Positions 1 through 64,000 of a stretch of 64,000 bases of DNA are shown here, piece after piece; position 1 is the first letter of the stretch; each line of letters begins with the position of its first letter. Below the pieces are notes generated by a model. That model was given only the letters and a program-made list of their open reading frames with translations. It searched no databases and was not told where the DNA came from. The position numbers were made by a program, and so were the translations under genes. Source of the stretch: Nitrospirota bacterium. GTDB lineage: Bacteria > Nitrospirota > UBA9217. The DNA is taken from positions 1,248,001 to 1,312,000 of the forward strand of contig CAWCKW010000012.1 in the NCBI GenBank assembly GCA_963796285.1. The letters run 5' to 3'.

Positions 1-817
1 CCTCGTCAGCGGCATTGCCGCGTGAAGGGGACACAGATAGATGCGGGTAGGAGCCCTTGCCCGTTCTCTCTACGACATTGATCAGCAGCATGAGTCTCTT
101 CACAACGTTCGTACTGATGAAGAACAGCATGCCGATGCCGACAATGAAAAAGATCGGGAAAAAGATAAGAATGGCGACCTGCGATACCCGTATCACCGTC
201 TCGGCCTTTTCCCGGGCGATCTTGTCGAGGTCCTTGGAGATGACCAGGATCTCTTCCCCGGTTTTCCTGAGTGTCAGGATGTCCGCATCGAGCGCCCGGA
301 GGCCGGTGAGCAGAACATGACCGCGCGGCAGAAGGAACACCTTTTCAAGAAATTCAGCAGACTGGACAGGCCGTTCGAGGAACGTGGCCTCCACAAGTGA
401 AAAATATTTTTTTTCGTTCTTCCCGTATGACGTTTTAGCCCTCTCAAAGACATCGGTCAAACGCTTAGCCTCGACCTCGATAGCTGCAAAACTCCGTTCA
501 TATTCATGGATCCGGTCCCGCAGAGAAAGCTGGTCCGACCGATCGATCCCGGGGTTCTTCGCCAGGGTGTCGTTGAGCTCGGCAAGATAGGCATGGACCG
601 CCGCCAGCTCTTCATCCATCTTCTGCGGACTGTAGAGGAAGAAATTCTTCTCGTGACGCCGGAGCTGGAGCGACTTGCGGCTGATCGTATCCGTGATCTC
701 GAGATAGCGGATCTCTTTTTTGATCTCGACAAAGCTGAAATATTCGAACGCGGCAAGGACGGCGATGATGAAGGCGCTGATAAAAAAGCTGAGGACTATT
801 TTTTTCTTAAGCGACAT
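1..817 (-). CDS. Membrane sensor protein, probable histidine kinase (N-terminal part; runs off window)
   Basis: Not in ORF track. Manual translation from ATG at 817 gives MSLKKKIVLSFFISAFII...LRRHEKNFFLY...second TM, then start of a HAMP domain. Paralogous to 6150..7679. Confidence 0.85.
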   Translation of the reverse strand, partial: MSLKKKIVLSFFISAFIIAVLAAFEYFSFVEIKKEIRYLEITDTISRKSLQLRRHEKNFFLYSPQKMDEELAAVHAYLAELNDTLAKNPGIDRSDQLSLRDRIHEYERSFAAIEVEAKRLTDVFERAKTSYGKNEKKYFSLVEATFLERPVQSAEFLEKVFLLPRGHVLLTGLRALDADILTLRKTGEEILVISKDLDKIAREKAETVIRVSQVAILIFFPIFFIVGIGMLFFISTNVVKRLMLLINVVERTGKGSYPHLSVSPSRGNAADE

Positions 818-856
818 GATTTACAGTATCACACTTGATCGGTCTCTTGCAAACAG

Positions 857-892
857 AAAAAAGGCTGAAGGGACCTTCTCCTTCAGCCTTTC
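857..892 (-). terminator. Rho-independent terminator after USP gene
   Basis: AGGCTGAAGG/CCTTCAGCCT stem followed by a T-run on the minus strand. Confidence 0.7.
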
Positions 893-908
893 GTGCCATA
901 CGGGATAA

Positions 909-1763
909 TTACGATTTTACCACTAGCACGGGACAGGGTGCATGTCCGATGACCTTCTCCGCCACGCTCCCCATGAGAAGCCTGCGGAGACCGGTCCTGC
1001 CATGGGACCCGATGACGATCATGTCGGCATTCTGTTCCTTCGCAAGCTTGGTGATGGCCTCGAAGGCTTCGGATTCGCCAACAAAGGTCTCGGCCTTCAC
1101 CCCTTCGGCGTCGGCTTGTTTTTTCACATCAGCGACAAAGCCCTTTGCCTTTTTGACCAGATCGTCAACCGCCTGAGGCGCTTCCGCATAAAACTCGGAA
1201 GGGACGTCCACGACCGAGACGATCTTCAATTCCCCGCCGTAGGACTTCGCAAACGAGATCGCCCGGTCAGCCGCAAAAGCGCTGTACTTGGAGCCGTCCG
1301 TCGCGAGCACGATCTTTTTCCATCCGATGACCGTGCTGCTGGGCACGACAAGGACATCCCGCTGGGTATAGCCGATGACGCGTGCCGTCACCGGCCCGAT
1401 CAGGGAGCGCTCGATGCGGCGCTTCCCCCGCCGGCCCATGACGATGACGTCGCAGTTCTCGGCATCGGCAAGGTCCACGATCCGTTCGTGGATCTCGCCC
1501 TCTTCACAGACCGTCTTGACGAGCATCCGCTCGGTCTTTGCTATCGTTTCCACCTCCGCGAGCGCATCTTCGCAGGGTTTCCTGAGTGCGGCCCTGATGT
1601 CCTTGACGCCGACGAGCTCGATCTCGCCTTCGTAGGGCGGGACCACGGACGTGACCGTTATCCAGCACTTCTCCTCATTGGCCAGCTTGAACGCCTGGTG
1701 AAGAGCATTCCTGCTGGATTCCGAACTGTCGACAGCGACAAGGATCTTTCTATACTTCCCCAT
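909..1763 (-). CDS. Tandem-domain universal stress protein
   Basis: Two USP domains (KILVAVD...VMGRRG; IVLATDGS...IGSHGRTGLRRLLMGSVAE). Confidence 0.93.
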   Translation of the reverse strand: MGKYRKILVAVDSSESSRNALHQAFKLANEEKCWITVTSVVPPYEGEIELVGVKDIRAALRKPCEDALAEVETIAKTERMLVKTVCEEGEIHERIVDLADAENCDVIVMGRRGKRRIERSLIGPVTARVIGYTQRDVLVVPSSTVIGWKKIVLATDGSKYSAFAADRAISFAKSYGGELKIVSVVDVPSEFYAEAPQAVDDLVKKAKGFVADVKKQADAEGVKAETFVGESEAFEAITKLAKEQNADMIVIGSHGRTGLRRLLMGSVAEKVIGHAPCPVLVVKS

Positions 1764-2829
1764 GCTCCAGCGCCCCCGAGGCATGCTGCAGTCTCTCGGC
1801 CTGGCGACCCTTCCACATGGCGCGCAGAACGATGAAGGCGCCGAGCATCAATGCGAATATCATTATAGCAAAGCTGGTGTTTTTGAGCAAACTCACCGTG
1901 CCGTCGCCAAGTTTATCGATGAGCCCGAGCTGTGCCAGGTACACCGGGACCATGAGGCCGCGGCTGAAGAGCACGATCACCATGATCAGACCCATCACGA
2001 CCTTGATCATGAACGGTTTCACATAGGTAGTACCGATGGCGCCAAGCTGAATGCCGAAGAGCGAGCCGGCAAGGATGATCATGGCGAGCCGGATATCGAC
2101 CAGCCCGTGCATGGCATATTTGAGCGAACCGCCGAGACCCATGACAAAGGCGATCACGAGCTCAGTGGCCGAGGCCATGAGGCTGGGGGCGCCGAGGACA
2201 TAGATCATTGCGGGAACGCCGATGAAACCGCCGACCGCTATCGTTGCCGCCAGCATGCCCGTGGCTAAACCGAGCGGGATGGTAAAGAGGACTGAAACGC
2301 GGGCATTGATACTCTTGAAATAGACCATGGTGCCGGGGATATTGATGGACTGGACCCAGAGCGCCAGTTTTCCTGCTTTTTCTTTCGTGTCCATGTTCCC
2401 GGACTTGTAGGTCTTCCAGGCATCCCGGAGCACGAACCCGCCGACCGTCGCGAGGATCACGACAAAGGCCACGCTCACATAGAGGTTCGATCCCGCATCG
2501 CCGAACGATGCCTTGATCTTTTCCTGGATATGGGCTCCGTAGAGAACGCCGGCCTCCGCGGAAATACCGAGTACGATGCCGAGCTTTACGTCAACCTGGC
2601 CGTACTTGAAGCGCTTGATAGAGCCGACGAGGGCCTTGGGAAACTTATGGCACATGTTGCTCGCCACCGCCACGAGTCCCGGAACGCCCAGGCTCATCAT
2701 GCCGGGCGTGAGCACAAAAGCACCACCTGAACCGATGAATCCGCTTACGAGACCGCCGACAAATCCCACCCCGAACAGATAGAGGATGGTGATCGCGTCA
2801 AGATTAATGAAATTCGTCATACTTTCCAT
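1750..2829 (-). CDS. Sulfite exporter TauE/SafE family permease
   Basis: GLVSGFIGSGGAFVLTP and VGGFIGVPAM repeats, multiple TM segments. Confidence 0.9.
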   Translation of the reverse strand: MESMTNFINLDAITILYLFGVGFVGGLVSGFIGSGGAFVLTPGMMSLGVPGLVAVASNMCHKFPKALVGSIKRFKYGQVDVKLGIVLGISAEAGVLYGAHIQEKIKASFGDAGSNLYVSVAFVVILATVGGFVLRDAWKTYKSGNMDTKEKAGKLALWVQSINIPGTMVYFKSINARVSVLFTIPLGLATGMLAATIAVGGFIGVPAMIYVLGAPSLMASATELVIAFVMGLGGSLKYAMHGLVDIRLAMIILAGSLFGIQLGAIGTTYVKPFMIKVVMGLIMVIVLFSRGLMVPVYLAQLGLIDKLGDGTVSLLKNTSFAIMIFALMLGAFIVLRAMWKGRQAERLQHASGALEHGEV

Positions 2830-2830
2830 G

Positions 2831-3082
2831 TTATTTTATCTCCTTCTTTTTTCTGGCGGCCTCGACTCCCAGAATGGTCCAGAAATGACCGGTAAACGTG
2901 CCATGAAAGTATGAAAAAACGAACGCGGTGATGATCGGCAACAGCGCGTACAATCCGCCCTTGGCGAACGTACTGTTGATCAGGTCCTGCTTCAGCAGGA
3001 GGGTCGTGTAGAGCGCTATGGATATGAGACCCATAACGATCATTGCGCCCACCGGCTTCTTCTTTGTGTTGCTTTGTGCCAT
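2831..3082 (-). CDS. Small two-TM protein of the TauE operon
   Basis: 83 aa, hydrophobic, FSYFHGTFTGHFW motif, RBS AAGGAGG. Confidence 0.8.
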   Translation of the reverse strand: MAQSNTKKKPVGAMIVMGLISIALYTTLLLKQDLINSTFAKGGLYALLPIITAFVFSYFHGTFTGHFWTILGVEAARKKKEIK

Positions 3083-3169
3083 GATGATACCTCCTTGAGT
3101 TTATTTATAATCTATGGCTCTCTTCACAGAGAGTACACTTTAAGTGATTTTGATCCCGACTCCTGTGCC

Positions 3170-3674
3170 TCATGCCCGTGCCCCGTCCATGACCACGACG
3201 AGCGGGCATTTCAGCTTCTGCCAGAGTTCCGAAAGCGTCTTGTCCTTCTTGTTGCAGTCCGCGTCCAGGCTGTGCGGGGACTCAATGACCGCGAAGAGGA
3301 TGTCCTTTTCGCTGTTCGTATAATCGATGATCTGCTGCTTGAGACACCCGGTCCGCGGGATTATGCGATAGAGAATTCCTTCCGCTTTGAGCTCTGATTC
3401 AAAGTGTACAAGCAGGGGGTCGACCGGGTGCGCGTTCCCGGCCCGGCGCAGTGACATACAGAATATCGAGGTGCGCGTCGATCCTCTGGGCGGTGTTCGA
3501 TGCATATTTCAGCGTCTTGGCATCGATCCGGCCCTCCTTGAGCGCAAGCAGGACTTTTCGCCCTTCCTTCATAAGCGACGAGGCCGTCACCGCCTCGCCT
3601 GCTTCAGCGAACGTGGCTGCAGCCAGTGCGTCTTCGACGTTCTTCATCATCTTTTTTAACTTTGTCGCTTCCAT
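3170..3674 (-). CDS. Conserved hypothetical USP-like protein with N-terminal AATFAEAGE motif (frameshift near 3440)
   Basis: ORFs 3399..3674 and 3170..3505 join; ends CPLVVV as USP folds do. Confidence 0.75.
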
Positions 3675-3706
3675 AGTAACCCTCGTGGGATCAGCATTCC
3701 TGGTTC

Positions 3707-3877
3707 TTAGTCAGCGCGCAGTTCTTTTCTCGCGGCCGGTCTCTTGTAGTCATAGGTAGACGGGCGGTCGCTCTTCCTGTCTTCTTTCATGATCTGGCGT
3801 GCAGTCTCAAACTCTCCTGCTTCCGCGAATGTCGCGGCCACCATTGCTGTTTCGAATTTATTGAGTAAGGTTTTCAT
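3707..3877 (-). CDS. 56-aa small protein with AATFAEAGE motif
   Basis: Manual translation MKTLLNKFETAMVAATFAEAGEFETARQIMKEDRKSDRPSTYDYKRPAARKELRAD*, with GGAGG RBS. Confidence 0.85.
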   Translation of the reverse strand: MKTLLNKFETAMVAATFAEAGEFETARQIMKEDRKSDRPSTYDYKRPAARKELRAD

Positions 3878-3924
3878 GGATATTTCCTCCTTGCAGTTTA
3901 TTTTGTTCCTCTGCTATTCTCTAT

Positions 3925-3940
3925 TTCAACTCCTGTGCCA
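3925..3940 (-). promoter_or_regulatory. Sigma-54 (-24/-12) promoter for the TauE/USP operon
   Basis: TGGCAC-AGGAG-TTGA on the minus strand, about 50 nt upstream of the ATG at 3877; -12 box is a TTGA variant. Confidence 0.7.
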
Positions 3941-4015
3941 AAGCACAAAAGCAAGATAACATGCTGATAGCATATGATTATTTACAAGGAGGGCAAAATC
4001 GGTACCCATACACAA

Positions 4016-4120
4016 CTGTTTTATAATGCAATACTCTTTTACGAAATAGACGCTACCTGTTGATTTTTATGATTAATTTTGGCTGTTGCATCAAAACGGG
4101 AAACGTTGTAAAATGCAACC
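4016..4120. promoter_or_regulatory. Candidate upstream activator sites for the NtrC-type regulator
   Basis: Related dyads TGTTTTATAATGCAATA, TGTTGCATCAAAACG and CGTTGTAAAATGCAAC, 80-180 nt upstream of the sigma-54 site. Confidence 0.5.
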
Positions 4121-4144
4121 ATATCGAGATTTCAGGGGAGTCTA

Positions 4145-6153
4145 ATGAAGTTCTTTAAAAAATCGGAAGACAGCTATCAGGAACTCATCATTGAAGAACT
4201 TCGTCAGAAGATCTCGGCAGGCCGCCATGCCGAACCCTGTCCAGAAGATCGCTGAGCAGGAACTCGATCTGCTGACCAGGATCAGCGCTGCCTCAGCCGA
4301 GTACACGATCGGCGTCACCTACATCGACTACCTCGTTTCCCTGCCCTGGAACAAAAAGACCGAGGACAACCTCGATATTGTCCGCGCCGAGCGCATCTTG
4401 AACGAGAACCACTACGGTCTGAACAAGATCAAAGAACGGATCATGGAGCACCTCGCCATCAAGGTGCTCATCATGAACAGGAAGGCGCGGATAATGGTCG
4501 TCGATGATGAGGAGATCGCTCGAAAAAACCTGGCGCATATCCTGACGAAAGAAAATTACGATGTGGTCGCAGTCGCCGACGGCGAAACCGCGCTCCGGGA
4601 GCTGGAGTCCTCGGAATTTGACGTGGTGCTGACCGACCTGCGCATGGGCAAGATGGACGGCATGGACCTGCTGGACCGTATCAGGATAAAACACATTGAC
4701 ACGAAGGTCGTGATGGTGACGGGCTTTGCCACGGTCCCATCGGCCATCGAGGCCATGCGGAAGGGCGCTTTCCACTACCTGGCCAAGCCCTATCAAACTT
4801 GATGAGGTACGCGAAACCGTGAAACGGGCATTGGAACAGCGGGCGCTCAAACCCAGCACCAAGGGCTCCGTACTCTGTTTCGCCGGCCCCCCGGGAACCG
4901 GCAAGACCTCGCTCGGGAAGTCCATCGCCCGGGCTCTTGGCAGAAAATTCACGAGGATCGCCCTCGGCGGCCTCAAGGATGAGGCCGACATCCGCGGACA
5001 CCGGCGCACCTACGTGGGCGCCAAGCCCGGCAGGGTGATCGAAGAGCTCCGCAGGGTGGAATCCGCCAATCCCGTCATCATGCTCGACGAACTCGACAAG
5101 ATCGGACATGACTTCAAGGGAGACCCCGCATCTGCCCTGCTTGAAGTGCTCGACCCGGAGCAGAACCGCGCCTTCACGGACCATTATCTGGACGTCCCCT
5201 TCGACCTTTCGAGCGTCATGTTCATTCTGACCGCGAACGTGCTCGACACCATTCCCGCCCCGCTGCGCGACCGCATGGAGGTCATCGAGTTCAGGGGCTA
5301 CACGCGGGAAGAAAAGGTCCGCATCGCATCGCAGTTCCTCTGCACCAAACAGACACGCGAAAAAGGCCTCTCCCTAAACCAGGTGGTCTTCACTGATGAG
5401 GCCGTGGACAAGATCATCCAGGAATACACACGCGAGGCCGGCATCCGGAACCTCGAGCGAAGGATCGCCACGATCTGCCGCAAGATCGCCCGGGAATCGC
5501 TCCAGAACGCGGGCAGCGCGGAGATCGTGACCATAACCCCCGCGTCCGTGGAGCACTACCTGGGGCGGAAAAAGTTCCACTTTGATGTGATCGAGGAGCA
5601 GGACCGGATCGGCGTGGCCACCGGCCTCGTGCGCACGGAATCCGGCGGCGAGATCATCTTCGTCGAGGCGGCAAAAATGAAAGGCAAAAAAGAACTCATC
5701 ATCACCGGCTCGCTCGGCGACGTGATGCGCGAATCCGCCCAGGCAGCGCTGAGTTACATCAGGAGCAATGCCGACGCCTTCGGCATCCCTGATGACTTTT
5801 TCGAGCACCACGATATCCACATCCACGTACCGTCGGGGGCGATCCAGAAGGACGGGCCCTCTGCCGGCGTCACCATCCTGGCCGCGCTCCTGTCGCTGTT
5901 GACCAAACGGCCGGCACGCAGGGACGTGGCCATGACCGGCGAGATAACGCTGACCGGCCGGATACTGCCCGTCGGCGGCATTCAGGACAAGGTCCTCGCG
6001 GCCAGGCGGGCAATGGTCAAACTCGTGCTCGTGCCCGCACGGAACCGGGCCGACGTGGAAGAACTGTCCGATGACCTGCGAAAGGACGTCGACATCCGCC
6101 TTGTCGACACCGTGGCCGACGTGGTTGACGCGGTGCTGACCGGCCATCAATGA
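4145..6153 (+). CDS. lon: Lon (S16) protease lacking the N-domain, with an inserted receiver domain (indels near 4220 and 4790)
   Basis: [29 protein letters not shown] (VVDDE, LTDLRM, YLAKP), Walker [19 protein letters not shown], catalytic KDGPSAG and GGIQDK. Confidence 0.92.
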
Positions 6154-7679
6154 TGAACTACACCCCGAGCATCAGACAGAAGATCACCCTCGGCTACTTC
6201 GCCATCGTGGCCATGATCATCGGTTTGTCCGTGTTCACCTTTCTGGAACTGCGGTACATCGAGAAGAAGATCATGTTCGGCGAGGCCATCTCGGAATTTT
6301 TCGACACCACGCTCGAGGTCCGGCGCTTCGAGAAGAACTTCTTCCTGTACGAAAAGCAGCCCGATTACGATGAGAACGTCCAGTACGTGTCCCGGGCGCA
6401 GGACATCATCGACAACAACATCAAGGGGTTCACCGCCATCGCGTCGTCGGACCAGATATCGTCCCTCCAGGTCAGCCTGAAAGAGTACAAAGACCTCATG
6501 GAGCAGTACGCGAAGACCGGCGGCGGGCAACCTGCCCGAAAGACCATGCTGGCCGCGAAGATCCGCGTCACCGGGAAAGACATCATCACCATTTCCGAGG
6601 AAATCTCGAAGACTGAGCGAAAGAGCCTTCAGCAGATCCTGAGCAGCTCCCGGAACATCCTCCTCATATCGATCATGCTCCTCTCACTGGCCGCGATCGC
6701 GATCGGCCAGATCCTGTCGCGCATGGTGGTAAAACCGCTCAAGTCCCTTGAAGAGAGCATGGGAGTGATCGCCGAAGGGGAATTCGAGCCGATCGCGATC
6801 GACTCCAAGGACCGGGAGATCGTCTCGCTCACGAGGGCCTTCAACAAGATGCTGAAGCAGCTGGAGCTGCACGAGAGGCACCTGATCCAGTCCGAGAAGC
6901 TCGCTTCCCTCGGCACCCTCCTGTCCGGCGTGGCGCATGAATTGAACAATCCCCTGTCGAACATCTCGTCGTCGAACCAGATCCTGATGGAGGAATTCAG
7001 GGAAGCCCTTGAAGCGCGGTCTCCCCGGCCCTGGCCCCTGGATCCCGACTTCACCAAGGAACTGATGGCGCAGATCAACGAGCAAACGGACCGGGCGAGA
7101 AATATTGTCCGTTCCCTGCTCGACTTTTCCCGTAACCGGGACTTCAAGAAGGAATCGGTATCGCTCAAGAACCTGTTTGAGGAAACAATCCAGTTCGTAA
7201 AGGGACAGGTGCCGGCGAAGGCGGGGATCTCGCTCGCCGTACCCGATGACCTGGTCATAGTTGCGGACAAACAGCGGCTCCAGCAGGCATTCCTGAACCT
7301 GATCAAGAACGCCCTCGACGCGATCGCGCCGAATGAAGGAACGATCACCATCAAGGCGGAGAAGCGCCGGGCCATGGACGATCTCGAAGACGAGATGATC
7401 GGCATCCACAACTACCTAAAATACCGGGGCAAGTGCACGCTGGACCAGGACACCGTAGACATCGAGATCCATGACAGCGGCTCCGGCATTCCGCTTGAAT
7501 TCATCCAGAAGATCTTCGACCCCTTTTTCACGACCAAGGACGTGGGCAAAGGATCAGGCCTCGGCCTCTACATCGTGCACGAGATCATCGAGGAGCACGA
7601 CGGCTGCATCGCCGTTGACAGCGAACCCGGCAGGGGCACAACGTTCCTGATACGGCTTCCGCTCGTAGACAAGGCATAA
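6150..7679 (+). CDS. Membrane HAMP sensor histidine kinase
   Basis: Two TMs, HAMP, H-box [11 protein letters not shown] boxes, DPFFTTK. Confidence 0.95.
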
Positions 7680-7689
7680 TTTTTATCAC

Positions 7690-7732
7690 CTCCCCTCCTC
7701 CCTCTCATGCGGGAGAGAGCCGGGGTGAGGGG
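7690..7732. repeat. CCCTCACCCC...CTCTCCC-type intergenic palindromic repeat
   Basis: CCTCTCATGCGGGAGAGAGCCGGGGTGAGGGG resembles the widespread hairpin repeat associated with DUF559-type genes. Confidence 0.45.
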
Positions 7733-7751
7733 TATCCAAGGAGCAACAAAC

Positions 7752-9113
7752 ATGCAAGGTGTGGCAAAACTACTCATCATCGACGACGAGCGGATCGCGC
7801 TCAGGAACCTCGAGCACATCATGAAGAAGGAAGGCTACGAAGTGACCGGCACGCAGAACGGGCCGAACGCGCTCAAGCTGATCGAGGAGCAGCACTTTGA
7901 CGTGGTGCTCACGGACCTGCGCATGGAAAAGGTCGACGGCATGCAGATCCTGAAAAAGACACGGGAGCTCTACCCGGACACGGAAGTGATCATGATCACC
8001 GGCTACGCAACGCTTGACTCCGCCGTCGATGCCATGAAGCACGGCGCGTTCTATTATATCGCCAAACCCTTCAAGCTCGAGGAAGTCCGCAAGGTCGTCC
8101 AGGAGGCCGTGCACAAGGTCCGGCTCAAGACCGAGAACCGTCATCTCCGGGAACAGCTTGAGACCTACCAGGGCAAGGTCAAGATCATCACCCAGGACCC
8201 GACCATGCAGAAACTGCTCGAAACCGCGCGCCAGATCGCGCCCACGGACTGCAACGTGCTGATCTCGGGCGAGAGCGGCACGGGCAAGGAGCTCTTCGCC
8301 CGCTTCATCCACCTGAACAGCAAGCGCGCCGAGGGGCCGTTCTTCGCCATCAACTGCGGCGCGTTCACCGAGGAGCTCCTCTCGAACGAGCTCTTCGGCC
8401 ACGAAAAAGGCGCGTTCACCGGCGCAAACGCCATGAAGAAGGGGCTCATCGAGATGGCTTCCGGCGGGACCCTGTTCATGGATGAGGTCACCGAGATGCC
8501 GTCGTCCATGCAGGTCAAGCTCCTCCGGGTGATCCAGGAGCGGGAGGTGCTGCGCGTCGGCGGGACCGAGTCGATCAACGTAGACGTGCGGTTCGTGGCA
8601 GCGACGAACCGGGACATCCATGATTCCATGAAGACCGGCTCATTCCGGCAGGACCTTTACTTCAGGCTGAACGTGGTCTCGCTCCGCATCCCGCCGCTGG
8701 CGGAGCGCAAGGACGACATCCCCCTGCTCTGCTACTATTTTTTAAAGAAATATAACCTGCTTATGAAAAAAGTGGTGACCGAGATCGCGGAGGACGTGAT
8801 CGCCCTGCTTCTGAACTACGACTTTCCGGGAAATGTGCGGGAGCTCGAGAACATCATCGAACGCGGCGTGGCGCTCACGAATGGCAGCGTTATTGAGACC
8901 GGCCATCTTCCTGAAGACCTGCGGGAGCTCAGTATCAAGACCTTCCGGAAAAAAGAAGGAAAGATCCCCTCGCTCGAGGAGCAGGAAGAGGCCTACATCA
9001 AATGGGTGCTCGGCGAAGTCGGCGGCAACAAGACGCTCGCCGCGCAAATCCTCGGCATCGACCGGGTCTCGCTCTGGCGGAAGCTCAAGAAGTACGGGCT
9101 GGAGAGCGACTAG
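7752..9113 (+). CDS. Sigma-54-dependent response regulator (NtrC/AtoC family)
   Basis: REC, GESGTGKE, GAFTGA, Fis-type HTH. Confidence 0.96.
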   Translation: MQGVAKLLIIDDERIALRNLEHIMKKEGYEVTGTQNGPNALKLIEEQHFDVVLTDLRMEKVDGMQILKKTRELYPDTEVIMITGYATLDSAVDAMKHGAFYYIAKPFKLEEVRKVVQEAVHKVRLKTENRHLREQLETYQGKVKIITQDPTMQKLLETARQIAPTDCNVLISGESGTGKELFARFIHLNSKRAEGPFFAINCGAFTEELLSNELFGHEKGAFTGANAMKKGLIEMASGGTLFMDEVTEMPSSMQVKLLRVIQEREVLRVGGTESINVDVRFVAATNRDIHDSMKTGSFRQDLYFRLNVVSLRIPPLAERKDDIPLLCYYFLKKYNLLMKKVVTEIAEDVIALLLNYDFPGNVRELENIIERGVALTNGSVIETGHLPEDLRELSIKTFRKKEGKIPSLEEQEEAYIKWVLGEVGGNKTLAAQILGIDRVSLWRKLKKYGLESD

Positions 9114-9269
9114 ACATTTCTGCCGCGGGAATCAATCTGTCCGTTACTGTCATCTGCGGCGTGACTTGCGGTAAGCTTTTAGGGTAAGGTTTTTTGTCAC
9201 GACATTATGAAGTAATTTCTTCCTTGCGTTCTTGCTGTCTATGCGGTAACACATCATCTCGCCACAGGA

Positions 9270-10910
9270 GTGGAGCTTGCGGTGCCAGTAAATATGGACA
9301 ATTCGGGGATAAGTGCCGAGCACTTGAGGATCATCTACGAGAATTCACCCCTCGGCATCGAATTTTACGACGCCGAAGGGAGCCTCATCAACGCGAATCG
9401 GGCTTGTCTGGAAATGTTCGGTGTCACGGACATTTCAGCGATAATTAAATTCAACCTGTTTGACGATCCGAACTTGAGCGAACAGCACAAGAACGAGCTC
9501 CGCGAGGGCGGAACGATCAAACAGGAGATCTCCTTCGATTTTGCGAAGGTCAGGGAGCACAACCTCTATCCCACCTCAAAACAGGGGACGGTCTATCTTG
9601 ACCTGGTCATCACGCCGCTCCTCTCGCCCGACGCGAAGTCGAACATCGGTTACACCGTCACTGTCCGTGACATCACCCTCCGGCGGAACGCGGAAGCAAT
9701 GCTGCTGGAGCAAAAGAATTTTTCAGAACAGGTGATCGATAAGTCCGCGGTCGCTGTATTCGTCCTTGCCCACGACCATACGGTCGTTCTCTGGAACAGG
9801 GCGTGCGAAGAACTCACCGGGGTCCGCGCCGCGGAGATGATCGGCACGAGCAATCACTGGAGGCCGTTCTATGAACAGCAGCGGCCGACGCTGGCGGACA
9901 TCATTCTCGAGAACGAGCACGAGACGGTCTCCCTGCTCTACGCAAAGAGTGGCAGGTCCACCCTTATTCCGGACGGCATCCGCGGCGAAGGCTGGTACGC
10001 AAACATGAATGGAAAAAACCGGTACATCGTTTTTGACGCGGCCCCCCTCTATGACACCAAGAGCTGTTTGATCGGAGCGATCGAGACCCTGCACGACATG
10101 ACGGATTTTCGTCGGACCGAAGAGGACCTGGAGCGGAGGACGCTGGAACTCGTGAGATCGAACGCGGAGCTGGAGCACTTCGCCCATATCGCCTCGCATG
10201 ACCTGAAAGAGCCGCTCTTCACCATCGCCGGGTTTGCCGAGGTGCTCCAGGACAAGTATGAGGACCGGCTCGATGACAAGGGCAGGTCGTATCTCTCCCG
10301 CATCGTCGAGGGAACCCTTCGCATGGAGCGCCTGATCAATGACCTTTTGGCATATGCCCGCGTGACCTCGCAGGCCAGCCCCTTCGAGCCGGTCGCGTGC
10401 GCAGCCGTATTGGAGGAGGTCCTTTCCAATCTCAAGGCGGCGATCGACGAGAGTAACGCCACGATTACGGCTGATGACCTCCCGACCGTGATGGGCGACA
10501 AGACCCAGCTGGTGCAATTGTTCCAGAACCTGATCGGTAATGCGATCAAGTACCGGCGGGACGCGTCCCCGGTGATCCGCATCTCTGCCGCACCAATCCA
10601 GGAACCGCAGGAGGGCAAGGCTGACAATGCCAGAGAACAACCGCTTGCCCGCGATGCTCATAGACGTGATGGACGAGGATGGATTTTTTCCGTCTCGGAC
10701 AACGGCATCGGCATCGAGCCGCGCTATTTCAAAGAGATTTTCAAGATATTTCAGCGCATCCCCTTGCAGGAGAAAACCTATTCGGGAACCGGCATCGGCC
10801 TCGCGATCTGTGAAAAAATCGTGGAACGGCACGGCGGCCGCATCTGGGTCGAGTCCGAGCCGGGCAAGGGCACCACGTTTTACTGGAACCTGTTTACCCA
10901 CCATGAGTGA
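9270..10910 (+). CDS. Cytoplasmic PAS sensor histidine kinase
   Basis: Two PAS domains, FAHIASHDLKEPL H-box, HATPase domain. Confidence 0.92.
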   Translation: MELAVPVNMDNSGISAEHLRIIYENSPLGIEFYDAEGSLINANRACLEMFGVTDISAIIKFNLFDDPNLSEQHKNELREGGTIKQEISFDFAKVREHNLYPTSKQGTVYLDLVITPLLSPDAKSNIGYTVTVRDITLRRNAEAMLLEQKNFSEQVIDKSAVAVFVLAHDHTVVLWNRACEELTGVRAAEMIGTSNHWRPFYEQQRPTLADIILENEHETVSLLYAKSGRSTLIPDGIRGEGWYANMNGKNRYIVFDAAPLYDTKSCLIGAIETLHDMTDFRRTEEDLERRTLELVRSNAELEHFAHIASHDLKEPLFTIAGFAEVLQDKYEDRLDDKGRSYLSRIVEGTLRMERLINDLLAYARVTSQASPFEPVACAAVLEEVLSNLKAAIDESNATITADDLPTVMGDKTQLVQLFQNLIGNAIKYRRDASPVIRISAAPIQEPQEGKADNAREQPLARDAHRRDGRGWIFSVSDNGIGIEPRYFKEIFKIFQRIPLQEKTYSGTGIGLAICEKIVERHGGRIWVESEPGKGTTFYWNLFTHHE

Positions 10911-11808
10911 ACGCTTTAACCAAGGCTGTGAATACCGCGAACGACTCGGTCCCGATGCTCATTCCCGGACCTTGCTTGCTTATCTGAGCCATCGCTATCG
11001 TCACTCTTCCCCAACGGAGTGGGAAGCACGCATTGCATCCGGTCATGTGCTTATCGATGGACTGCCTGCGCATGCGGAAAGCGTACTGCGCGCGGGATGC
11101 CAAGTTGTCTGGCAGCGGCCGCCATGGATCGAACCTGATGCGCCGAAGTCATTTTCCGTTCTCTATGAAGACGATGACCTGATCGCGGTGAACAAACCAG
11201 CAGGGTTGCCCACGCTTCCCGGCGCTAATTTTCTCCAGTCAACGCTCCTGCATCTCGTACAGTCCTATGCGCCTGATGCCGCTCCTCTCCATCGATTGGG
11301 TCGATGGACGTCAGGCATAGTATTGTGTGCCCGGAACCATGCTGCCCGGACAGAATTGATGAGGCAGTGGTCGGCAAATGAGGTCGGCAAAGTCTACCGC
11401 GCGCTTGCAAACGGAAATCCCGATTGGGACGAGCAAACAATCTCCGCGCCCATAGGACCTGTGCCGCACACCTTGCTCGGGTCGATCCACGCCGCGACTC
11501 AAAAAGGCAAGTCCGCCTTGACTTACGTCACCGTCATCGAACGCCGCGTAGATTCCTTCCTGTGTAATGTGCGTATCGCGACAGGCCGTCCTCACCAGAT
11601 CCGGATCCACCTGGCAGCTTCAGGCCACCCTCTGGTTGGCGATCCTCTGTATAGTGCGGGCGGTCTGCCCTTGCCGGATACGCGTGCTTTACCTGGCGAC
11701 CCGGGCTACCACCTTCACGCAGCAGAACTGAGCTTTCGTCATCCCGTCACCAGGCGCGAGGTCGTCATCGACTGCGAACCGCCGTCGCTATTACGACGCT
11801 CAGGATAA
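10903..11808 (+). CDS. RluA-family RNA pseudouridine synthase
   Basis: NKPAGL, HRLGRWTSG, TGRPHQIRIH, GDPLY; the canonical HRLD Asp is Gly here. Confidence 0.85.
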   Translation: MSERFNQGCEYRERLGPDAHSRTLLAYLSHRYRHSSPTEWEARIASGHVLIDGLPAHAESVLRAGCQVVWQRPPWIEPDAPKSFSVLYEDDDLIAVNKPAGLPTLPGANFLQSTLLHLVQSYAPDAAPLHRLGRWTSGIVLCARNHAARTELMRQWSANEVGKVYRALANGNPDWDEQTISAPIGPVPHTLLGSIHAATQKGKSALTYVTVIERRVDSFLCNVRIATGRPHQIRIHLAASGHPLVGDPLYSAGGLPLPDTRALPGDPGYHLHAAELSFRHPVTRREVVIDCEPPSLLRRSG

Positions 11809-11876
11809 CAACCGCTCGAGAGGACGGGGCCGGCCTGAGAGTCACACAGCTCATCCAATTCACGATCGATCAGCCA

Positions 11877-14127
11877 TCACGTCCGGTTCTTCATGAAAGC
11901 CTGCTGCAGTGCGTTGATATCCGCCTGCGGTTTTTGCTGCTGCTTCTTCTGCTGCGGTTGCCGCTTTGCTTGTTCCTGCTTCGGCCTGTCCGGATTCTTT
12001 TTTAATGACAGCGATATCCGTTTTCTCTTCACGTCCACGTCAAGCACCGTGGTCATCACCTTCTGATTCACCTTCACGGCCTCGTTCGCATCTTTTATGA
12101 AACGGTCCGAAAGCTGGCTCAGGTGCGCAAGGCCGTCCTGGTGGACACCAATATCGATAAAGGCCCCGAACGCGGTGATATTCGTCACCACGCCGGGCAA
12201 TTTCATCCCCGGCACCACGTCCTCGATCTTCTCCACACCCTCGGTAAAACTGAAGGCCTCGAATTGCTCACGCGGGTCCCTGCCGGGCTTGGCAAGCTCG
12301 GCCATGATGTCCTTCAGCGTGGGCAGGCCGACCGTATCGGTCGCATAGGTATTGAGATCGATCTTTTTGCGCAGTTCCTCGCTCCGCATCAGGTCCTGGA
12401 TGGAGCAGTTCAGGTCCCGCGCCATGGCGTCCACGATTGGATAGGTCTCAGGATGCACCCCGCTCGCATCGAGAGGATTGCTGCCGTCGCGAATGCGCAG
12501 AAATCCCGCTGCCAGCTCAAAGGTCTTCGGCCCAAGCTTCGGGACTTTCTTCAACTCGGTCCTCGACTGAAACGGGCCGTTTGCATCCCGGTATTCCACG
12601 ACATTCCCGGCCAACTGCGGTCCCAGCCCGGAAACGTAAGTCAGCAGCTGCTTGCTCGCGGTATTCACCTCGACTCCCACGCCATTCACGCACATGATGA
12701 CCACATCATCAAGACTCCGCTTGAGGGCCGTCTGGTCTACATCGTGCTGGTACTGGCCGACGCCGATGGATTTGGGATCGATCTTTACCAGCTCTGCCAG
12801 GGGATCCATCAGCCTGCGGCCGATCGATACCGAACCGCGCACCGTAAGGTCCTGATCAGGGAACTCTTCCCGCGCGACCTCGGACGCTGAATAGATGGAG
12901 GCGCCGCTCTCATTCACCATCACGATCTGGACCGAAGCCGGAAGGCCGAGCTGCCTGACGAACGCCTCGGTCTCGCGGCCAGCGGTACCGTTGCCGATGG
13001 CGATCGCTTCCACGTCATATTGTTTGCAGAGATCAATGACCTTTTTCCCCGCCTCTCCCGTGTTCTTTTCGGAAAAATGGGGATAGATGACATCGGTCTG
13101 CAGCAGCTTGCCCTGCCGGTCGATGCAGACCACCTTGCACCCGGTGCGGAACCCGGGATCAATTGCCAGGATGTTCTTTTGGCCCAGGGGCGGTGAAAGC
13201 AGGACCTGCCGCAGGTTCTCTGCAAAAACACGGATGGCCTCTGCATCGGCCCGTTCCTTGGTCGTGACCCTCATTTCCGTTTCCATGGACAGGGAGAGAA
13301 GCCGTTTGTAGGAATCATGGACCGCTGTCTTCACTTGCTGCGAGGCCGGGCCCTCACCTTTCACAAACAGCGATTCGAGCAGCGCGATCGCCTCTTCCTC
13401 AGGCGGAGTGGCGCGCAGGACCAGGAACCCCTCCTTCTCCCCCCGCCTCATGGCCAGGATGCGGTGGGACGGAGCAGCGGCGATCGGCTCCTGCCAGTCG
13501 AAGTAGTCCTTGTATTTGACCCCCTCTTCCTCTTTTCCGGTCAGCACCTTGGTCCTGAACTGGCCCTTGGAGGCGTACAACTCACGCATCTTCTGCCGGG
13601 CGTTCTGGTCCTCGTTAACCCATTCCGCAATGATGTCGCGCGCACCGGAGAGGGCGTCGTCCGCGGTCTCAACGCCCTTTTCTTTGTCCACGAATCCAAC
13701 AGCCTCGGCAGTGGGATCAACGGATGCCTCCTGCGAGAACAGCCGGAGTGCCAACGGTTCAAGCCCTTTCTCCCGGGCGATCATCGCTCTCGTGCGGCGC
13801 TTGGGGCGGTAGGGCAGATAGATGTCTTCAAGCACGGTCAGGGTTTCCGCTGCCAGGACCTTGGCCTTCAGTTCGTCCGTGAGCTTTCCCGTTTCTTCAA
13901 GCGATTTCAGGATCGCCTCGCGCCGTTTGTCCAGTTCCCGAAGCTGCGCCAACCGGTCTCGAACAGCGGCAACCGCGACCTCGTCAAGAGAGCCGGTGAC
14001 CTCTTTCCGGTACCGGGAGATGAACGGTACGGTAGCGCCTTCATCGAGGAGCGCGGCGCATGCGATCACCTGCTTTTCTGGTATGGATAGTTCTTGCGGC
14101 GATCGTGCTGATATGTCCTGATGTCAT
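11877..14127 (-). CDS. tex: Tex-family RNA-binding transcriptional accessory protein (5' indel)
   Basis: GATVPFISRYRKE, IDPGFRTGCK, VGQYQHDV, C-terminal S1 domain. Confidence 0.95.
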
Positions 14128-14387
14128 GGGGGTCCTTTTCTCTGAAGGGATAAGACGGGGATAGTAACAAAAACAAGGTTGGATGTAAAGACATGCTTCA
14201 ATAAAGAAAGATACTGACAGCCTTCGACTGATCTGACTGGTGAGGTCTGAAGCATAATGGGAATTTGATGGTCGTTAGCTGGTTCCTGATGATGCTCTTC
14301 GCGCCTCATCAATTACCCGGTCATATTAGAATGATTTCCCCGGCAAAACACTGCGTCCCGTCCGGACCGGACGGATCAGACAGGCTT

Positions 14388-15168
14388 TCAGGACCGACAG
14401 GCCGCGACCGGCAGATTGATGGGATCAACGAGCATGTCCGGGGCCGGTTTCCGGTAGTAAGGGCATTGCTCTTCCCGGCACCCGTGCGGGTGGCGGACGC
14501 TGTCGGTGCAGACGATCGAGGTTTTCGCCATTGGCAGCACGATGCCGAACCGTTCCGCGAAGATCGTGACCGCAGTGGAAAGCGCCGCTCGCACATAGGC
14601 CTTGCAGCAGCTCGGCCCGGTAAGTTCGGCGATGGCCTGCGAGACCCTGATCACGGCGTCCATGGTAATTTTTTGTTCCGCATCGGACCCGCACCGCGCC
14701 CCGAGAAAGAGGGAGAAGCACGCGCCGATGGCCGGTGCAATGCCGCACACGCCCGTGAGCCCGCAGTAACCGCTCACGGCCTGCTTCGCGGTCCTGTCGA
14801 ACACCTCGCGGATGTCCGCGTCCGTGATCTTGCCTTTGCCGTAGGGCGAGTTCTTGAGCGCCGCCATGAGCGCTCCCGCGGCGATATACGCATGCTCGCA
14901 TCCGAGCATGGGAAGGTCAGGACGGCCCATCATAAGCTCTGCTATCGCTATAGGGTCTTCGGACGTGGTCGTGAGGGCCAGATCCATGATGATGCCCTTT
15001 AAATCGCCCGCGTGGCATTCCTCGCAGATGAAGTGCCCCTGGGGACAGGTGATGCTCCCCTGTCACGTTCTTTCCGCAGTAGATGCAGGTAAGGTTTTCC
15101 GCGTGGTGCAGATAATCGAGGACAGAACCGCAGACCATGCAGTTTTCGGTGTTCTTCTTTTCGTTCAT
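14388..15168 (-). CDS. Cys-rich DUF5714-like protein (frameshift near 15060)
   Basis: CMVCG..CIYCG..CPQGHFICEECH joined to GCEHAYI..GYCGLTGVCG..GPSCCK. Confidence 0.75.
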
Positions 15169-15326
15169 GGTTTATTTATACCACAGATGCCGGCTGATTT
15201 CTATAATTACGGTTTCTGTCCTTTGGCTTGACTTTTTCGATGCTTTTACGCTATGCTGAAATTAACGTTATCGGCAATAGTATGTTCCAGCGCAGATATT
15301 TCAAGGATCTCGTCAGGAGTTCTTAA

Positions 15327-16110
15327 GTGAATAAAGCCGTTCTGCTGCTTCTCACCCTGCTTGTTGATGCCCATCCCCTCCCTTGGCCACGAAACCACGG
15401 CCACGAAAGCCGATATCGCGCTCGAGGAAAAACTGGGACAGTACATCCCCGCTGATGCCGTGTTCAGTTGACGAGAACAATAAGCGTCTATCTCTCAACG
15501 AGGCGCTCACCAAACCGGTGATCATCGCCCCGGTCTATCTGGGCTGCACGCATGAATGCCCCCTGCTCCTGTCCGGCCTGGCCCAGGCGCTCGGCAAGCT
15601 CGATATGATCACGCCGGGCAAGGACTTCACCGTGATCACGCTCAGCTTCGACGACAAGGACACACCGCAGATCGCGCACGACAAGAAGAGGAACTATATC
15701 AAAGCTGTCGGGAAGCCCTTCCCTGAGGACGCGTGGATGTTCCTGACCGGCGATGCGATCAACATCAGGAAGTTCACCGATTCCATCGGTTTCAAGTTCC
15801 AGCGGGACGGAGAGCACGATTTCTCCCACCCGGTGACGCTCGTCGTGGTCTCGCCGCAGGGAAAGATCGTCCGGTACCTCGACGGCGTAAGTTTCCTGCC
15901 CTTCGACATCACCATGGCAGTGAACGAGGCGGCGAAAGGCACGGTCGGCTCCACCGGCCGCAGAGTGCTGATGTACTGCTTCAGCTACGATCCGTTGAAG
16001 AAATCGTACGTGTTCAATATTTTAAAGGTCGTCGGGACCGTCATGGTCATTTTTGCGGCATCGTTCTTTGCGTATCTCATGATCATCGACAAAGAAAAAA
16101 AGCGACATGA
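15327..16110 (+). CDS. SCO1/SenC family copper chaperone (indels)
   Basis: CTHEC motif, FSHP, CFSYDP, C-terminal TM; first gene of the oxidase operon. Confidence 0.85.
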
Positions 16111-16117
16111 ACTGACG

Positions 16118-16353
16118 GTAGCCGCAGGCTTCAGCCTGCGTGCCATGTCACATGCAGAAGGATTTTTTTGATCATATCATTAGAAAAGACGAGACCTTGG
16201 CAAATCAAGTACGGTACATACTCGATCAACCCTGTCGCGAAAAGGGATAGTAGCCTCTTGCGGGATTACTCCTATAAAGGTTCCATCGGCTGTACATTAG
16301 AAGATGTATTAAACAGCATTGTGTAAATAACGCAGGCTGAAGCCTGCGGCTAC
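16118..16353 (+). mobile_element. Inverted GTAG-type REP pair flanking a RAYT (Y1 tyrosine transposase) C-terminal remnant
   Basis: GTAGCCGCAGGCTTCAGCCTGCGT at 16118 and its reverse complement at 16330-16353; interior reads QKDFFDHIIRKDETLANQVRYILD/NPV/RKGIV with indels. Confidence 0.8.
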
Positions 16354-16365
16354 CAGGAACACCTT

Positions 16366-17963
16366 ATGGAAAATAACTTCTACACCACACTCCGGGAAAA
16401 TACCCCGGCATCTTCGGCTGGATCTTCTCGACCGACCACAAGCGCATCGGCCTGCTGTATCTCATGTCGATGCTTCTCCTTCTTCCTGGTAGGCATGGGC
16501 CTCGGCCTCACCATGCGGCTCGAGCTCATCGCTCCGGGCACGCACTTCATCACGCGCCCAGACGTACAACGCCCTGTTCACGGTCCACGGCGTGATCATG
16601 ATCTTCCTCTTCATCATCCCCGGCATCCCGGCCACGCTCGGTAACTTCATCCTGCCGCTCCAGATCGGCGCCCGGGACGTGGCCTTCCCGCGGCTCAACC
16701 TGATGTCGTGGTGGCTCTATATCATCCGGCGCCGTCGTGGTGCTCACCTCGCTGTTCACCGGCGGCGGGCCGCCGGACACGGGCTGGACCTTCTACGTGC
16801 CCTACAGCATCCGCACGGGCACGAACGTGTCGCTCGCGGTCTTCGGCGTGTTCCTCCTCGGCGTTCTCGTCAACGCTCACGGGGCTGAATTTCCTCACCA
16901 CGATCCACCGCCTCCGCGCGCCCGGCATGACGTGGTTCCGCATGCCGCTGTTCACCTGGTCGCTCTACGCCACGGCCTGGGTCCAGCTCCTGGCCACGCC
17001 GATCATCGCCATCACGCTGCTGCTGATCATCGTCGAGCGCTTCTTCGGCGTGGGCTTCTTCGACCCGGCAAAAGGCGGCGACCCGATCCTGTTCGAGCAC
17101 CTCTTCTGGATCTACTCGCACCCGGCGGTCTACATCATGATCCTGCCGGCCATGGGCGCGGTCACCGACATCATCCCCGTCTTCTCCCGCAGGACCATCT
17201 TCGGGTACAAGGCCATCGCCTTCTCGAGCCTCGCCATCGCGCTTCGTCGGCTACCTCGTCTGGGGCCACCACATGTTCACCAGCGGCATGAGCGACACGG
17301 CGCGCATGGTCTTCTCGCTCCTCACTTTCCTCGTGGCCATCCCGAGCGGCATCAAGGTCTTCAACTGGGTCGCGAGCATGTACAAGGGGTCGATCCAGCT
17401 TGACTCGCCCATGCTCTTCGTGCATCGGCTTCATCTTCCTCTTCTCCATCGGCGGCCTGACCGGGCTCGTGCAGGGGGCACTTGCCACGAACATCCACGT
17501 CCACGGCACCTACTTCATCGTGGCCCACTTTCACTACGTCATGTTCGGCGGCACGGGCTTCGCGTTCTTCGCCGGCGCTCCATTACTGGTATCCCAAGAT
17601 GTTCGGCAGGATGTATGAACGAGCAGCTCGCAAGGATCGACTGGGTATTCCTGTTCATCGGCTTCAACATCCTCTACTTCCCCATGTTCGTCCTGGGCTG
17701 GCAGGGCATGCCGAGGCGGTATTACGATTACCTTCCGAAATACCATACGGGCCAATCTGATCTCGACCATCGGGTCCTGGATCCTGGCGATCGGGATACT
17801 TCTGATGTTCTTCAACTTCATCCGGTCGTTGCGAAAAGGCGAGAAGGCCCCGGCAAATCCCTGGGGCGGGGCGACGCTCGAGTGGCAGACAAGCTCCCCG
17901 CCGCCCACGGAGAACTTCGAGAAGGTCCCCGAGGTCACCAAGGGGCCGTATACGTATAGATAG
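16366..17963 (+). CDS. coxA: Heme-copper (cytochrome c) oxidase subunit I, A2 type (many indels)
   Basis: [46 protein letters not shown] recovered across frames. Confidence 0.92.
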
Positions 17964-17996
17964 AGTCTGTATTTTAATTGCCGATTCATGTAAGAT

Positions 17997-18068
17997 CGTC
18001 ATTCCTGCGAAGGCAGGAATCCAGTCTTTTCACTAAACTCTGGATGCCGGATCAAGTCCGGCATGACG
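17997..18068. repeat. CGTC-type REP dimer
   Basis: CGTCATTCCTGCGAAGGCAGGAATCCAG...CTGGATGCCGGATCAAGTCCGGCATGACG double hairpin. Confidence 0.75.
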
Positions 18069-18178
18069 AAAATGGACACTTAAATGCAGACTCTAATGAT
18101 CAGATTTTCTTCGTGCCTTTGTGGCTCAGTGTGGCCCTCTTCTTGGCCATCGCGTGAACAAATGACTTCAAGGTTTTT

Positions 18179-18796
18179 ATGAACGAACTTGCACATACAG
18201 CCTCCAAACACACCGACTACACCGGCTCCAAGCTCGGCATGTGGTTCTTCCTGTTCACCGAGATCCTGCTCTTCGGCGGACTGTTCCTGGTCTACTCCGT
18301 GTATCGCGCCGTGCATCAAGAGGCGTTCCATACAGCGGCAAAGGAGCTCAGCACGATGCTCGGGGCGATCAACACCGTGGTCCTGCTGACGAGCAGCCTG
18401 ACCATGGCCCTTGCCATTGCCGCGCTCAGGCAGGGGAAGAGAAACACCTCGATCATCTACCAATCGATCACCATCCTGTTCGGCATTGCCTTTCTCGTGA
18501 ACAAGTACTTCGAGTGGAGCGGCCACATCCACCAGGGGATCTATCCGAACTCGCCGGAACTGCTCTCGCGGGACCATGGCGAGATCTTGTTCTACGGTTT
18601 GTACTATGTCATGACCGGGCTGCACGGTCTGCACGTGCTCGCCGGCGTGCTGCTGATCGGGACCATGCTGTCGTTGACGCTCAAAGGGAGCATTACGGGT
18701 GACAAGTTCAACAAGCTCGAGAACACCGGTCTCTACTGGCATCTGGTGGATATCATCTGGATCTATCTGTTCCCGCTTTTCTATCTTATAACCTGA
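18179..18796 (+). CDS. coxC: Cytochrome c oxidase subunit III
   Basis: GMWFFLFTE, TGLHGLHV, LYWHLVDIIW. Confidence 0.95.
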   Translation: MNELAHTASKHTDYTGSKLGMWFFLFTEILLFGGLFLVYSVYRAVHQEAFHTAAKELSTMLGAINTVVLLTSSLTMALAIAALRQGKRNTSIIYQSITILFGIAFLVNKYFEWSGHIHQGIYPNSPELLSRDHGEILFYGLYYVMTGLHGLHVLAGVLLIGTMLSLTLKGSITGDKFNKLENTGLYWHLVDIIWIYLFPLFYLIT

Positions 18797-18811
18797 GGTG
18801 CAGCGACTTTT

Positions 18812-19090
18812 ATGAATAGACGAACGACACATAAGATCATCGTGGTCTCATGGCTCGCTCTGTTTATTTTCCTGGGGTACGGGGTCTGGAGCTTTCAGGG
18901 AGGTGAGCTGATGATCCTGGCATTTTTTGTCATAAGCATCATTGCCTACATACTGTATGCCTTCCTGGCCCGGTGTCCGGCTTGCAGAATGCCGCTTTTG
19001 CTCCGGCCTCTCAATATATTCGGGATGGAACTGTATGTCTGGTCGCTCCTGACACCTGAACGATGCAGACATTGTGAAACGATCATATAA
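18812..19090 (+). CDS. Small two-TM protein with two CxxC motifs
   Basis: CPAC and CRHC; fills the gap between subunit III and IV genes. Confidence 0.65.
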   Translation: MNRRTTHKIIVVSWLALFIFLGYGVWSFQGGELMILAFFVISIIAYILYAFLARCPACRMPLLLRPLNIFGMELYVWSLLTPERCRHCETII

Positions 19091-19392
19091 TGAAAGGCCC
19101 TGACCATATGGATGATCAAGAGAAACTTCCCGGGAGCACCGGGACCTACGTCATCATCTGGATCACGCTCCTCGCGCTCACGGCTACCACGATCACTGTC
19201 GCGGGAATGCACCTCGGAAGGTTCAGCACCCTTACCGCGCTCGTCATCGCGTCGATCAAGGCAAGCCTCGTACTGTGGTTCTTCATGCACCTCAAGTACG
19301 AGAAGCGATTGTTCAAGTACTTGCTCCTGGTCCCGATCGTGACGCTCACGGTCACGATCGGTCTCACATTCCTCGATATCTGGTACAGGTGA
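19090..19392 (+). CDS. coxD: Cytochrome c oxidase subunit IV
   Basis: IASIKASLVLWFFMHLKYE. Confidence 0.92.
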   Translation: MKGPDHMDDQEKLPGSTGTYVIIWITLLALTATTITVAGMHLGRFSTLTALVIASIKASLVLWFFMHLKYEKRLFKYLLLVPIVTLTVTIGLTFLDIWYR

Positions 19393-19394
19393 AC

Positions 19395-20315
19395 ATGGTA
19401 AACGGCTGGCAAAACCTCTCGGGCTCTGTTGACAACGTCTTCTATTTCATCATGAGCATCGGCATCGCGCTGCTCCTGGGCGTCACAGGTGTGATGCTCA
19501 CCTTCGTATACCGATACAGCAGGAAGCGGAACCCCAATCCCGAGGACATCAAGGACAATCTCCCTCTCGAGGTCATCTGGACCGTCATCCCCACCCTTCT
19601 CGTGCTCGCCATGTTCTGGATGGGATGGAAAGGGTTCCAGTACATGCGCACGGTCCCGTCCGATGCCATGCTCGTGAAGGTCACCGCGAGCATGTGGTCC
19701 TGGTCGTTCCAATACGAGAATGGCAAACAGAGCGGCACCTTGAATCTGCCCCTCGGCAAGCCCGTCAAGCTCTCCATCACCTCCACGGACGTGCTCCACA
19801 GCCTATCCATCCCGGCGTTCCGCGTCAAAGAGGACGCGGTGCCCGGCAGGGAGACTTATCTCTGGTTTTTGCCCGACGAAGCCGGGACCTATGATCTGTT
19901 CTGCACTGAATACTGCGGCGCGGGACATTCGTCCATGATAACGAAGGTTGAGATCATGCCGGTGAAGAAGTTCGAATCGTGGTATACCGAGAAAACAGAA
20001 ACAGAAGGCGGGCCAAAGAAACATCCTGACGGTGCAATGTTGGTGAAGGAAAAAGGCTGCGTTGCGTGCCATTCCCTGGACGGGACCGCGAAGGTGGGAC
20101 CGACGTTAAAAGGGGTCTTTGGCAGAAAAGAAATTGTCGTGACCGCCGGCAAGGAACATGAGCTCGTTGTGAACGAAGACTATATCAAGCACTCCCTGCT
20201 GGAACCCCAGGCGGATGTTGTAAAAGGTTTTCCACCGATCATGCCGTCGCAGAAGGGGCTGCTGAAGGACGATGAGATCGACGCGATCATTGAGTATTTA
20301 GAGAATTTGAAATAA
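19395..20315 (+). CDS. coxB: Cytochrome c oxidase subunit II with fused cytochrome c
   Basis: DVLHS, CuA motif CTEYCGAGHSSM, CVACH heme c site. Confidence 0.95.
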   Translation: MVNGWQNLSGSVDNVFYFIMSIGIALLLGVTGVMLTFVYRYSRKRNPNPEDIKDNLPLEVIWTVIPTLLVLAMFWMGWKGFQYMRTVPSDAMLVKVTASMWSWSFQYENGKQSGTLNLPLGKPVKLSITSTDVLHSLSIPAFRVKEDAVPGRETYLWFLPDEAGTYDLFCTEYCGAGHSSMITKVEIMPVKKFESWYTEKTETEGGPKKHPDGAMLVKEKGCVACHSLDGTAKVGPTLKGVFGRKEIVVTAGKEHELVVNEDYIKHSLLEPQADVVKGFPPIMPSQKGLLKDDEIDAIIEYLENLK

Positions 20316-20404
20316 AAACGCGGCACGCTGCCTGCATCCTTTCCATCAAGTGAGGGAATAATCTCCTTGCCCCTCGCTGGAAAGGCCTCGGGACGACACT
20401 TTCG

Positions 20405-20505
20405 CCACAGAGGCCACCGAGAACACAGAGACAGGATTTTGGCATGTCCTCATAACAACATTCTACGTTACATTTTACCTCTGTGATCTCTGAGTCCTCT
20501 GTGGC
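20405..20505. repeat. Imperfect inverted repeat element (CACAGAG...CTCTGTG)
   Basis: GCCACAGAGGCCACCGAGAACACAGAG...CTCTGTGATCTCTGAGTCCTCTGTGGC. Confidence 0.6.
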
Positions 20506-20551
20506 AAAAAAAGGTTGAGGTTCCGTCTTGTCCTGGTTAGGATCATCATCT

Positions 20552-21419
20552 ATGTCATCCTTGAAATCATATCTCACACTCTTCCGGGCCACGATTTCCA
20601 TTTTCGCTGCCGCTTCCGCGGCAACGGGGTATTTCCTTGCCCCTCATCGCCAGATCACCGGTGTCTTCCCTGTCGCTGGTGCGGTCTTTCTCCTTGCCTG
20701 CGGCGCGTCAGCCTTGAACCAGTACCAGGAGCGGTACATCGACGCGAGGATGGAGCGCACCCGCACACGGCCCCTCCCGTCCGGAAGCATCACAGCGTCT
20801 CACGCGTTGTCGCTGTCGTGCGCGCTGGTCCTCGCGGGGCTGGCCTTGCTTGCCTATGCGTGCGGCACGAAGGCGGCGCTCCTGGGGCTCTTCGCGCTCC
20901 TCTGGTATAACGGAATCTATACGCATCTGAAAAAGAGGACGGCGTTCGCGGCTGTTCCCGGTGCGGTCGTGGGCATGGTCCCTCCGGCCATCGGCTGGGT
21001 GTCAGCGGGCGGAGCCCTGCTCGACCCCCGGCTCGCGGCGATATGCTTTCTCTTTTTCCTGTGGCAGGTCCCGCATTTCTGGCTCCTGCTCCTGATCCAC
21101 GGGGAAGAATATGAACAGGCCGGCCTTCCGTCACTTACCGGGGTGATGAGCAAAGCCGCAGATCGCAAGGGTGACCTTTATCTGGATCGTTGCCGCGGCG
21201 ATCGCGAGCTTCGCACTTCCCTTCTATGGAATTCTGCAATCACCGGGGTTTTATTTTTTGCTGATTCCTTGCGCGGGTTGGCTTATCTGGAACGGAAGGG
21301 TACTAGTACTAATGGAGAACGGACCGGAGATATCTCTTTCTCCCGCCCTTTTCAAGAAGATAAATATTTACCTGTTGTTCATCATGTCACTGCTGTCTCT
21401 GGAAAACATTCTTTCATAG
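20552..21419 (+). CDS. cyoE: Protoheme IX farnesyltransferase (heme O synthase; frameshift near 21160)
   Basis: NQYQERYIDARMERTRTRPLPSG, WQVPHFW. Confidence 0.9.
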
Positions 21420-21422
21420 CCC

Positions 21423-21824
21423 ATGACCGAGAAACGCACGATCATCGCGGAACAACTCAAACAGCTCCTGATCGGGTCTTCGCCAATGATCGAGGAATAT
21501 ACTGCTGCGATCTGCCCCGGCTGTACGGATGTTTGCTGCAGGCAGAAGCACGGCACATTCCGGGAAAACGACATCCGGTACCTGCGAGCGCTCGGCATCG
21601 ACGTGCCGCCGCGCGATCGGGAAAGGCCGCCCGACGGACCCTGTGAATTGATGGGACCGCAAGGCTGCGGTCAACCGCGCTGGCTGCGTCCGTTCAAATG
21701 CACCTGGTATTTCTGCGGACCCCTTCTCAAGGCACTGAGTGAAAGCCCTCCGCGAAAGGCACGGCGAATGTCGGCCATGCTGCAGGAGATGGCGGACCTG
21801 TATGGTGAACTGGCGAAAGAATAA
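21423..21824 (+). CDS. Cys-rich hypothetical protein (YkgJ-like metal cluster pattern)
   Basis: CPGCTDVCC...C...GC...RPFKCTWYFC. Confidence 0.7.
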   Translation: MTEKRTIIAEQLKQLLIGSSPMIEEYTAAICPGCTDVCCRQKHGTFRENDIRYLRALGIDVPPRDRERPPDGPCELMGPQGCGQPRWLRPFKCTWYFCGPLLKALSESPPRKARRMSAMLQEMADLYGELAKE

Positions 21825-21989
21825 CTGTAGGCGGGGTGCGGATGACTATCTCCTGTCAATGTGGGGCATGCCTTGGATCCGTTTGAACTTTCGCATTTCT
21901 TCGTCAACGCTCTAACCCCCTCAATGTTCTCTTGACATCACTCAGAAATTATCCTATGTTCATGGCAGAGTTTTATCCGGAGGACTTGA

Positions 21990-22466
21990 TTGATGAGACA
22001 GTTCCTGTTCTGCTTCGTAGTTGCTCTCGGCCTTATCGCCGGCTCTGCACGTGCCGGTGAGGTTCGGGAGATCGAACTGAAAGACGGCAGCATCATCACC
22101 GGTGAGGTCGTTTCCCTGAACAATGGAATTTACACCATCAAATCCGGCACGCTCGGGTCCTTGAAGGTTGAAGAATCCAAGGTGAATGTCATCCGGCCGA
22201 AATCACCTCCTCGAGGCCCCGGCGCTGCACAGAACAACACCGGCAGCGAGGCAACATCTCTCCAGCACAATTTGATGAGCGATCAGGAGATCATGGGGAT
22301 GATCCTGTCCCTGCAGAACGACCCTGATTTTAAGAAGCTCCTGGAGGACCCGGAAGCCATGAAAGCGGTCAGTGAGGGCAACATCGCGGCGCTCACGGCC
22401 AATCCAAAGTTCATGAAACTGCTGGGCAATCCCACGGTGCAGGAGATCCAGAAAAAGGTCAAGTAA
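21990..22466 (+). CDS. Exported hypothetical protein
   Basis: Signal peptide, IELKDGSIITG motif, STI1-like C-terminus; GGAGG RBS. Confidence 0.75.
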   Translation: MMRQFLFCFVVALGLIAGSARAGEVREIELKDGSIITGEVVSLNNGIYTIKSGTLGSLKVEESKVNVIRPKSPPRGPGAAQNNTGSEATSLQHNLMSDQEIMGMILSLQNDPDFKKLLEDPEAMKAVSEGNIAALTANPKFMKLLGNPTVQEIQKKVK

Positions 22467-22649
22467 CGTCGCGGTCAAACCTCCGGGGCATTTACCCGGT
22501 CATCCTTCCGCCTTCAGTGCCTATCACCCCAAAATGTCATCCTGACCTAATTATCGCACCCATTCGTAGGGCGTAAAATTTACAATAACATGATTGACAT
22601 CCCCCGGTATTACAGGTAGTATCGTCGGAAAATCCTGAAGGGAAACGCT

Positions 22650-23678
22650 ATGACCATAACCTATAAAGATGCGGGCGTTGATATCGATGCCGGCGACCTC
22701 TTCGTCGAGAAGATAAAACCATTTGTAAAATCCACGTTCAGGCCCGAGGTCATGACGCACATCGGCGGGTTCGGCGGGCTCTTTGCCCTCAAAAAGTATA
22801 AGGCGCCGGTCCTCGTATCTGGCACCGATGGCGTGGGCACCAAGCTCAAGATCGCCTTCCTCACGAACCGGCACGATACGGTGGGGATCGACCTCGTTGC
22901 CATGTGCGTGAACGATATCATCGTACAGGGCGCTGAACCGCTCTTCTTCCTCGACTACTTTGCCACGGGCAGGCTCAAGCCGCAGGAACATGCCGACATC
23001 GTTAAGGGCATCGCGGAAGGCTGCAAACAGTCCGGCTGCGCGCTCATCGGCGGCGAGACCGCGGAAATGCCGTCATTCTACGCCGAGAACGAGTACGACC
23101 TCGCGGGTTTCGCGGTGGGTGTCGTGGAAAAGAAAAAGATCATCAACGGATCAAAGATCAAGCCGGGCAACACGCTCATCGGCCTCGCCTCTTCGGGGCT
23201 CCACAGCAACGGCTTTTCACTCGTGCGCAAGGCGCTGCTCGAAAAGGCCGGCTACGGCATGGACGACACCCTGTCCGAACTGGGCAACAGGCCCTTGGGC
23301 GAGGTGCTGCTCACGCCCACGAGGATCTACGCCAGATCAGTGATGGCGCTGATGAAGGACTTCGACATCCTGGGCATGGCGCACATCACCGGCGGCGGCA
23401 TCACCGAAAACATACCGCGCATGCTCCCGAAAGGAATGCAGGCCCTCATCCGGAAAGGGACCTGGGACATTCATCCCATATTCCCCCTTGTCAAAAAGAA
23501 GGCGGGCGTGAACGACGACGAGATGTACCGCGACTTCAACATGGGCATCGGCATGGTCCTCGCCGTGCCGGCCAAACAGGCGGACGCAATGATCAAGAAA
23601 GCGAACAAACTCGGCGAGAAGGCGTATCTCATCGGAGAGATCGTAAAGGGCAAGTCTATAGTGAAATACTCGGAATAA
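22650..23678 (+). CDS. purM: Phosphoribosylformylglycinamidine cyclo-ligase
   Basis: [35 protein letters not shown]. Confidence 0.98.
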
Positions 23679-23800
23679 TAAATTTCAAGGCTCAACATTC
23701 AAATCAAACGACAATTACAAAGGGTCAATTTGACATTGGTTCTTTGAACTTTGCAATTATTTCTCCGTCTCCGCGTCTCAGTGGCAAAAAAGGAAACACC

Positions 23801-24451
23801 ATGAAGAAAGTAAAAATCGCCGTCCTTGTCTCCGGCCGAGGCTCAAACCTCCAGGCCATCATCGACAACATTGAAAAAGGCCTGCTCCCTGCCGAGATCG
23901 CGGTGGTGATCAGCGACCAGCCCGATGCCTATTCCCTCGAGCGCGCACGAAAACACAACATCCCGGCGGTCCCACTCAGCGCCAAGGGCTATCAAGGGAA
24001 ACGGGAAGAATACGATGCCTTGCTGGTCAAGGAACTGCAGAAACACCACGTTGAACTCGTGTGCCTCGCCGGCTTCATGCGCATCATCACACCAACCCTG
24101 ATCAAGGCATTCCCCAACAGGATTTTGAACATTCACCCTGCGCTCCTGCCGGCCTTCCCCGGTCTCCATGTGCAGAAGGCGGCGCTCGAGCACGGCGTGA
24201 AGTTCTCCGGCTGCACCGTGCACTTTGTTGACGAAGGCATGGACACCGGCCCGATCATCATCCAGGCCGTGGTGCCTGTCCTGGACAACGATACCGAAGA
24301 CAGCCTGTCGGAACGCATCCTCACGCAGGAGCATAAGATCTATTCCCGAGCCATCCAGCTCTATGCCGAGGGCAGGCTCAAGATCGAAGGCAGGCGGGTC
24401 ATGGTCGTGAACGGAAAAACCGCAACCGATGAGTTCCTGATAAGCCCGTAG
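23801..24451 (+). CDS. purN: Phosphoribosylglycinamide formyltransferase
   Basis: SGRGSNLQA, LAGFMRI, NIHPALLP. Confidence 0.98.
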   Translation: MKKVKIAVLVSGRGSNLQAIIDNIEKGLLPAEIAVVISDQPDAYSLERARKHNIPAVPLSAKGYQGKREEYDALLVKELQKHHVELVCLAGFMRIITPTLIKAFPNRILNIHPALLPAFPGLHVQKAALEHGVKFSGCTVHFVDEGMDTGPIIIQAVVPVLDNDTEDSLSERILTQEHKIYSRAIQLYAEGRLKIEGRRVMVVNGKTATDEFLISP

Positions 24452-24494
24452 TAACGCTTCAACCGGTAGCCACATCGATCGTGAAATCAGAAAT

Positions 24495-24530
24495 AAAAAT
24501 AGCCTTGCATATTGCAAGGCTATTTTTTTT
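24495..24530 (+). terminator. Rho-independent terminator after purN
   Basis: AAAATAGCCTTGCA/TGCAAGGCTATTTT hairpin plus T-run. Confidence 0.8.
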
Positions 24531-24691
24531 ACTGGCTGATTGTTCTTTGTATCCTCATTGGCACAAAGCAGCCGTCGGGGACATTGTTGCAGAGGATCCT
24601 TATTCTTTCAATAATCCGCAATTTGAAGGTAAAGCAAGAAACGACTTCCTGATATACTGGTTTCTAACGATGAATACAGCGCCTTGGCCAA

Positions 24692-26498
24692 CTACTTCAC
24701 CTGGTCCAGCACACTCCGTACCTGTTTCAAAAGCATGTTCGGTGTAACAGGCTTAAAGACCACCGGCATCTTGCCCTCAAGCAACACCTTCTGTCGGACC
24801 AGGTCAGGGGCGTAACCGCTCTGGAATAGGATCTTGATATCGGGCTGGATCGCCCTGATCTCGTCATAAGCCTCTTTACCGGATTTAGTTGGCATGATAA
24901 TATCGAACAGCAGCAACTTGATCCTGTCCTTGTTCTCCTTATACTTATTTATCGCATCCTGACCATCGACCGCGGCGATCACCGTGTAACCGAACTCTTC
25001 AAGGATTGCCTTGGTCATAGTTCTGACGGTTTCGTCATCTTCAGCGAGCAAAATAGTTTCCGTGCCTCTCCGCGGACTCTCTTCCACCAGTTTCTTCTCC
25101 TCTTCCACACCTGCCGAGATGAGCGGCAGATAGATATTGAAGCTGGTGCCTTGGCCCGGCTCGCTATAGACATTAATGAAACCCTCGTGCTGTTTGACAA
25201 TGCCGTATGCGATCGCAAGCCCCAGTCCGGTGCCCTTTCCTACCTCCTTGGTTGTGTAGAAAGGCTCGAAGATATGCTCCCGCGTGGCCGCATCCATGCC
25301 CTTGCCGGTATCTGATATGGTGATCAATCCATAGATGCCAGGCTTGCCGTAACCGTGGATGGTGATGAACGCTTCATCCATCCGCACCTGCTCCGTGGCA
25401 ATGGTGAAGATACCTCCCGTTGACATTGCGTCACGAGCGTTCGTTGCCAGGTTCATCAGGAGCTGCTCAAGCTGATGGGCATCGCCTAAAATCGGCAATG
25501 CTTTCTCAAAGAGCGATGTTCTGCATTCAACATCCTCTCCAATGACCCGCTTCAGGAATTTATCCACCGTCCGGATGATCTCATTCAGGTCCACGGGTTT
25601 TCGGTCGCTGATTTGTTTTCTGCTGAACAGCAGGAGGCTTTTCGTCAAATGCGCGGCCCGGTTACCTGCCTCGAGCATGTGCTCGATGTTCACGCGCTGG
25701 GGATCGTCCTTTGCCATTTTCATGAGAACAATATGCCCATAGCCGACAATAGCGGCCAGGATGTTGTTGAAATCATGGGCAATGCCGCCGGCAAGGGTGC
25801 CGATCGACTCCATCTTCTGCGCTTGGCGAAGCTGGTCTTCGAGTTTCTGCTGTTCGGTGATGTCGCGGAAGATACCGCGAGGCACTGCTTTCCGCCCAAC
25901 ATCACACGGGGCGGCATTGATGTCCGCATAAAAGACCGACCCATCCTTTCTTAACATCGGAACCTCAGGCGCAAGCGAGATCTCTCCGCGCAGCTGTTTT
26001 TTAAAGCTCTCCCGGATGGCGGGCAGGGCCTCTTTCGGGTGGATATCATCAACACTCAGGCCAACGAGCTCATCGCATGCATAACCCGAGCATGCTGCAC
26101 ATGGCCTTATTTGCATTAATAAGCTTCTGGGTCTCCGCGTCGGCGATCATGATCCCGTCGGTCGCCTGTTCGAATATGGAGCGGAATTTGACTTCGCTTT
26201 CCAGCAGCGCCGCCTCTGCCTTCTCACGCTCGGAAATTTCTCGTTGAAGCTGTTCATTGTATTTTTCTAATTCAATTTTTTTTCTCATAAAATAAAAAAT
26301 AACAGGTGCAACTATCAGAGGGACAAATAACGCATCTATAAAACCGGCCAGCAAAAGTTGCGCCAAATTAGTCTTAATATAGAGCACGTACTGAAGAGTG
26401 TTCAAAAAAGCCGTAAACAATTCAGACGCAACAACAGTAATCCAGATAAAATGCCATGGATTAAAGGTCTTCTTCGTTCCAGGATGGTTATTGCGCAC
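24692..26498 (-). CDS. Membrane PAS hybrid histidine kinase with receiver (frameshifted)
   Basis: AGGIAHDFNN, HATPase, C-terminal REC; 5' part lies in ORF 26070..26498. Confidence 0.88.
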
Positions 26499-27051
26499 GG
26501 TTGGCCTCTTGTAACGTGAGAACTATTGAAGGGACATTACAGCTGAATTCATTCTATTCGTCCATGACGAGACTGAATTTGATAAACTGACAAACAATGG
26601 ACCTGGGGAGATGTCGATCCTGCCGGGATACAAGTAGTCACATAATCATTTTATCATACATTATAGCTATAAAGACCATTTTATCAAATAAAGCGGCCCT
26701 TATTATAAGGTCTGGCGCCCGGATAGGATAAAGCGGATAAATGGGAAGAGGTTTGGTGGGGGTCGATTCTCGATACAATATGACATACTATCAAATCCGA
26801 GACCCTGGTTCTTATGAATTATCTGTCTCTGGGTTCATCATTGTCATGTCGAGGCTCTTCGTCTACTATTTATCAAAAGGCCGCGAGTGGCGGCTCCATC
26901 AAGTTGAAAGGAGAACGAACATGGCGTACGTGATCGTGCATTTCTTTCCGGCGCAATTTGGAGTAACACAGCGTGGGAAACAACGTTCCTCATCTATCCT
27001 TCTTTCCTCTGCAATCGTCCCTTTCCCGTCAGACTGGCCTGGCCCGCTCTA

Positions 27052-28519
27052 TCAATACGCCCAATAGGGTCCCGTACCGAGGCTCGAAGTTTTCTTCTCA
27101 ATTCCCACGCAAACAGTTCGTCCAAGGAAAAACGGAAGCCCCCAATCGAAAAAGAGTGACTGCGACGGCCCTGTCACCGATCCACCGAGTTCGGAAAATA
27201 CCCTGTTGCCCGAATTAAAAAGGTTCACGGCGTTGCCTATCTCAAATGCAACCGTATTGCTCGGTAAACCTGTAAATCCTTTAGTGGTTGCGGTGAGGCT
27301 CGTTGTGGACGACGGACAGTACCAGCCCGTAAAGGGACCTGTGCATGCCGTAAGAACCGTTGATGGAGCAGGAAAGTATAGTGCATTCGAACCGCTGTCT
27401 ATGAAACTGTGGGTATAGGTGGATCCGTTGAACACCGTGGTGAATTCTCCGAGTGGAGCTGGCGGCATACGTCGTGACTCCGGAAGGCGAATTGTTCGAC
27501 TGGGTGCCGATCCCGAGCACAAGGCTGCCGTTGACCGAGGGCGTCCCTCCTAAAGAAATGCTCGGAAGCTCCAGGATCACACCATTATTGTCAACAGGGA
27601 GCAGGGCTACCGGATTCTGGACTTGATTGGACAGAGGGGCTGTTGTGCTGGTACAGGTCGTTGCACTGCAAACATAATATATCCCGACGTTTGCGTTCGT
27701 TGTGCATGTCGAACCGCAGTCCTGGGCAAAGAGGCTGACGCCCAGAATTCCGTTGAATTTTTTAGTCAGGTCTGTGTCCGGGATTCCGCAAGAGCTGGGA
27801 ACAGTACCGAAGGTTGAATCAATGACCTGAATCGGGAGCTGGACTGCCGGTTCGTTCCCCAGAATGACATCCGCGGTCTGAACCGGACCCCAATCAGACG
27901 AGCCATCGAGGTATTGAATGCATTCCGCGAGCGAGCCTGAACCGCTTGGCACCGGATTCAAAGTGACTGTCGTCAGGAGGGACTTGAATATCCGCAGGCC
28001 GGAGCTTCCGGTATCCAGCAGAATATCGTTGACGATCTGGCAGGTCGAGGTGCCGGGAGAACAGACCGTGACACTCACGCAGGGTTTATTCTGGTACGAG
28101 CCGGCCGAGCAGTTCGAGCCGTTCACGGTGAGGGTAAGCACGTTGTTCCCGGAAGGTGCGCTGTTCACCGTCAGGAGCGTGGAGCCGGACGCCCCTCCCC
28201 ATGTGGCTGTGATCGTCGTTGTCCCCGGGGCGAGCGAAGTCACCAAACCGTTGGAACCTGCCGCATTGCTGATCGTCGCTACGGATTGAGATGAGGAACT
28301 CCAAGACGCCTGCGCCGTCAGATCCTGAATCGTGTTGTCCGAGAAGGTCCCCGTGGCGGTTAACTGTATCGTCGATCCCGCGAAAATGCTCGGATTTGCC
28401 GGCGTCACCGCAATAGAGAGTAGCGTTACGGTGGGGGTACTGGAACTGGAACTTCCGCCACTGCATCCGGTCACGAGTGCAAGGACCAGAACAGATAAAA
28501 GCAGTTTATTTGATTTCAT
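27052..28519 (-). CDS. DUF3443-family lipoprotein with Ig-like (Big_2) domain (frameshift near 27460)
   Basis: Lipobox LVTGC, Big_2 repeat, PCVSVTVC, LDTGSSGLRI, NGILGV, IDSGSN, FDWGLPFFLGR. Confidence 0.85.
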
Positions 28520-28976
28520 CGATGCTCACTCCTTGTGGGACCAGGCTCGGTGCATAGGCGCGGCCCTGCAGGTTCCGCATATGTCCCCATTTTTCCACGA
28601 TCACCCGGTCCGTTTTCACCTGGAAGTGCCTGCGACCAGGTTGGCGCGAAGCCTGACCCATGGCCTTCTGATATTCATCGGCATAAGGCCCCAAAAGTTG
28701 TGTCAGATCGGGATAGGCCAACCCGTTCCATGCGATGCCGAAGACGATGCCGGCAGACGAAACGTACTCGCGGACTGCGATCGCATCGGATACGATCTCA
28801 TGTACTGAATAGGCCGGGGAGACCGTGGTTGCGCTGCGCACGGTCGACAGGACTTTTCGGTCCGATTCGATCGAATCAACAGACCCGCCGAGGGCGGCCT
28901 GGGCCCGCTCTGCGGTTCCAAGGACGGCCGCAGAAAAGCAAACGCTGAGAAACAGGACAGAGAGTGTTTTTTTCAT
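28506..28976 (-). CDS. DUF2844-family exported protein
   Basis: AQAALGG, VREYV, PDLTQLLG, GHMRNLQGRAY; overlaps the start of the DUF3443 gene. Confidence 0.88.
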   Translation of the reverse strand: MKKTLSVLFLSVCFSAAVLGTAERAQAALGGSVDSIESDRKVLSTVRSATTVSPAYSVHEIVSDAIAVREYVSSAGIVFGIAWNGLAYPDLTQLLGPYADEYQKAMGQASRQPGRRHFQVKTDRVIVEKWGHMRNLQGRAYAPSLVPQGVSIDEIK

Positions 28977-29437
28977 GGTTGGGGTGTCCTCCTTCGGCTG
29001 GTGAAGCCGCTCGCTGCTGTACCATGGAACGGTTATCATGGATTTTCCTGATTATCCCTCTACGGCGAGGCGGTGTTCGTCTCGACGGAAGCTTAAATAA
29101 AAATACAACTTCCGTATGTAGAGATTCAAGGAGAATCTCACTACGTAGCGAATGGCAACTACAATGACTCTTAAAAGTGACGTTGCGTCACACGTTGCAT
29201 TTTAAATTGCGCGATAATTAATAACGAGATCAGATAAGGTGGTCAAGAACCGGGAGCGTGATGAAATGTCCGGGAAAAACCGTTTTCGTTCTGAGAAGGG
29301 CCTCCCAAGAAAAGAATACTATAAAGATATTTACATGGCAAGGTCTTTTTGATAATTTAGTTTGGATCGAAATAATATTGTGAGGCACATCGAGTTGTGA
29401 AATGTGGAATGGACGTACTGCTTGAAAGAAGGTAAAA

Positions 29438-29480
29438 TTGGCGAGAAGACGATCGAACCCTCGGCACCGCGCATTGCGAA
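29438..29480 (-). repeat. Degenerate direct repeat of the tRNA-Ala 3' half (att site)
   Basis: Minus strand TTCGCAATGCGCGGTGCCGAGGGTTCGATCGTCTTCTCG versus tRNA TTCGCAATGCGGGGGCCGAGGGTTCGATCCCCTTCTCG. Confidence 0.8.
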
Positions 29481-29861
29481 TCTAAAAAGGCATTTTGGTG
29501 AAGACATTTCTTTGTTCAGATTTCCATTTTTGCTTTGAGAATCAAACAAGTAGAGGCGTTGCTGTGATTACATCTATTATGCCTGTTATGACTTTTTGAA
29601 TATTTTTAGCACACATTTAGCACATTGTCCCCCGCTCTCGCTGCGGGGCTCATACTACAATAATCAGAATCCATGTTTACAATAATGGTAATCGCCCTTC
29701 TCACGAGCTCTTAGATCGTGGTGCGACCGCTGCTTTGCTTGAACGTGAGTATAAAGAATAATAGCATGCTTCCTGAAGTCGTTGCAGTTACATCTCTTTG
29801 AAATATTTCATGTTACGTTCTGGATTTGCTGGAATACCCCATCGTTACCCTTTCGTAAGCG

Positions 29862-29890
29862 TTGACATCAGACTGTCTCAGCGTTATCAT
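29862..29890 (+). promoter_or_regulatory. Sigma-70 promoter
   Basis: TTGACA-17-TATCAT upstream of the repeat lipoprotein gene. Confidence 0.6.
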
Positions 29891-30030
29891 ACAGTCGCAT
29901 CAAATTATCAGGACGGGTTCTGCGCCGCGAGGAGCTACATTTTCAATTCTTATTGAGACCGGAGATAGTGTTTCATCGCGTTTCGGAGTGCGGACGCATG
30001 ATAGATAATAGCTATCTAAAGGAGAATCAC

Positions 30031-33000
30031 TTGAGTACTTCAAGACACAGACCTTTCAGCTTCTTAGCAGTCATGATGCTTATTCTGGTCCTTTCGCTCA
30101 TGCTGGTAAGCTGCGGCAGTATAACTTCAAGCCCAAATTCGTATTCTGTAACCTATTATGGCAACGGCAATACCGGCGGTAACGTCCCGATTGACTCAAA
30201 CAAATATGTGAACGGGCAGACTGTCACAGTGCTCGGCAATACAGACAACCTCGTAAAAATCGGCTATGCCTTCATGGGCTGGAACACGCTAGCGGACGGA
30301 TCCGGCGCAACCTATACGCAGGCGCAGACCTTCACGATGGTTGCGGCAAATGTTACCCTGTATGCGATCTGGACCACAAACCCCACGTATACCGTAACCT
30401 ATGACGGCAACGGCAACACCGGCGGCAGTGTTCCGGTTGACACTACCAATTACGTGCTAGGGCAAATTGTCACGGTGCTCGGGAATACAGGAAACCTCGT
30501 AAGGACCGGCTATTTCTTCGTGGGTTGGAGCACGCAAGCGGACGGATCCGGTGCAACCTATTCGCAGGCGCAGACCTTCGCGATGGGTACGGCAAATGTT
30601 ACCCTGTACGCGAAGTGGACCGCAAACCCCGTACTATACCGTGACCTATAACGGTAACGGCAAAACCGGCGGCAGCGTTCCGGTTGACTCAACCAATTAC
30701 GAGCAAGGGCAGACCGTTACGGTGCTCGGCAACCCAGGCAAACTCGTACGGACCAGCTATTCCTTCGTGGGCTGGAACATGCAGTCTAACGGGTCCGGCA
30801 CGACCTATACGCAGGCGCAGACCTTCACGATGGGTGCGGCAAATATTACCCTGTACGCTATGTGGACCGAAAACCCCACGTATACCGTAACCTATAACGG
30901 CAACGGCAATACCAGCGGTATCGTCCCGGTTGACTCAACCAACTACGAGCAGGGGCAGGATGTTTCGGTGCTCGGCAATACAGGCAACCTTGTAAAGACC
31001 AACTATTCCTTCGGAGGCTGGAACACGCAGGCTAACGGGTCCGGCACGATCTATACGCAGTCGCAAACCTTCACGATGGGTGCGGCAAATGTTACCCTGT
31101 ACGCTATGTGGACCGCAAACCCCACGTATACCGTAACCTATAACGGCAACGGCAGTACCGGCGGCATCGTCCCGGTTGACTCAACCAACTACCAGCAGTT
31201 GCAGACCGTTACGGTGCTCGGCAATACAGGCAATCTCGTAAAGACCGGCAATTCCTTCGCAGGCTGGAACACGCAGGCTGACGGATCCGGCGCAACCTAT
31301 CCGCCGGCGCAAACCTTCATTATGGGTGCGGCAAATGTTACCCTGTACGCGAAGTGGAGCGTGCTGCCCAACCACACCGTAACCTACTCGGCAACAGCAG
31401 TATGGCGGCAGCCGGCCCGATGAGTAACCAGATCGCCAATAGGGTGGACAGTTACGGTGCTCGAAAGACAAGCCTCCTTTAAGGCCTGGGCTATCACCTT
31501 CGCGGCTGGAACACGCAGGCTAACGGCAGCCGGCACGACCTATACGCCGATGTAGCAACCACCCCATTATGGGTGCGGCAAACGTCACCCTGTACGCAAA
31601 GTGGACCGCGCTGCCCAACCACACCGTAACCTATTCAACAGCAGTACCGGCGGCAGCGGCTCGATGAGTCCAACCAGATCGCCAATAGGCTGCCGACGGT
31701 GCTGACGGCCAAGGCACCTTCACACGACCGGGCTATCACCTTCAGCGGCTGGAACACGCAGCTGCTGGCGGCGGCACGAGCTATACGCAATCGCAGACAA
31801 TCTACCCCTTCGCGGCAGACGTCACGCTGTACGCTCAGTGGAGCGCGCTGCCCAACCACACCGTGACCTTCAACAGCAATGGCGGCACAGGCTCGATGAG
31901 TAACCAGATCGCCAATGTCCCGACGGCGCTGACAGCCAACACCTTCACGCGCACGGGCTACACCTTCAGCGGCTGGAACACCGCGGCTGCTGGCGGCGGC
32001 ACGAGCTACTCCGATGGAGCAATCTACCCCTTCACAGCTGACATCACGCTGTACGCTCAGTGGAGCGCGCTGCCCAACCACACCGTGACCTTCAACAGCA
32101 ACGGCGGCACGGGCTCGATGAGTAACCAGATCGCCAATGTCCCGACGGCGCTGACAGCCAACACCTTCACGCGCACGGGCTACACCTTCAGCGGCTGGAA
32201 CACCGCGGCTGACTGGCGGCGGCACGAGCTACGCCGATGGCGCAACCTACGCCTTCACAGCTGACATCACGCTGTACGCCCAGTGGACCGCGCTGCCCAA
32301 CCACACCGTGACCTTCAACAGCAATGGCGGCACAGGCTCGATGAGTAACCAGATCGCCAATGTCCCGACGGCGCTGACAGCCAACACCTTCACGCGCACG
32401 GGCTACACCTTCAGCGGCTGGAACACCGCGGCTAATGGCGGCGGCACGGCCTACGCCGATGGAGCAACCTACGCCTTCGCAGCTGACATCACGCTGTACG
32501 CCCAGTGGACCGCGCTGCCCAACCACACCGTGACCTTCAACAGCAATGGCGGCACAGGCTCGATGAGTAACCAGATCGCCAACGTCCCGACGGCGCTGAC
32601 AGCCAACACCTTCACGCGCACGGGCTACACCTTCAGCGGCTGGAACACCGCGGCTAATGGCGGCGGCACGACCTACGCCGATGGAGCAACCTACGCCTTC
32701 ACGGCTGACATCACGCTGTACGCCCAGTGGAGCGCGCTGCCCAACCACACCGTGACCTTCAACAGCAATGGCGGCACAGGCTCGATGAGTAACCAGATCG
32801 CCAATGTCCCGACGGCGCTGACAGCCAACACCTTCACGCGCACGGGCTACACCTTCAGCGGCTGGAACACCGCGGCTAATGGCGGCGGCACGACCTACGC
32901 CGATGGAGCAACCTACGCCTTCGCAGCTGACATCACGCTGTACGCCCAATGGAGCGCGCTGCCCAACCACACCGTGACCTTCAACAGCAATGGCGGCACC

Positions 33001-33538
33001 GGCTCGATGAGTAACCAGATCGCCAATGTCCCGACGGCGCTGACAGCCAACACCTTCACGCGCACGGGCTACATCTTCAGCGGCTGGAACACCGCGGCTA
33101 ATGGCAGCGGCACGGCCTACGCCGATGGAGCAACCTACGCCTTCGCAGCTGACATCACGCTGTTCGCCCAATGGACCGCAAACCAACCACACCGTGACCT
33201 TCAACAGCAATGGCGGCAACCGGCTCGATGAGTAACCAGATCGCCAATGTCCCAGACGGCGACTGACAGCCAACACCTTCACCTCACGGGCTTCACCTTC
33301 AGCGGCTGGAACACCGCGGCTAATGGCAGCGGCACAGCCCTATGGAGCAATCTACCCCTTCGCAGCTAAATCGCCCTTTACGCCAATGGTTGTAAGCTTT
33401 GCCTGCAATACGAACTTATATAGCCACAATGTCTCGCAGTACACGATCAGCGTTGATGGCTTGTTGACCCCCATGACACCCGTCCACGGTAGCGGCGGAT
33501 TCTGCTCCCTACTTCTCACCATTGTAGGTATCCATTAA
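30031..33538 (+). CDS. Surface lipoprotein with Listeria-Bacteroides (InlB B-type/Flg_new) repeats (frameshifted; truncated beta-propeller tail)
   Basis: AAGGAG-TTG start, lipobox LVSC, repeated VTY/FxxNGG...GYxFxGWNT...TLYAxW. Confidence 0.85.
30142..33330 (+). repeat. Intragenic tandem repeats: five 246-bp units, about two hybrid units, then six to seven near-identical 222-bp units
   Basis: AACCACACCGTGACC recurs at 31854, 32076, 32299, 32521, 32743, 32965. Confidence 0.92.
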
Positions 33539-33776
33539 TAAACAGCGTCCTTCATATATCAAGACTATTTACTCTAATTCCCATGAAGTACATCCATCGG
33601 ATGGCCTCGGAATCATTGATTTTGCCAAAGGATACCTGAGTCGTCTTGAGGTCGTGGTGTCTTAACAGCATTTATGAAACGATCTCCAAGATAACCCTAT
33701 TCCGACTGGGTAAACGTGTCATCGAAGTATTTCCCGCTTCCCTCATAGCACGGTTCTCCTGTATAATCACTGCAAC

Positions 33777-34280
33777 ATGAAGAAACAAAACCTCGTCAAG
33801 AGAACTATCCGATTAATTCTAATCACCTTTGCTGCTGCCTGGATGCTCTTTGAGGATTGGGTATGGGATAGTCTGGTTGCCTTCATGCAAGTAGTGGGGC
33901 GACTGAAAATAGTCAACCGCTTTGAAACCTACCTCGCCAAACAGAATCAATATCTCTTGCTCACATTATTTATCTTCCCCTTTTTCATAATGATACCTGC
34001 AAAGGTATATGGGATTTATCTCATTACCAGCGGTAAGGTAATTCGGGGCGTTACGATCTTCGTGGTAGCAAAGGGCTTGATAACCCTTCTCGTCACCAGA
34101 TTGTTTATTGTCAGCAAGGATAGGCTTCTGCTGATAAAATCATTTGCCTCATTTTACTACTGGTTTACGGATAAGAAGGAATGGTTATATTCAGAAGTTC
34201 GCAAACTACCAGCATGGCAGATGGCAAGAGAATGGATTGCACAGCTAAAGATGCAATTACGCAATTTGCTCAGGAAATAA
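33777..34280 (+). CDS. Hypothetical membrane protein
   Basis: 167-aa AT-rich ORF with three TMs and a LFEDWVWD motif. Confidence 0.75.
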   Translation: MKKQNLVKRTIRLILITFAAAWMLFEDWVWDSLVAFMQVVGRLKIVNRFETYLAKQNQYLLLTLFIFPFFIMIPAKVYGIYLITSGKVIRGVTIFVVAKGLITLLVTRLFIVSKDRLLLIKSFASFYYWFTDKKEWLYSEVRKLPAWQMAREWIAQLKMQLRNLLRK

Positions 34281-34437
34281 CGTCCCTAATATGTCCTCAT
34301 CTCCTCGAACCGAAACCAAGGGCTTAAGGCGGCTATGAGGCCTGTTTACATATTACTACGTGGGTGCTCAAATCACAGTTCAAACAAGAAAGAAAAAAAG
34401 GAACCTTAGTTAAGGGGATTGAAAATCCTTCGCTCCT

Positions 34438-35409
34438 CTATAGCTTCTGCTTTCTTCCCGTCATTACAATCGTGTCTCCAAGAGTGGTCTTTTTGATGCG
34501 CTTGAATCCCGTCTTTGTAAGCCAAGCCTTCATTTCCTGCATCGTATAGCACCTTCCTGCCGTAGTATTGACAAGCATGTTTACAGAAAAAAGAGCGCCG
34601 GGGACGGGGTGGGCGCGATCCTTTCCCAGGAAGAATTCCTGGATCGCGATCTTGCCTCCGGGGTTCATCGCGTCATACGATTTTTTCAGGAGCGCCGTAC
34701 TTTCATCAATCGAAAGTGAGTGTACGATCTGACTAATGAATACCAGGTCGTATCCGCTGCCGATATCATCGGAGTGGAAATCGCCGGCGATGCATTCTAC
34801 ATTCTTTACCTTTGATTCTCTCACGATCTTCCTCGCAACTCCCATGGTATTCGGCTGATCGAAGAGGGTAACGGAAATTCCGTGACGCGCCATCTCTATG
34901 CTGTACGTCCCCGGCCCGCCGCCGAGGTCGAGGGCCTTTTTTATACCACGGATGCCAACAACCTGTATCACATCCTTTGCGTGAAAGACCGCATTGTTAT
35001 GCATGGCCCTGATGAAAGATTCATGGTGACGCTCGCGCGTTCGGCTCGGCAGGCCGGTTTTCATGACCTCGTCGAGAGCCGACCAGCTTTTCCAGAGAGT
35101 GTCCGAGTGGCGAAGCATGTCTCCCTGATACCAATATGACTTTTTTACGAGAAATTTTGTTGCAAGAGACGAGTTCCTGTATTTCGAACCTCTTTTCTTG
35201 AGCAGGTCCAGGGCTGTCACGGCATCGAGAAGGATTTCCGTCGCGCGCGGATCGGTCTTGATCCTTTTGGCCAGAACGCCGGCTGTCTTCGGCGTCTTGA
35301 GGTGTTCAAACACGGCATAGTTGTTCGCGGTGAGGATCACACGCGAGGCTCGAAAGCCCCCGGAGAGTTGTCTGAATACGTGGAGCTGTTGAAGAAGATC
35401 GTTGTTCAT
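34438..35409 (-). CDS. SAM-dependent O-methyltransferase with dimerisation domain
   Basis: LDLGGGPG, IAGDF, N-terminal winged helix. Confidence 0.9.
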   Translation of the reverse strand: MNNDLLQQLHVFRQLSGGFRASRVILTANNYAVFEHLKTPKTAGVLAKRIKTDPRATEILLDAVTALDLLKKRGSKYRNSSLATKFLVKKSYWYQGDMLRHSDTLWKSWSALDEVMKTGLPSRTRERHHESFIRAMHNNAVFHAKDVIQVVGIRGIKKALDLGGGPGTYSIEMARHGISVTLFDQPNTMGVARKIVRESKVKNVECIAGDFHSDDIGSGYDLVFISQIVHSLSIDESTALLKKSYDAMNPGGKIAIQEFFLGKDRAHPVPGALFSVNMLVNTTAGRCYTMQEMKAWLTKTGFKRIKKTTLGDTIVMTGRKQKL

Positions 35410-35562
35410 CGAGTAGTCCTTTCGCTGCGATGTGAAACTTTGGTGACGTTGTTTCTCACTATGCTTTTCTCCGCTCCGCTTCCGATCCACCCGCTCAAGC
35501 GCCATTCTCGGGGGAAAATTGGGAACATCTTATAATCCACGAAGTTGTTCTCAGATTACCGG

Positions 35563-36123
35563 TTATTTTCCTGAGCGTACCGGCCAGACGTAGTAGCTGA
35601 CGGCCTTTTTGCCCCAGTACGTGTGGCCGTCTGACAGGTTGACGTACCACGCGTCATCAGTCGAAGGGGCGTAGGTAGTAGCGGTCCAGTAGTGACCAGA
35701 CTGCACGCTACTAAACCCCTGACTATTGAGCCATGCTGCTATGTTTGATTGGCCTGCGTTCACCAGGCTTTCAAGCTCTCGAACATTGGGCACGCGCCAC
35801 TGCCCGGATGTGGATCCATCTGTCAATCCGCATTGACCGTTTGCAATGCTACCGACGTCTTTCAGCGCAGCAGTCCATGACACACCTAAGCAGTTCGCGT
35901 TTTTCAGCCATATTAGACCCGTAAGATTGTCTATAACTGTTCCGTTACTGTTGTCCGTGAACCTTGGGCTCGGCCAGGCAACACCTTTCTGAAGCGCTCC
36001 GTCGTCATTGCTCTCATAGCTTGAAGTCTGGCCGGTGCCGGGAAGCTGTACTGTACCTGCATAGGCGCACACCGGCAAGACCATGACTGTTAAAAGAATT
36101 ATCATAAACATAACTTTAGTCAT
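35563..36123 (-). CDS. DUF1566 (Lcl C-terminal domain) exported protein
   Basis: RFTDNSNGTVIDNLTGLIW, WRVPNVRELESL, VWPVR. Confidence 0.9.
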   Translation of the reverse strand: MTKVMFMIILLTVMVLPVCAYAGTVQLPGTGQTSSYESNDDGALQKGVAWPSPRFTDNSNGTVIDNLTGLIWLKNANCLGVSWTAALKDVGSIANGQCGLTDGSTSGQWRVPNVRELESLVNAGQSNIAAWLNSQGFSSVQSGHYWTATTYAPSTDDAWYVNLSDGHTYWGKKAVSYYVWPVRSGK

Positions 36124-36323
36124 ATCCTTTTCTCCTTTTTGTGTTTCTGTCTATTGCAATGGTGCACCTTTCAATTTCATTACTCAAAGCAGCAAAGCTT
36201 CTATAGGTTCACTTTTTATTTTTGTTGATATCAAATGATCAACTAACATGTTCGGATTGTAACGCAGACGAACCTGGCAAACCTTCAACCGCAAATTTCA
36301 GGAAGGATCAAACTCGGCATTCA

Positions 36324-36725
36324 TTAATGAACAGGCGCCTCCCGCATCAGCGGCAGACTGTTTTCAAGTATCGTTGCCTGCATTGTCAAAATCACCCTTG
36401 GCCTTTTCGGGTCGTTGCACACAACCTCGATCGTTTCCGTTATAAAACCCTTTTTCATCACGGTGGAAATCCTTCCTGTAATTCCCCCTTTTTCACCGGC
36501 TTTAAGATGGCTCGAACTAGCCACCACGGCTGCGCATCCTCAGGACGTATTGACCTCTTTTATGATGAGTTCATCGGACCCAGCATTAATGAATTCAAAG
36601 GTATATTCCAGTTGTGCTCCTCGAATTACTTTCCCGAAGTCATGTTTCTCGGCCGTAAATTCAAGGGCCGGCTGTGCCCAGGCAACTGCAGGAAACAATA
36701 ACAGGATGAGAATTATTTTCTTCAT
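36324..36725 (-). CDS. DUF1573-family protein with in-frame UGA (probable selenocysteine)
   Basis: HDFGKV...VNTS-TGA-GC; the two track ORFs are in one frame; hairpin follows the UGA. Confidence 0.82.
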
Positions 36726-36831
36726 AAATATATTATAGCATATTACGTTTTTATTCATTTAGAAAGACTACAAGATGGTAACAATTTGCTATAATTACGA
36801 TCAGGACGATGACTCAAAAGGAGGGGTTATC

Positions 36832-37266
36832 ATGAACAAAAAATTACTCATGGTGTTGGTTGCGGTCTTATTCACGATGTGCCCGGTCTATCACGTTGAG
36901 GCGGCGGATAAAACTCCGGAACAACTGGTAAAAGAAAGTAAAGCATTGATTAAAGAAGTATCGATCGATGATGTCAAAAAAATGATCGACACAAAGGAAA
37001 ATGTCATCATCCTCGATGTTACTGATAAGCACGAGTTTGAAGGAGGTCATCTCCCTGGAGCAATAAATATTTCACGAGGGATGTTAGAGTTTAAAGTGGC
37101 CCAGATCATACCTGACAAAAATTCAAAAATTGTTGTTTATTGCGGGCTGGATCTCCGAGGGCCGTTGGCCACCAAAACCTTAAACGATCTCGGTTATAAT
37201 AATGCAGTAAACATGGCTGGCGGTCTCAAAGCATGGAAAGCTGCGGGCTATCCCTTAGTCAAGTGA
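36832..37266 (+). CDS. Exported rhodanese-domain protein
   Basis: GHLPGAINI, active-site YCGLDLRG, GGLKAW. Confidence 0.9.
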   Translation: MNKKLLMVLVAVLFTMCPVYHVEAADKTPEQLVKESKALIKEVSIDDVKKMIDTKENVIILDVTDKHEFEGGHLPGAINISRGMLEFKVAQIIPDKNSKIVVYCGLDLRGPLATKTLNDLGYNNAVNMAGGLKAWKAAGYPLVK

Positions 37267-37310
37267 TTTTACACGGTCAGCTGCCCGGAACCCGATATCT
37301 GTTGCTATCA

Positions 37311-37407
37311 TCGGGGTCATGAGGGGCGAGTCTTTTTCGTTGCATTTCATCTTCACTAACGTAAGATCGGGGTAATTTCAATAAGAAAGATTTACCCTAA
37401 TGGTCCC
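37311..37407. repeat. Hairpin intergenic element, copy 1
   Basis: AGTCTTTTTCGTTGCATTTCATCTT...TAATTTCAATAAGAAA...ACCCTAATGGTCC shared with 40779..40884. Confidence 0.85.
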
Positions 37408-37410
37408 CGG

Positions 37411-37890
37411 TTATTTCTCCAGCTCCTTCATTGAATCCAGCATAAGTTTCTTGCCCTGAATCAACTTATTGACCAAGCAAAGGTCTTCCGGGTGCAGCCT
37501 GAACCATTCGATCATTTCGGTTATTTCAAGGATCGGCGTTGCGCATACGGCCGGTGGACCCTCTTTAACTGGCGCAGCTTTTACCGGCTCTTCTTTAAAG
37601 AGCTCTTCCTGGGCGGACTCAAGCGAGGGCTCGTGACCGGACAACATCCACTCAAGGCTGAGATGATGCTTCAAGCAAATATTATAAAGCAGCTCGGCAG
37701 TCGGCCGGACTTCACCTCGCTCGATCTTGCTGACCTCAGCCCGCGTTATGCCGAATTGTTTGGCGAAGTCCGCCTGAGTAGCAGTGCCCCGAACGTGCTT
37801 GATTTTGGACCCAAGCGCCTTATAGTCGATCGCAACATATTCTCCAGTCAGAGCGTCCGGCCCAATAGCTCCTTTTTCGTCTGTTGACAT
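37411..37890 (-). CDS. XRE-family HTH transcriptional regulator
   Basis: TQADFAKQFGITRAEVSKIERGEVRP...LEWMLSG. Confidence 0.85.
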   Translation of the reverse strand: MSTDEKGAIGPDALTGEYVAIDYKALGSKIKHVRGTATQADFAKQFGITRAEVSKIERGEVRPTAELLYNICLKHHLSLEWMLSGHEPSLESAQEELFKEEPVKAAPVKEGPPAVCATPILEITEMIEWFRLHPEDLCLVNKLIQGKKLMLDSMKELEK

Positions 37891-38006
37891 AGCGTGCCTC
37901 CTGTCACATATAATCCCGGAATGCGAATTCTGAAATCTTCACAATACCATTGTTGACCATATTCAGGCAGGAACGACTCCCTGTGTTAGAAGGATACGTT
38001 GACGAA

Positions 38007-38072
38007 TTAATCGTCATCCTCGCGGGTAAAATCTTCATCCTCGGCAAAGAGCGCCGAAATATCAAACTGCAT
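38007..38072 (-). pseudogene. Truncated response regulator start
   Basis: MQFDISALFAEDEDFTRE followed by an early stop; overlaps the end of the kinase gene. Confidence 0.5.
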
Positions 38073-39957
38073 TTGTGATTTCTTGATGCGCTTCCCTTTC
38101 CAGACGCGGTAGTTCAAGAGTGAATATCACGCCTCCTTCTGTGTTGTCCGCTGACAACTTCCCATGCATATGCTCTTCAACAATCACTTTCGACATGTAA
38201 AGCCCCAGGCCTGTCCCCTTTGTCGTCCCCTTGGTGGTAAAGTAAGGGTCGAAGATACTCCCCATTGCCTCAGGAGGGATCCCTCCTCCGTTGTCACTCA
38301 CTTTGATAATGACCTTGCCGTTCGTGTCATAAAAGTCAAAGGACAGGAGCCCCCTTTCTGATGCGATAATGCCTCCCCGAGCCTTCTTTTCGATGATGGC
38401 GTCCCGGGCATTGTTGACAAGGTTGAGTATGGCATGTTCAAATTCATTTCTGAAGCCTTCAACGGCTTTTTCAGCGCAGAAAACGACGTCGGCCTCGTTC
38501 TCGAACGTCTTCCCATGGGTATGGCAGGTGAGCCTATATACAATATTATCGGCCGCCAACTGCGCCGAGACCAGGGACAGCACGTCTCCGACGGCACGCA
38601 TCGCGTCGAAGACCGTCTTTTCTTTATCCGGCTTATAGAAGCTGCGAAAGTCGTCAATGGTCTTGGACATGTGAAGTATCTGCGACATGGCTTTTTCAAC
38701 CGTCTCCTCCAGATACTCCCTGTCCAATTTGCCGCGGGCATAGGCGTCTTCTATACGTTGTACAATGAGTCCCACCACATTGAGGGGCTGCCGCCATTGA
38801 TGAGCGATAGCGCCGAGCATTTCGCCCATTGCCGCCAGCTTGGACTGCTGCATCATCATCCGCTCGTTCTTCATCCGAACCGCGATCTCCTCCGCTACCT
38901 TCTTTTCGAGGTTCCTCGTCAGGTCCTCGAGCTGTCTCGTCTTTTCCTGCAAAGCCTGCTCCACCTGTTTTCGTTCCGTAATGTCCCGGATGACGCTGAA
39001 AATCACCTGCTTTCCGTTTAAACCCATCATCCTCGCGTTTATCTCCACTGGCATGACTGAACCGTCTTTTCTTACATGAGCCGACTCGAACGCTATCCGG
39101 CCGAATTGTTTCAAGCGCTCCATACGCTCTGGGATCATGGCGGCAAAAGATGGAGGATCCAGCTGGGACAGGTGGAGGGACAGCAGTTCCTCCCTGGTGT
39201 AACCCAGACGCTCGTAGGCGACGGCGTTGATGTCCAGGATATGCCCCTCCATGTCGACAATGAACAGAGCGTCGCTCGCGGATTCAAAAAGGGTCCGGAA
39301 CTTTTCTTCGCTTTGCTGCATCGACCATTCTATCTGCTTGCGTTCGGTGATGTCGCGGCCAACGGCAACCAATCCGATGACTGCGCCTCCGTCGTCCACC
39401 ATTGGGGCCTTAACCATGTCGAAATAGGAAACCGTGCCGTCCCTTCGGACAATCCGCTCCTCGGCCTGCGTCGGTACGCTCTGCCTCATCGCCTCTTCGT
39501 CGCTCTTCCTGCAGGCCGCGGCAGGACCGGGAGGCAACAGCTCCTCGATGGTTTTTCCCGTGATCTCGTCCCTGGCGTGGCCCGTGACTTCCTCTACCGC
39601 CCTGTTCACGACCACGTGCCGTCCGACCACATCCTTAAAGATGACCATGTCCGGAATCGTATTGATCAACGCCTGGAGCCTCGTATTTATGTCCGCGAAC
39701 GCTTCATTTGCCTTTTTTTCGTGGTCCCTAATCGCCTTAAAGATAAGGATCACAATGATGCTCACCATCAAGGCGACGACAAAGGCGTCCACGGCGCCGA
39801 TCAGGAGCAAGTCGAGGTCTATTCTTCCCCACCAGAGCAACCCCATGGCTGCATTCATGATGGCGGTGAATACCTCCGATAAAGCCAATGAAATCCAGAG
39901 CAGATTCCATAGCTTTATTATCTTAAGTTTTTGATAAATATTGCCCAACATAAGCAA
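38062..39957 (-). CDS. Membrane PAS-PAS sensor histidine kinase
   Basis: AIAHQWRQPL H-box, FDPYFTTK. Confidence 0.93.
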   Translation of the reverse strand: MLMLGNIYQKLKIIKLWNLLWISLALSEVFTAIMNAAMGLLWWGRIDLDLLLIGAVDAFVVALMVSIIVILIFKAIRDHEKKANEAFADINTRLQALINTIPDMVIFKDVVGRHVVVNRAVEEVTGHARDEITGKTIEELLPPGPAAACRKSDEEAMRQSVPTQAEERIVRRDGTVSYFDMVKAPMVDDGGAVIGLVAVGRDITERKQIEWSMQQSEEKFRTLFESASDALFIVDMEGHILDINAVAYERLGYTREELLSLHLSQLDPPSFAAMIPERMERLKQFGRIAFESAHVRKDGSVMPVEINARMMGLNGKQVIFSVIRDITERKQVEQALQEKTRQLEDLTRNLEKKVAEEIAVRMKNERMMMQQSKLAAMGEMLGAIAHQWRQPLNVVGLIVQRIEDAYARGKLDREYLEETVEKAMSQILHMSKTIDDFRSFYKPDKEKTVFDAMRAVGDVLSLVSAQLAADNIVYRLTCHTHGKTFENEADVVFCAEKAVEGFRNEFEHAILNLVNNARDAIIEKKARGGIIASERGLLSFDFYDTNGKVIIKVSDNGGGIPPEAMGSIFDPYFTTKGTTKGTGLGLYMSKVIVEEHMHGKLSADNTEGGVIFTLELPRLEREAHQEITNAV

Positions 39958-40069
39958 TCCCCTTCAACATCTTCGGTCTCTGAAACGCCTTAAATCTTTT
40001 CTAGCATACACTATCGGCCTTGCGATGTACAAATCTTATCTGTTCAGCAATATGACCACGTTTGACATG

Positions 40070-40260
40070 GAAACCTTCGGGCCGTTTCGACCCGGTTCCG
40101 TCAGAGAGTCTTCGGCCGAAAGAGGGCGTCGTCTGCTCTCAACATGAAACGGTCGTCGGTATCGCCAACGCAGAGCCGGGCCACGCCAATACTGCACGTC
40201 ATTTGCCGGACTCCGGCAACCTCTCGGCTTTCGATCAGAAGATGCAATTTCTTCGCGTAT
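40070..40260 (-). pseudogene. GGDEF-domain C-terminal remnant
   Basis: Manual translation MTCSIGVARL...FMLRADDALFRPKTL*RNRVE. Confidence 0.7.
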
Positions 40261-40373
40261 CATCGCGCATTGTCCGCAGCGGTATTCCTTTTTCAACGCT
40301 TTCCGACTATGCTACGCCGATGACTTCAAGAACGCTGTAAGGACTACGCCTGAGATTTCCAAATTTTTTAAAG

Positions 40374-40763
40374 TCATAGTTTTGTTTTGCTATCCAGTGT
40401 GCGTACACCTTTTATCAAAGGGAAGCTTAGAAGAACCAGAACGGCTATATCAACTCCTACATTGAGAAAAACACCGTAGTAGAGAGAAAATGCACCTTCA
40501 ATGATAAGCCAGACAAGAATTCCTTTCAGAAGCGCCTTCATCAGCTCGGTATCATTTTTGCGAAAGGCGTGACGCCCAACAAAGAAAAAAGTTGCACTCA
40601 AACCAATCAACGTTGCTCCGTAGACACCGTTGCTCCACGGCACTAATAATTCTGGAGATACGATAGGAAGAACACCGAGACCAAAGAAAGAAAACACAAT
40701 ACCCCAAAGTACCCCGATTGTCGAGACGACGCTGAACCATAAGATTAATGTTTTATTGTTCAT
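40374..40763 (-). CDS. Hypothetical four-TM membrane protein
   Basis: 129-aa hydrophobic, AT-rich ORF. Confidence 0.75.
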   Translation of the reverse strand: MNNKTLILWFSVVSTIGVLWGIVFSFFGLGVLPIVSPELLVPWSNGVYGATLIGLSATFFFVGRHAFRKNDTELMKALLKGILVWLIIEGAFSLYYGVFLNVGVDIAVLVLLSFPLIKGVRTLDSKTKL

Positions 40764-40778
40764 ATTTTAAAAGTTATT

Positions 40779-40884
40779 TCGGGGTCACCAGGGGTCACTT
40801 CGTCAAGTCTTTTTCGTTGCATTTCATCTTTAATAACTCAAGATCGAGATAATTTCAATAAGAAATAATTGACCCTAATGGTCC
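40779..40884. repeat. Hairpin intergenic element, copy 2
   Basis: Direct repeat of 37311..37407; GGGGTCA...TGACCC ends. Confidence 0.85.
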
Positions 40885-41486
40885 TTTGAACGATTTATGA
40901 GAGCCTCAGCTTCAGCCTTTAGCGACTCAAGATCTCCTATGAGATTGTTTTCGTCCGCATATTCGCTCTTGTGAAATTGGATATCAGAGATCCGCCAGAT
41001 GCCGATCTCCCTTTCTAAAGACACTGTGGCATTTCTTGTTGTACCGGGATATTCTGTATTTGGTCCCCAGTGACAGACAACCTTAACGCGCGTTTGCCGT
41101 GTTGTTCTTGATGGCTTCAAGGTCTGACAGGTGGTAGGGTAATCCCAAGACGCAAGAAATGTACCGTTATCTGGTACCATGGGGTCCGGCCCTTCTACCT
41201 CGGGAAGTTTCCTGGCCTCAGTTACAGCTCTCGCTGAATCGACAAGCAATTTTCTCAAATTCGTAGTGAGCCACCTGTTTTGTGCTGAGGTATCGCTTGC
41301 GATATCGCTCTTTGGCATAAGCAAGTAATCGAAAAAGTCCTGAACCACCGACTCTTCCGATTGCTCATTTATTGGAGACGAGAGCGCAGTGGTGGCTGCA
41401 ATAAACAGGAATGCCAATCCAATTATATGAAATCCACGTGCATGTAGGGTCATTGCAGGCCTCCCCATAGTAATTAGGGTATGCAA
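40875..41486 (-). CDS. Exported hypothetical protein (DUF3828-like NTF2 fold)
   Basis: Signal peptide, C-terminal WRISDI motif. Confidence 0.6.
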   Translation of the reverse strand: MHTLITMGRPAMTLHARGFHIIGLAFLFIAATTALSSPINEQSEESVVQDFFDYLLMPKSDIASDTSAQNRWLTTNLRKLLVDSARAVTEARKLPEVEGPDPMVPDNGTFLASWDYPTTCQTLKPSRTTRQTRVKVVCHWGPNTEYPGTTRNATVSLEREIGIWRISDIQFHKSEYADENNLIGDLESLKAEAEALINRSKDH

Positions 41487-42080
41487 AATTCAGAGAGAAG
41501 AAAGCACTAACGGCTTTAACGGGTAATCTTTACTGCTCGCGCTTGTTTGCGTCCTTCGGCTGCACCTTCAACTGTGTGCTTTGAAGAAATAGCGACCATT
41601 ATCGATTCCTGAGTGAAACATACAATGCATAAACCCGACAGCTGTTTAAATGAAATGACGGATCGATTCTTTCACGGCTCCCCGGACATAAAAACAGGGT
41701 AATGGGAAGAAATAATCACACTTTAATCAAATGTCAGCCGCCGCTTCCAGCGGTTAGCTGGAAGCTCGAAAAAGCCATCGGGGACTTAGTTGTTACTGAG
41801 GATACTTTATTCTTTTCATAACGCGTAATTTGAGGGTACGCAATGTAGGAAAACAACCTGATATGTCTATTTCTGCATGTTGTGGAGATTATACAGGAGA
41901 ATCGTACCTTGAGGGAAACAAGATTCCTTCAGGATGCGTCACGCTTTCTTAAACATTCCCATTTATAAAGCCTACCCGTTTGAAATAAACATTCATTACT
42001 TTACAAAAACATGTTAATTAGCTATTATGTAGCCGTCTGTGGTTATCAATAATTATTGGTGTCTCGTGTGAGGTAATTAT

Positions 42081-42683
42081 ATGCCGAAATTAGGCGAAAT
42101 TCTTATAGGATCAAAACTTATTAATGAAAAACAATTAGAAGCGGCATTAGAGTATCAACATAAAAGAGGCGGTAAATTAGGGCAGACCATTACTGAATTA
42201 TACTTTGTTAAAGAAGTTGATATAGCTAGAGCAATTTCTCAACATATCAAAGTTCCTTATGTAAATATATTCTCTGAAGACTTTTCTGACGAAGAATTGA
42301 AAAAAGTAAATGAATCAATTGTACGCAAATACGGAGTTATTCCAGTTAGAAAAGTAGGCCATTTTCTTGAAGTTGCCATGTCCGACCCTTCTGATTTAGA
42401 TATTATTGCCGATGTTCAATTTGCTTTAGGTTGTAATATAAAACCATTACTCTCCCTTGAATCGGAAATTGAGGCATTTATTCGGCAATATTACAGTGAC
42501 TCTCTTGTTCATCGTAAATCAGCTAAATTAGATTTTCCGGAAGAAGTCGAATTGGTTCAACAAAAGAGTACTTGGGAAAATGCGCCGCAATTCCAAGCCA
42601 AAAAGAAAATTAAAGACTTAGTTACTCTCCTTGTGAAAAAAGGAGTATTAACAATTGAAGAAGCAGTAAATTTTATCGACTAA
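42081..42683 (+). CDS. Stand-alone MshEN/GspE N-terminal domain protein
   Basis: KLGEILIGSKLINEKQLEAAL...KLGQ, VAMSDP; no ATPase domain. Confidence 0.85.
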   Translation: MPKLGEILIGSKLINEKQLEAALEYQHKRGGKLGQTITELYFVKEVDIARAISQHIKVPYVNIFSEDFSDEELKKVNESIVRKYGVIPVRKVGHFLEVAMSDPSDLDIIADVQFALGCNIKPLLSLESEIEAFIRQYYSDSLVHRKSAKLDFPEEVELVQQKSTWENAPQFQAKKKIKDLVTLLVKKGVLTIEEAVNFID

Positions 42684-42703
42684 CAGAGAGATAAAGAGAC
42701 CTT

Positions 42704-42795
42704 GGGGACATTATTTCTAAGATTGCCTTATCGTTTTGAGTCCGTTCAACTTTAAACAGGAAAACAAGTAAAGCAACGTAGGAAACAACGTCCAA
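42704..42795. repeat. GGGGACA-type hairpin element
   Basis: GGACATTATTTCTAAGATTGC pairs imperfectly with GCAACGTAGGAAACAACGTCC. Confidence 0.65.
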
Positions 42796-42821
42796 ATATA
42801 TTTTTTGCATCACCCCCCGCG

Positions 42822-43340
42822 TCATTTCATTTTTGCCAGATGCTGCAGAATTTCGTTTTTATGAAGACCTACATAGGCGCAGCTGGGCTCTTCGCGGCAC
42901 TTCCGGCATTTCAAATCATACGCGGAATTTATCGTCCCGCATTTTGGGCACGAGAAATGCTCCCTCATCTCGGCGAACCACGTTTCGTATCCGGCACTCC
43001 TGATTCGTTCCTGAGATTTCCACAGTTCGATCCGATGAGGCCTCTCTGCTTGAAACGCTTTCAAGTTTTCACAAGGATACTCCGGGCACTGACCGCAAAA
43101 ATCCACCCCTTTATCAGAAGCGCATTTCGCCATGGTGCAGATGCTCTTACAGTAAAAGCATCTTTTTTCCGTACGGCATCCATGACAATGTAATTCCTCA
43201 ACCGGACGCTGCATACGCTGAGCCATTACTTCCAGTCTTGCCGGCTCTTCCCTGGTCCCAATATATATCGTGCAGGCAGGGCAAAAGAGTCCGCAAACGG
43301 CGGCGAGTTCTATGGGATAACACTGAAACTGTTTTATATA
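42822..43340 (-). CDS. DUF3795-family Cys-rich protein (start uncertain)
   Basis: Frame extends upstream of the track ORF to AAVCGLFCPAC; CHGC, FCGQCPEYPC. Confidence 0.8.
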   Translation of the reverse strand, partial: YIKQFQCYPIELAAVCGLFCPACTIYIGTREEPARLEVMAQRMQRPVEELHCHGCRTEKRCFYCKSICTMAKCASDKGVDFCGQCPEYPCENLKAFQAERPHRIELWKSQERIRSAGYETWFAEMREHFSCPKCGTINSAYDLKCRKCREEPSCAYVGLHKNEILQHLAKMK

Positions 43341-43811
43341 TGGGGGTTCCTCCAGAAAAATGCGAATTCATGCGTTGCGATGAGAACTTAATAAAAAAAA
43401 TGGCAACCGATGTTGCTTATAAGTTGGTTAATCCATTAGACAAAGGTAAATGAAATCTAAAAAGATATTATGGCACAATTTTCGGGGGGGGGGGTAGGTC
43501 CCAAGATATGGACCAATTGTGGATACCACTAAAAAAGCTCTTAGTAAAGTTGCAGCATTAAGCCGGTTTAAAGCGAAAAGAGTAAAAAGCTTTTACGATA
43601 TTGATGTAAATTAAATCCAGCATGCTAAAATTGTCTAAAAATGCGATAAGACTTATTCCAGGGGGTTAAACGCATCGATAGTGCGGACTAGCACGCAATT
43701 TTGACGCTTCAATAGTAGTCGCAAATGAAAACGTATAAAGAATTGTGCTAAAAATGTGCTAACGAAAGCCGATAGTGTAATTCGTAACCAACGCACCTAC
43801 AACTTACAAAT

Positions 43812-44009
43812 TCATTTGATTTTCTCACTGCCCTGCGAAACGGACTTGGTTGTATCTGTGGGCTCATCCTTTTCGTTCAATGCTTTTTTAAATTCCTTAA
43901 TACTTTTACCAAGTCCCTCCCCAAGTTGGGGCAACCTGCTCGGGCCAAATATAACTAGTGCAATAGCTAAAATAATGATCAAATGCATCGGCTGAAATAG
44001 TCCTTCCAT
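43812..44009 (-). CDS. tatA: Twin-arginine translocase TatA/E
   Basis: [26 protein letters not shown]; GGAGG-like RBS. Confidence 0.93.
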
Positions 44010-44129
44010 AAATGTCCTCCTCGCATATTATATTACAATTAGAAATAACCAATTAGTATAATATTAGCTCATCTCATTTAATAACTCAATCACATTCATC
44101 AAAACTAATTTTCAACTGGTTTCACGTGA

Positions 44130-44264
44130 TTATCCCTCGGTTATCACGGCCGTCGGCGTCACGAGGAGAAACAGTCCGCCGCCATCGAAGAGAGTGATCT
44201 TCTTCGCCTGAGGCTTAGCTTTTCTGATCTTTGCGTCCGATAGTCCTATAACTCGTTTCGGCAT
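44130..44264 (-). pseudogene. P4-type integrase N-terminal arm-binding fragment
   Basis: MPKRVIGLSDAKIRKAKPQAKKITLFDGGGLFLLVTP followed by an early stop; adjacent to the tRNA 3' end. Confidence 0.85.
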
Positions 44265-44395
44265 AAAGTGTTCCTCCTTTTTGGGTGTACGCGAAGGGAC
44301 TCTTTCCGTTTTGGGTGTACCTGAAGGATAAATGTACACCCAAAAACACTGGATTTAAGTATATTACATCGGACGAGGAAAGGCAAGAGAAATGA

Positions 44396-44424
44396 GAAAA
44401 GCCCCTATTTTAAAGGGGCTTTTG
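44396..44424 (-). terminator. Terminator after tRNA
   Basis: AAAAGCCCCT/AGGGGCTTTT hairpin. Confidence 0.7.
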
Positions 44425-44454
44425 CACTTTGTGAGGCTTGGTTGGATGAAGAAT

Positions 44455-44530
44455 TGGTGGACGAGAAGGGGATCGAACCCTCGGCCCCCGCATTGCGAAC
44501 GCGGTGCTCTCCCAGCTGAGCTACTCGCCC
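44455..44530 (-). tRNA. tRNA-Ala (CGC)
   Basis: GGGCGAGTAGCTCAGCTGGGAGAGCACCGCGTTCGCAATGCGGGGGCCGAGGGTTCGATCCCCTTCTCGTCCACCA; 76-nt cloverleaf with G3:U70. Confidence 0.96.
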
Positions 44531-44671
44531 CCAGTTTTAACGCGGGTTCAATGTAATCCATCGGACGGAATAAATCAAGAAGAAAATGGGAACAGAGGCC
44601 GGAAGACAGACGGACGGAACGCAAACGAATTCCCCTGATATCCTCTCCGTCCTTCTGTCCTCGGGAACATA

Positions 44672-44700
44672 TTGACAAATCGGTCCATCTTCGTTATAGT
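44672..44700 (+). promoter_or_regulatory. Sigma-70 promoter
   Basis: TTGACA-17-TATAGT. Confidence 0.7.
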
Positions 44701-44745
44701 GTGCAGGCTTAGAATACATATTTTCGTTCAAAGGAGAACCACCCC

Positions 44746-44856
44746 ATGCGTGAAAGACAAAAAGAATTGAAACGCAAACGTAAACGCCAAGACGAGACCC
44801 AGAAGGCCAAGACCAAAGCGATTTTAGCCGAGGTAGCGGCAAAAAAAGGGAAGTAA
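44746..44856 (+). CDS. 36-aa highly basic small protein
   Basis: AAGGAG RBS; MRERQKELKRKRKRQDETQKAKTKAILAEVAAKKGK*. Confidence 0.7.
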   Translation: MRERQKELKRKRKRQDETQKAKTKAILAEVAAKKGK

Positions 44857-44859
44857 CGT

Positions 44860-46786
44860 ATGCCGTTCCGGCGTATTCGCTCCACATCAGCGCTCCTCCT
44901 GTCCTTGCTTGTCTTCCTGTCCGTGCTGATCCCCGCGGGTTGCGTGCCAAAACTGGCTCCGGAACCGGCGTGGGAAAAAGATGCCCGCGAACTCCTTGAC
45001 CAAGCCGACTCCCTGTTTGCCAAAAAACAGTACGATCAGTCCGTGAAGACAGTAGAGGTTTTTTTCGCCCGTTTCCCGAAGAGCATACACCGGGACCGGG
45101 CGCTCTATCGTCTGGGAGAAGTGCGCCTGACGCAGCGAAACTACCCCCAGGCGCTCAGTGATTACAAGGAGATCATCGAGAAGTTCCCTTCCTCGCCGTT
45201 CATTGTCCAGTCGCGCTACAAACTCGGTCTGTGCTACTTTGAAATCAAGGAATATGACCTCGCCATCGCCAACCTTGAGGACCGGAGCAAGATCACCGAT
45301 CCGGCGCAGCTCAAGCGTATCGCGGAGATCCTCTCCATCGCATATGCGGCCAAAAAGGACTTTCCGCACGCGGTAAGGGAACTCACCTCGCTTGCCGAGA
45401 CCGAGCAGAACGACCGAAATAAGACGGGATACCGGGACAGGATCCGCGAGATCGTCGACAAGAACCTGACGGAAGCGGAACTCAGGACCCTTGCCGATGG
45501 GTCCAAGTACCCTTCGGACATCGCCCGGCTGCGGCTTGCCGCGCTGTTGATCGAACTGCGGCGGTACCGGGAAGCCGTATCAATAAGCAAGGACTTCCTC
45601 GAAAAATTCCCTGCTCACCCCGAGCGGATGAGGGGGGAGATGCTCCTGAGCGAGGCCACGTCCAAGCTCTCCTCGCCAAGGTACTATCTGGCCGCCCTCC
45701 TGCCTCAATCGGGCCAGCTTGCCTTCTTCGGCGACCGGGTGCTGAAAGGCATCCAGCTCGCGGTGCATACATACAATCTCCAGGCGCCCGAAAGCCGGGT
45801 CGAGCTTCTGGTGAAGGACACCGAGGGCTCGCCGGACAAGGCCGTTGCCGCGCTCACCGAACTCTCATCCAAAGACATCGTCGCGGCCATCGGGCCTTTG
45901 CTCACCAAGGAGGCGGAAGCGCTCGTCCCCTTCCTCGAAAAGCTGAAGGTCCCCGTCATCACACCGGCGGCGTCCGGCGAAAACATCGGAACGCTCAGCC
46001 CCTGGCTGTTCCGAAACGCGCTCACGAATTCGACCCAGGCAGCGGCGGCCGCCCAGTTCGCGCTCGGGCATCAACCTCAAAAAGTTCGTGGTCCTCTATC
46101 CGGACGATGCCTACGGCAGGGACCTGGCGCGCCTCTTCACCAGGGATTTGGAACAGAAGGCCGAGATCCTCGCTGCCATGGCCTACCCGCCTGAGGTCAA
46201 GGACTTCGGCCCCTACGTGCGGAAGATCATCGAGATCGATCTCCGCTCCCGGAGGATCGTCATCCCGGAGGACGACCTCGAAAGGAAAAAGCTCTTCGAT
46301 GATTTTACTCCGAGCTTCGATGCGCTCTATCTCCCCGGCCATGCCGAGGAGGTCGGCTTGCTCATCCCGCAGCTCGCTTTTTACAACATCAAGGACATGG
46401 CCATGATCGGTTCGAACAACTGGCATGCCCCCGATCTGATCGAACGTGCCGGCCGGTACGCGGAGGGAGCGGTCTTCATAGACGGGTTCTTCCCCGAGAG
46501 CACGGACCCCGTGATCAAACCGGTCATCGAGGCCTACCGCTCCGCATACCAGGAAGAACCGGACATCCTCGCGGCACAGGCCTACGACGCCGCCATGATG
46601 GTGCTCACGCTCATCAAGGAACATAAGGACACCCCGCAGGCGGTCCGGGACGGCCTGATCGCGATGAAAGACTATCCCGGCATCTCGGGAGTGACCACCT
46701 TCTCCGGGAACGGCGAGGCACTGAAGAAGCTATTCATCATCAAGATCCAGAATGGAAAATTCGTGCCTTATTCCAACGGGAAATAG
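44860..46786 (+). CDS. TPR plus periplasmic-binding-fold lipoprotein (LpoA/LppC-like; frameshift near 46075)
   Basis: Lipobox IPAGC, TPR repeats, LLPQSG, AIGPLL, AQAYDA. Confidence 0.85.
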
Positions 46787-46877
46787 CCCCCTGCCCTGTT
46801 TTTCCTTGACAAGGCCCCGTGCTTTCTTTTAGTATCAAGTCCTCTTTTACGTCCCGATTCGGAGAAAAAACCTTCCC

Positions 46878-47560
46878 ATGGAAGAACTGAATATCATACA
46901 AAAGATCGTTGTCATGGCGCCGCCGCTCGTGTTCGCCATCGTGCTGCACGAAGTGGCGCACGGCTGGGTTGCGGAAAAGCTCGGCGACAACACGGCCCGC
47001 AGCATGGGCAGGCTCACGCTGAACCCCATCTCGCACATCGATCTCTTCGGTACGATCATCATGCCGCTCATGCTTTTTGTGCTCACGAACGGCAAGATGG
47101 TGTTCGGCTATGCCAAACCGGTGCCGATCAATCCCTACAACTTCAAAGACCCGAAAAAAGGCATGGCGCTCTCGTCGCATTGCCGGACCGGGGATCAACC
47201 TGATCATGGCCTTGTCGTTCTCGCTTCATCCTGCGCGTGGTCATTCCCTCTGCTGGAGGGCTTGGTTCCGAAGACAGCATGGGACATGTTTGTGCTGCCC
47301 ATCGCCCTGATGCTGGGTTATGGGGTCGTCATCAATGTCGTGCTTGCCGTGCTGAACATGATCCCCATTCCGCCGCTCGACGGGAGCAGGGTCGTTTACT
47401 GGCTTCTCCCAGACAAACCAGCAGCTGTCTATTACCGTCTCGAACCCTATGGCATGCTCATTCTTATGATGCTCATCATGCTTCGGTGCGCTCGGCAAGA
47501 TCATGACGCCCATCCTCCGGCCGATCCTGTACGCTGCTTCTGGGCGGGGATATTATGTGA
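46878..47560 (+). CDS. Site-2 protease (peptidase M50; indels)
   Basis: HEVAHG, NMIPIPPLDG. Confidence 0.9.
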
Positions 47561-47650
47561 ACCAGGATACAGGAGTTCAGGGTACAGAGTTCAGAATTCT
47601 GCTTTTAATCCGTGACATCTGACTCCAGACTGCTTAATAAAGGACTTCCT

Positions 47651-48638
47651 ATGACCAAACAACGTGTCTTAAGCGGCATGCAGCCGAGCGGTCTCCTGCA
47701 CCTCGGGAACCTCATGGGCGCCCTGAACAACTGGCGCAAGCTCCAGGACCAGTACGAGTGCTACTACTTCATCGCAGACTGGCACGCCCTCACCACGAGC
47801 TACGCCGACCCGTCGAACATCCGCACGCACAGCCGCGAAATGGTGATCGACTGGCTCGCTGCCGGCCTCGATCCGGAGAAGGCCGTGCTCTTCCAGCAGT
47901 CTCTCGTTCCCGAGCACGCCGTGCTGCATCTGCTTTTGTCCATGTCCACGCCGCTTCCCTGGCTCGAGCGCGTACCGACCTACAAGGAAAAAATGGACCA
48001 GATCCAGGACCGGGACATGAACACCTACGGGTTCCTCGGCTATCCCGTGCTCCAGGCCGCCGACATCCTCATCTACAAGGCGAACTTTGTGCCGGTCGGC
48101 ACCGACCAGCTCCCCCACCTGGAACTCACGCGCGAGATCTGCCGCCGCTTCAACCAGTTCTACGGCGAGGTCTTCCCCGAACCCCAGCCGCTCATGACCG
48201 AGTACCCCAAGCTGCCGGGCACCGATGGCCGCAAAATGAGCAAAAGCTACGGGAACTGCCTCTACCTTTCGGACAGCCCCGAAGACATCACCAAAAAGGT
48301 GATGCAGATGATCACCGACCCGGCACGCGTCCGGCGGCAGGACCCCGGCAATCCCGATATCTGTCCCCTCTTCGCGCTCGACAAGATCTTCGCTCCCAAA
48401 GAGTGGTGCGATCATGTCAACGTGGAGTGCAGGCGCGCCGGCATCGGATGCGTGGACGACAAGAAGGAACTGTTGAAGCACCTCCTCGCCTATCTAGCGC
48501 CCATGCAGGAGCGCAGAAGATCGCTCGTTGCCGATCCCGGAGAAGATCACCGAGATCATCCAGGAGGGATCGCGCAAGGCCCGCGTCATTGCCGCGAAAA
48601 CGCTCGTTGAAGCGAATGAGGCGATGAAGCTGTTATAA
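47651..48638 (+). CDS. trpS: Tryptophanyl-tRNA synthetase (3' indel)
   Basis: SGMQPSG..HLGN, YPVLQAADIL, KMSKS. Confidence 0.96.
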
Positions 48639-48672
48639 ACTATTTTTCAACTTTTCTCCGCCACAAAAAACC

Positions 48673-48701
48673 TTGACAATGATCTTTGTCTCCCCTATTA
48701 T
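48673..48701 (+). promoter_or_regulatory. Sigma-70 promoter
   Basis: TTGACA-17-TATTAT. Confidence 0.65.
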
Positions 48702-48731
48702 CAAATCAGAGATATTTCAGGAAAAAACCGC

Positions 48732-49715
48732 ATGACAACTACCCTTCAGGACGTTTTAAAAGAGTACAAATCCGACATGGAGCGCATGGAACACAGGCTC
48801 CATGAGAGCCTGGGCACCGATGTCCCGCTCATCCAGCAGGTCAGCAAATATATCCTCGGCGCGGGCGGCAAACGCTTCCGTCCTTTGCTGCATCTGCTCT
48901 CGGCCCGGCTTTGCGGTTTCCGTGAACACAACGCGGAATACATCCTTGGCAGCGTTGTGGAATATATCCACACTGCATCGCTTCTGCACGACGACGTCGT
49001 TGACGAGGCAAAGGTCCGCCGCGGCCGCGCCTCTGCGAACTCCATCTGGGGGAACCAGGCGAGCGTTCTCGTCGGCGACTACCTCTACTCCAAGGCGCTC
49101 TTTCATGCGGTGCGGCTCCAGAACCAGCGGGTCATGGACGTTCTCTCCGAGACTACGACCACCATGTCCGAGGGAGAGGTGCTCCAGCTCATGCAGATCC
49201 AGAACGCGGACCTCACCGAGGCGGACTATTTCCGGCTCGTGGAGTGCAAGACCGGGGTGCTCATTTCCGCCGCGTGCCGGCTCGGCGCCATCATCAGCAA
49301 GGCGCCGCTCTCGCAGGAGGACGCCCTCACCGCCTACGGAAAAAAGCTCGGCCTTTCGTTCCAGATCACCGACGATACCCTCGATTACGCGGCCGACCAG
49401 AAGCAGCTCGGCAAAACCCTCGGCAAGGACCTGGATGAAGGCAAAGTCACCCTCCCCCTCATCTACCTCATGCGCAAAGCGGACGCCGGGGAGAAGGACA
49501 ATCTGAGGAATATCCTGAATGCCGATGTGGTCAGCGAGGGCGATCTGTCGTACACGCTGGGGCTGATGAAGAAGCACGGTGCTGTTGAAGAGGCGCTCGG
49601 TCTCGCGCAAACGCTCTCCAATGATGCGAAGAACGCCCTGTTCCTGTTCCCCGATTCACTGCCGCGCCGGGCGCTCATGGCCCTTGCCGACTACGTGGTG
49701 CAGCGGGAGATGTGA
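48732..49715 (+). CDS. ispB: Polyprenyl diphosphate synthase (IspB-like)
   Basis: [24 protein letters not shown]. Confidence 0.92.
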
Positions 49716-49716
49716 G

Positions 49717-50232
49717 ATGCATCCTCTTGTCAAGCTGGCAAAGGACACCGTCGAGCTGTACGTCCGCGAGGGGAAGCTGCTGCCGGTTCCCGATAAGGAC
49801 CTCACCCCGGAAATGAAAGAGCAAGCCGGGGTCTTCGTGTGCCTGAAAATACGGGGCATGCTTCGGGGATGCATCGGGACCTTCCTGCCGATGGAGTGTG
49901 ATGTTGCGCACGAAGTGGTCCGAAACGCCATCAGCGCCGCGACCTGCGACCCCCGTTTCCCGGCCGTGCGCGTTGGGGAACTGGACACCATCGAGTATTC
50001 GGTGGACGTGCTCACCCCCCCGGAAAGGGTCAAGGATACCGGAGAACTCGATCCCCGCCGCTACGGAGTGATCGTGCAGTCAGGCGGCCGCCGTGGCCTG
50101 CTTCTGCCTGACCTCGAAGGCGTGGACACCGTGGATTACCAGATCAGCATCGCCATGCAGAAAGCCGGGATCCCGCCCGGAACGCCGGTCGAGCTTTCAC
50201 GGTTTGAAGTAAAACGATATCATGAACAATAA
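49717..50232 (+). CDS. AmmeMemoRadiSam system protein A (AMMECR1 domain)
   Basis: [20 protein letters not shown]. Confidence 0.92.
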
Positions 50233-50272
50233 CATCTCGAATACATTTACCTTAAGGAGGGCATGAAAACTG

Positions 50273-50617
50273 ATGGAAAGACCGGACAGGACCGAAAAAG
50301 ACGATGCACAGAAGGCAAAGCTCATATTTTTTTCACTTGCAGCGCTGGTGACCATTCTGCTCATCTGGAGCTTTTATACGGCGAACAGCGCCAGACGTGA
50401 ACGCGACCAGGCAAGACAGGAAATCGACCAGGCTAAACAGGATAATGCCAAGCTTGAGCAAATGCTGAAGGACCAGAACCAGATGAACGACGAACTCAAG
50501 AATAAGCTGCAGCTCTGCGAAGACAAATTAAAAGCAAAACCTGTGGCGGTGGTGAAGAAGCCCGTTGTTGCCAAAAAAACCGCAAAGAAGACATACCAAA
50601 CACAAAAAAAAGACTAA
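50273..50617 (+). CDS. Membrane-anchored coiled-coil hypothetical protein
   Basis: One TM, coiled coil, Lys-rich tail; AAGGAGG upstream. Confidence 0.7.
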   Translation: MERPDRTEKDDAQKAKLIFFSLAALVTILLIWSFYTANSARRERDQARQEIDQAKQDNAKLEQMLKDQNQMNDELKNKLQLCEDKLKAKPVAVVKKPVVAKKTAKKTYQTQKKD

Positions 50618-50708
50618 GTAGTCGGAGACCGGCCGCAGAGTCCGGGGCAACGCCCATCGGGACGCGTTCTCCGTGTTTTGTTATGCAGTATCGAGAATGG
50701 AGAACATC

Positions 50709-51249
50709 ATGAATAAACAGCAGGCCATCCGTTCCTTTGAGTATAAAAATGATTATCTGTACATCGTCATCCGCCAGGCGCCTGAACAGGGACCGAAGGC
50801 CTACGTTTACTGCTGCGGGATCAACATCGCCCGGTTCGATCCCATTTGCTGGGGCAAGGCGGGTATCTGCTCGAACCCCGCATTCAAGGGTCTGCAGCTT
50901 GCTGCGGGCTGATGTCTCGGCGTTCGGGCTGAAACTGGGCATCCAGACGAAAAATGCCGAACAGATCCCCTGCGGTCCCCTGTCCCCGCAGAAAGGGAAC
51001 GGATGGTACCGTGAGAACGCCCTCTTGATCGTCGAGGCGACTCCAACAGCCGTTCAGAAGATCCTGGAGTTCAGCGTCCGGGACCTGGTGCAAACGGTCC
51101 TGGCTGTCTGCGCCGCCGATGCAAAGCTCCCGGCCAAGCTTCCGAACTCGCCGCAGATGCAGAAGTATCTTGAGTCCCTGAGCGTAAAAAATTACAGGGA
51201 AATGGCGCCGCCGCCGATCGCGAGAAAGCAGGACCAGGAAAAAAACTAA
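50709..51249 (+). CDS. Hypothetical protein (frameshift near 50905)
   Basis: ORFs 50673..50912 and 50737..51249 join; GGAG RBS. Confidence 0.5.
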
Positions 51250-51525
51250 CAGCTCATCGGCTGTAAAAATCTCCCGCCTTACCTTTGATGAACACAAAAA
51301 ACATTTATTCACCGCCGAGAACGCGGTGCTGTAAAATTGATGATCCCGCAAGAACGTCTATTTTTCACACGAAGCCACAAAGACACGAAGAAAAAACTAT
51401 TGATTATAAGAGGGTATTACCTCTCCGTGGTTTCGTGACTCAGTGTGGCCCTCGTCTTGGCCATTGTGTGAGCAAGGACTTTTTACGACTTTATCAAAAT
51501 TGCCCTGCTGCCGAACGTTAAGATC

Positions 51526-52571
51526 ATGTCCTCCCTTGCGCTCATCAAAGACGACCGTTACCTGGAGCATGACCCCGGCGACGGCCATCCCGAAAGCCCG
51601 GACCGGCTGCGCGTGATCCACGGGCTCATCGACCGGGAATTCAGCGGCCTGCCGCTTATCCCTCCGCGCCTCGCGACACAGAGCGAACTCGCCCTGGTCC
51701 ACGACCCGTCCTACATTCAGGCCGTAGCGAACACGCTGGACGGACACACTCCCAGCTCGATCCCGATACCGGTCTTTCCGCGCGGTCATATGAGATCGCC
51801 TGCCTCGCGGCCGGCGGCCTGCTCAACGGTGTAGATGCTTTGCTCAATCCGCAATCCGAAATCCGCAATCCGAAATCGATCTTCGCCCTTGTCCGTCCCC
51901 CCGGCCACCACGCCGAGCCCGAGCGCGGCATGGGATTCTGCCTCTTCAACAATGTGGCCATCGCCGCGGCGTACGCAAAAGAACAATACGGATTGAAAAG
52001 GATCTTGATCGTGGACTGGGACCTGCACCACGGCAATGGCACCCAGCGCGCGTTCTTTGACGACCCGGGTGTGCTTTTTTTCTCGTCCCACCAGTATCCA
52101 TACTATCCGGGCAGCGGCGGCGTCCATGAGGTCGGGAGCGGCAAGGGAGAGGGCTACACCGTGAACGCGCCTTTCCCCACCGGGTTCGGCGACGCTGAGT
52201 ACGTCTCCGTGTATACTAAAATTCTCACACCCATCGCGCTCGAGTATAAGCCCGAACTTGTCCTCGTATCCGCCGGTTTCGACCCGTTCGTCAAGGACCC
52301 GCTCGGCGGCATGAAACTGACCGGGGAAGGCTTCGGCGCTCTTGCCGGCATTGTGCAGGACATCGCGCGCCAGGCCTGTGACGGCAAGGTCCTGATGACC
52401 CTCGAAGGCGGGTACAATCCCGAAGGACTGCGGAACGGCGTCCGGGCCGTACTCCAGACGCTCATCGGCCGGCCCGCTCCCGCTCCGACGAATGCCCCGT
52501 CGGCAGACGCTGATGAGGTGATTGCGCGGATCGTCAGCGTTCATAAAAAATACTGGCAGAGCCTGAAATAG
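51526..52571 (+). CDS. Histone deacetylase-family amidohydrolase (frameshift near 51745)
   Basis: HPESPDRL, RPPGHHA, GFCLFNN, DWDLHHGNGTQ, LEGGY. Confidence 0.93.
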
Positions 52572-52663
52572 ATCCTCAATCACGCCGGAACAGACCTCCT
52601 GAACGCGCCTCTCACTATATTCGCTTTGTTGACATTTGTCGCCCTCTTCTGGTATTATCACGC

Positions 52664-53855
52664 ATGCCTTTTTTCACCTATAAAGCCGTACGCGAAGACG
52701 GCACCTCGGTCATCGACGAGGCCATGGCGGGGAATGCCGCGGAACTCCGGCACGAGCTCGAGGACCGGGGCTACCTGGTACTGAACCTCGAGAAAAAACG
52801 CGCGGCGCTGAAGGGCGGCCGCGGGAGCGCAAAGGAATTTCCTCATCTTCAACCAGGAATTCGCCACCCTCATCAAGGCGGGGCTGCCCATTCTCCAGGC
52901 GATCGAACTATTGCACAAGCGGACGGAAAACCCGGGGTTCCGGAGCACCATCGAGAGCATCATCCACGACATCAAGGGCGGATCAGCGCTCTCGGACGCC
53001 ATGGCCCGTCACCCGGCCTACTTCTCTCCCCTCTACACCTCCACGGTGCGGGCCGGCGAGAAAAGCGGCGCACTCGTCGAAGTGCTGAAGCGCTTCATTG
53101 CGTACCAGAAAAGAATGATCGCCGTGCTGAGCAAGTTGAAAATGGCGCTCGCCTACCCGATCTTTCTGGTCATCGCGCTGATAGCGGTTCTCTTGCTCTT
53201 TTTCCTCTATATCATTCCGAACTTCACCCAGATGTACAGCGACCAGGCCGGCTCGCTCCCCTTTCTGACTAATCTCCTGGTGGCATTCACTACCGCGCTC
53301 ACCCGGTACGCGCCGTTTATCTTCATCGGTCTCTTCGGCGCCGGCGCGGGAATACACTTCTGGCAGAGGACGGAGAACGGCAGGGAGACGATCGACGGCC
53401 TGAAGCTCAGGATCCCGCTTCTGAAGTCGATCATGCTGCAGTATCTGCTCGCACAGATCACGCGGACCCTCGCCACCGTGCTCCGGGGCGGCATCCCGCT
53501 GGTGCAGGCCCTCGATACCACCGCGGGAGTGATCAGCAACAGGGTCATGGCGCGGCAATTGGCGGAGGCCCGGGCGCTCGTGACCGAAGGCGTGAGCCTC
53601 GCCGATGCATTCGAACGCACCCGGCTCGCGCCCGATATGACCATACGCATGATCGAGGTGGGAGAGTCGTCCGGCGACCTTCCGCAGATGCTCGAGGACG
53701 TGGCGGATTTCTACGACCAGGAGGTTGAGAACAGGTTGACGGTGCTGACGACCATGATCGAGCCGGTATTGATGCTGTCCATGGGGATCGTGATGGCCGT
53801 GATCGTGGTGGCTCTCTACCTCCCGATATTCGAAATGGGGGCGCATCTTAAATGA
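52664..53855 (+). CDS. Type II secretion/type IV pilus inner membrane platform protein (GspF/PilC; frameshift near 52838)
   Basis: AGEKSG, VGESSG, IEPVL, ALYLPIF. Confidence 0.92.
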
Positions 53856-55576
53856 CATCGTTTAGAAGAAGACGTTTAGGAGAGATTCTCTCCGCTAAAG
53901 GGATCATGACCGAAGAGCAGATCAATGAGTTCCTGCGCCGGTCCAACGGAAGCCAGAAGCGCATCGGAGAGTGCCTGATCGACGAGCGCCTGATCACCGA
54001 AGAGGTCCTCGCTCAGGCACTGGCGGAGCAGCGCGGCCTGCGCTACGCGGACCTCACGGACTTCCGCATCACGCCGGCGTTCTTTGAAACCATATCCGTG
54101 GAATTGATGCAGCGCTACCAGTTCGTGCCGATGGAAGATACGGGAGACGTGTACATCCTGGCCATGACCGACCCCAACAACATCCGCGCCATCGACGAAC
54201 TCGAGATGATCCTGGACCGGCAGATCGAGATCTGCGTGAGCACGCCCTCAGCCATCCAGGCTGTTCTGAAACGGAGCGGCAGCTCGGAACAGGTGATGCA
54301 CGCAGTCTCGGAGGACTTCAAATTGCACCTCGTCAAGGAGCAGGAGAACGGCGAGGGTGAGGAGGTCCTGTCGCTCGAGAGCATTGACAAGGACGAGAGC
54401 CCGATCATCAAGCTCATGCATACGACCATCTTCGACGCCATCCAGCGCCGGGCAAGCGACATCCATATCGAATCCACGGACAAGAATGTCCTGATCAAGT
54501 ACCGCATCGACGGCGTACTCTATCTCGCCACCGAGCCCATCGACAACAAGTTCCACAGCTCCATAGTGTCCCGCATCAAGGTCATGAGCGACCTCGACAT
54601 CGCCGAGCGCCGCGTGCCGCAGGACGGCAGGTTCAAGCTCCGGACCGGCGGCAAGACCATCGATTTCCGCGTCTCGATCCTGCCCTCTGCCTTCGGGGAG
54701 GACGTGGTCATTCGCATCCTGGACAAGGAATCCATCACTGCCGGTGTGAACACACTCAAGCTCGAGAGCCTCGGGTTCGACGAAAACGACCTGCGCAGGT
54801 TCCGGAAGAGCATCCGCGAGCCCTATGGCATGGTGCTCGTTACCGGACCGACCGGAAGCGGCAAGACCACGACCCTGTACGCCGCCCTGACGGAGATCAA
54901 CACCGGCGAGGACAAGTTCATCACGATCGAGGACCCGGTGGAGTATCAGCTGCGGGGCGTTGTGCAGATCCCGGTGAACGAGAAAAAAGGCCTCACCTTC
55001 GCGCGGGGTCTCCGGTCGATCCTGCGGCACGATCCGGACAAGATCATGGTCGGCGAGATCCGCGACGCCGAGACCGGCCAGATCGCGGTCCAGTCGGCGC
55101 TCACCGGCCACCTTGTCTTCACCACCGTGCATGCCAACAACGCCTTCGACGTGCTCGGCCGGTTCCTGAACATGGGCATCGAGCCCTACAACTTCGTTTC
55201 ATCGCTCAACTGCATCCTGGCTCAGCGGCTCGTGAGGATCCTCTGTCCCCGGTGCAAAAAACCGGTCAAGCTTTCTCGAAAAGAGTTCGAGGAATCGGGA
55301 CTGGACTACGAACAACATAAGGACCGGCAGTTCTACGAGGCAGGTGGGTGCAAGGACTGCAACTTCACCGGATTCCGGGGCAGGAAGGCCATCACGGAAT
55401 TTCTCGATCTCTCCGACCATGTCCGGGAGATGATCCTCGAAAAACGGCCGTCGTCTGAGATCCGCAAGGCCGCCATCGCGGAGGGCATGACCACTCTCCG
55501 TCAGTCCGCCACCGCCAAGATCCTTGCCGGCGATACGACCTTGAAGGAGATCAACCGGGTAACGTTTATAGAATAG
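53852..55576 (+). CDS. GspE/PilB-family secretion ATPase with N-terminal MshEN
   Basis: RLGEIL, GPTGSGKT, EDPVE, TGHLVFTTVH, CxxC pairs. Confidence 0.95.
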   Translation: MTSFRRRRLGEILSAKGIMTEEQINEFLRRSNGSQKRIGECLIDERLITEEVLAQALAEQRGLRYADLTDFRITPAFFETISVELMQRYQFVPMEDTGDVYILAMTDPNNIRAIDELEMILDRQIEICVSTPSAIQAVLKRSGSSEQVMHAVSEDFKLHLVKEQENGEGEEVLSLESIDKDESPIIKLMHTTIFDAIQRRASDIHIESTDKNVLIKYRIDGVLYLATEPIDNKFHSSIVSRIKVMSDLDIAERRVPQDGRFKLRTGGKTIDFRVSILPSAFGEDVVIRILDKESITAGVNTLKLESLGFDENDLRRFRKSIREPYGMVLVTGPTGSGKTTTLYAALTEINTGEDKFITIEDPVEYQLRGVVQIPVNEKKGLTFARGLRSILRHDPDKIMVGEIRDAETGQIAVQSALTGHLVFTTVHANNAFDVLGRFLNMGIEPYNFVSSLNCILAQRLVRILCPRCKKPVKLSRKEFEESGLDYEQHKDRQFYEAGGCKDCNFTGFRGRKAITEFLDLSDHVREMILEKRPSSEIRKAAIAEGMTTLRQSATAKILAGDTTLKEINRVTFIE

Positions 55577-55585
55577 AGTGGCCAG

Positions 55586-56941
55586 ATGATCATATTCCTA
55601 TTAAACATAAAGAATTTTTTTGCAGCCGCCGTGCTGCTTTGCTTTTTCACTCTTCTCGTTTTTCCGTTCATTGCTGATTCGACAGAAAGCAACGCACTCC
55701 CCCCACTACAGTTGAGCGGAGAACTCGACAACACCCCGCGGACCGTCATGCTCTGTAAGCCCCTGACGATCCAGTTCAGCGTCAAGAATACCGGCAATGT
55801 CCCCATTTCCTACGGCACGATCGGTCTCTCTATCAAGGCAGCAGGCACAAGACAGCCTATCTTTGCACGGCAGCTCCCTTTCACCACGAAGACTAACTCG
55901 ATCAGGATCGAGAACGTGACCTTTCCACAGGGCGAGTATACACTTACCCTGAAGGCATCGGTTGTGAAGAGCGAGGACTCGATCAATCGTGAATACACGC
56001 TCATCGAGCAGCCGTTGACGGTATCTGCGCCAATCCTGGTAAAAAGGGCGGACAGTTCCGTCCCCCGCGTGCTCCTCTGGCTCAGCCGGACCGGCAACCC
56101 GGTCCAGCGGGTATTTGCCGAAAAGATCGTCAAGGAGGCATTTGCAGGGGACGGCGTCTATACCATGATTGTCGACACGGCGGAGGCTTTCACGAACCAG
56201 GCCATGAGCGGGGATTTCAATACTGCCGTGCTGTTCGAGACCGATGAACTCCTCGATCGGACTGATTGGCTGCAGGACAACGTCGCGCGCGGGATGGGGC
56301 TGGTGGTCATTGGTCCTGAAGACAAGACCAGAATGACCGCAGAGACCTTCGGCTTCAAGTTCCTGGAGATGCCTGCCACGACGCCGGCCATGCTCCTGCT
56401 CACCGAAGACTCGGGAATGGAGCTTTCGGGCACCGTCCCCGTAAGCGGCCGGATCCTGCTGCCACAGAAGAAAAACGCGAAACCGGCGGCCCTGTTGGGC
56501 GGAGATAAAAAGCCCGCCATGCTTATCGATACGGTAGGGAACGGGAACGTGATCGTGATGCCTTTTTCCTTAATTCGCTCCGCGCTCGATGCGGGAACGA
56601 CCTCGCTTTACAGCCTGTTGCTCCGCGCAGCCGTCCATACCGCCGCACCGGAGAGCGATGAGCTGACCGGCGTATCCTCGATCGAGCTGCTGGTCTCGGC
56701 GCCCTCGGGTCCGGTCGGGGCACACGTGGTGGAAACACTTCCCGCGGGGACCAGGGTCATCTGGACGAACGCCGAGGGGACCGTGAAGAACAATACCCTG
56801 CTCTATGACCTGATCGCCGACAAAGAGCCTCAGAAGCTCCTGTACGTGTACCAGCCTCCGGCCGGCAGCAAGACCCCGGCCTTCTCCGAGGTGTTCTTCG
56901 AATGCAACGGGAACTTCGTAAGCCAGGGAAAGATTGAATGA
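55586..56941 (+). CDS. Exported hypothetical protein with Ig/CARDB-like domain
   Basis: Signal peptide, FSVKNTGNVP. Confidence 0.7.
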   Translation: MIIFLLNIKNFFAAAVLLCFFTLLVFPFIADSTESNALPPLQLSGELDNTPRTVMLCKPLTIQFSVKNTGNVPISYGTIGLSIKAAGTRQPIFARQLPFTTKTNSIRIENVTFPQGEYTLTLKASVVKSEDSINREYTLIEQPLTVSAPILVKRADSSVPRVLLWLSRTGNPVQRVFAEKIVKEAFAGDGVYTMIVDTAEAFTNQAMSGDFNTAVLFETDELLDRTDWLQDNVARGMGLVVIGPEDKTRMTAETFGFKFLEMPATTPAMLLLTEDSGMELSGTVPVSGRILLPQKKNAKPAALLGGDKKPAMLIDTVGNGNVIVMPFSLIRSALDAGTTSLYSLLLRAAVHTAAPESDELTGVSSIELLVSAPSGPVGAHVVETLPAGTRVIWTNAEGTVKNNTLLYDLIADKEPQKLLYVYQPPAGSKTPAFSEVFFECNGNFVSQGKIE

Positions 56942-57564
56942 GCAGTTCAGCGTTCAACGTTCAACGTTCAAAGGGTCACCTGCTCCGCAATCCGAAATCC
57001 GCTAACTACAATTTCCGAGGTTTCGCCTACATTGCACTGCTTGTTGCCATCACTATCATTGGGATCAGTCTTGGGGCTGCGGGCAAGTACTGGAGCAACG
57101 TGATGATCCGAGATAAGGAGGAAGAGTTGCTCTACCGGGGCGACCAGTATCGCAGGGCCATCGAGCATTATGTTTCAGCGATCCCCGGCAGGCAGGATTA
57201 TCCCCAAAGCATCGAAGACCTGCTCAAGGACGATCGCACAGCGATAGGCAAACGACACCTGCGCCAGAAATATAAAGATCCGATCAGCGGCGAGGATTTT
57301 GTGGAAATACGGAACACGCTTACCAAACGCATCATCGGTGTGCACAGTCCGAGTGAAAAGGAGCCTCTCAAAAAGGCGGGCTTTCCGGATGTATATAACA
57401 CGACGCAGGTTGTCGCACAGCCCGGTTTTCCGGAAACTTATAATAACTTCTCAGATAAAATGAAATACAGCGAGTGGCTTTTTGTTGCAACCATCAAGTC
57501 GGCACAGACTCCGACGACAGGCACGAGGCCTGTTTTGACCCGTTCAGCTCCTACCTTTAAATAA
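56938..57564 (+). CDS. Type II secretion pseudopilin-like protein
   Basis: RGFAYIALL class III-like signal, KEEELL, HLRQKYKDP. Confidence 0.85.
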   Translation: MSSSAFNVQRSKGHLLRNPKSANYNFRGFAYIALLVAITIIGISLGAAGKYWSNVMIRDKEEELLYRGDQYRRAIEHYVSAIPGRQDYPQSIEDLLKDDRTAIGKRHLRQKYKDPISGEDFVEIRNTLTKRIIGVHSPSEKEPLKKAGFPDVYNTTQVVAQPGFPETYNNFSDKMKYSEWLFVATIKSAQTPTTGTRPVLTRSAPTFK

Positions 57565-57668
57565 TCTTTTTTTTCAATTATCATGACAGTACCTCTAATC
57601 GACCTGCGGGTCCATGGCATTGTCTCTTGCCTGGACAAAAACCGGTCTACTCCCGTGACGCGAGCCCG

Positions 57669-58427
57669 CTACAGGTCCCCTTTCATCGAATACCATGCAA
57701 AACTGATATATTCTGAGAGGGCGACAGCTGATGTGGAAAGGCCAGCGGCGCTGGGGATGAAGGAGTACCGCGATACTGGTTGAGACAGTGCGAGGTATCC
57801 TGTCGGGGATGGAACAACATCGAATCCCTGCTTCTTGAACAGTGCCACAGACCTCTTCATGTGAAATGCCGATGTCACCAGGATGATACGCTTCCCCTTG
57901 AGCAGACCCCTGACCGCCCTGGCGCTCTCCAGGGTATTTCTGGATTTATTTTCAATAACAATATCCTGCTTCGGTATACCAAGGGCCACCGCTGCGCGTG
58001 CCATGGCATCGGCCTCCGCTATTTCAGAATGTATCAGCGAACCACTCCCACCGGTAATAATGAGCGGCCTCCGTAAATCGCGATAAAGCATCACGCCCTT
58101 GACCAGTCGTTCCAGGGAAAGATCCGACGGCTCAGGTTCAAGACCGAGCCGCGAAAGATCACTGACCCCTCCGGTGAGTACCACGATCGCGTCGGCATGG
58201 ACCGTCTTGTCCTTGAGCGGTGGATAACTTGTCTCAAGCGGTACGATCAACGAATTGATGACCGGACCAGAGCTCAAACCGTACAGGAGCAGGAAACCAA
58301 GGACGATTAAGCCCCATCCAACCATGCGCTTCTGCCTGACGATCACAAAACCTGCGGCCATCAGCAGCAAGATACTGGACGGCGGCAGGACCAGGTAGAG
58401 CAGGACCTTCGATATGATAAATAACAT
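57669..58427 (-). CDS. YdcF/ElyC (DUF218) family protein
   Basis: AIVVLTGG, SRNTLES, LVTSAFHMKR. Confidence 0.92.
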   Translation of the reverse strand: MLFIISKVLLYLVLPPSSILLLMAAGFVIVRQKRMVGWGLIVLGFLLLYGLSSGPVINSLIVPLETSYPPLKDKTVHADAIVVLTGGVSDLSRLGLEPEPSDLSLERLVKGVMLYRDLRRPLIITGGSGSLIHSEIAEADAMARAAVALGIPKQDIVIENKSRNTLESARAVRGLLKGKRIILVTSAFHMKRSVALFKKQGFDVVPSPTGYLALSQPVSRYSFIPSAAGLSTSAVALSEYISFAWYSMKGDL

Positions 58428-58510
58428 AGTGAAATACCCCTCTGATTTGTCAGAACATCGCTCCTGGAAAGCGGCGGTCTCCTTTTACCGGGTGGACTGA
58501 TGTCCCGCGT

Positions 58511-61052
58511 TCACGCGGGATGCGCCATTTTTAACACCTCGAACCATACTATGCTCATGACACCGGCAGCAACGCAGATGAAGATATCGAACGGGTGCAG
58601 GACCGAGAACCGGAACAGGCCCCGAAGGAATGGAACATACAGCACCAGTCCGAGAAACACGACTGCGCCACCCGTCACCCACCACAGCGCGGTATTCGGC
58701 GAACGCAGCGTGGCCAGGACCGTGCGCGACCACGAGCGGTTCACAAAGATAAGGCCGAGGTTCGCGATGATGAGCGTGGCAAAGGTGAGCGCCCGGGAGT
58801 CCTCCTCGCTCTGTCCCCGCTTGAGCGAAACAACGTACACGAACACGAGCATGGCGAGCACGCTCAGACCCTGGAGCAGGCTTATGGTCACGGTCCTCTT
58901 CCCGAACAAGGGCGCATCGGGCCGGCGCGGAGGCCGGGTCATCACGTCCGCTTCCTCGGGTTCGGCCTCGAACACAACGGAACATGCCGGGTCGATGATG
59001 AGTTCGAGGAACACGATGTGCATGGGCAGGAGCACCAGCGGCCACTTGAACAGCACCGGGATGAGTGACATGCCCGCGATCGGCACGTGCACGGCAAAAA
59101 TATAGGCCACGGCCTTCTTGAGGTTGTCGAAGATCCTGCGGCCCATGCGCACGGCCTGTACGATGGATGAAAAATCGTCGTCGAGCAGCACGAGCGCCGA
59201 GGCCTCGCGCGCCACGTCCGTACCGCGTCCTCCCATGGCGATGCCGATGTGAGCGGCCTTGAGCGCCGGCGCATCGTTCACCCCGTCGCCGGTCATGGCC
59301 ACGACCTCGCCGATGCCCTTGAAGGCGTTCACGATCCTGAGCTTTTGCTCGGGCACGACCCGCGCGAAGATGTTCACGTTCCTGATACGGTCCCGAAGAC
59401 GCTCCTCATCCATGCTGTCGAGCTCGGGCCCGGTGATGACCTGATCGCTGTTCCGCAGGCCGATCTGGCCGGCGATGTTCGCGGCCGTCCCCGGGTAGTC
59501 GCCCGTGATCATTACGACCCTGATGCCGGCGGTATGACATTCCTTTACCGCCTCGGCCACGCCGGGCCGCACGGGGTCGGCAAGCCCCACTAGCCCCAGG
59601 AACTCGAAGATGAAGTCGTGCTGTTCTCCGGGCAGGTCGGTTACCGTGAAATAGGCCTTGGCCACGCCAAGGATGCGCAGCCCCTTGTTTGCCATGATCT
59701 CGATCGCGCCGGAGATCTCCCGTGTACGCGGAGCATCACAATGGCACAGGTCGGCGATCGCCTCGGGCGATCCCTTGGTCGCGATCACATACTCGCTGCC
59801 TCCGGGCGACTTCCAGACATGGGACAGCGCAAGCAGGCTGTTCGAGAGCGGATATTCCCGGACAAGGGTCCAGTCGTCATGGAGATGTTCGGTGCGGGTA
59901 AGATAATGGCTGCCGAGCTCTTTGAACGCCTTCTCCATGGGATCGAACGGGTCCTTATGGCTTGCAAGGATGCTGAACTCTATGACCTCATGGAAGTCCT
60001 CGGGGATGGTCTTCTCCGCAAGGTAATCCACATCATAGAACGCACCGTGTGAGTATATGGTGCTTGACCGACATGCGGTTCTGGGTGATCGTCCCGGTCT
60101 TGTCCACGCAGAGCACCGTGGCCGCGCCCAGGGTCTCGACCGCCGGCACGCGACGGGTGAGCACGCGCTTCTGCGAGATGCGCCACGCGCCCAGGGCCAG
60201 GAAGATCGTGAGCACAACGGGAAATTCCTCGGGCAGCAAGGCCATGGCGAGCGTTATGCCGGCGAGGAAGCCGTTCAGCCAGTTCCCTCGTGTAAGCCCG
60301 TACACAACGATCACGAGGCAGCACATGAACAGGCCGATGAACGCCAGGTTCCGTACGATCTTCCGGGTCTCCGTCTGGAGCGGCGTTTCCTCGATCTCCA
60401 CGCTCTGGAGCGCCTTCCCGATCTTGCCCATCTCCGTGTGCACGCCCGTGGCCAGTACCGTTGCGATCCCCTGCCCCTTTACCACGAGCGTGCCGGAATA
60501 CACAAAGGGCAGGTCCTCGCCCCCGGGACGGGTCATCGCGGGGATCTGGTCGCACGCGGTCTTGCGGACGGAAACCGACTCGCCGGTCAGGAGCGATTCG
60601 TCGATCGAGAGGTTCGAGCAGGACAGGATCGCGGCATCAGCAGGGACCCGGTCGCCTTCGCTCAGGACAATGACATCTCCCCGCGCCACCTCGCGCCCGG
60701 CAATACGATGCTGTTTTCCGTCGCGAATTACCAGGGCACGCGGGCTCGACAGGTCGCGGAGTGCCTCGAGGGCGCGTTCGGTCTTGCGCTCCTGGTAGAG
60801 CGTTATCCCGACGACCACGAACACAAAGCCGAGCAGCATGATCGCTTCCCGCAGGTCACCGAGTATTAGGTAGATCGCCCCGCAGATGACGAGAAGCAGG
60901 AACATCGGTTCCCGCACCACGTCAAACGCAATGGCAAAGATGCTGCGCTGCTTTGACGAAGGCAGTTCATTGAACCCTTCGCGCCTGAGCCGTGCGGCTG
61001 CTTCCTGTTCGGAAAGTCCGGTTATGGTATTGATATCGAAAGGAGGGATCAA
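58511..61052 (-). CDS. Cation-transporting P-type ATPase (type II; frameshift near 60065)
   Basis: TGES, PEEFP, DKTGT, TGD, GDGVNDAPAL. Confidence 0.93.
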
Positions 61053-61263
61053 ATCAGGTTCCTTAACAGATTAAGTATATGTCCTGCTCAAAGTATACTT
61101 AAATAGCATTGGATTGGGAAGGGATATTTCTCAGGCATCAGGACATACAGTCACGCATGAAAAGGCTGCGAAAATAAATATTTGAATTTTGCTCGATATG
61201 ATATAGTTAGCCGGCAATCAGTCTGTCCGGACGGCAAGAAAAGCGATCGAATGGACCCCGATT

Positions 61264-61396
61264 AACAGATTGTTGAAAAAGGCCAATGTCACAAACACGC
61301 ACCCTGAAGGGTGCGGCTACCTAATTAAATAATCATTGTCTATGTTTTGGTAGCCGCAGGCTTCAGCCTGCGAAAAGGTTATTCAACAACCTATTA
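61264..61396. mobile_element. MITE-like element containing a GTAG REP dimer
   Basis: Ends AGATTGTTGAAAAA...TTATTCAACAACCT enclose ACGCACCCTGAAGGGTGCGGCTAC and GTAGCCGCAGGCTTCAGCCTGCG. Confidence 0.65.
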
Positions 61397-61507
61397 AACA
61401 GCTTCCGGTGAAATCTGAAGCTTGACATACCTTGACGAATCTGCTTTATTATAGGCTTAAGACAGCTGACGGTGACAGTATAAAATCTTTATAGCGCGGA
61501 GAGTATT

Positions 61508-62008
61508 ATGGATACGTCAAAAAAAGAAGATACGGGCATGCATATCAAATCAGCCATAGGGCAAGAGCTGCTTGTGCGGGATGTGATGACCAAGGGGGTC
61601 ATCTCCATTTCAAAATTCGAACCCGTTATGCAGGTGGCGGACATCTTGACGGAAAAAAATATCAGCGGCCTTCCGGTGGTGGACAAGGAAAAAAAAGTGA
61701 TCGGCATCATTACTCAGGCCGATATCCTCTCCATGATCGGGGTGAGCAGGGACCACACGTTCAAAGATCTGTTAAAACACATGCTGGGAGAAACACTGCC
61801 GGAACGCAGGATCGGGGACCATGTCGGGGACATAATGACGTCCCCGGCACACACCATAAAACCCGATGCAAATATTGCCGAAGCAGTGCGGATCATGGAT
61901 GAAAAAAAGATCAGAAGGCTGACCGTGACGGATGAAAAAGGCATACTCATCGGGATCCTGACACGGGCTGACATTTTAAAGGCCGTCATAATCAAAATAA
62001 GGTCTTAG
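61508..62008 (+). CDS. CBS-pair protein
   Basis: VRDVMT, ISGLPVVD, GILTRADIL. Confidence 0.92.
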   Translation: MDTSKKEDTGMHIKSAIGQELLVRDVMTKGVISISKFEPVMQVADILTEKNISGLPVVDKEKKVIGIITQADILSMIGVSRDHTFKDLLKHMLGETLPERRIGDHVGDIMTSPAHTIKPDANIAEAVRIMDEKKIRRLTVTDEKGILIGILTRADILKAVIIKIRS

Positions 62009-62051
62009 CAACCAAGGAACCAAATTCTTTACAAAACGGCACGAAATTATC

Positions 62052-62157
62052 TCGCAGAGGCGCAGAGGACGCAGAGTTAAAGCAAAACATTTTCGTCATG
62101 GTTTTAACCCGGAATATTTTTAATCTTTTCTCCGCGAACTCTGCGCCTCTGCGAGAG
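62052..62157. repeat. CGCAGAG...CTCTGCG inverted repeat element
   Basis: TCGCAGAGGCGCAGAG...CTCTGCGCCTCTGCGA. Confidence 0.7.
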
Positions 62158-62172
62158 ACGCCCTTTAAAATT

Positions 62173-62388
62173 ATGGAATATATCTCGAAATTACCGTGGG
62201 GGCTCGTCATTCTCGCCTGCCTGACCCTCGGGCTCGCCCCCTTCTCCCCGCCCCATATCTGGGAAAAGCTCCAGATGTTGATGAAGGGGCAACTCGTCAG
62301 GCCGATCGACTGGTTCGACTTTGTGCTGCATGGAACACCCTGGGTGGTGCTTGTTCTGAAGGGCATTGTTTCTTTGATGAAGAAATAA
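62173..62388 (+). CDS. Small conserved membrane protein
   Basis: LGLAPF.PPHIWEKL...RPIDWFDFVLHG motif. Confidence 0.85.
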   Translation: MEYISKLPWGLVILACLTLGLAPFSPPHIWEKLQMLMKGQLVRPIDWFDFVLHGTPWVVLVLKGIVSLMKK

Positions 62389-62515
62389 AAACGGGAACAA
62401 AAGATAGATCGAACTGCTTCGGAACCAGCATTTGTATCAGTTGGAATTTGCATTTTCAAGCATATAAAAACAGCCTTCGGTCTTACAGCCCGCAATCTGA
62501 ATTGTTACTTTTAAT

Positions 62516-63084
62516 TTAGAAATCCAGCGGACTCTTCCTCTCTTTCGCGGTTCTGCTCGGCACACAGTGAGTATAAATCATCGTCGTCCTGACATCCGAA
62601 TGGCCCAGCATTTCCTGGATCGTGCGGATGTCGTAATTGGCCTGGAGCAGATGGGTCGCGAAGGAATGGCGGAAGGTGTGCGTGGTTACTCGCTTGGTGA
62701 GCTGTGCTCTCTTGACGGCAAAATACATCGCATCCTGGAAACGCGCATCATGAACGTGATATCGCCGCTTCTGTCCGGACGACGCGACAGCAGTCAATGA
62801 TGCCTGCGGAAAGAACCACTGCCATTGAAACTCTTTGGGCGCGTTCGGATATTTCTTTTCCAGCTGGTCTTCCAGAAATACGCCGGAATAGCCGGCGGAT
62901 ATGTCATCGATATGCAGTTTTTTCACGAACGCCATCTGTGCGAGCAATTCCGGTACGATCGTGTTCGGCAGGGGCACTGTCCTGCTCTTACCGCCTTTTC
63001 CCTTGACCGTAAGCAGACCGGCATCGAAATTGAAATCCTTCACGCGCACTTTCACCACTTCAAAACAGCGGAGGCCGCAACTGG
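62516..63084 (-). pseudogene. intI: Integron integrase, C-terminal half only
   Basis: CGLR, GKGGKSR, IntI-specific KYPNAPKEFQWQWFFP, HTFRHSFATHLL, GHSDVRTTMIYTH; 5' half missing. Confidence 0.9.
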
Positions 63085-63109
63085 TGAGTGCCCTGGTAGC
63101 AGAAACTGA

Positions 63110-63138
63110 TTGATAAACAGTTGCCATATTGTTATAAT
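63110..63138 (+). promoter_or_regulatory. Sigma-70 promoter of the toxin-antitoxin operon
   Basis: TTGATA-17-TATAAT. Confidence 0.7.
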
Positions 63139-63184
63139 TGCGTCAGAATAACAGTCAATAAACGGATCGTGAGGTTTGGTAACT

Positions 63185-63391
63185 ATGAGCCCGACAAAAA
63201 CTATAATTTCAAAAGCCTTAAACCTTAAACCAGCGGAAAAATCCCTTCTTATAGAAGCCTTACTTCGGAGCCTAGATGTAGCCGATCCAAAAATTGAAAA
63301 GATATGGGCAGTTGAAGCCGAGAAAAGACTCAAAGCATACAAGGCCGGCAAGATTAAAACGGTATCTTTCGAGGATATGTTCGCTAAATGA
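63185..63391 (+). CDS. Addiction module antitoxin
   Basis: ALNLKPAEK...WAVEAEKRL; overlaps the toxin gene (ATGA). Confidence 0.88.
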   Translation: MSPTKTIISKALNLKPAEKSLLIEALLRSLDVADPKIEKIWAVEAEKRLKAYKAGKIKTVSFEDMFAK

Positions 63392-63681
63392 AAATGGAGA
63401 TTCTCGAAATTGCCCGTCGAGAATATGATGAGGCTAAAGAGTTTTATGAGACAGAACAACCCGGTTTAGGGTCCCAATTCACGGAACAAATCAGGCATTC
63501 CCTTCGCCGCATTCAACAATACCCTCAAGCATGGCCGCCGGAGCGTAAGGAAATCCGGCGATACATCGTCCACAAATTCCCCTATAAGATTCTCTATTCC
63601 ATTCAAGCTGATAAAATAGTCGTTCTTGCATTCGCGCATTTACACCGCCAACCGGACTACTGGGTTGATAGACAGAAGTAG
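63388..63681 (+). CDS. RelE/ParE family toxin
   Basis: GLGSQF, FPYKILY, AFAHLHRQPDYW. Confidence 0.9.
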   Translation: MKMEILEIARREYDEAKEFYETEQPGLGSQFTEQIRHSLRRIQQYPQAWPPERKEIRRYIVHKFPYKILYSIQADKIVVLAFAHLHRQPDYWVDRQK

Positions 63682-63725
63682 CATCTCTTGTTTGAGCGGA
63701 CCGGGGCTGTAATGTCGTACTACTA

Positions 63726-63784
63726 CTTCAACATGCGCCTCGACAGCGACGCGCCAGAGGCGGCGCGTCAGGCGCGCGTTCATG
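63726..63784 (+). other. attC-like integron recombination site
   Basis: TTCAAC..CGCCTCGAC...GTCAGGCG..GTT; 59-bp imperfect palindrome with one extrahelical base. Confidence 0.7.
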
Positions 63785-64000
63785 TGTCAGTTTCAACCAG
63801 TAGTTCGCAGCACTATCAGCATTGCTTCGGTACACAGTAGTAGGTGAAAGGTTGCTACGAGTTGTTTTTTTCATTTTCCCCTCAACCTCCCCCTTTCCCC
63901 TCTTACTTATTTTGCTCTTCCTCTAATATCTCTTCCAATATCTCCGCCGCATCCTGGACGAACTTTGGACAGCGCCTCATGAAGTTTTGCTTTTTCAGAA

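Follow-up and report, generated by a model that had tools for sequence, protein, structure and literature searches.

The closest described system is that of Desulfovibrio vulgaris Hildenborough, for which a 2011 study described DVU3303 as a Lon-containing response regulator that forms, together with DVU3304 and DVU3305, a three-component system (PMC3333781). According to that source, DVU3303 may require phosphorylation for activity, and its orthologs occur in Thermodesulfovibrio and others; the same regulon of DVU3305 is given in PMC4641369. Mutants of DVU3303, DVU3304, and DVU3305 are reported to have phenotypes of the same sign and a cofitness exceeding 0.9, and on chlorate all three gain fitness, whereas a DVU3299 mutant loses fitness (PMC10102598). 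The fusion of a receiver domain (REC) with Lon, hereafter REC-Lon, is not mentioned in the available text of PMC12471899, and no phosphotransfer or protease assay on a REC-Lon was found in the open-access literature searched.

The window, by which we mean the whole stretch of 64,000 nucleotides of Nitrospirota DNA analyzed here, contains a system of the same layout. As in DVU3303-3305, a Lon protease with a REC, a kinase overlapping it by 4 nt, and a sigma-54 activator follow each other in the same order and with matching sizes, and, as in DVU3302-3298, a divergent operon of five genes ends with a membrane protein and then a UspA protein. The first divergent gene encodes 56 amino acids in the window and 59 in D. 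vulgaris, and the membrane protein 359 and 356, respectively. The window also shares with the DVU3305 regulon the operator (with one mismatch) and a sigma-54 promoter ahead of the divergent operon's first gene. The two systems differ in the length of the Lon protein (668 amino acids in the kin of the window, 702 in DVU3303), in the activator motif (GAFTGA in the window, GAFSGA in DVU3305), and in taxonomy, the REC-Lon kin being Nitrospirota, a phylum other than that of Desulfovibrio. It should be noted that the match is one of gene order, sizes, overlap, operator, and promoter, and not of an alignment with DVU3303 itself. Since PMC3333781 had already reported the fusion and its three-component layout for DVU3303-3305 and put forward the same hypothesis, the system is not new: REC-Lon and its proposed phospho-switch have been in print since 2011, and the window adds one copy. 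A reading of this DNA made from the sequence only had already supposed that similar fusions might be annotated in sulfate reducers. What we add is the conservation among orthologs, the match of the specificity residues, the fixed linker, and the N-terminal tail.

A Lon Protease with an Inserted Receiver Domain

The REC-Lon gene (4145-6153, + strand, including two extra bases in the assembly) runs from an ATG at 4145-4147 to a stop at 6151-6153, which overlaps the kinase ATG at 6150, and its open reading frame spans three successive reading frames. It encodes a tail, a three-helix region, the REC, an AAA+ module, and a Lon protease domain. The aromatic-basic tail (4145-4165, +), consisting of Met, two hydrophobic or aromatic residues, and Lys/Arg, replaces the Lon N-domain, and in most orthologs the open frame ahead of the start is shorter than 30 codons. 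The pre-ATPase helical region of Lon (4227-4457, +; placed by alignment to Lon and an AlphaFold2 model), with the Lon helix motif at 4410-4457, precedes the inserted receiver (4488-4836, +; placed by Pfam, conserved residues, and the AlphaFold2 model), which in turn is located just ahead of Walker A (4885-4908, +). The acidic pair of the REC lies at 4503 and the phospho-acceptor Asp at 4635-4637, with the Thr and the Lys-Pro where the sequence-only reading had put them. Walker B (Asp-Glu) is found at 5086-5091, and the catalytic Ser and Lys at 5860-5862 and 5989-5991 (+). Pfam detects Response_reg in the middle frame (E 1.5e-28) and AAA, Lon_lid, and Lon_C in the last frame.

The intact ortholog P0001 from the same-genus genome G006 (668 amino acids) contains no LON substrate-binding domain according to Pfam and structure alignment. 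It aligns to Bacillus subtilis Lon (3M6A) in two blocks, residues 16-111 with 10-105 and residues 234-666 with 102-532; as these blocks are adjacent in the ordinary Lon, a short linker of that enzyme is interrupted here by about 120 extra residues, the distance from the same helix to the ATPase core being 18-29 residues in 10 ordinary LonAs. The AlphaFold2 model of P0001 (mean pLDDT 84.8, pTM 0.73) predicts a five-strand, five-helix receiver at residues 115-230, with confident REC and Lon domains and low confidence at residues 1-4 and in the linker 236-239. The best fold matches of this model are LonA structures, and REC-Lon scores 754.6 against the TIGR00763 cut-off of 608. The main features read from the letters, that is, the missing N-terminal substrate-binding domain, a complete REC where LonA has a short linker, intact Walker A and B motifs and Ser-Lys dyad, and the overlap of the stop with the kinase start, are all borne out by these domain searches, alignments, and motif positions.

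Both of the indels noted earlier in the open reading frame could be located. They are extra bases relative to kin, at 4218-4220 (from the rows of G005 and G006) and 4793-4794 (both +), and are probably assembly errors as judged by the alignment to kin, contigs of sequence runs, and the error rate of the assembly. Both bases are missing from the contigs of four out of four runs, which came from three studies and of which one was read to about 62%, these contigs representing related strains at 90-99% identity and not demonstrably the window's own reads. A third extra base, near 3437-3440 in the neighboring USP-like gene, is also absent from the contigs of all four runs. A comparison of the assembly (G000) with G006 over 16 stretches showed frameshifts in 46 of the 140 genes that could be compared (222 open reading frames tried), with 74 frameshift events in 157 kb (0.47 per kb), 58 of them +1; at this rate, two events in 2 kb have a probability of about 0.24. 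The absence from all four runs and the frequency of frameshifted genes indicate that the frameshifts of REC-Lon are almost certainly assembly errors and the gene almost certainly intact in the window strain. A true loss of the gene in this strain, leaving a pseudogene or split pieces and no REC-Lon, would agree with the two frameshifts in the assembly, with run contigs that derive from related strains only, and with the stops carried by the G011 copy, but the four runs, the event rate, and the integrity of every catalytic residue in the window make it extremely improbable. Two separate genes are ruled out by the kin, the contigs of all four runs, and 78 full-length single-frame orthologs, in agreement with the sequence-only reading, which had treated the locus as one gene. 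As approximately one third of the tested G000 genes are frameshifted, caution is advisable with any further "split gene" reported from this assembly.

Distribution and Conservation of REC-Lon

Of 401 genomes of the Nitrospirota, to which the window belongs, 69 were found to contain the junction of Lon helix, REC, and Walker A; in the phylum that includes Desulfosarcina it was found in 47 of 401, and one further short match there is an activator and was not counted as REC-Lon. REC, AAA, and Lon_C (PF00072, PF00004, and PF05362) are present in 120 of 120 proteins among the matches listed. Phylogenetic analysis with FastTree of 40 REC-Lon rows (every second ortholog plus the window) and 10 ordinary LonAs placed the REC-Lons on one side of a branch with a support of 96, which is compatible with a single origin. 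The genome of the window also encodes two ordinary, longer LonAs. A separate observation concerns P0178, a Lon-like protein of 1207 amino acids with four matched stretches and an unusual composition.

Conservation was assessed in 78 distinct full-length single-frame orthologs, obtained from 97 of 172 loci; the roles of individual residues in this alignment (pore Tyr, arginine finger, sensor and switch residues) are those we presume them to have. The first Asp of the acidic pair, the phospho-Asp, and the Lys of the REC are found in 78/78 each, and the second Asp (Glu in 2), the Thr (Ser in 2), and the switch Tyr (Phe in 2) in 76/78 each. On the side of the protease, the Walker A Lys, the Walker B Asp/Glu, the sensor-1 Asn, and the catalytic Ser and Lys are likewise invariant (78/78 each), and the pore Tyr, the arginine finger, and the sensor-2 Arg are kept in 77/78 each. 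A degenerate receiver is ruled out by the retention of the phospho-pocket and switch residues in these 78 orthologs.

The linker from REC to Walker A measures 33 residues in 74 of 77 orthologs, and the spacing from the helix to the REC is 15 amino acids in 55 of the 59 orthologs measurable by pattern; both the insertion site of the REC and the linker lengths are kept across the two phyla. Lon-specific positions within the REC are few (four were flagged), so that no clear interface between REC and ATPase is visible in the sequence. The aromatic-basic N-tail, the pattern of which was defined after inspecting the sequences, is present in 89 of 89 orthologs (one of 90 was dropped, having no start) versus 6 of 772 control starts. 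N-terminal membrane anchors are known, for example in EIIA-Glc (PMC6123446), and the tail of REC-Lon seems similar to these; we regard this as a lead, based on resemblance only.

The Kinase, the Activator, and the Divergent Operon

The gene following REC-Lon, equivalent to DVU3304, encodes a sensor histidine kinase (6150-7679, +) with two predicted transmembrane helices, HAMP, HisKA, and HATPase; its extracytoplasmic sensor region (6150-6740) matches no Pfam family, even with the E-value limit relaxed to 1. The DVU3305 equivalent (7752-9113, +) is a sigma-54 response regulator with a REC-AAA-HTH architecture and GAFTGA. The resemblance of the Lon REC to the REC of this regulator two genes downstream, seen already from the letters, holds in the context of the whole genome: the two are 51% identical, with the next best among 85 RECs of the genome at 44%, and the Lon REC stays very like the activator REC on the alpha4-beta5-alpha5 face. 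At five alpha-1 specificity positions, whose exact numbering in the REC alignment is as we assume it to be, the Lon REC is identical only to the neighboring activator, and the other 83 RECs match at two positions at most. Kinase-specificity residues of this kind in RECs are described in PMC2991266, which guided our choice of the five positions. Across 61 Lon/activator pairs, these being the loci out of 90 in which an activator reaches 55% identity or more and including kin that are not independent, the mean specificity match is 3.56 out of 5 versus 3.30 for shuffled pairs, a value reached by 0.4% of 2000 shuffles. In a quick tree of every second pair with the 45 nearest other RECs, the Lon RECs and their cognate activator RECs group apart from 44 of these 45 (SH-aLRT 89), the group not being starred and containing one long-branch intruder; this suggests that the Lon receiver was copied from the REC of the activator.

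Of the 71 loci flanked by 5 kb or more on each side, 45 contain both kinase and activator, whereas 16 have neither of the two; TauE is present in 41 and a USP in 40. In all five tested genomes with a Lon locus lacking the activator, a copy with 58-80% identity is encoded outside the fetched stretch. The activator also occurs without a detected REC-Lon in three genomes (G008, at 69% identity, G025, and the one-contig G036), indicating the protease to be an optional branch. The genes of the module stay together, with order and strand reshuffled among lineages (L022, L024, L042, L174, L180, L192, and others). The earlier proposal of one kinase for both receivers is supported, indirectly, by the specificity residues, the REC tree, the synteny, and the published cofitness, and we consider it likely that the kinase phosphorylates the REC of Lon as well as that of the activator.

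A palindromic operator (4105-4119, no strand assigned), with one mismatch to the EMSA-validated DVU3305 site, lies 40 nt before the Lon ATG, and an operator with at most one mismatch is present in 41 of 87 ortholog upstream regions versus 0.0 expected from shuffles. The loose operator pattern is not enriched in the window (29 matches versus 30 expected); it is thus ruled out as stand-alone evidence, and only position and conservation count. A sigma-54-type promoter, assigned by sequence, is located at 3925-3941 (-), 48 nt before the ATG of the divergent operon; for DVU3302, a sigma-54 promoter at -39 is reported (PMC3333781). This operon encodes a 56-amino-acid peptide with a helical "FAE" motif and a basic tail (3707-3877, -), with the place and size of DVU3302; a USP-like protein of 167 amino acids with an N-terminal FAE motif (3170-3674, -), split by the extra base near 3437-3440; an 83-amino-acid membrane protein of no family (2831-3082, -); a TauE/SafE-family anion exporter (1750-2829, -), with the size and place of DVU3299; and a tandem universal stress protein (909-1784, -) in the place of DVU3298. 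Past this last gene, a second pair of kinase and regulator extends off the window edge (2-817, -; G000 C12:1245674-1247047) and is retained in the close kin L011, L012, L018, and L021. The sensor region of the second kinase is similar to that of the first, and an FAE-bearing USP-like gene comes next.

FAE is a portable helical motif of about 28 residues with 150 matches in 70 of 90 loci, carried by small basic peptides, USP-like proteins (N-terminally or internally), and tandem-repeat proteins, and found also at the C-termini of single-domain receivers (L039, L040, L213, L216, and L231). Besides the window copies at 3707-3877 and 3170-3674 (-), G000 has sites at C12:1243383-1243493 and C3:27146-27253. 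Two near-identical FAE peptides occur in tandem at L225:10287-10634, and several copies also in L034, L174, and L181. The motif matched no Pfam family beyond weak TPR-like matches, and no convincing relative was found among solved structures. It is present in 25 of 41 genomes, namely all 18 with a copy of REC-Lon and 7 without a detected one, and hence follows the module more than the protease; in view of these 7 of 25 motif-bearing genomes, a Lon-specific motif is not supported. The FAE helix is a candidate substrate tag for REC-Lon.

Possible Roles of the Receiver and Comparison with Known Systems

The architecture, conserved residues, linkage, and operator are observed in the sequences; phosphotransfer to the Lon REC, control of proteolysis, the direction of this control, and the class of substrates are inferred. 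The reading we prefer, with a probability of roughly 0.55, is a branched two-component pathway in which phosphorylation alters proteolysis by REC-Lon. The membrane kinase (6150-7679) would phosphorylate two sister receivers; the sigma-54 activator would drive the divergent peptide/USP/TauE operon and bind the operator beside the lon start; and phosphorylation of the inserted receiver, whose linkers fix its distance from the pre-ATPase helices on one side and from the P-loop strand on the other, would alter the activity of the Lon ring, which lacks the N-domain, most probably turning it on. If the Lon REC is phosphorylated, control of proteolysis by this phosphorylation seems reasonably probable. 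Phosphorylation probably activates the protease, given that lon mutants of D. vulgaris resemble kinase and activator mutants; this cofitness could also reflect polar insertions, as lon is the first gene. The gain in fitness of lon, kinase, and activator mutants on chlorate, as opposed to the loss for DVU3299, is not explained by simple activation of DVU3299.

An engineered Meiothermus LonA without its N-domain is reported to keep its ATPase activity and to degrade casein, but not unfolded Ig2 (PMC8087443). By analogy, REC-Lon should be competent but narrow: its expected substrates are proteins that are disordered or specific to the module, and misfolded proteins in general would be left to the two ordinary LonA paralogs. 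A more elaborate version, in which a Lon tethered to the membrane beside the kinase by its aromatic-basic tail, switched directly by His-Asp phosphorylation, degrades FAE-marked module proteins (the peptide, USP-like proteins, and single-domain receivers) and would be a kinase-gated protease with its own degron, is in our view highly doubtful.

The receiver could instead be a targeting or docking module, in which phosphorylation shifts targeting and not catalysis, either by bringing the protease to the kinase or the membrane or by pairing with the activator REC so that the activator or some other protein of the module is captured as a substrate. The missing N-domain, which normally picks substrates, would leave room for such a function, as would the close likeness of the Lon and activator RECs on the alpha4-beta5-alpha5 face and the conserved aromatic-basic tail with its resemblance (and only that) to membrane anchors such as EIIA-Glc (PMC6123446). 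We nevertheless think docking unlikely: insertion of the domain through linkers of constant length agrees with allosteric coupling more than with a loose tether, and if Lon destroyed the activator, the mutant phenotypes should be opposite, whereas the same sign is seen, unless the insertions are polar (PMC10102598). The same cofitness speaks against a receiver that acts as a phosphate sink or competitor tuning the phosphorylation of the activator, with a constitutive protease controlled by transcription only, as losing a sink should oppose losing the activator (PMC10102598). Identical specificity residues in both RECs, an operator adjoining the lon start, and the presence of the activator without Lon in three genomes would suit such a sink. 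A sink could, however, do without a fusion, whereas both the place of insertion and the lengths of the linkers have been preserved in two phyla, and we regard this reading as distinctly improbable.

If the branched pathway with phosphorylation-altered proteolysis is true, it would represent a two-component output acting directly, and adaptor-free, on an ATP-dependent protease. It would then show in what way a receiver inserted in the chain can gate an AAA+ ring, and would provide a model for placing degradation under the control of a signal. With so many intact orthologs and with specificity residues that agree, the question of a phospho-switch is easy to test.

Among better-known proteins, the ordinary LonAs (TIGR00763; 3M6A, Meiothermus 4YPL, and Escherichia coli 6U5Z) share with REC-Lon the AAA+ module, the pore-loop Tyr, and the Ser-Lys dyad, whereas REC-Lon lacks their N-terminal substrate domain and long helix and has the REC insertion of about 120 amino acids; the structure matches of P0001 include no solved structure combining REC and Lon domains. 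Activators of the NtrC1, DctD, and NtrC type likewise have a REC directly before an AAA+ ring, and the best solved matches of the Lon REC include the receivers of NtrC1, DctD, and NtrX, but in REC-Lon the output, as predicted by sequence, is proteolysis and the REC lies inside the chain. NtrC1-type activators possess an inhibitory coiled coil; in the Lon REC, helix 5 ends near residue 230 and lacks a Leu present in 61 of 61 activators, so that this coiled coil seems to be absent. Control of AAA+ proteolysis by His-Asp phosphorylation has a precedent in RssB and CpdR, response-regulator adaptors of ClpXP. Both of these are separate adaptor proteins, whereas the receiver of REC-Lon belongs to every subunit of the protease.
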